A DNA stretch of 64,000 nucleotides from Eledone cirrhosa. Lineage: Eukaryota. Shown one piece after another: positions 1 to 64,000 of this stretch. The stretch spans positions 289,664,001 to 289,728,000 of the forward strand of contig OZ024743.1 of NCBI GenBank assembly GCA_964016885.1. Reading direction: 5' to 3'. The number at the start of each line of letters is the position of its first letter. Positions within the stretch are counted from its first letter, which is position 1. A model generated the notes under the pieces. It worked only from the letters and a program-made list of their open reading frames with translations, did not search any database and was not told the DNA's origin. Made by a program: the position numbers and the translations under genes.

Positions 1-690
1 ACAACGACTCTTGTTTGTTTATTTATATCTTTATATCTTTACATCTTTATTTGCTGTATTAATGCTCCTCCACGAATTCTACCTCTATACATCCATGTAC
101 TTTCTACTTCCCTTATTCGGACTTTTACTCGCGTGTACCCTTAGCACACGTCACTGGAAAATCACCCCCTGGGAACATAAATACCGCAACCTGAACTATA
201 TTGTATTTCTCCTGTGTCTTGAACTCTACATTTACTAGACAACGACTATTGTTTGTTTATCTATATCTTCACATCTTTGTTTGCTGTATTAATGCCTTTC
301 CACGTACTCTACCTCTATACATCCATGTACTTTTTACTCCCCTTATTCGGACTTTTACTCGCGTGCACCTTTACCACACGACACAGGATTGCCCCCCCCC
401 CCCCCCCGGGAACATAAATACTGCAACCTGAACTATATTGTAATTCTCCTATGTCTTGATTTCTCCATCTTACTCCAACACCACTCTTGTTGGTTTATTT
501 ACATGTTTATACCTATATATTGATATGTTTATATATTTATACCTCTGCTGTACCAATGTGCTCTTCCACGTATTCCACTTCTATGTATCCATGTATTTCT
601 ACTCCTCACACTGGGACCTGTACCCATTAGCACACGACACTAGAATGTCTCCTCCTGAGAACAAAAATTAAACATTACACGACTATATCC
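1..690. repeat. ~238-bp diverged tandem repeat (3 units: 1-238, 239-~474, ~475-690), probably part of a long retroelement 3' UTR
   Basis: acaacgact..ttgtttgttta, atccatgtac and caacctgaactatattgta recur at ~238-bp spacing; the third unit is more diverged. Confidence 0.75.
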
Positions 691-906
691 CGTACTCTAC
701 ATCCCACTAGGATAAATTACAGATCTACATAATACAATTAACGTTTCTTCATAAAAGACTCTATTTAATTAACCTCCGCAACCCAAAACCCCATAGAAGT
801 TATTTGAATGTTTAATCTTCAATTTTCTGTTTGTTCAATTCTCAATCTTCTTACTCCTTAGTTTTATAATGTTATTCTGAATTCTTTCAACTTCATCCGA
901 TAGAGT

Positions 907-1917
907 TAAGCAAAATTCTAAAGTTTCAACTTTCTGTCGGACCGCTGGGTGGGTTTTAGCGGCGGCGCGACCAGCTCCCTGGCGAACGAGCTCACCTGGA
1001 GTGCTTGGAAAAATAAATTTCCCCTTCTTTCGGTAAATGAAAATACTCGGCGTGGCTTAATTCGCCATGGGGCCCGGGGCGCGGCCGGTGTTTTAACCGC
1101 CAAATAGTACCTTTAAATTACAGAACAAATCGGAACTATTAGATATATCAACCTGAAACTGTTGAACTTTAAATTTTCTAACCTCTTTAATATGGAATAT
1201 TGATTATTAATTTTTTAGCTTCATCCTATAAGTCTAAACATTGTAACACACTGACCCCCAATATATTCACCTCTGCTAAGATGCGGGTCCCTGTGAAAAT
1301 TTTGTCGCTCCACTCCTGGCCCGACTGTGGTGTGACATTAATATCGATCTTCCTTCCTCTCTCTTTCTATCTTCCTTCTTGTAGATATCAACCATTACTC
1401 TTTTACTTCTCTAAGCAAAATTTTAAAGTTCCAACTTTCTGTCGGACTGTTGGGTGGGTTTTAATGGCGGCGCGACCAGCTCCCTGGCGAACGAGCTCAC
1501 CTGGAGTGCTTGGAAAAATAAATTTCCCTTCTTTCAGTAAATAAAAATACTCGGCGTAGCTTAATTCGCCATGGGGCCCGGGGCGCGGCCGGTGTTTTAA
1601 CCGCCACATAGTACCTTTAAATTACAGAACAAATCGGAACTATTATATAATAAAATGTTAAACTGTTGAACTTTAAATTTTCTAACCTCTTTAATATTGA
1701 ATATTGATTATTAATTTTTTTAACTTCATCCTAGAAGTCTAAACACTGTAACACACTGACTCCCAATATATTCATCTCTGCTAAGATGCGGGTCCGTGTG
1801 AACATTTTCTCGCGCCACTCCTGGCTTGACTGTGGTCTGACATTAATATCGATCTTTCTTCCTCTTTCTTTCTATCTTCCTTCTTGTAGCCATCAACCCT
1901 TACTTTTCTACTTCTCT
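907..1917. repeat. 505-bp direct duplication (907-1411, 1412-~1917) containing a GC-rich hairpin
   Basis: taagcaaaatt..aaagtt.caactttctgtcggac at 907 and 1412; near-identical internal sequence. Confidence 0.85.
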
Positions 1918-2306
1918 CTTCTCTTCCTTCTCTTCTCCCCTCTTCCTGTCTTCCTCCCGCAGACTTATCTTCCTTCCCCCTCTTGCTTGCCTATATCTGA
2001 CCGGTAGTAGTTGCCTTTCTTCTTTTAGCTGACATTAACCCTGGCTTCTCTTCTTCTTTCTTCCCCCCTCTTCTCTCTCCTTCCTTTCTTTCTTTCTTTT
2101 ACCTTGTGTCATGAGATCGACGTTAACTTATGTTCCCATCCCTTTCTGTTTTGGTTTATCTGACCGGTAGTAGCATACTATAAACTTTAGCCACGTCACT
2201 CCAGGACGACCGGCTGAGGTTGAAGGAACAGAATAGCGGTCGCCCTCGGGTCCTCGATTTTCAGCCCCATGGATTTTATCTATTACATTCACGTATTATA
2301 TTTCGA

Positions 2307-2364
2307 ATACCTGATGATATCACCGGATTCATACGGAACCTGGTCATTGAAATGATCATAGTAT
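2307..2364 (+). ncRNA. Minimal type-I hammerhead ribozyme at a probable PLE 3' end
   Basis: ATAC-CTGATGA-[stem II with ACCGG/CTGGT]-GAAA-TGATCA (palindrome)-TA-GTAT; AATAAA at 2365-2370, then (TA)n at ~2413. Confidence 0.75.
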
Positions 2365-2594
2365 AATAAACCTTTCAAGGATTTACACAAATCCAGCCTC
2401 CTGTCATTTCATTATATATATATATATATATATAGGAGGAGGTTATAGTTCACTTGAAGCATTGTGTAATGAGGTATAAACGTTTGAATATGTATAATAA
2501 AGCCAAAACAATGCAGGCATGGACATAGAAAAAGAATGCAATTGCAAAAGATATTGTTGACAAATTGTCTTTTACCTTAGATTTATTTAAATGT

Positions 2595-2629
2595 CCTTAA
2601 TTTTCGAGATAATATCTCTTCCTCAGAGG
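2595..2629 (-). ncRNA. Minimal HHR in the PLE1 pseudo-LTR (minus arm)
   Basis: CCT-CTGAGGA-A-GAGAT ATT ATCTC-GAAA-ATTA-AGG; differs from the plus-arm copy only at free core position 7. Confidence 0.6.
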
Positions 2630-3009
2630 GAAATAAAGGTCTCAAACCAGCCTTCTAAATATCTTGCCAAGCCATGCTGACAGGAAATAGTATAGAGTAT
2701 CTGTTCTACCTCTAATGTCAAAGAGTTAAAATTAGATGGATAAAGAGTAGTCTCCCTTTAAAAGGGGTTTGTTTAGGTTTTTTTTATTTTTTATTATATA
2801 CATGCCTGTTTAAGTGTGTGGGAGAATGCATGAAGGTGTAAGTATGTGAGTGTGTGTGTGTGAGTGTGAGAAGATAAGTCTATTCGTAAATGTGGGGGAT
2901 AGGTGTTATCTGGTGTTAGAACTGGTTATGTGTGTGTATGTGTGAGAGAGAATAAGTGGAGGTGTAAGCGTGTGTGTGGGGTGTGTAAATATGGGGCTAG
3001 AAGCCCTAT

Positions 3010-5305
3010 CAGGTTATAAATTGGGTGTTGAGTTCTAGTCTATTATTGATTGGTGGTTGCGTTTTATCTATAATTAGTGCTTCCTTAATTCTAAGATTGC
3101 CGAGGTTTCATTCCTTAGTTTCTATCCTAACTGTTATGGTTTTGTCGGTGTTTTTGCATTTAACTAGGTGTTTCTTAAATGAGGAAGCGTTAGTATTGAG
3201 GTGTTCTTTTATTCTTATGTGGAGTGGTCTGGTGGTGCTACCTACGTAGAAGTTGTTGCATTTGTCACACTCTAGTCTGTATACGACGTAAGCCTGGTGG
3301 CATAGGTCTGTGTCGTTGATGGGGCAGTTGGCTAGTCTGCAGCAGTTGTCATGTCTGGTGGAGTGTCTTTTGGTTAGCTGTCCGCGTAGAGAAGGACCTG
3401 AGTGGGCCAGTTGGATATCTAGTCCCTCTCATCTGATGGCTCTGCGGATGGCTGTTGTTGTTTCTTCACTGAAGTGTGGGAGCTTCAGGAAGCAAGTGTT
3501 AGTGCCTCGGGTGTGGTGTCCTCTGTTCTTTCTGGCACGGTTTGTGGTGGATGTCGTGTATCCGTTCAGTTTGAGTACTTCCAGGAAATGTGTGGTGTGT
3601 GTGTCTCGGTCTCCATCGTCGGTGCATTTGTTCCGGATACGTGCCAGTTCGTTCCTTATGTATCCGAACTTGGCACCGAATGGGAGGGCCGATCTGAAAT
3701 GTACGAACAGGTCCCTGCTGGCGGCTTTTTTATAGAAGCAGGTGTGGATGTTGCCTTCCTCTGTTACCCTGAGTTGGAAGTCCAGTAGGGATAGGGATCC
3801 ACGGTCATCGGGGTGTTCCATGCTGAACTTTATACTGGCGTCCATGCTGGAGAATGTTGTGTATATTTTATCTGCCTCCTCACGGGATGATGTAAGATGT
3901 AAGGATGAGTATGTCATCTACATATCGGGTGAAGAAAGCATGGGAATGGCAGGTGTTGAGGGCTCGGCATTCTAGCTGGTTCATGTAGGTGATGGCCAGC
4001 AGGCCCGATAGGCTGGATCCCATGGGTAATCCTGTTGTCTGTCTGTATGTGTGGTGGTGGAAGGTGAAGTACGTGTTGTCTACTGTGAAGGACAAAAGCT
4101 GGTGTATGTCCGTCGGGTGGAGGCCATAGCAGTGGATGTCCTCTGCGACCACGCAGTCCGTCAATAAATCGACAGCTGGATGAGCGGGGACTGTAGTGTA
4201 GAGGGAGACAACGTCTAGGCTAAAAGCGTATTTATTTAGTTTAAGTTGTTCAGGCTGGAGTTGGTGTAGTCTACGTATAACTTCGTCGGAGCTACTGACA
4301 TGCCCGGGAAAGGTGGAGAGTAGAGGCTTGAGGACCTGGGAGAGGAGCCAGGAAATGTTGTATAGGGGTCCTTCTATGCTAGAGACGATGGGTCTTATTT
4401 GTGTCTTAGTACTATTCTTGTGGGTCTTGATGAGGTGGTAGAAAGTGGGCAGTCTGCTATTTCTAGTGGTGTAGTTGAGCTTAATTTTATTTGGGAGTTG
4501 TCTTCTCCTACAGATATCGAACCAAATGCAGTTGGTCTGTTTTTCGATCTGGGCTGCAGTCATGTCCGGGATCTCTGTGTATAATTCATTGTCGCTTAGG
4601 TGTTCAAAGGCTAGGTTATTGTATGTGGCTTGAGAGATGACGCAAAACTCTTTACCTTTGTCGGATGGTAAGTATATAAGTTCCCTATTCCGATATCCGT
4701 TTTAGCTGGTAGGCAGCCCGACAGAAATTCGTTTCTATGTCGAGCCATAATTTGTCGTCCAGTTTCTGTTTCAATATAAACTTGGGACCCAGGCTGAGGA
4801 GGTCTAATTCCTCTCGGGAGAGGGATCCTGTCAAGTCTGTGACGAGGTGTTTTGCGTCAGGTGTGTTGTTGGTCGGGGCGCCGCTAGGTTCGGTGTTGGT
4901 ACTGTCTTGTTCGCCTCTGTTGGTGTTTAAAGTTGGGTAGTTGTTAAGACGGTTGGCCGTCCTGAGTTTGATAAATTTTTGCGTTAGACGTATTTTTTCG
5001 TAGTCTCGGCGATGGTGGTATGACCTGTCTATAGCGGCGGAGATAACTCTGGACAGAGGTTCTGGGGTTTCAGCGAGTTGTGGTACAAGGCTGGAAATAG
5101 TCCGTATGTGATGTTGTAGCGTGCGGTGTAGGTGTTGTATGAGTTTTCTTAGGCAGAATTTTTGTATGTAACTAAGTGATCGTTTGAGGCCTGGAGATTT
5201 GAAACATGTTGGTAGGTGCACATTTTTGATAGTTTTGGGGATGATGTTGTTACTCAGGCATCGTTTTAGGAAGTTTATTTGGCAGCCGGCTTTGGCGCGC
5301 TTTTC
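3010..5305 (-). pseudogene. Disrupted PLE1 RT/GIY-YIG ORF (inverted arm)
   Basis: ORF pieces 4685-5221, 3880-4563 and 3429-3917 match the plus-arm protein; ~207-bp deletion near 4695 and a 7-bp duplication (ttacatc) near 3895. Confidence 0.9.
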
Positions 5306-7859
5306 CTATCCTTACGCCTGAGCCAGGCCCAGTTCACAACTGTAAAGAAACTCTTCCAGCTATCTGAAAAGCGCGCCAAAGCCGGCTGCCAAATAAACTT
5401 CCTAAAACGATGCCTGAATGACAACATCATCCCCAAAACTATCAAAACTTTGCACCTACCAACATGTTTCAAATCTCCAGGCCTCAAACGATCACTTAGT
5501 TACATACACAAATTCTGCCTAAGAAAACTCATACAACACCTACACCGCACTCTACAACATCACATACGGACTATTTCCAGCCTTGTACCACAACTCGCTG
5601 AAACCCCAGAACCTCTGTCCAGAGTTATCTCCGCCGCTATAGACAGGTCATACCACCATCGCCGAGACTACGAGGAAATAAGTCTAACGCAAAAATTTCT
5701 CAAACTCAGGACGGCCAACCGTCTTAACAAAATCCCAACTCTAAACACCAACAGAGGCGAACAAGACAGTACCAACACCGAACCTAGCGGCACCACGACC
5801 AAAAACATACCTGACGCAAAACACCTCGTCACAGACTTGCCAGGATCCCTCTCCCGAGAGGAATTAAACCTCCTCAGCCTGGGTCCCAAGTTTATATTGA
5901 AACAGAGACTGGACAACAAATTATGGCTCGACATAGAAACGAATTTCTGTCGGGCTGCCTACCAGCTAAAACGGATATCGACTCTCGACAATAACACCAC
6001 GGAATCCATCAAACCCAGATTCCCGATATACCAACTGGATCGCCCACCCTGTCCACCGCCTGCCAACCGCGAACTTGAAGAAAAAATCTCGAGGCTAAAA
6101 AATTTCGTATCTAACATCTTACGGAAACAGAAGAAGATAGCCCCAAACCTCTCCAGGACACAACAACTCGCCCTGAAGAACCTACGGAATAGGGAACTTA
6201 TATACTTACCATCCGACAAAGGTAAAGAGTTTTGCGTCATCTCAAGCCACATACAATAACCTAGCCTTTGAACACCTAAGCGACAATGAATTATACACAG
6301 AGATCCCGGACATGACTGCAGCCCAGATCGAAAAACAGACCAACTCCATTTGGTTCGATATCTGTAGGAGAAGACAACTCCCAAATAAAATTAAGCTCAA
6401 CTACACCACTAGAAATAGCAGACTGCCCACTTTCTACCACCTCATCAAGACCCACAAGAAGAGTACTAAGACGCAAATAAGACCCATCGTCTCTAGCATA
6501 GAAGGACCCCTATACAAAATTTCCTGGCTCCTCTCCCAGGTCCTCAAGCCTCTACTCTCCACCTTTCCCGGGCATGTCAGTAGCTCCGACGAAGTTATAC
6601 GTAGACTACACCAACTCCAGCCAGAACAACTTAAACTAAATAAATACGCTTTTAGCCTAGACGTTGTCTCCCTCTACACTACAGTCCCCGCTCATCCAGC
6701 TGTCGATTTATTGACGGACTGCGTGGTCGCAGAGGACATCCACTGCTATGGCCTCCACCCGACGGACATACACCAGCTTTTGTCCTTCACAGTAGACAAC
6801 ACGTACTTCACCTTCCACCACCACACATACAGACAGACAACAGGATTACCTATGGGATCCAGCCTATCGGGCCTGCTGGCCATCACCTACATGAACCAGT
6901 TAGAATGCCGAGCCCTCAACACCTGCCATTCCCATGCCTTCTTCACCCGATATGTAGATGACATACTCATCCTTACATCATCCCGTGAGGAGGCAGATAA
7001 AATATACACAACATTCTCCAGCATGGACGCCAGTATAAGGTTCAGCATGGAACACCCCGATGACCGCGGATCCCTATCCCTACTGGTCTTCCAACTCAGG
7101 GTAACAGAGGAAGGCAACATCCACACCTGCTTCTATAAAAAAGCCGCCAGCAGGGAACTGTTCGTACATTTCAGATCGGCCCTCCCACTCGGTGCCAAGT
7201 TCGGATACATAAGGAACGAACTGGCACGTATCCGGAACAAATGCACCGACGCTGGAGACCGAGACACACACACCACACATTTCCTGGAAGTACTTAAACT
7301 GAACGGATACACGACATCCACCACAAACCGTGCCAGAAAGAACAGAGGACACCACACCCGAGGCACTAACACTTTCTTCCTGAAGCTACCACACTTCAGT
7401 GAAGAAACAACAACAGCCATCCGCGGAGCCATCAGACGAGAGGGACTAGATATCCAACTGGCCCACTCAGGTCCTTCTCTACGCGGACAGCTAACCAAAA
7501 GACACTCCACCAGACATGACAACTGCTGCAGACTAGCCAACTGCCCCATCAACGACACAGACCTATGCCACCAGGCTTACGTCGTATACAGACTAGAGTG
7601 TGACAAATGCAACAACTTCTACGTAGGTAGCACCACCAGACCACTCCACATAAGAATAAAAGAACACCTCAATACTAACGCTTCCTCATTTAAGAAACAC
7701 CTAGTTAAATGCAAAAACACCGACAAAACCATAACAGTTAGGATACAAACTAAGGAAAGAAACCTCGGCAATCTTAGAATTAAGGAAGCACTAATTATAG
7801 ATAAAACGCAACCACCAATCAATAATAGACTAGAACTCAACACCCAATTTATAACCTGA
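5306..7859 (+). CDS. PLE1 polyprotein: reverse transcriptase + C-terminal GIY-YIG endonuclease, one 2-bp frameshift near 6241 (Nematis/Neptune-like linker; clade tentative)
   Basis: RT motifs DKG, IRPIVS, SLDVVSLYT, GLPMGSSLS, RYVDD; linker CRLANCP..C; EN VVY..CDKC..YVGST.R.L..R..EH; ORFs 5279-6259 and 6312-7859 join in frame with +2 nt. Confidence 0.93.
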
Positions 7860-8241
7860 TAGGGCTTCTAGTCCCATATTTACACACCCCACACACACGC
7901 TTACACCTGCACTTATTCTCTCTCACACATACACACACAAAACCAGTTCTAACACCAGATAACACCTATCCCCCACATTTACGAATAGACTTATCTTCTC
8001 ACACTCACACACACACACTCACATACTTACACCTTCATGCATTCTCCCACACACTTAAACAGGCATGTATATAATAAAAAAAAACAAAAAACCCCTAAAC
8101 AAACCCCTTTTAAAGGGAGACTACTCTTTATCCATCTAATTTTAACTCTTTGACATTAGAGATAGAACAGATACTCTATACTATTTCCTGTCAGCATGGC
8201 TTGGCAAGATATTTAGAAGGCTGGTTTGAGACCTTTATTTC

Positions 8242-8276
8242 CCTCTGAAGAAGAGATATTATCTCGAAAATTAAGG
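8242..8276 (+). ncRNA. Minimal HHR in the PLE1 pseudo-LTR (plus arm)
   Basis: CCT-CTGAAGA-A-GAGAT ATT ATCTC-GAAA-ATTA-AGG; stem I only 3 bp. Confidence 0.6.
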
Positions 8277-10359
8277 ACATTTAAATAAATCTAAGGTAAA
8301 AGACAATTTGTCAACAATATCTTTTGCAATTGCATTCTTTTTCTATGTCCATACCTGCATTGTTTTGGCTTTATTATACATATTCAAACGTTTATATATA
8401 TATATGTTGGTATCGATGTGCGTTTCGGCAAGATAGACTTAATCATGAGGATTAACAATATACTGTAAATACTAGACTAAATATTACATTGTGAGGATTA
8501 TACCATAGATTTCGTGCCTATTCATAAATTCGTCGATCAAAATTTTGTTACAACAATTAAAATTCATGATGAAATATTAAAATTATTTAATGTATCTGAA
8601 TTCTCACCAGGACTGGACTCTCCTATATATCTTCGATATTGATTAACTGAATATTATTAAATTATTAATTAAAGCTTTTAGATCCAATAATATTAAAATT
8701 ACCTGCATAAATTTACTTTTTGTCCACATATATCATCGTCTTTGTGAAAGAAACTATATTTAATTGTACGACTAAATCTCTCTTTTATCTAATGTATAAT
8801 TTCGTAGACGTGATTTAAAAGGGGAAGCTGTGACATTTATGTTTTTCCCATGTCAGAATTAAATTACTTTCACGATGTTTTGAAACTACATCATGTTCAA
8901 ATTATTGCGGGAAATAGCTTTTCTTGAAATCATTATTAAAAATATACCAGGGAGGCTTGAGATTCGTGAGCTAAAGATATATAACCTAGCAGCCACATAG
9001 CCTGATAGGGATAGCTGCCAAATATTCCTTAAATTAAATAATATTTGAAGACAACATTAGAAAATCTAGTCCATTGTCTAGAGAAAATACGTTGAATATT
9101 CCTGGCTAGAATGACGTTATTAAAATACATGTTTTTCAGAGCTAATCTGACCCGCACCTCCAAAACAAACAAACAGAAATGGATGAAATCATTTATTTCT
9201 CATTTCAGTCCAGATCTATGGATTCTGTTTTGGGGTCTCATTCCTATCGTTATATCCATTATCAGGTTTTAAAGAATTGCGTGAAAGTAAGAAATTTTAC
9301 GTCGGTTCTTTTATTCTTGCTCAGCTTGGACACAGGCCGCCTTTAACCAATATTCACGAGGCGTTGTGCGACTGAAAATCAAAGGTTTACCCCATGGACA
9401 AGACACTGATTTGTCCAAAATATAATCAGCACATTTCACTAGCACTTGTTCTCAGCGACATGAAGTGGAACAATCTAAACAATGTGCCCGCAGCCAATTT
9501 GGGGAACCAAACCCACACACGACCTCAAGATCTTAAGCTCAACAACGTAAACAGAAGGACATGTGCATTTACCTTTTATGAGCATGTTACCAATGCAGTT
9601 AACATTTCCTGCTCAGTAATATAGACAAGGCGTACTGTAACAGAAGGTGTGAGAAATTAATTCATGACGGAATGTAAATAAACGGTGTTGCGTTATCATC
9701 TTTGTCAGGAACATTCATTTTGCTCTATGGCACTGAAGATTACTTATAATTATACTCGACATATTGTATTTCATATACAATTCACTCTAGAAACACCCCA
9801 CTCCCATTACCTTCCAAGTTTTCTGTCACCAAACATCAGTTATGTATTTCAAATATGTTTACAATGAAGTTTACGTATTCAATATAATATAACATACACA
9901 TTTACATATTAAATATTACATAGGACACTACTCATTACAAATCTATTTAAACGTCACGGATGTAAAAAGCCATGTACTAAGACAAATATATAACGTACAC
10001 AGTTACATATATCGAACAGTAGTCATAACAAATCTATTTAAATGTGACGAATGTATGATGTCAGGAACACAGAAGAGGAAACAAACAAAAACAAACAAAA
10101 TATGCCAACGAAAGAAAAAAAAAATCCATAAAACAACGCAACATTATTGTTCTTTATTAAATGCATTAACCTAAATATACTAATTATAAAACTCAACTAA
10201 AATCAATATGAGAAGAACAGAAATATCCACTCATCATTATTACTGCAGTATTGTCGTCTTCCAGATGAACATTATAAACGATAGTAACAACAGCAATATG
10301 TACAGCAGTCCCTTCATAAGCAGCATCAACAACATTTCAAAGAAGAATAACAACAATAG

Positions 10360-11345
10360 TAATAATTGTTTCTACGTTTTGGCACAAGGCCAGCAATTAC
10401 CCAGTGCATTACTGGTACTTTATTTTATCGACCCCGTAAGGATGAAAGGCAAAGTTAACCTCGAGCATAAGCAACTGTAGTATCAAGAGGTGGAGCAGAT
10501 GTTTCAATTTTCTCCGAGAGTGTAGAGAACAGTAATATATTTTATATATGCGTGTGTACATTTCTAACTCATTCCCGCCGAGGTTAACTTTGCCTTTTAT
10601 CCATACGGGGTCGATAAAATAAAGTACCAGTAATGTACTGGGTAATTGCTGGCCTTGTGCCAAAAGTAGAAACAATTATTAATAATGTCAAATTTCGGCA
10701 CAAGGCCAGCAATTTGGAGAAAAGGGAAAGCCAATTATATTGATCATGAAGATGAAAGGCAGTGTTGACTCCGATGGGATTTGACATTAGAACGTAAAAA
10801 GTCATAACTAAATAACGCAAAGCACTTAGTGCGACATTTTAACGATACTGTCGATCCAACGACTTCTAATCCAGAACAATAATTGTTTCTGATTTACGCA
10901 CAAGGCAAACAATTACGGGGGAGGGGAAAGTCGATTAAATTGACCCCAGTACATTATTGGTGCACTATTTTATGGACCCCGTAAGAATGAAAGGCAAAGC
11001 GAACCTCTGCGGACTTGAACTCAAGACGTAAGGGGACGTAACTATATGCAATAAAAGCTAATTGTCCGACGCTCAACCGATAATGTCAATTCACCAACCT
11101 TAATAACAATAGTCGATTTAATCGACTTTCCACTCTCCTTCAAATTGCTGGCCTTGTGCCTTAAGTAGAAACAAGTGGATTGGCAATTTCGGTAGAGGGT
11201 CGCACAACATTATTTGCAGCATAGAGTTACGGCCCTTTACGGTGTGAGGTCAAATGTCGCTGAGGTTAACTTTCACTTTCATCCTTACGGGGTCGATGAA
11301 ATAAAACACCAGTAATGCACTGGTGCAAAAAGTAGAAACAATTAT
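10360..11345. mobile_element. Cluster of tRNA-derived SINE family A copies and fragments in both orientations
   Basis: Repeated ggcacaaggccagcaatt...tttatcgaccccgtaaggatgaaaggcaaag.taacctcg and its reverse complement. Confidence 0.85.
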
Positions 11346-11359
11346 TATAAATATTATTA

Positions 11360-11890
11360 TCATTATTTCTTTATTGGCCGCTGGAGCTGAAAAATAGAGA
11401 ACAATACAAAGACAGGGACACTGGGCATTTACAAATGGTTTAACAAACGTATAACAAATGTAACAGTTAGCAGTTCATGACAAATTAATGGCAATAACAT
11501 TTCCGAATAGGGGCGTTACCACCAAGGTGTAACTTAGGAATACCACAGATCCTTAACCATGCTAATCACCAAGAGCATCATAGGAAGGTGCCCCTCTCGT
11601 TTCTAAACTCTCCAGCCTACAAGCTCATGTTTAGAGTAGGTCCCTCAAAAATAGAATAGAAGGCAGTGTTCGACACTCAAGCGTTAAACAATGATCACGG
11701 TAAAGTTAGTGTTTTCCACCCATGCTCAATCTTTCACAAGCAGCTTCCTCTCAGTCAATTTTGGAGAAGCTATGCAACCCTGCCCATGTTGTCTCAATTC
11801 CTGTCTCTGTACCGGCCAGGACCAAATCTGACATCGAGTTGTCTGACCTAACCGTTGCTGCAGCACCACACGACACTGTCTGAAGTTAAG
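11360..11890 (-). mobile_element. Decayed 3' fragment of an L1/Tx1-like LINE
   Basis: 3' UTR pattern (tttctttattggcc..., acaatacaaagacagggaca) shared with 38325 and 62455; remnant LWFGPG coding similarity. Confidence 0.5.
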
Positions 11891-12428
11891 GGTCTGCTTC
11901 TCCAGCTGCATAACCGCAATCTCACAGATGTTCAGGGTAATACCATCTAATACTTTAATTCAGGGTAATGCCATCTAATTTAATTAAAATATACCCATTC
12001 TTGCGCAAAGCAGGCTTGCTTAATCTATGCTATGTCTTCGACAATAATCATGCTACGTGTATACCCTCCTATTGCCTTTTACATCATAATCTCTACATTT
12101 CTACCTTTTCGCATACTCAATGTAACACTTGCCTAAATATTGTTACTTTCCAATAGATAATTATTTTCTTATATCAGTTACCTACCCACTTTATTTCTGC
12201 CATCTTGTTATTCATTTTCTTTTAGATATTTTCGAGATAGCATTTACTAAATATTGTTAGTTGATTTATTTGCATGTTGGCATAGTGATATAACTAGCAA
12301 ACCTTGCTTGCATTTAGGAAAGTCCGATAGCATGAAACATTTGTTTGCAAGTAAATTATTGTATGTACGAGGCATCATATATATGTGCTTGCATACAGGG
12401 CACACTTACTTCTTGTTAATACTCTCCT

Positions 12429-12539
<111 letters not shown>

Positions 12540-12773
12540 ATGCATAATCACAACCACACATACATATATAATTATGTATAACATTTATACATTACCTTTT
12601 TCCCATTGCTTTTCTAATATATATATATATATATAAGAAAAAGAATGGGTCGACCGTCGAAGAAACAACACCACGCTTTCAGTCGGCCCCCTGTATCATG
12701 AAAAGGAAATCATTTTTTGGGTTTGCGAATTTAAAGATTTATTAGGCACTATCAATGTTTATTTTAGGTTTTG

Positions 12774-12837
12774 CCGTCTGAAGAGCTCGGGTTAACTAAA
12801 CTGATAGTCCCCAGTGAAATTGAAATATGGTTAACGG
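12774..12837 (+). ncRNA. Type-I HHR in a short PLE-type 3' end inserted in (TA)n (12636-12887)
   Basis: CCGT-CTGAAGA-GCTCGGG..CCCCAGT-GAAA-TTGAAATATGG-TTA-ACGG; AATAAA follows at ~12845. Confidence 0.7.
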
Positions 12838-12885
12838 AGTTTTAAATAAACCTGAACAAACTGAATATGGCCTCTGATCTTTTAT

Positions 12886-12925
<40 letters not shown>

Positions 12926-43951: not shown

Positions 43952-44653
43952 ATATATATATATAAGAGGGTGAAACAGGAATAGGTCCTAGTACACAGAG
44001 TATTATAAAATTAGGCAATAGAAATTTCACCATCACGGGTTGAAGTCAGCAGGAAGAACGCCAATATTGTTGGTGGAAATACGTATATTTGTGTAAAACA
44101 ATTTTCAAATGATATTTATGGATGTCTATGTATGTGTATTATAAGTGTATGTTTACACAGAATAAAACACAAATACCCACTTGCACGCATATATCGATAT
44201 GTATATATGCTTGTGTGTATTAACTCATAGTGCAAATATTCCATTGAAAAAAAGACCAAAGACTGATAAATATATTATATTTCAATTATCGCACGTTTAT
44301 TCCACATCTTTAGCAGACCTATAATCAAGTAATACTGAATTAATTATATGGAAAACAGATTGGATTCATCAGAATTAATAAAAATGAATACACGAAACAT
44401 TTTACCTGTTTGATTCATTTTACTTTCAACATTAACAAAACAGTTAATGGTTGTGTTAATTTTTCACCGCACGTTTGAATAAACAAAATGGTTCATTAAT
44501 ACCAACTGAAAGGAAATAGAAGAGCATCAACAATCTGATGCTTAACTTTTTTCCGTCCTGTCATTATTAGACTATTTTATTTAGTCAACATTACGGCGAA
44601 TTATTTGAAATCAATATATAAATATATAAATATATAAATATATAAATAAATAT

Positions 44654-45467
<814 letters not shown>

Positions 45468-45961
45468 TGCTTGGTCACCAGATATTAACCACGATGACTT
45501 GTCTCTCAACTCTTGATTACGGACAGTTAATGCCTTCTACAATTAATTAATTAAAATTGGGTCACTGATGAAAGTTCGAATATTAATATTAATAATTATC
45601 CATTTAATTTTAATGATTATTGTATTTCTCCAGTAACCGAAACAATATTTTTTGAGCATTTATTAAAAATATATTATTGCTTATGCAATGTAAGTAATAT
45701 TTCATCCTTCGAAACGATATGTAAAAAAAAAATTTTTTTTTGCAAGATATTTATGTTGTTGAACATTTAACTATATCTACGTGAGTTCCTATTGCTTTGG
45801 CGGTTTAGTGCCAAATTTGCATCGAGGGTGTCTTGCTCAACAAGTCTATAATTTTATATATCGATATGTATAAAGGTATGACCAAGAGATTTAGATTCAA
45901 TATTCATTGAGCTTTTACGGAACATATATTCAAGATGTTATATTTGGATTATTTTTGCTAG

Positions 45962-45998
<37 letters not shown>

Positions 45999-46385
45999 CG
46001 TCGAGAAACACCCTGCGCGTGAAATTAACGTGCAAGTGGCCGAGCATTCTACAAATTACCTTTAATGTTGTTCTTATCGAGATGTAGCGTGACACAGTAT
46101 GTGACAAGGCTGGTCCTTCGAATTATAGGTACAAATTATTTTTGCAACCTGAGTCGAATGGAGCAACGTGAAATAATGTGTCTTGCTCAAGGAGTCTGCA
46201 ATTGAGTAGTCATTAATCGAACTCACAACCTTACGATCGTGAGCCAAATACGATACACACAATACCATGTGCTTTCATATATATGATATTATCAATCCCC
46301 AGTTGAACTGTTCAAAATGGTCTGCAATTTTGTTCCCCAGACAGAACACAAACACACACACATTATATATATATATATATATATA

Positions 46386-46735
46386 TTAGAAAGTGAGGTT
46401 TTTTTTACAAAATGAAAAATAACCGAGGTGTCCTACACGAGTGGAAGTATAAAGAAAAAGGGATGAAATCGAAAATGTAACTGAAGTCTTATTTTTTTTA
46501 AAAATATATATATTTATTTGGTTCCTTTACCGGTTTCGCAGTTCTTCTGCTTTTCAAAAGGTGAGTTGAGATGGAGGGTCTGTGGTTTTTCTCACAAAAC
46601 CACAGACCCTCCATCTCAACTCACCTTTTGAAAAGCAGAAGAACTGCGAAACCGGTAAAGGAACCAAATAAATATATATATTTAAAAAAAAAATAAGACT
46701 TCAGTTGCATTTTCGATTTCATCCCTTTTTCTTTA
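46386..46735. mobile_element. Fold-back copy of the 30567-30738 element with two U3-A8 HHRs (46524-46561 minus, 46624-46661 plus)
   Basis: ~140-bp inverted arms centred near 46592; (TA)n flanks. Confidence 0.8.
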
Positions 46736-46758
46736 TATATATATATTTCTCTGTCCCA

Positions 46759-46875
<117 letters not shown>

Positions 46876-47227
46876 TATATATGTATATATGTATATGTGT
46901 GTGTGTGTATGTTTGCTTTTGTGTGTGTGTGTGTTTATTGTTCTGTCTGGGGAACAAAACTATAGACATTTTGAACAGTTCAACTGGGGATTGCTAATAT
47001 CAAATCATCAGCAAGTGTCTGTTTTCTTTTCTTTTATGTTAAAACACTTATCTAATTACACGGTCAATAGGCCATTTAGTCGTTTACTTTTCTATTTTTT
47101 TATACAAATATATCGTACGGATGAAATATTCTGAAACCAGACTGTGAGACAAGAGGCTCACATGACGTTAGAGATTATAGTGTAGTGTATGTCTACACGG
47201 GTATGTGAATATATATAATGTATACAT

Positions 47228-47279
<52 letters not shown>

Positions 47280-47368
47280 TTATTATACGTATATAAATAC
47301 ACACATTCACTTTTACGTTATATATACACATATATACGTTTGCGTTTATCTCTATTTCTTTATTCTAT

Positions 47369-47425
<57 letters not shown>

Positions 47426-47780
47426 ATACCCGTACTTTTCAAACTTCACATCATACAACTCTAATCTATTTGTAAAGAAATATATGTTGACATGCATACA
47501 CACACACAGACACGAAAGAGAAGCTCTGGTATATATGAAATTATTTTAGCTTATATATTATGTTCAATCACATATATATATCTATCTATATGATATTCAA
47601 TAACTAACATTGTGTTTCTCACGCACTCTCTTAATTTCTCGTTATATATATACATGGATACACCCACACGCACAGACAACCACACACAAATATAGATACA
47701 TATAGATACACATACACACACACACACATACATATATATGTATATATATATGTTTGCTTATAGTTATACACACACACAAA

Positions 47781-47817
<37 letters not shown>

Positions 47818-47878
47818 CCACGTATGTCTGTATATATACATGTATAAAGTGATAAATGAATATACATATATATATATA

Positions 47879-47929
<51 letters not shown>

Positions 47930-48257
47930 CCACACACTCACACATATATGTATATTTATCACTTTATACATGTATATATATATATAATATACATACATAC
48001 GTGGCTACGCATCCACACTCACAAAACACACATTTAGAGTTATTTCTAAATCGATTCGATGAATTGTACTGGAAGCGATATATAAATCAACTTTAGAAAG
48101 AGGAAGAAAATTAGCTAAAAAAAAATGTATTATGAGAAATAATCAGAAAATAGAAGAAAGATTCACAAACATTGTTCAAAAATAGAGAACTGATGATTCA
48201 AGGGAAAACAGGACAAATGAAAAATAGAAGAGGAACTGTATGATATCAATGAATAGA

Positions 48258-48302
<45 letters not shown>

Positions 48303-48353
48303 TGCCTCATAGAAACAATGGTCTTGAAGAGAAAGGGGGATTTATGATGTTCT

Positions 48354-48391
<38 letters not shown>

Positions 48392-48490
48392 GTATATATA
48401 TCTGGGGTATATATATCCATGCATATATCTATTTATTTCTGTTTCTGAGTGGGTTGATTTATATTTTAACATGTTATACACACACACACG

Positions 48491-48561
<71 letters not shown>

Positions 48562-48865
48562 ACACATGTATATATACATACTTAAATCTACATACATATA
48601 TATATATATCCCTATATATATAACTAGATTTCAAGGGATTCAGTGACCGATACATACGATACGAATACGTAGACTTACTTGTAGTAGAATAATATATAAT
48701 CCAATAGATTATTTCGTGTCTTCATACCATCTCAGTTTTGTATGTAATAACTTTGGCTTTTCATATTTGTGGTTAATACGTTGCGACTTTAATAGCTATT
48801 ATATGAACGTATAGTTATTACTATCTAGGGCAGAGTTGTCAGAGCGCTAGATGGAATGAGTTCTT

Positions 48866-49110
48866 TTTCTTCTTCTTCTTCTTCTTCTTCTTCTTCTTCT
48901 TCTTCTTCTTCTTCTACATATTTTTGAGAGTCCTGAAACACTCCTGCCAGCGGTTCCATTGAAAAGCAACCATCTCCAACTGATTCGGCTGGATCCCCAA
49001 GCGAGACTAGCCAAGCTCATGGATGTTATCCACCCATCTTGCTCGGGCTGCACCTCTGGTTCTCCTTCCGGTTGGTTTTGCCCGTAAAATCTGACCAACA
49101 ATCCTTGCCC
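48866..49110 (-). mobile_element. 3' end of an RTE-like LINE with (GAA)n tail
   Basis: Minus frame reads AKPTGRRTRGAARARWVDNI, resembling the GxRxRGxPxxRWxD RT C-terminus; followed by (GAA)n. Confidence 0.55.
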
Positions 49111-50752
49111 ATAGTATCAGAGCTCTGATCAGTCAGTTCAGAGGAGTAGCAGCTCTACCTGCAGTGATACTCTAATCACCATGCTACACAATCTATCGAG
49201 TAACGTTACTCCAAAGACAATTCGGAGGAAACCATTTTGTCCGCTTGTATTCCTGATAGTATTATTTCGGTTATTACCCCAAATTCATGATCATTGTTAA
49301 TGGATCACACAAATACCGAATAGAGAAAAGAGCAAGTTTTGCTTTTACACCTACTTCCTTTCACAAAAAAAAAAAAATCTTTTCGTCCTATCTCTCATCC
49401 TCTCAAGCTTTTAGATTTCTTACATTGGTATGTAAAATCCTCAACGAAAGCATTGTAAATATCATCAAATCATTCGAGGGATAGCTGCAGTCTGATATCA
49501 ATCATTAATTTGTGAGAATTGCATCCGCATACGAAATATATTTTGATTACAGATTACAAACCGGTATCGTTTCTGTACGCGAAATGTTTTGTACCCATCT
49601 CTATAATGCTAAATGCCTATACTGGGAAACGGCAAATATTACGATTACCGCTACCCTTTTGACTGTGCCGTTTGTATCTCAAGTTTAGGACACATCCCCC
49701 AGTTTGAATTCCGCCCAAGCAATAAAACGTTTGAAATGTAAATTAGACAAAAATAACAAAAGCATATAGAAAGTGCTAAAATTCCGCAAAATAATTTTTT
49801 AAAATATTAAATACATAATTTGTCAGTTATTTATTTTCAGTTTAGTATAATTGTAGGTGTACAACCTAATGGTTGTGGTTTTGGTCTCACAATTTAATGT
49901 CGTGAAATTCACCTCTTGATCGGACGGTGACCTGTGACAGTGTGCAAGGCCCCTTATCTTCTGCTCATGTCTACAAAGCTAGGAAAATAATGATGAAATA
50001 ATATGAAATATGTATGTGCCACAACCTGGCGACAGACTGGCTTCCTGTCTAAGGAGTAATGTCAGGTACATAAAACCGGGATGGGTTCTTGCAACAAGAT
50101 CATTAAAACTGGAGAGAGAGAAAATATATAAACTGAAATATTTCAGTACTAACTCTTTTATCTTTGATTGAACGTTATATTAGTTTCTATATTTCTTTAA
50201 AAAAGAAATGATATTGAATCGAGCATATTACGATTGCGAAGCACACTGTTTTAGCACTGCACATTTACCTCTTGGTATATCATAAAGACATAGACATAAA
50301 CATGAGCAAGCCACTTTATTTCACGTTGCCCAGTCCTCATAGCTAGCATGAATGAGTTATACCTGTAATTCGAGGGGGGAGTCGTGTCACGTTCTGTGTC
50401 ACACTGAATCTCCCTGAGAACTACGTTAAAGGTACGCGTGCGTTTGATATACCCAGTCACTTGCACGTTAATTTCATGAGCAGGCTGTTCCATTGAACGC
50501 GTCAACTGGAACACTCGTCTTAGTAATCGACGGAGGGCAATTTATAAAAATAGAAATATTGACCTCATGTGCTTGACAGATTTGTGTACAGCAGTATGTG
50601 AATTTCATTGTATTTGTAAATCGATTTTCAGCACAGTCATGAAATATAGAAATGTCTAGATATAAGTTTCCAATATGACATCAATTGCACTCACATTCAA
50701 AGACCACTTCACAATCTATCACTCAATATTTTGTATTTCTGAAAATGTCCGA

Positions 50753-50792
<40 letters not shown>

Positions 50793-51017
50793 AGTATGCA
50801 TGTATACGTACATACATATATGTATACAGACGTACAGTAGCATGCACATATATATATATATATATACATATATACATACATATGCATACAGGTACGTACG
50901 ATACATGCATACTTACATTTAAGTAAGTGCCATACTAAGAGTGAGAAATGAAATTTCGTTTTCATTTTGTTTCAATTTATCGTTTTCGGTATGCCTGACC
51001 GATTTAACTCACTCAAT

Positions 51018-51025
51018 ATGCAAAT
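51018..51025 (+). promoter_or_regulatory. Octamer ATGCAAAT (repeated in each unit), followed by TAATTTTCATA and a TATA-like AAAGTATATA
   Basis: Motif seen directly and conserved in the diverged 37-kb member; promoter function is inferred. Confidence 0.5.
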
Positions 51026-51098
51026 TAGGCTGCTCAGCCGTTAATTTTCATAAGGAAAGTATATACTTTCGAACGTTCAACTATCTGGCAGATGGGTA

Positions 51099-51143
51099 AA
51101 CGGTGCTGATGATAGCTAACAAGCTTGAAACTAGTACATCGTT
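51099..51143 (+). ncRNA. Minimal type-I HHR, unit 1 (predicted cleavage after 51136)
   Basis: AACGGTG-CTGATGA-TAGCT AACA AGCTT-GAAA-CTAG-TA-CATCGTT. Confidence 0.9.
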
Positions 51144-51564
51144 CCTGTGTCAGTGTTGAACAAAAAGGTGACGTGGTTGCCTTAACACCGTATTGCATAA
51201 ATTCAGGCTGTTCAGTTTGTTTACAAACGAACAAAGCGACGTTAGCGCCACTAAACTGATACGTGCATATATGTATGTGTACCTGTATGCATATGTATGT
51301 ATATATGTATATATATATATATATGTGCATGCTACTGTACGTCTGTATACATATATGTATGTACGTATACATGCATACTTACATTTAAGTAAGTGCCATA
51401 CTAAGAGTGAGAAATGAAATTTCGTTTTCATTTTGTTTCAATTTATCGTTTTCGGTATGCCTGACCGATTTAACTCACTCAATATGCAAATTAGGCTGCT
51501 CAGCCGTTAATTTTCATAAGGAAAGTATATACTTTCGAACGTTCAACTATCTGGCAGATGGGTA

Positions 51565-51609
51565 AACGGTGCTGATGATAGCTAACAAGCTTGAAACTAG
51601 TACATCGTT
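51565..51609 (+). ncRNA. Minimal type-I HHR, unit 2 (predicted cleavage after 51602)
   Basis: Identical to unit 1. Confidence 0.9.
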
Positions 51610-52034
51610 CCTGTGTCAGTGTTGAACAAAAAGGTGACGTGGTTGCCTTAACACCGTATGGCATAAATTCAGGCTGTTCAGTTTGTTTACAAACGAACAA
51701 AGCGACGTTATAATAAGCGCCGCTAAACTGATACGTGCATATATGTATGTGTACCTGTATGCATATGTATGTATATATGTATATATATATATATGTGCAT
51801 GCTACTGTACGTCTGTATACATATATGTATGTACGTATACATGCATACTTACATTTAAGTAAGTGCCATACTAAGAGTGAGAAATGAAATTTCGTTTTCA
51901 TTTTGTTTCAATTTATCGTTTTCGGTATGCCTGACCGATTTAACTCACTCAATATGCAAATTAGGCTGCTCAGCCGTTAATTTTCATAAGGAAAGTATAT
52001 ACTTTCGAACGTTCAACTATCTGGCAGATGGGTA

Positions 52035-52079
52035 AACGGTGCTGATGATAGCTAACAAGCTTGAAACTAGTACATCGTT
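52035..52079 (+). ncRNA. Minimal type-I HHR, unit 3 (predicted cleavage after 52072)
   Basis: Identical to unit 1. Confidence 0.9.
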
Positions 52080-52372
52080 CCTGTGTCAGTGTTGAACAAA
52101 AAGGTGACGTGGTTGCCTTAACACCGTATGGCATAAATTCAGGCTGTTCAGTTTGTTTACAAACGAACAAAGCGACGTTAGCGCCACTAAACTGATACGT
52201 GCATATATGTATGTGTACCTGTATGCATATGTATGTATATATGTATATATATATATGTGCATGCTACTGTACGTCTGTATACATATATGTATGTACGTAT
52301 ACATGCATACTTACATTTAAGTAAGTGCCATACTAAGAGTGAGAAATGAAATTTCGTTTTCATTTTGTTTCG

Positions 52373-52427
<55 letters not shown>

Positions 52428-52534
52428 GAGATAGAGGGGGAGAGAAAGAGAGAGAAGCTGTTACTCCAAAAGGATTCCAGAATACAATATTGATTATATA
52501 TATGTATATATATATTTATATATAGACACACACA

Positions 52535-52655
<121 letters not shown>

Positions 52656-53614
52656 CTATGTGTAGTTAACTAAAATCTAGAATAACACTGCGAATTAATA
52701 ATATATCTAAGCTCAATGTGTTTATATCACTATACATAGAAATCTAGAAGATGTTTAAAAAAAGTTGAGATAGAGTAACATTGACCCTATAGAACAAATT
52801 AAGATGATAGAATACAATTCTTAAATCATTTAATACCTCATGTACCTCAACTTTCAATCCGAATAAATAAACCAATACTTAAACTAAGACAATATAGTAG
52901 AATGAAGAAACAAATCTATATTAATAATACCTTATATCGCCTGAGGTAATTAAATGATACACACAATGTCCTGGTGCAAAGCATGCCCCAAAGGAAAAAA
53001 AAGTATTCTTGAATGATGGCTACATTTTTATTGAAACACTATAACATATCCGCCGGGGCTGTGTGTGGGCCCCATCGAGTACCATTACATTAGTTAAATA
53101 CCATTCTTTCATCTCATACATATATATAACTTATGTCATTTACATATACGTAAAGTATAAGTAATACTTTTCCCTCTTTTTACTATACTGTCGCAGCACA
53201 CGTATTAGTTTAAATATTCGTATTGAAACATTTCCAAAGTATTAAATGTTGTATGAATTTTATTGTATCTTCTGAATTTGTTGCTCACGTATGACAGTGG
53301 AATTTGCACTTTTTGAACGTTTCCCTTCCGAGGCAAAAGGCAGGTCAAAGTTGTTTGTCGTATATACATACAAGATTCCCCTTTCAACGCCACCGATGTT
53401 ATTCAAAGGAAAGGCAAAGGCCGATAGTCATTTCGCAAGTAATTTCTGGAGCAACTTGAAATAAAGTGTCTTCCTTAAGAACACAGCTTATCGCCCTGTC
53501 CGCAAATGATACTCACAACTTCCCGATTGCAAATCCGACGCTATAACACATCGATACACACACACACTGACACACACACACAGCGGATATGTTATAGTGT
53601 TTCAATAGTGTTTC

Positions 53615-53675
53615 AATGGAAAAAATGAAATTTCATTTCTCACTCTTAGTACGGCTGATAATTAAATATACGTAC

Positions 53676-53717
<42 letters not shown>

Positions 53718-53992
53718 CATGTATGTATGTATATACATACTACTGTACGTCTGTATACATATATGAATGTACGTATACATACTTATATTTAAGTATCAGC
53801 CGTACTAAGAGTCAGAAATGAAATTTCATTTTTTTTCCATTTATATATATATATATATATATATAAATGGAAAAAAATGAAATTTCATTTCTGACTCTTA
53901 GTACGGCTGATACTTAAATATAAGTATGTATACGTACATTCATATATGTATACAGACGTACAGTAGTATGTATATACATACATACATACATG

Positions 53993-54054
<62 letters not shown>

Positions 54055-54536
54055 GTACGTATATTTAATTATCAGCCGTACTAAGAATGAGAAATGAAAT
54101 TTCATTTTTTCCATTTATCGTTTTCGGTACACCCGACTGACTAACTCACTCGATATGCATATTAGGCTGCTCAGCCGTTAATATGCATAAGGAAAGTATA
54201 TACTTTAAAACGTTCAATTGACTGACAGGAAGGCATACGGTGCTGATGACAGCTAATAAGCTACAAACCAGTTCGTCGTTCCTTTGTCAGTGTCGAACAA
54301 AAGAGCAACGATGGTTGCCGAACACTGTACGGCTACTAATTCGAGCTGTTTTTTTACAAGCAAACCGAGCATTATAATAAATGTTCGGTAAACCCATACG
54401 TACATATATATATGTGTGCATGTATGTATATACATACTACTGTACGTCTGTATACATATATGTATGTACCTATAAATACTTATATTTAAGTATCAGCCAT
54501 ACTAAGAGTGAGAAATGAAATTTCATTTTTTCCATT

Positions 54537-54537
<1 letters not shown>
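53615..54537 (+). mobile_element. Decayed retrozyme-family member (~421-bp unit) preceded by a ~500-bp palindrome; HHR 54237-54279 mutated (GAAA to CAAA)
   Basis: Collinear with the 51-kb unit; ACGGTG-CTGATGA-CAGCT AATA AGCTA-CAAA-CCAG-TT-CGTCGT. Confidence 0.85.
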
Positions 54538-54589
<52 letters not shown>

Positions 54590-54604
54590 GTGTATATATA
54601 TAGA

Positions 54605-54636
<32 letters not shown>

Positions 54637-55423
54637 TATATAAAGAGGGAAAAAGTGAGAGATATAGACAGAAAGATAAATAGGTGTTCTTACTTATCTA
54701 TGAATATGTATCGATGTGTATGTCTGTGTGCGCACGCTTGATTCTTTTAAAGAAATTCTACCTGCTTCAAAATGTTTTTCAGAAACCATCTTCGTTTGTT
54801 TTAGTGGGAAATTAATTCGCTTTAAATTCATATTTCAATGTTTAGCTTTAAATTCCTTTGATATTCTGTTTCAGTTCTGTTGGTTGATTTCCTATTATAA
54901 CATAACATTTTGTCGTCGATAAAGCGAAATCCTGAATGCTTAAGTACAGAGATTCGTCTAATTACCGTAACAAGGCAATTTGGTCTTGTTCTAATTGAGT
55001 GAATTCATTGGGTAGTTTAAAACCACCGTTTTTGGTTTTAATTTTCTTTTAATATGAAGTTTACGGTTTTAGTTTTGGAATATATTATTTTTCGCAAGAA
55101 AACTTAAATAAAATTGTAATTGCATTAGACGTAACAAAAAAGAAATAGAACTAAAAAAAACAAAACAGAAAGAAAAAAAAAGAAAAATATCACGATTAAA
55201 TTCGAATCATAAATTTCTTTCACTTCCTTCCGAAAAATAAATATAGTTTAAAATGAATACATAAAATCAAACGAAAATCAATGGTAATTTGTTGTTGTTG
55301 ATGATGATGATGATGACTATGAGGAAGACGATGGAGATTGTTGATGTTAATGAGGATTTGATGAATATAATCATAATGAGAATGATGATTATGATGATGA
55401 TGATGATGATGATGATGATGGTG

Positions 55424-55477
<54 letters not shown>

Positions 55478-55771
55478 TGGCGATGATGAAGATAATAACC
55501 ATAATAATGCTAATAATGATGCCCTCATAAAGATAATGATGATAAGATGATAATAATCCATCGCCATTTTAATATAAATAATAACAGCAATAATAATATA
55601 ATCGACAAGATCATTTTCTTGATTGGCTTTAAGGGCTCAAAGAATTTAAGGAAAGTGATGCAAAACACTTGAATAAACGGTTTCTTTATTAATGTTATTT
55701 CCGATTTTTCCTATTACATTTTTTTTTCTGAATATAATTTTTATGTACGCGTTTCAAATAACTGTATTGCG

Positions 55772-55840
<69 letters not shown>

Positions 55841-55863
55841 GCACACACATATACATACATACA

Positions 55864-55983
<120 letters not shown>

Positions 55984-56849
55984 TTCGTATTTCTTTAATA
56001 GTTTCTAGATATTTTTTGGTCTTCAATACACCGTTTCTTCTTCAAATAATGAAACATTCAAAACTAAGAAAAACGACGAAGCAAGAAAGTATATGATAAA
56101 TATCATTATGATGTAAATAATATTTAAACAAAAACAACTACAGGGAAATAAAACTATAAATATAATATGAATAAAAACTAGTTGTTTAAATAATAATAAT
56201 ACAAAAATGGAAAAATAGTATAGACATTAATTTTTAATGCCTAATTATCATCTTTAACGACCAAAAATATCTAGCCCCAGTATAGGCAAAGAAAAAATAA
56301 CAAAATATCACAAGAAATAACAGGTATATAATTTGATCTATGTATGCAACAATTCTCTCGGGTGTCTCTCTCTTTACCTTTCTCTTTCACATTATTTTAT
56401 TATTTTAAATGTCTTGTTATAACTACCCTTTAGAAAGTTACTTTTATTTTATTACCTTGCGCACATGAATGACTTTACACTTAAATGCGTTGAAAGAGAG
56501 ACAGAGTGGAAGGGCGGAAGGTTAGGGATGGGATGTAATGAGAAGTAATGCGAAAACAGATACAGACAGAAAGCACAGAAAGATATGGGAAAATAGTAAA
56601 ATAGAGTGAAAGAGGGATGATAAGTGAGAGTAGCATAGCAAGAGAGAATGAGAGTAGCGGGAAGAGAGATAAATATAGAGAAGAACAAAAGTAACGAAAG
56701 AGTGTGATCATGAGAAGAGAATATATTTTATCGAGTTGTGTATTTTTGTTTCGATCGTCATTTTACTCAAATAAGTATGATTCATTGTCTTACCTGTTTA
56801 TACAATTATTTTACCTCCCTCTCCTACACTACTATCATAATTGCTGTTG

Positions 56850-56858
56850 CTGCTACTG

Positions 56859-56931
<73 letters not shown>

Positions 56932-56959
56932 CACCATCACCACCACCACCACCACCACC

Positions 56960-57018
<59 letters not shown>

Positions 57019-57029
57019 CACCACCACCG

Positions 57030-57093
<64 letters not shown>
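56850..57093. repeat. (TAC)n/(CAC)n trinucleotide microsatellite
   Basis: Direct inspection; similar (GAT)n/(AAT)n at 55290-55560 and (TAG)n at 38218-38320. Confidence 0.95.
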
Positions 57094-57094
57094 A

Positions 57095-58030
57095 TTTCCG
57101 TCTCCTCCCTGATATTTCTCTTCAGGTGAAACCTGAAAAAGTAAACTAGGGCTTCGCCGAAGAGAATAGTACTTATCTGGAATCATTTTAGGCGCATCCA
57201 AAAAAGGACCTCTTTCGCCACGGCCATCAAGAAGACAAAAACTTCCGGTCTTTCCTTGTCTAAAGGAAGACGGAAGGCCCATCTTTACAATGGATACGAG
57301 TCATACGTAAAGCCACAGATAAGCAATACTCGGACTCTCGATGAGTGCATGTAGGACGTTTTCGTCCCCCAGTGCGCAACTCGGGTGCTTATTGTTGCGG
57401 ATGTGGGTTTGGGTGTTTTGGGGATAATTGTGTTGGTGTCTGGTATGATGATAAAGGTGGTGGTGGTAGTAATGGGGAGGCTTGTGTGTGTGTTGGCATT
57501 TATTGCTTTAAGGCTTTTTTATCTTCCCTACGTTCACCCCTTTTTAGGGGGTTGGAACAAGACAAATAATTTTTTTGTTTCTTTTTGTTCTTGTGGTAAA
57601 TGGCTTGCTACTCCCTACCTTCATCAAAATCCATATCCGTCAGTTATTGTTTTCATAATGTTGCTGTTGTTGCTTTTGTTGAGGGTGTGGTATTGGTGTA
57701 ACGGCGGCTACTGTTTTCCTGCTTTTTGTGGGCAAGAGGATCTCAAATGGTTTGTCGATTTACATAGATAACATTTTTGTTTTTTGCCTTTTATATTTAC
57801 TCGCAGGTCTACGCTGTAGGGCCACTGTATTTGGTCCAGGATCTTTTCTATTTCGCTTGGTTTACATGAAGGTGAATCTCTAGATTTAGCCCAGACAATG
57901 TTTACGTTCGCTGCGTTTAACGTAGAGGAAGTGTGTCCGTATCTCCAAGGAAAACGCAGCCGACAATCCACCAGCTGTTCACCCCTGGGGGAATCTCTGG
58001 TATTCTTGCCTGATAATCTTCTTTGTGAGA
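57095..58030 (-). pseudogene. Internally deleted L1/Tx1-like relic: gag-like ORF1 zinc knuckle joined to an ORF2 C-terminus
   Basis: CYLCKSTNHLRSSC (CX2CX4HX4C) in 57708-58148; DENVLHALI and YFFRFHLKR match 62699-63566. Confidence 0.65.
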
Positions 58031-58104
58031 CAGACACATAAACAAAAACAGAGCATAAACAACAACAATGATGATGATGTGGAGGATAATAATGATAATA
58101 ATAA

Positions 58105-58265
58105 TTATTTCTACTTTTGGCACAAGGCCAGCAATTACCCCAGTGCATTACTGGTAATTTATTTTATCGACCACGTAAGGAGGAAAGTCAAAGTTAACCG
58201 CGGGAGGATTTGAAATCAGAACGTAAAGGACCATGGTGTCTGACACTCTACCGATACTGCAAATC
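58105..58265 (-). mobile_element. SINE family A copy
   Basis: Matches the consensus with an internal deletion; further copies at ~16670-16820, ~18360-18515 and 43655-43747. Confidence 0.8.
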
Positions 58266-58269
58266 CAAT

Positions 58270-61250
58270 AATAATAATAATGCTTTCTTTATTAACCACA
58301 AGGGTTTACATAAAGTAGACATTAAGGACAGTACAGGACAATACAGGACGGTACAAATGGGCATTTCTGCGTGTAAAAAAACAAAAACAGAGGATGTAAC
58401 AAAAAAACAATGAAAAATTCCCCAATAGGGGGGAGACTTCCGAGGGACATTTGTGGAGAAAGCCCATTAAAAGGCCACAGTGACGCTGACCACCAGGGCA
58501 AGTGCCCTCTCCCAGTTTTCCACCTTTAATTTACAGACACATACTCGGGCTATTCTTGCTTCTCTCACCCATCTTTCAAAAAATGCTGGGGAGAGAGCAC
58601 TTCCTTCTCTACCCTGATTTTCCTTTTCAAATGAAATTTGAAAAAGTCGATCAGGGCATCAGCGAAGAGGTAAGTGCTCGTCTTCAGCCCTTTCAAACGT
58701 GTACACCATACTATCTCTTTCGCCATGGCCACCAGAGATATAAAAACTGCCTACCCTTCCCGGCTAAAGGAAGAGGGCGGGGCAATCCTCACGATGGACT
58801 CAGCTGATAGCTGGATCCGTCCTACACGCGACTGCAGGTGTTCGACATAAACCCACAAGTCAGAAATTCTCGGACACTGGACGCGTGCTTGCAGGACTGT
58901 TTCGTCGCCCTGTGCGCCTCTCGGACATGCCCGGCTGACGGCACCTCCATGCCTGTAGATTTATCCCGAACCGGCAAAGCTCTTCGGTAGCACTTTCAGG
59001 CCAGGGATTTCTGGAAGTTGTCCATAGGCCCCGGCCCGAAAGTTCTTCCGAGGAGATTGGCTAGTTGATTTTCGTCGAGGCCTAGAGTTTTCCCCAAGTA
59101 CGTCGTCGCTCTTCCCCTCCACTAATCCTCTATAGAACGCCGAGGTGGAGTTTCCACCGATCACATTGCCCGATTGGTCGAGGGCTGTGAGCGCCTGAAG
59201 ACATTTCAGTCCTCAAGCGCTCCTTCTCGGTCTTCGCTTGACCCAGGACTGCAGCTCCGTCAAGGAGGTCCGGACCGAACCAGAGCCCTAGCAATTTAAC
59301 CGGTCCGTCCGTCCAGCGCCCGACGACGGTGTTGGACGGCATGGACCTACCTCTCCAGGTGCCGAGCTGCAGGCCCACTGACTTTTCGTGGTTGATCATT
59401 GCTCATGTCACCGCTTCGTATTCTTTTAGTGTAGTGCCGATCGCCTCGATGTGTTTGGCGTTCGACACCACTACGGTGACATCGTCCGCATATGCTGACA
59501 TGGAACTTCCGCATCCTAGTTCGCGCGGGACACCCCTCAACGTCTCCAGTTTCTGCAGTAATGGCTCGAGAGTCAATACGTACAAGAGGGACGAGAGGGG
59601 ACATCCTTGGCGGACCGAGCGCATGATGTTGAACGGTTCCGAAAGGTAACCGTTCATTCTCACCACAGAGCAGATGTCGCTGTGCATGGCAGCGATCCAG
59701 CCTCTGAAGACGGGCCCAAAGCCAGCCGCCTTTCTGACTGCCGCTAGGTAACGATGGTCAATCCTATCGAAAGCTTTCGACTGATCTAAATTGATCAAGG
59801 ACCCACCCGTGCCAGGTTCCCTAGCTACCCTCTCTACGATGTATCGCATGAGGTGGAGGTTGTCGTGGATGGATCTGTCGGGAATGGCGCATGTCTGCGC
59901 CTCTCCCACCAGACCACCAACGACAAGCGCCAACCTCTTTGCTAGCACCTTGGCCAAAATCTTGAACTCTGTGTTTAGCAGAGTTATGGGCCTGAAATAT
60001 GTTATCCCCCTTGTTCGGATCCTTTCTCAGCAGCGCCACCGCGCCTCGGCTCACAGAACTGGGAATGTTGCCAGTTGCAGTAGACGTCCGCCAAGAGGCC
60101 TCAAAACAAGTCTGGCATCTGTACGTAAAATTCATAGGGCAGACCATCCAAAACCAGGCGATTTACCCCTTGTGCAGCCAGTCATTGCCTCCCGTACTTC
60201 AGCGGCTGTTATCGGCTCTTCGCAACACTCCGCCTCAGTGGCCGAGAGCCGCGGCAGTCCGACGAGGTATACACTAATGTCCATCCCTCGACCCGGCCCA
60301 CCGCTGCCCCAGAACATCTGAGCGAAGTGTCGCTGAAAAGTTTTTCACATTTGCCCGGGATCAAGTAGCATGCGTCCGTCGTGGTCCACCAAAGACCGGA
60401 TCGTGGCTTTGTTGCCACGACGCGTCTCCGCCACTCGGGCCCATTGAACGGCTTTCGTCCCCTCGTGTCTGAGAGCACGCACCCTAGCTCTGACAACGCA
60501 GCCTTCGTGCTTTGCATTGAAGAATTGGTCAAGGGCCAATTTCTCCGCACGCACGTCGTTCGCGATGCCTTTGCTAAGCGCCTCGTCTAATTTTCTAACT
60601 AGTTCTCCCTTTGCTCTATTTTTCTCTATTGCTAAAGCCTTACTAAACCTAATGGATTCTATTCTAATCGCTCTTTTCAGAGCAAACCACCACTTGTTGT
60701 TGACGATGGCCCCTCGTCAACGACCGCTTAACTAGTTCGCCAATCCGGTCTCTGTAGGCCTTGCGCGCTGGTAAGGACGCGTTTAGCTTCCAGTAGCCGG
60801 GTCCTCGTCTATGAAGCCTATCTAAGTCAAACACACAGATCACGAATTTGTGGTCCGTGTAGCTGACTATCTTGAATTGTGGATAGCCTAGGCTAGAGCT
60901 ATCTATTTCCCTACAAAATACTCTATCTAGATATGATCTGGATGACCCTATGCGGTTTGTCCAAGTCCACATTGGCACATTCGGGAAATCCAATCGGTAC
61001 CTTTCAGAGAGTTCAAAACGCCTGAGCAGGTTGGTGAGACTCTTGCACCCTCCACCCCTATCCGCTAATCCCACACAGTCCCAGCGTGCATCTAAGAACC
61101 CATTCCAGTCGCCCACTAACACTAAAGAAAGGTTTCCAGACGCCGGAAGAAATCAGGCCGCCCTGTTCTTGTCGGGGCATAGACGGCCACTAGCCTGAAA
61201 GCTTGCCCGTCTTCGCTGGTCACGTCCAGCACCACCAACTTACCTTCTGG
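58270..61250 (-). pseudogene. Degenerate L1/Tx1-like LINE ORF2 (APE endonuclease + RT)
   Basis: EN: VGDWN, WTW, SYLDRVF, TDHK, GYWKLN; RT: LDQSKAFDRIDH, VRQGCPLS, AYADDVT; many frameshifts. Confidence 0.92.
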
Positions 61251-61254
61251 CCCG

Positions 61255-61539
61255 TATGGCGAGATCCAGGACTTAAAGTGGGAGGTAAAAAGGATTTGGA
61301 ACTGCCATCAAGTCAAAGTGGTCCCAATTGTCAGAGGCGGACTAGGTAGTATCTCAAAGAGTTTCCAATGATGGTTAAAGAAAATTGGTCCCGCCCCGCT
61401 TTTGGAACACTTCAAAAGGCATGCTTGCTGGGAACAGCAAGAATTCTCCGATACGTCCTGAATATCTGAGGCTGCAGGTAGCGGCTTGATATTCATTTCA
61501 ACAAACTTTCCAGTTAAATAACATCAATGACTGAGACTC

Positions 61540-61592
<53 letters not shown>
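61255..61592 (+). mobile_element. 3' end of an R4/Dong-like (RLE) LINE with (AAT)n tail
   Basis: QDLKWEVKRIWNCHQVKVVPIVRGGLGS...LQKACLLGTARILRYVLNI*, short UTR, then (AAT)n. Confidence 0.75.
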
Positions 61593-61596
<4 letters not shown>

Positions 61597-62444
61597 TTTC
61601 TTAATTGGCCACAAGGGCTGACATCAAGAAAAACATTACAGGCGGCACAGGACGGTACATATTTCTGGCCACGTCTGATGTGGGTTTTTTTTCGCCCACA
61701 CATGTCCCAAAGCATTTTGTATTTGGGACTCGGATGCGCATTCCACTCGGCGCGATTTTATGTTAATCGTCTGATAAGACACGGTGCATAGACGACGATA
61801 ATCCATTTTATTTAGTGTGTGTGTGTGTGTGTGTGTGGGGGGGGGTTAGGCTTACCCTGTACCCATCTTTCTTTACCATTTTCTTGACTTCATCTAGTTC
61901 CTCCTGAGTTACCTGGATTGTTTCGCATGTTTTAGCTGCTTTGGCAAAAGACACGATGTTGTTATTCTCATTGTTGTTGTTGCTGTTGTTGTTATTGTTA
62001 CTTTTGTTATTGTTATTTTTAGTTTCAGTAGTGGTGGTTGTGGCTTTAGTGGTGTTCGGTGTGGAAGAGTCTATTCTGGGTGAATCCATTTCGATGTCAC
62101 GAGATAATTTATTTTTTCTTTTGTTTATGTTTCATTGCGGTGGTGGTGGTGGGTGTGGCTGCTTCAACACCTGCAGTCATTGGTAATGGCGGGAAATGAA
62201 TGTCTGCATGAGACAAATTTAAATTATTGCTACTGCTTATATTTTTAGTGTTGGCAAACGTAATTTTCCATAAATCGCAATTTTAAACAAACGAAAACAA
62301 CAAACCTATGCGGAGCTTACGATGATACAATTTCCTACGTAGGTCGCCAATAATAATAATGATAATAATAATAATAATAATAATGATTTCATTTACAAAG
62401 AGGAGGCTAGCCCAAAGTGTAGGATCTGTGGAGAGAGAGAGAGG

Positions 62445-64000
62445 AGACATGTAGGGGACAATACAAAGACAGGGACAGTGGGGGTTTACAATAAGGTCGA
62501 GTAAAAGTGCACAATGGCAAGACTAATTTAACAATGAAAATATAAAAATATAAAATAAACTATGCATAAATATAACAAAATAAATTTCCATATAGGGGGT
62601 GGACGACCCTGGGGTGACTCGGGTGCCCCAGCAATCCTGAACCACCCTGCGCTTCTAGGGCACCCAGGGAGAGCACCCCTCTCCTCAAGTTAGCTAGCCT
62701 ATAGGCGCATGGTCAGAGTAGGCCCATTCACACGAGCCATTCTCGCCACATTCACCCACCTTTTAGCAAATGTACTGGGGGGCAACACTTCTCGCTCCAC
62801 CCTCACCTTCCTTTCCAGGTGAAACTTGAAGAAGTTGATGAGGGATTGGCCGAAGAGAAAAGTGTCTGTCTTCAGTCCTTTTAACCTGGTCCACCATATA
62901 ACCTCTTTCGCGACTGCCACATAGACAGAGGAAAATTTCCTGCTCTTCTTGACCTAAGGAAGGCGGTGGATCAATCTTCACTATGGACTCGGCCGATAGC
63001 CGGATTCGTTCCACACGCGACAGTAGCTGTTCGACATAACTCCACAAGTCAGTAAGTCACGGACATTGGATAAGTGCGTGCAGAACGGTTTCGTCGTTCT
63101 GTGCGCATCTTCGGCAGGTCCGTCTGACATCACTTCCGTGCCTGTAGAGTTTATCCCGAACCGGCAGTGCCCCCCGGTAGCACTGCCAAGCGAGGGATTT
63201 CTGGAAATTGTCCATTGTCCTCGGCTCAAAAGTCCTCCGGTACAGACTGGTCAATTCGACTTCGTCGAGGCCCAAAGCTTCTCCGAGTGCGTCATCGTAC
63301 TTGCTCACCACTAATCCTCTATAGAACTCGAGAGTGGAAGTTCCACTGATCGCATTGCCTGCTTGGTAGAGAGCAGTGAGTGCCTGGCAACTTTCCAGGT
63401 GCCAGTCACCCAATCTCGGTCTCTTCTTGACCCAGGACAGCAGCTCAGTTAAAGAAATGAGCTGCGGAAAGGCCCGTCTGATAAACGGCGACCACATCTG
63501 TTCACCGTTGAGGCAGAATATCTGGAGATGTCGCAGCCTCAACGCATGTCTGCCACGGCATGCCAAGCCCTCCGCGTAGAGGGTGCTGGCAGCAGATGGA
63601 CCGCCTCACAAACGGAACTTGTCCTCTCCACAAGAATTTGAAGAGGAGCCGTTCCAACTTGACGAGGCGCGGACGGGTGCAAGGCACGACGATCAGGCGG
63701 TAGTAGATGACGGACGCGATGTACGCATTCGCCACCTCCGCGCGACCTTTCATTGATAGCTTCCTCCCAGTTCATTTTTGGGTGAGACTGGCTACTCTGC
63801 TCGTTACTTCGTCCCAATTCTTTTCCACCTGGAGGTCTGGTCCGAACCAAACCCCGAGCAACTTTATCGGTCCGTCCGTCCAGCGCCCCACGACGCTGTT
63901 GGACGGCATAGGCTTACCTCTCCAGGTTCCGAGCTGCAAGCCCACCGACATTTCCGGGTTAAGTTTGGCTCCTGTCAACCTTTCATATTCCTTCAATAAG
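62445..64000 (-). pseudogene. Second degenerate L1/Tx1-like ORF2 (C-terminal half), running off the window
   Basis: GAKLNPEMSVGLQLG, IKLLGVWFG, GGLGMP, ALPVRDKL, CRRC..DETVLHALIQC; frameshifted. Confidence 0.9.

Follow-up and report, generated by a model that had tools for sequence, protein, structure and literature searches.

A dispersed tandem hammerhead repeat in Eledone cirrhosa: a probable non-LTR retrozyme with PLE-type insertion ends

The Array and Its Surroundings

The window, that is the whole 64,000-nt stretch of Eledone cirrhosa DNA analyzed here, contains an insertion that extends from about 50788 to 52378 and is bounded on each side by an (AT)n run (Table 1). Its tandem part was detected with TRF as an array of period 470 (50881-52378; 3.2 copies, 97% matches) and comprises two complete cut-to-cut monomers and two partial units. 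A 45-nt hammerhead string occurs at 51099, 51565, and 52035, providing three identical intact motifs, and the two complete monomers share 97.9% identity. A preliminary description of this DNA had reported three near-identical head-to-tail hammerhead units, with predicted cuts after 51136, 51602, and 52072 and monomers of 466 and 470 nt that lack a credible ORF. All of this was recovered exactly; the only ORFs longer than 60 aa in the array are antisense reads through the AT microsatellite. Folding of the whole monomer gives a z-score of -6.8, which is mostly due to an AT hairpin and becomes -2.7 once the hairpin is removed.

The left end of the insertion is formed by an inverted arm, in which 50785-50895 aligns with the monomer from position 251 down to 143 (~108 nt). 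This 5' inversion goes beyond the preliminary description, as do the PLE-type ends at two sites, the targeting of (AT)n runs and the U6-type upstream element.

The family of the array is referred to here as A. The window also holds an insertion of a second family, B, and a cluster of decayed A copies (Table 1), which includes a copy of 78% identity (53986-54272) and a broken hammerhead near 54234-54283. Other repeats in the window are a 142-nt near-perfect inverted repeat with a 6-nt spacer (46448-46737), probably a small inverted insertion; an inverted pair of Penelope/Poseidon-type PLEs (RVT_1 + GIY-YIG; 3429-8300), with a minimal hammerhead-like motif near 8245; and, on the reverse strand at 57700-64000, fragmented ORFs of non-LTR retrotransposons that we presume to be L1/Tx1-like.

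Table 1. Features of the array, its neighbors in the window, and the family C tandem found elsewhere in the genome. Positions are those of the window unless a locus is named; cut positions are predicted.
Position	Strand	Feature	Remarks
20124-26611	-	Hydra-type coding PLE, near-complete	In (TA)n; candidate helper type, separate from the array
37132-37700	-	Family B insertion	Intact hammerhead 37350-37401, GUC site; ends in (AT)n at the short site
50758-50787		Left (AT)n target flank	
50788-50895	-	Inverted arm	Monomer ~143-248/251; outer end is the "short" 3' end site
50893-51136	+	First partial unit, forward arm	Joins the inverted arm at ~50892-50900 with short microhomology
51017-51066	+	U6-type upstream element and TATA-like box	Putative promoter; also a predicted RNA hairpin; 12-mer 51017-51028, TATA-like box 51059-51066; block recurs at 51483 and 51953
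51094-51145	+	Type I hammerhead 1	Cut after 51136 (GUA)
51137-51602	+	Monomer 1	466 nt, cut-to-cut
51560-51611	+	Type I hammerhead 2	Cut after 51602
51603-52072	+	Monomer 2	470 nt, with a 6-nt insertion typical of older subfamilies
52030-52081	+	Type I hammerhead 3	Cut after 52072
52073-52378	+	Last partial unit	Stops at the "long" 3' site (monomer 310)
about 52320-52378	+	PLE-type tail	~60 nt
52379-52423		Right (AT)n target flank	
53615-54531		Cluster of older, decayed family A copies	Mutually inverted
L119:6440-8810		Family C tandem	8 hammerheads, inversion, AT flanks, ~36-nt tail; without U6-type element

The Hammerhead Ribozyme

How firmly is the ribozyme established? The Infernal/Rfam comparison, which had been proposed as a check, gave no match for the array at the gathering score and only a weak one below it, to Hammerhead_HH9 (E 0.029; 18.5 bits against a gathering score of 52); scanning the array by E-value gave mostly microsatellite and miRNA matches. 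Nor is the hammerhead fold the MFE structure (-0.4 vs. -10.2 kcal/mol; z-score -1.3). The case for a hammerhead therefore rests on its intact core and on covariation. The core CUGANGA/GAAA/UH does not vary among nine chosen variants taken from families A, B, and C. In their alignment 91.9% of the cells are paired and 9 of 15 pairs show changes on both sides, one stem I pair occurring as GU, UG, AU, and UA. The observed covariation was reached in none of 500 shuffles, a count that is not to be read as a probability since the rows are related, and pairing drops to 27-44% in slid controls. Covariation across three families of this genome thus supports the hammerhead fold.

Details of the fold differ from those first proposed. 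The seventh pair of stem I is broken in five of the nine variants, so that the stem is 6 bp long and not 7, while the U of that pair is invariant. In natural hammerheads an unpaired U contacts loop 2, and the invariant U in stem I agrees with such a contact. Stem II consists of 3 bp plus a U.U mismatch, the position 10.1-11.1 being U.U in families A and C but G-C in B. The PLE-type minimal hammerhead, in which helix II is reduced or absent, was considered and rejected, for helix II is full-sized here (3-4 bp, covarying, with a 6-nt loop); the term "minimal" in the preliminary description is not borne out. Helix III is a self-complementary hexamer. It is compatible with dimers, in agreement with the earlier suggestion that a palindromic stem III suits dimeric cleavage.

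Two weakening features, the U.U in stem II and the palindromic helix III, are thus combined in one ribozyme. Axolotl retrozymes show a U.U at the base of helix II or a palindromic helix III of 1-2 bp, each with cleaving precedents, and cleavage of hammerheads with either feature is weak in monomers and good in dimers (PMC7229834). However, in one published test only one of nine predicted retrozyme dimers was cleaved. With the axolotl precedents on one side and this result on the other, self-cleavage of the predicted hammerhead is likely but not assured.

Families and Copy Number

The array represents a single insertion of a dispersed family, whose head-to-tail arrays are found on many contigs. 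A 35-nt core of family A has 12,457 exact matches in the 3.0-Gb genome, a motif common to A and B has 17,273, and a motif of an older subfamily has 6,984; these counts refer to units, not insertions, and reversed controls for the same searches gave 0 matches. Family B, found at L028, has a 466-nt unit that is homologous to that of A (alignment score 62, against a shuffled maximum of 25). Family C, found at L119, has a 310-nt unit with the ribozyme geometry of A and B. Another type of hammerhead, with a CUGAAGA core and a helix II of 7-8 bp, occurs at L089 and L117.

The architecture suggested at the outset, a dispersed tandem non-LTR retrozyme that is non-coding and carries a type I hammerhead in every unit, is supported. 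The proposed youth of the family holds for the subfamily of the array, whose units differ by 0.5% and show 99-100% identity to other loci, but not for the family as a whole, which has older layers represented by the older-subfamily motif and the 78% copy at 53986-54272. As to the host, the genome carries molluscan hemocyanin genes with runs of seven domains. One hemocyanin unit scores 659 and 650 bits against PDB entries 4yd9_C and 1js8_A, which we take to be cephalopod hemocyanins, and 460 bits against 8tnv_A, presumably from a gastropod. A cephalopod host, as first supposed for the family, is supported because the best matches are to the cephalopod entries.

Insertion Ends and Target Sites

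Outer 3' ends were scored in 59 records, 36 of them around the first motif matches on contig C1 and 23 others drawn from the best DNA matches and the window (L094/L120 and L022/L024 overlap). Only ends between monomer positions ~190 and 335 were admitted, and within this range 95 of the 96 scored ends fall at two sites, 43 at a short and 52 at a long site, the remaining one being a locus edge. The short site lies at ~245-255 in A and at 228-233 in B, whereas the long site lies at ~291-312 in A (mostly 305-310 by inspection) and at 301-302 in B. Both sites are homologous between the two families, and the short site sits in a predicted hairpin loop in each. AT dinucleotide runs flank 80 of the 96 ends.

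When both ends of an inverted insertion could be scored, one was short and the other long in 30 of 32 cases. The window array obeys this rule, with the short end on the left and the long end on the right. One exception is a locus edge, the other the decayed cluster at 53.6-54.5 kb; in addition, L109 is apparently short at both ends and was lost from the pair count through the filters, and L112 ends at a position other than the two sites. Target duplications are generally hidden by the (AT)n runs. The sole 9-bp case seen is L159, where a duplication surrounds an older-subfamily copy that lies outside any microsatellite and inside a PLE ORF. L159 at first resembled a chimera, a reading rejected in favor of a nested insertion with target duplication.

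The inner ends behave differently from the outer ones. All 98 are spread over the monomer (many of the A values between 115 and 198 are probably artefacts of microsatellite boundaries) and none falls at the cut, position 1. Enrichment at the cleavage site, which would be a sign of linear cleaved templates, was not seen among these 98 ends, so the templates ran across that site. At 36 junctions the two arms break at unrelated monomer positions.

Partial tandems, an inverted 5' arm, and a tail at one end are all found here, and the same pattern is described for PLE insertions (Craig et al., 2021). The PLE tail corresponds to the stretch between two internal RT start sites, one of them in a stem-loop, as seen in vitro (Frangieh et al., 2024, PMC11167929). 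In their sequence, the insertion ends directly carry this PLE "tail" signature. Together with the PLE precedent, the one-short-one-long rule suggests that one target strand was primed at each site, each strand thus having an RT start of its own. Since its ends match the scars left by PLEs, the element is likely to be a retrozyme that borrows a PLE enzyme.

The Promoter-Like Block

Besides the ribozyme, the block best conserved between A and B (78% over 58 nt) opens with a 12-mer located 119 nt (A) or 131 nt (B) ahead of the cut. The 12-mer of A is identical to that of one host U6 gene, in the same orientation and ~77 nt upstream of the point where the hammerhead stem begins. In the host, the motif is found at -76 to -78 in the genes for U6 (three types), U6atac, and RNase MRP, with a TATA at -31, and it is absent from the U1 and U2 genes examined. 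More generally, host Pol III type-3 genes (L031-L033, L125, L126 upstream) have an octamer-containing element at about -77 and host U1/U2 genes (L043-L045, L134-L141) have a different hexamer near -57, with a TATA-like box near -31 in both sets.

A PWM built from five host sites gives 19.9 for A, 20.3 for B, and 5.1 for C, against 21.5-26.3 for the host sites, which are themselves included in the matrix. A score at the level of A and B was reached by 1 in 1000 simulated monomers and by 0 of 126 window tiles. These matches suggest that A and B carry a captured host type-3 promoter. The implied start in A would lie 40-47 nt before the cut, in the 5' arm of the ribozyme, where stem I begins. There are precedents for promoters within the unit, in newt satellite 2 (a snRNA-type Pol II promoter) and, at the 3' end of the cleaved monomer, in schistosome SMalpha (a Pol III promoter; PMC2220036; PMC6765202); our literature search found no U6-type promoter in retrozymes.

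Does the block work as a promoter? Among the marks of a type-3 promoter the upstream element is present, but the TATA spacing of the host genes and a unit free of T-runs are not. Element and TATA box are 40-41 nt apart in A and B, 5 nt less than the 45-46 nt of host genes, and such spacing is conserved in insects (PMC1761439). Pol III would be expected to terminate at the T-runs inside the unit (T4 in young A, T6-T7 in older A, T5 in B), and family C spreads without the U6-type element. All of these departures suit a different view of this one step, in which 51017-51066 is an RNA hairpin needed for the RNP, the U6-type match is accidental or a leftover, and read-through supplies the transcripts; the block is indeed predicted to fold as a hairpin in both A and B. 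That view has to set aside the identity, orientation, and position of the 12-mer as well as the rarity of its PWM score, and it sits poorly with the variation within the hairpin, whose 3' arm varies between subfamilies while the 5' arm is constant. Furthermore, a change that completes the pairing of the hairpin at the expense of the motif is present in 30 copies against 6,984, which is a weak test as it concerns a single mutation. We place the hairpin without a promoter a little short of an even chance, and a working promoter at 51017-51066 close to, and at best at, an even one.

Form of the Template

Were the arrays copied from a circle or from a multimer? Units resemble the other units of their array: the nearest or tied neighbor lies in the same array for 63 of 74 units in family A and for 34 of 35 in family B. 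Divergence within arrays is mostly 0-1% in A (range 0-3.9%) and 0.5-1.1% in B, compared with 2.1% (A) and 7.7% (B) between arrays. Fixed private variants are shared within 9 of 18 A arrays, and variants are shared by both arms of one insertion (L022/L024). The longest arrays reach ~30 units with an internal divergence of 0.5% (L086/L087). The similarity within arrays and the length of some of them are consistent with rolling reverse transcription of a circle, a process hypothesized for retrozymes (PMC7229834). However, a single monomeric circle fails to account for the mosaic array of the window, in which the middle unit has the 6-nt insertion and its neighbors do not, or for the alternating unit variants in L021, L119, and L123. 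These variant patterns could stem from dimeric circles, template switching, gene conversion, or multimeric templates.

Mosaic and alternating arrays also speak for templates of another kind, namely long uncleaved read-through transcripts of a non-autonomous tandem that is mobilized by a PLE and has a hammerhead of little strength or little importance. Predictions point to a weak ribozyme, PLE insertion in vitro proceeds without the need of hammerhead cleavage (PMC11167929), and uncleaved oligomers can serve a PLE RT according to a review (PMC6765202). Read-through templates are nevertheless unlikely. With breaks at unrelated positions in the 36 junctions, the arms are not adjacent stretches of one linear RNA; the ~30-unit arrays of such low internal divergence would require equally long sources; and compensatory changes keep the hammerhead.

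Helper and Coding Parent

A Hydra-type PLE in the window (Table 1) illustrates what kind of helper may be involved. It encodes RT and GIY-YIG in two frames (21671-23924), has DKT and CxCX5C motifs, a 5' inversion, and tandem 1.5-kb terminal repeats that contain hammerheads, with predicted cuts near 20261 and 24087. Its short and long ends are ~72 nt apart, giving a tail of ~72 nt. The DKT and CxCX5C motifs are features of the Hydra clade, which inserts in (TA)n (Craig et al., 2021), and the target and end architecture of this PLE match those of the array. When A, B, and C were compared with five PLE terminal regions, a small part of the PLE families of the genome, no significant similarity was found for A or B; scores were marginal in three cases, two for C and one for B, and otherwise at background. 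The helper is a candidate only by its behavior, because no PLE terminus tested resembles A or B, and Naiad and Neptune PLEs likewise favor microsatellites (Craig et al., 2021).

Other Hydra-type PLE families adjoin A and B arrays. One of them, the second Hydra-type family, adjoins family A arrays in 4 of 36 loci (L091, L097, L118, L119) and has a hammerhead-like motif with the variant core CAGAAGA. U6atac pseudogenes were observed in AT runs at L127, L128, and L133, two of them adjoining pieces of Hydra-type terminal repeats.

The units might instead be the pLTR of a coding PLE and the arrays its truncated insertions, given that the architecture of the insertions is entirely PLE-like and that published Xenopus retrozymes are homologous to pLTRs. 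In 40 larger regions, however, no PLE ORF was contiguous with an arm (a small sample against more than 10,000 units, so that a rare parent is possible), and no RT + GIY-YIG contiguous with the repeat was found among tblastn matches in 643 kb. Head-to-tail joins pass through a fixed non-coding junction, and the units show no similarity to five local PLE termini. A pLTR origin thus seems very improbable, and the earlier preference for a retrozyme over a pLTR stands as far as the 40 larger regions go. As for a satellite or minisatellite that spread by DNA-level duplication with an incidental hammerhead, the long arrays and period-2 patterns point to a degree of local expansion once copies had inserted, but the two fixed end sites, the (AT)n flanks, the one-short-one-long rule, the target duplication, and the covarying ribozyme stems largely refute it as the means of dispersal and leave it scarcely tenable.

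A Possible Mechanism

The array is probably a recent non-coding hammerhead tandem insertion, a non-LTR retrozyme, likely copied in trans by the RT/endonuclease of a (TA)n-targeting PLE. For such a retrozyme the following steps can be proposed. The U6-type element of an upstream unit would drive transcription from the start at stem I; an external U6-type promoter inside the RNA that it produces is possible only for a tandem or circular unit. The hammerheads are predicted to cut, probably in dimers formed via the palindromic helix III, and to release monomers of ~466 nt, which a host ligase would close into circles. Judging by the insertion scars, the PLE endonuclease would nick both strands of an (AT)n run, and reverse transcription would then be primed by one strand at monomer position ~250 and by its partner at ~310. 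Each cDNA may run round the template over part of a unit or over as many as ~30 units, and joining of the two cDNAs at arbitrary points would leave tandem arrays with an inverted arm and, at a single end, a ~60-nt tail.

The fullest form of this proposal is a circular-RNA retroelement with a captured U6-type promoter, rolled round by a PLE from two fixed sites, one per strand, so that thousands of scars in the genome would record the unresolved second-strand step of PLE transposition. Taken as a whole it is possible but doubtful. If expressed, the family would amount to an abundant circular RNA in a cephalopod, and its U6-type element would in addition establish a type-3 promoter motif in the species.

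Comparison With Known Systems

All features of non-LTR retrozymes that can be assessed in a sequence were found in the array and its family. The units are tandem, non-coding and a few hundred bases long (466/470 nt), with a complete type I hammerhead, below the Rfam gathering score, in three consecutive units. The family is dispersed and without LTR/PBS/PPT organization, as judged from head-to-tail arrays on many contigs and more than 12,000 cores, and one copy has a target-site duplication longer than 4 bp (9 bp, at L159). The class itself is already known, and the family is likely to be a new animal member of it.

Like the retrozymes of coral, mussel, and axolotl, the repeats are tandem, non-coding, and low in GC, with one type I hammerhead per unit (PMC7229834). 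The palindromic helix III resembles that of HHR_Amex1 of the axolotl, and the U.U at the base of helix II that of HHR_Amex2; in contrast to those elements, both weakening features occur in one predicted ribozyme. PLEs have been proposed as helpers of retrozymes (Cervera and de la Pena 2020, PMC7229834). The portions of PMC7229834 consulted make no mention of ends at two fixed RT starts, of targeting to (AT)n, or of a U6-type element, and the word "cephalopod" is absent from its main text. A monomer of 466 nt, which the preliminary description thought longer than those known from animals, is ordinary: published lengths are 150-450 bp in one account (PMC7229834) and 51-972 bp in another (bioRxiv 10.64898/2026.07.22.740005). 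A search of main texts in the literature found no cephalopod retrozyme; in Dfam, Repbase, or supplements the unit may be listed as unknown, as a PLE, or as a satellite. The words "ribozyme" and "hammerhead" are absent from the main text of the repeat annotation of O. vulgaris (PMC13282606).

The retrozymes of bioRxiv 10.64898/2026.07.22.740005 belong to the same class and have the same proposed dependence on PLEs. There the evidence is co-occurrence and pLTR homology, mostly in vertebrates and with no mollusc sampled, whereas families A and B are without pLTR homology and the link to PLEs comes from insertion scars. The connection between retrozymes and PLEs has so far been based on co-occurrence and terminal-repeat homology; here it has a direct signature in the insertions of a family of more than 10,000 copies. 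A promoter inside the unit is known from two other hammerhead tandem repeats, newt satellite 2 and schistosome SMalpha (PMC2220036; PMC6765202). Differently from these, the putative promoter motif of A and B matches the element of host U6, U6atac, and MRP genes and not that of U1/U2.

The resemblance to PLEs themselves (Hydra clade, Poseidon PAc) extends to insertions in tandem and inverted form, to the tail at a single end, to the pair of internal RT starts and the hammerheads, and, for the Hydra clade, to (TA)n targeting (Craig et al., 2021; Frangieh et al., 2024). Unlike PLEs, the array is without an ORF and its tail is longer, 60-70 nt compared with the 30-40 nt quoted for them. For Poseidon PAc in vitro, start sites did not differ between the strands (PMC11167929), whereas one site per arm is found here. 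This one-site-per-arm rule bears on the later steps of PLE transposition, which are unvalidated and for which the existing in vitro assay is suited. The non-autonomous elements of Chlamys such as MRC1 (Craig et al., 2021) are likewise non-coding, arranged head-to-tail in multiple copies and dependent on PLEs for insertion.
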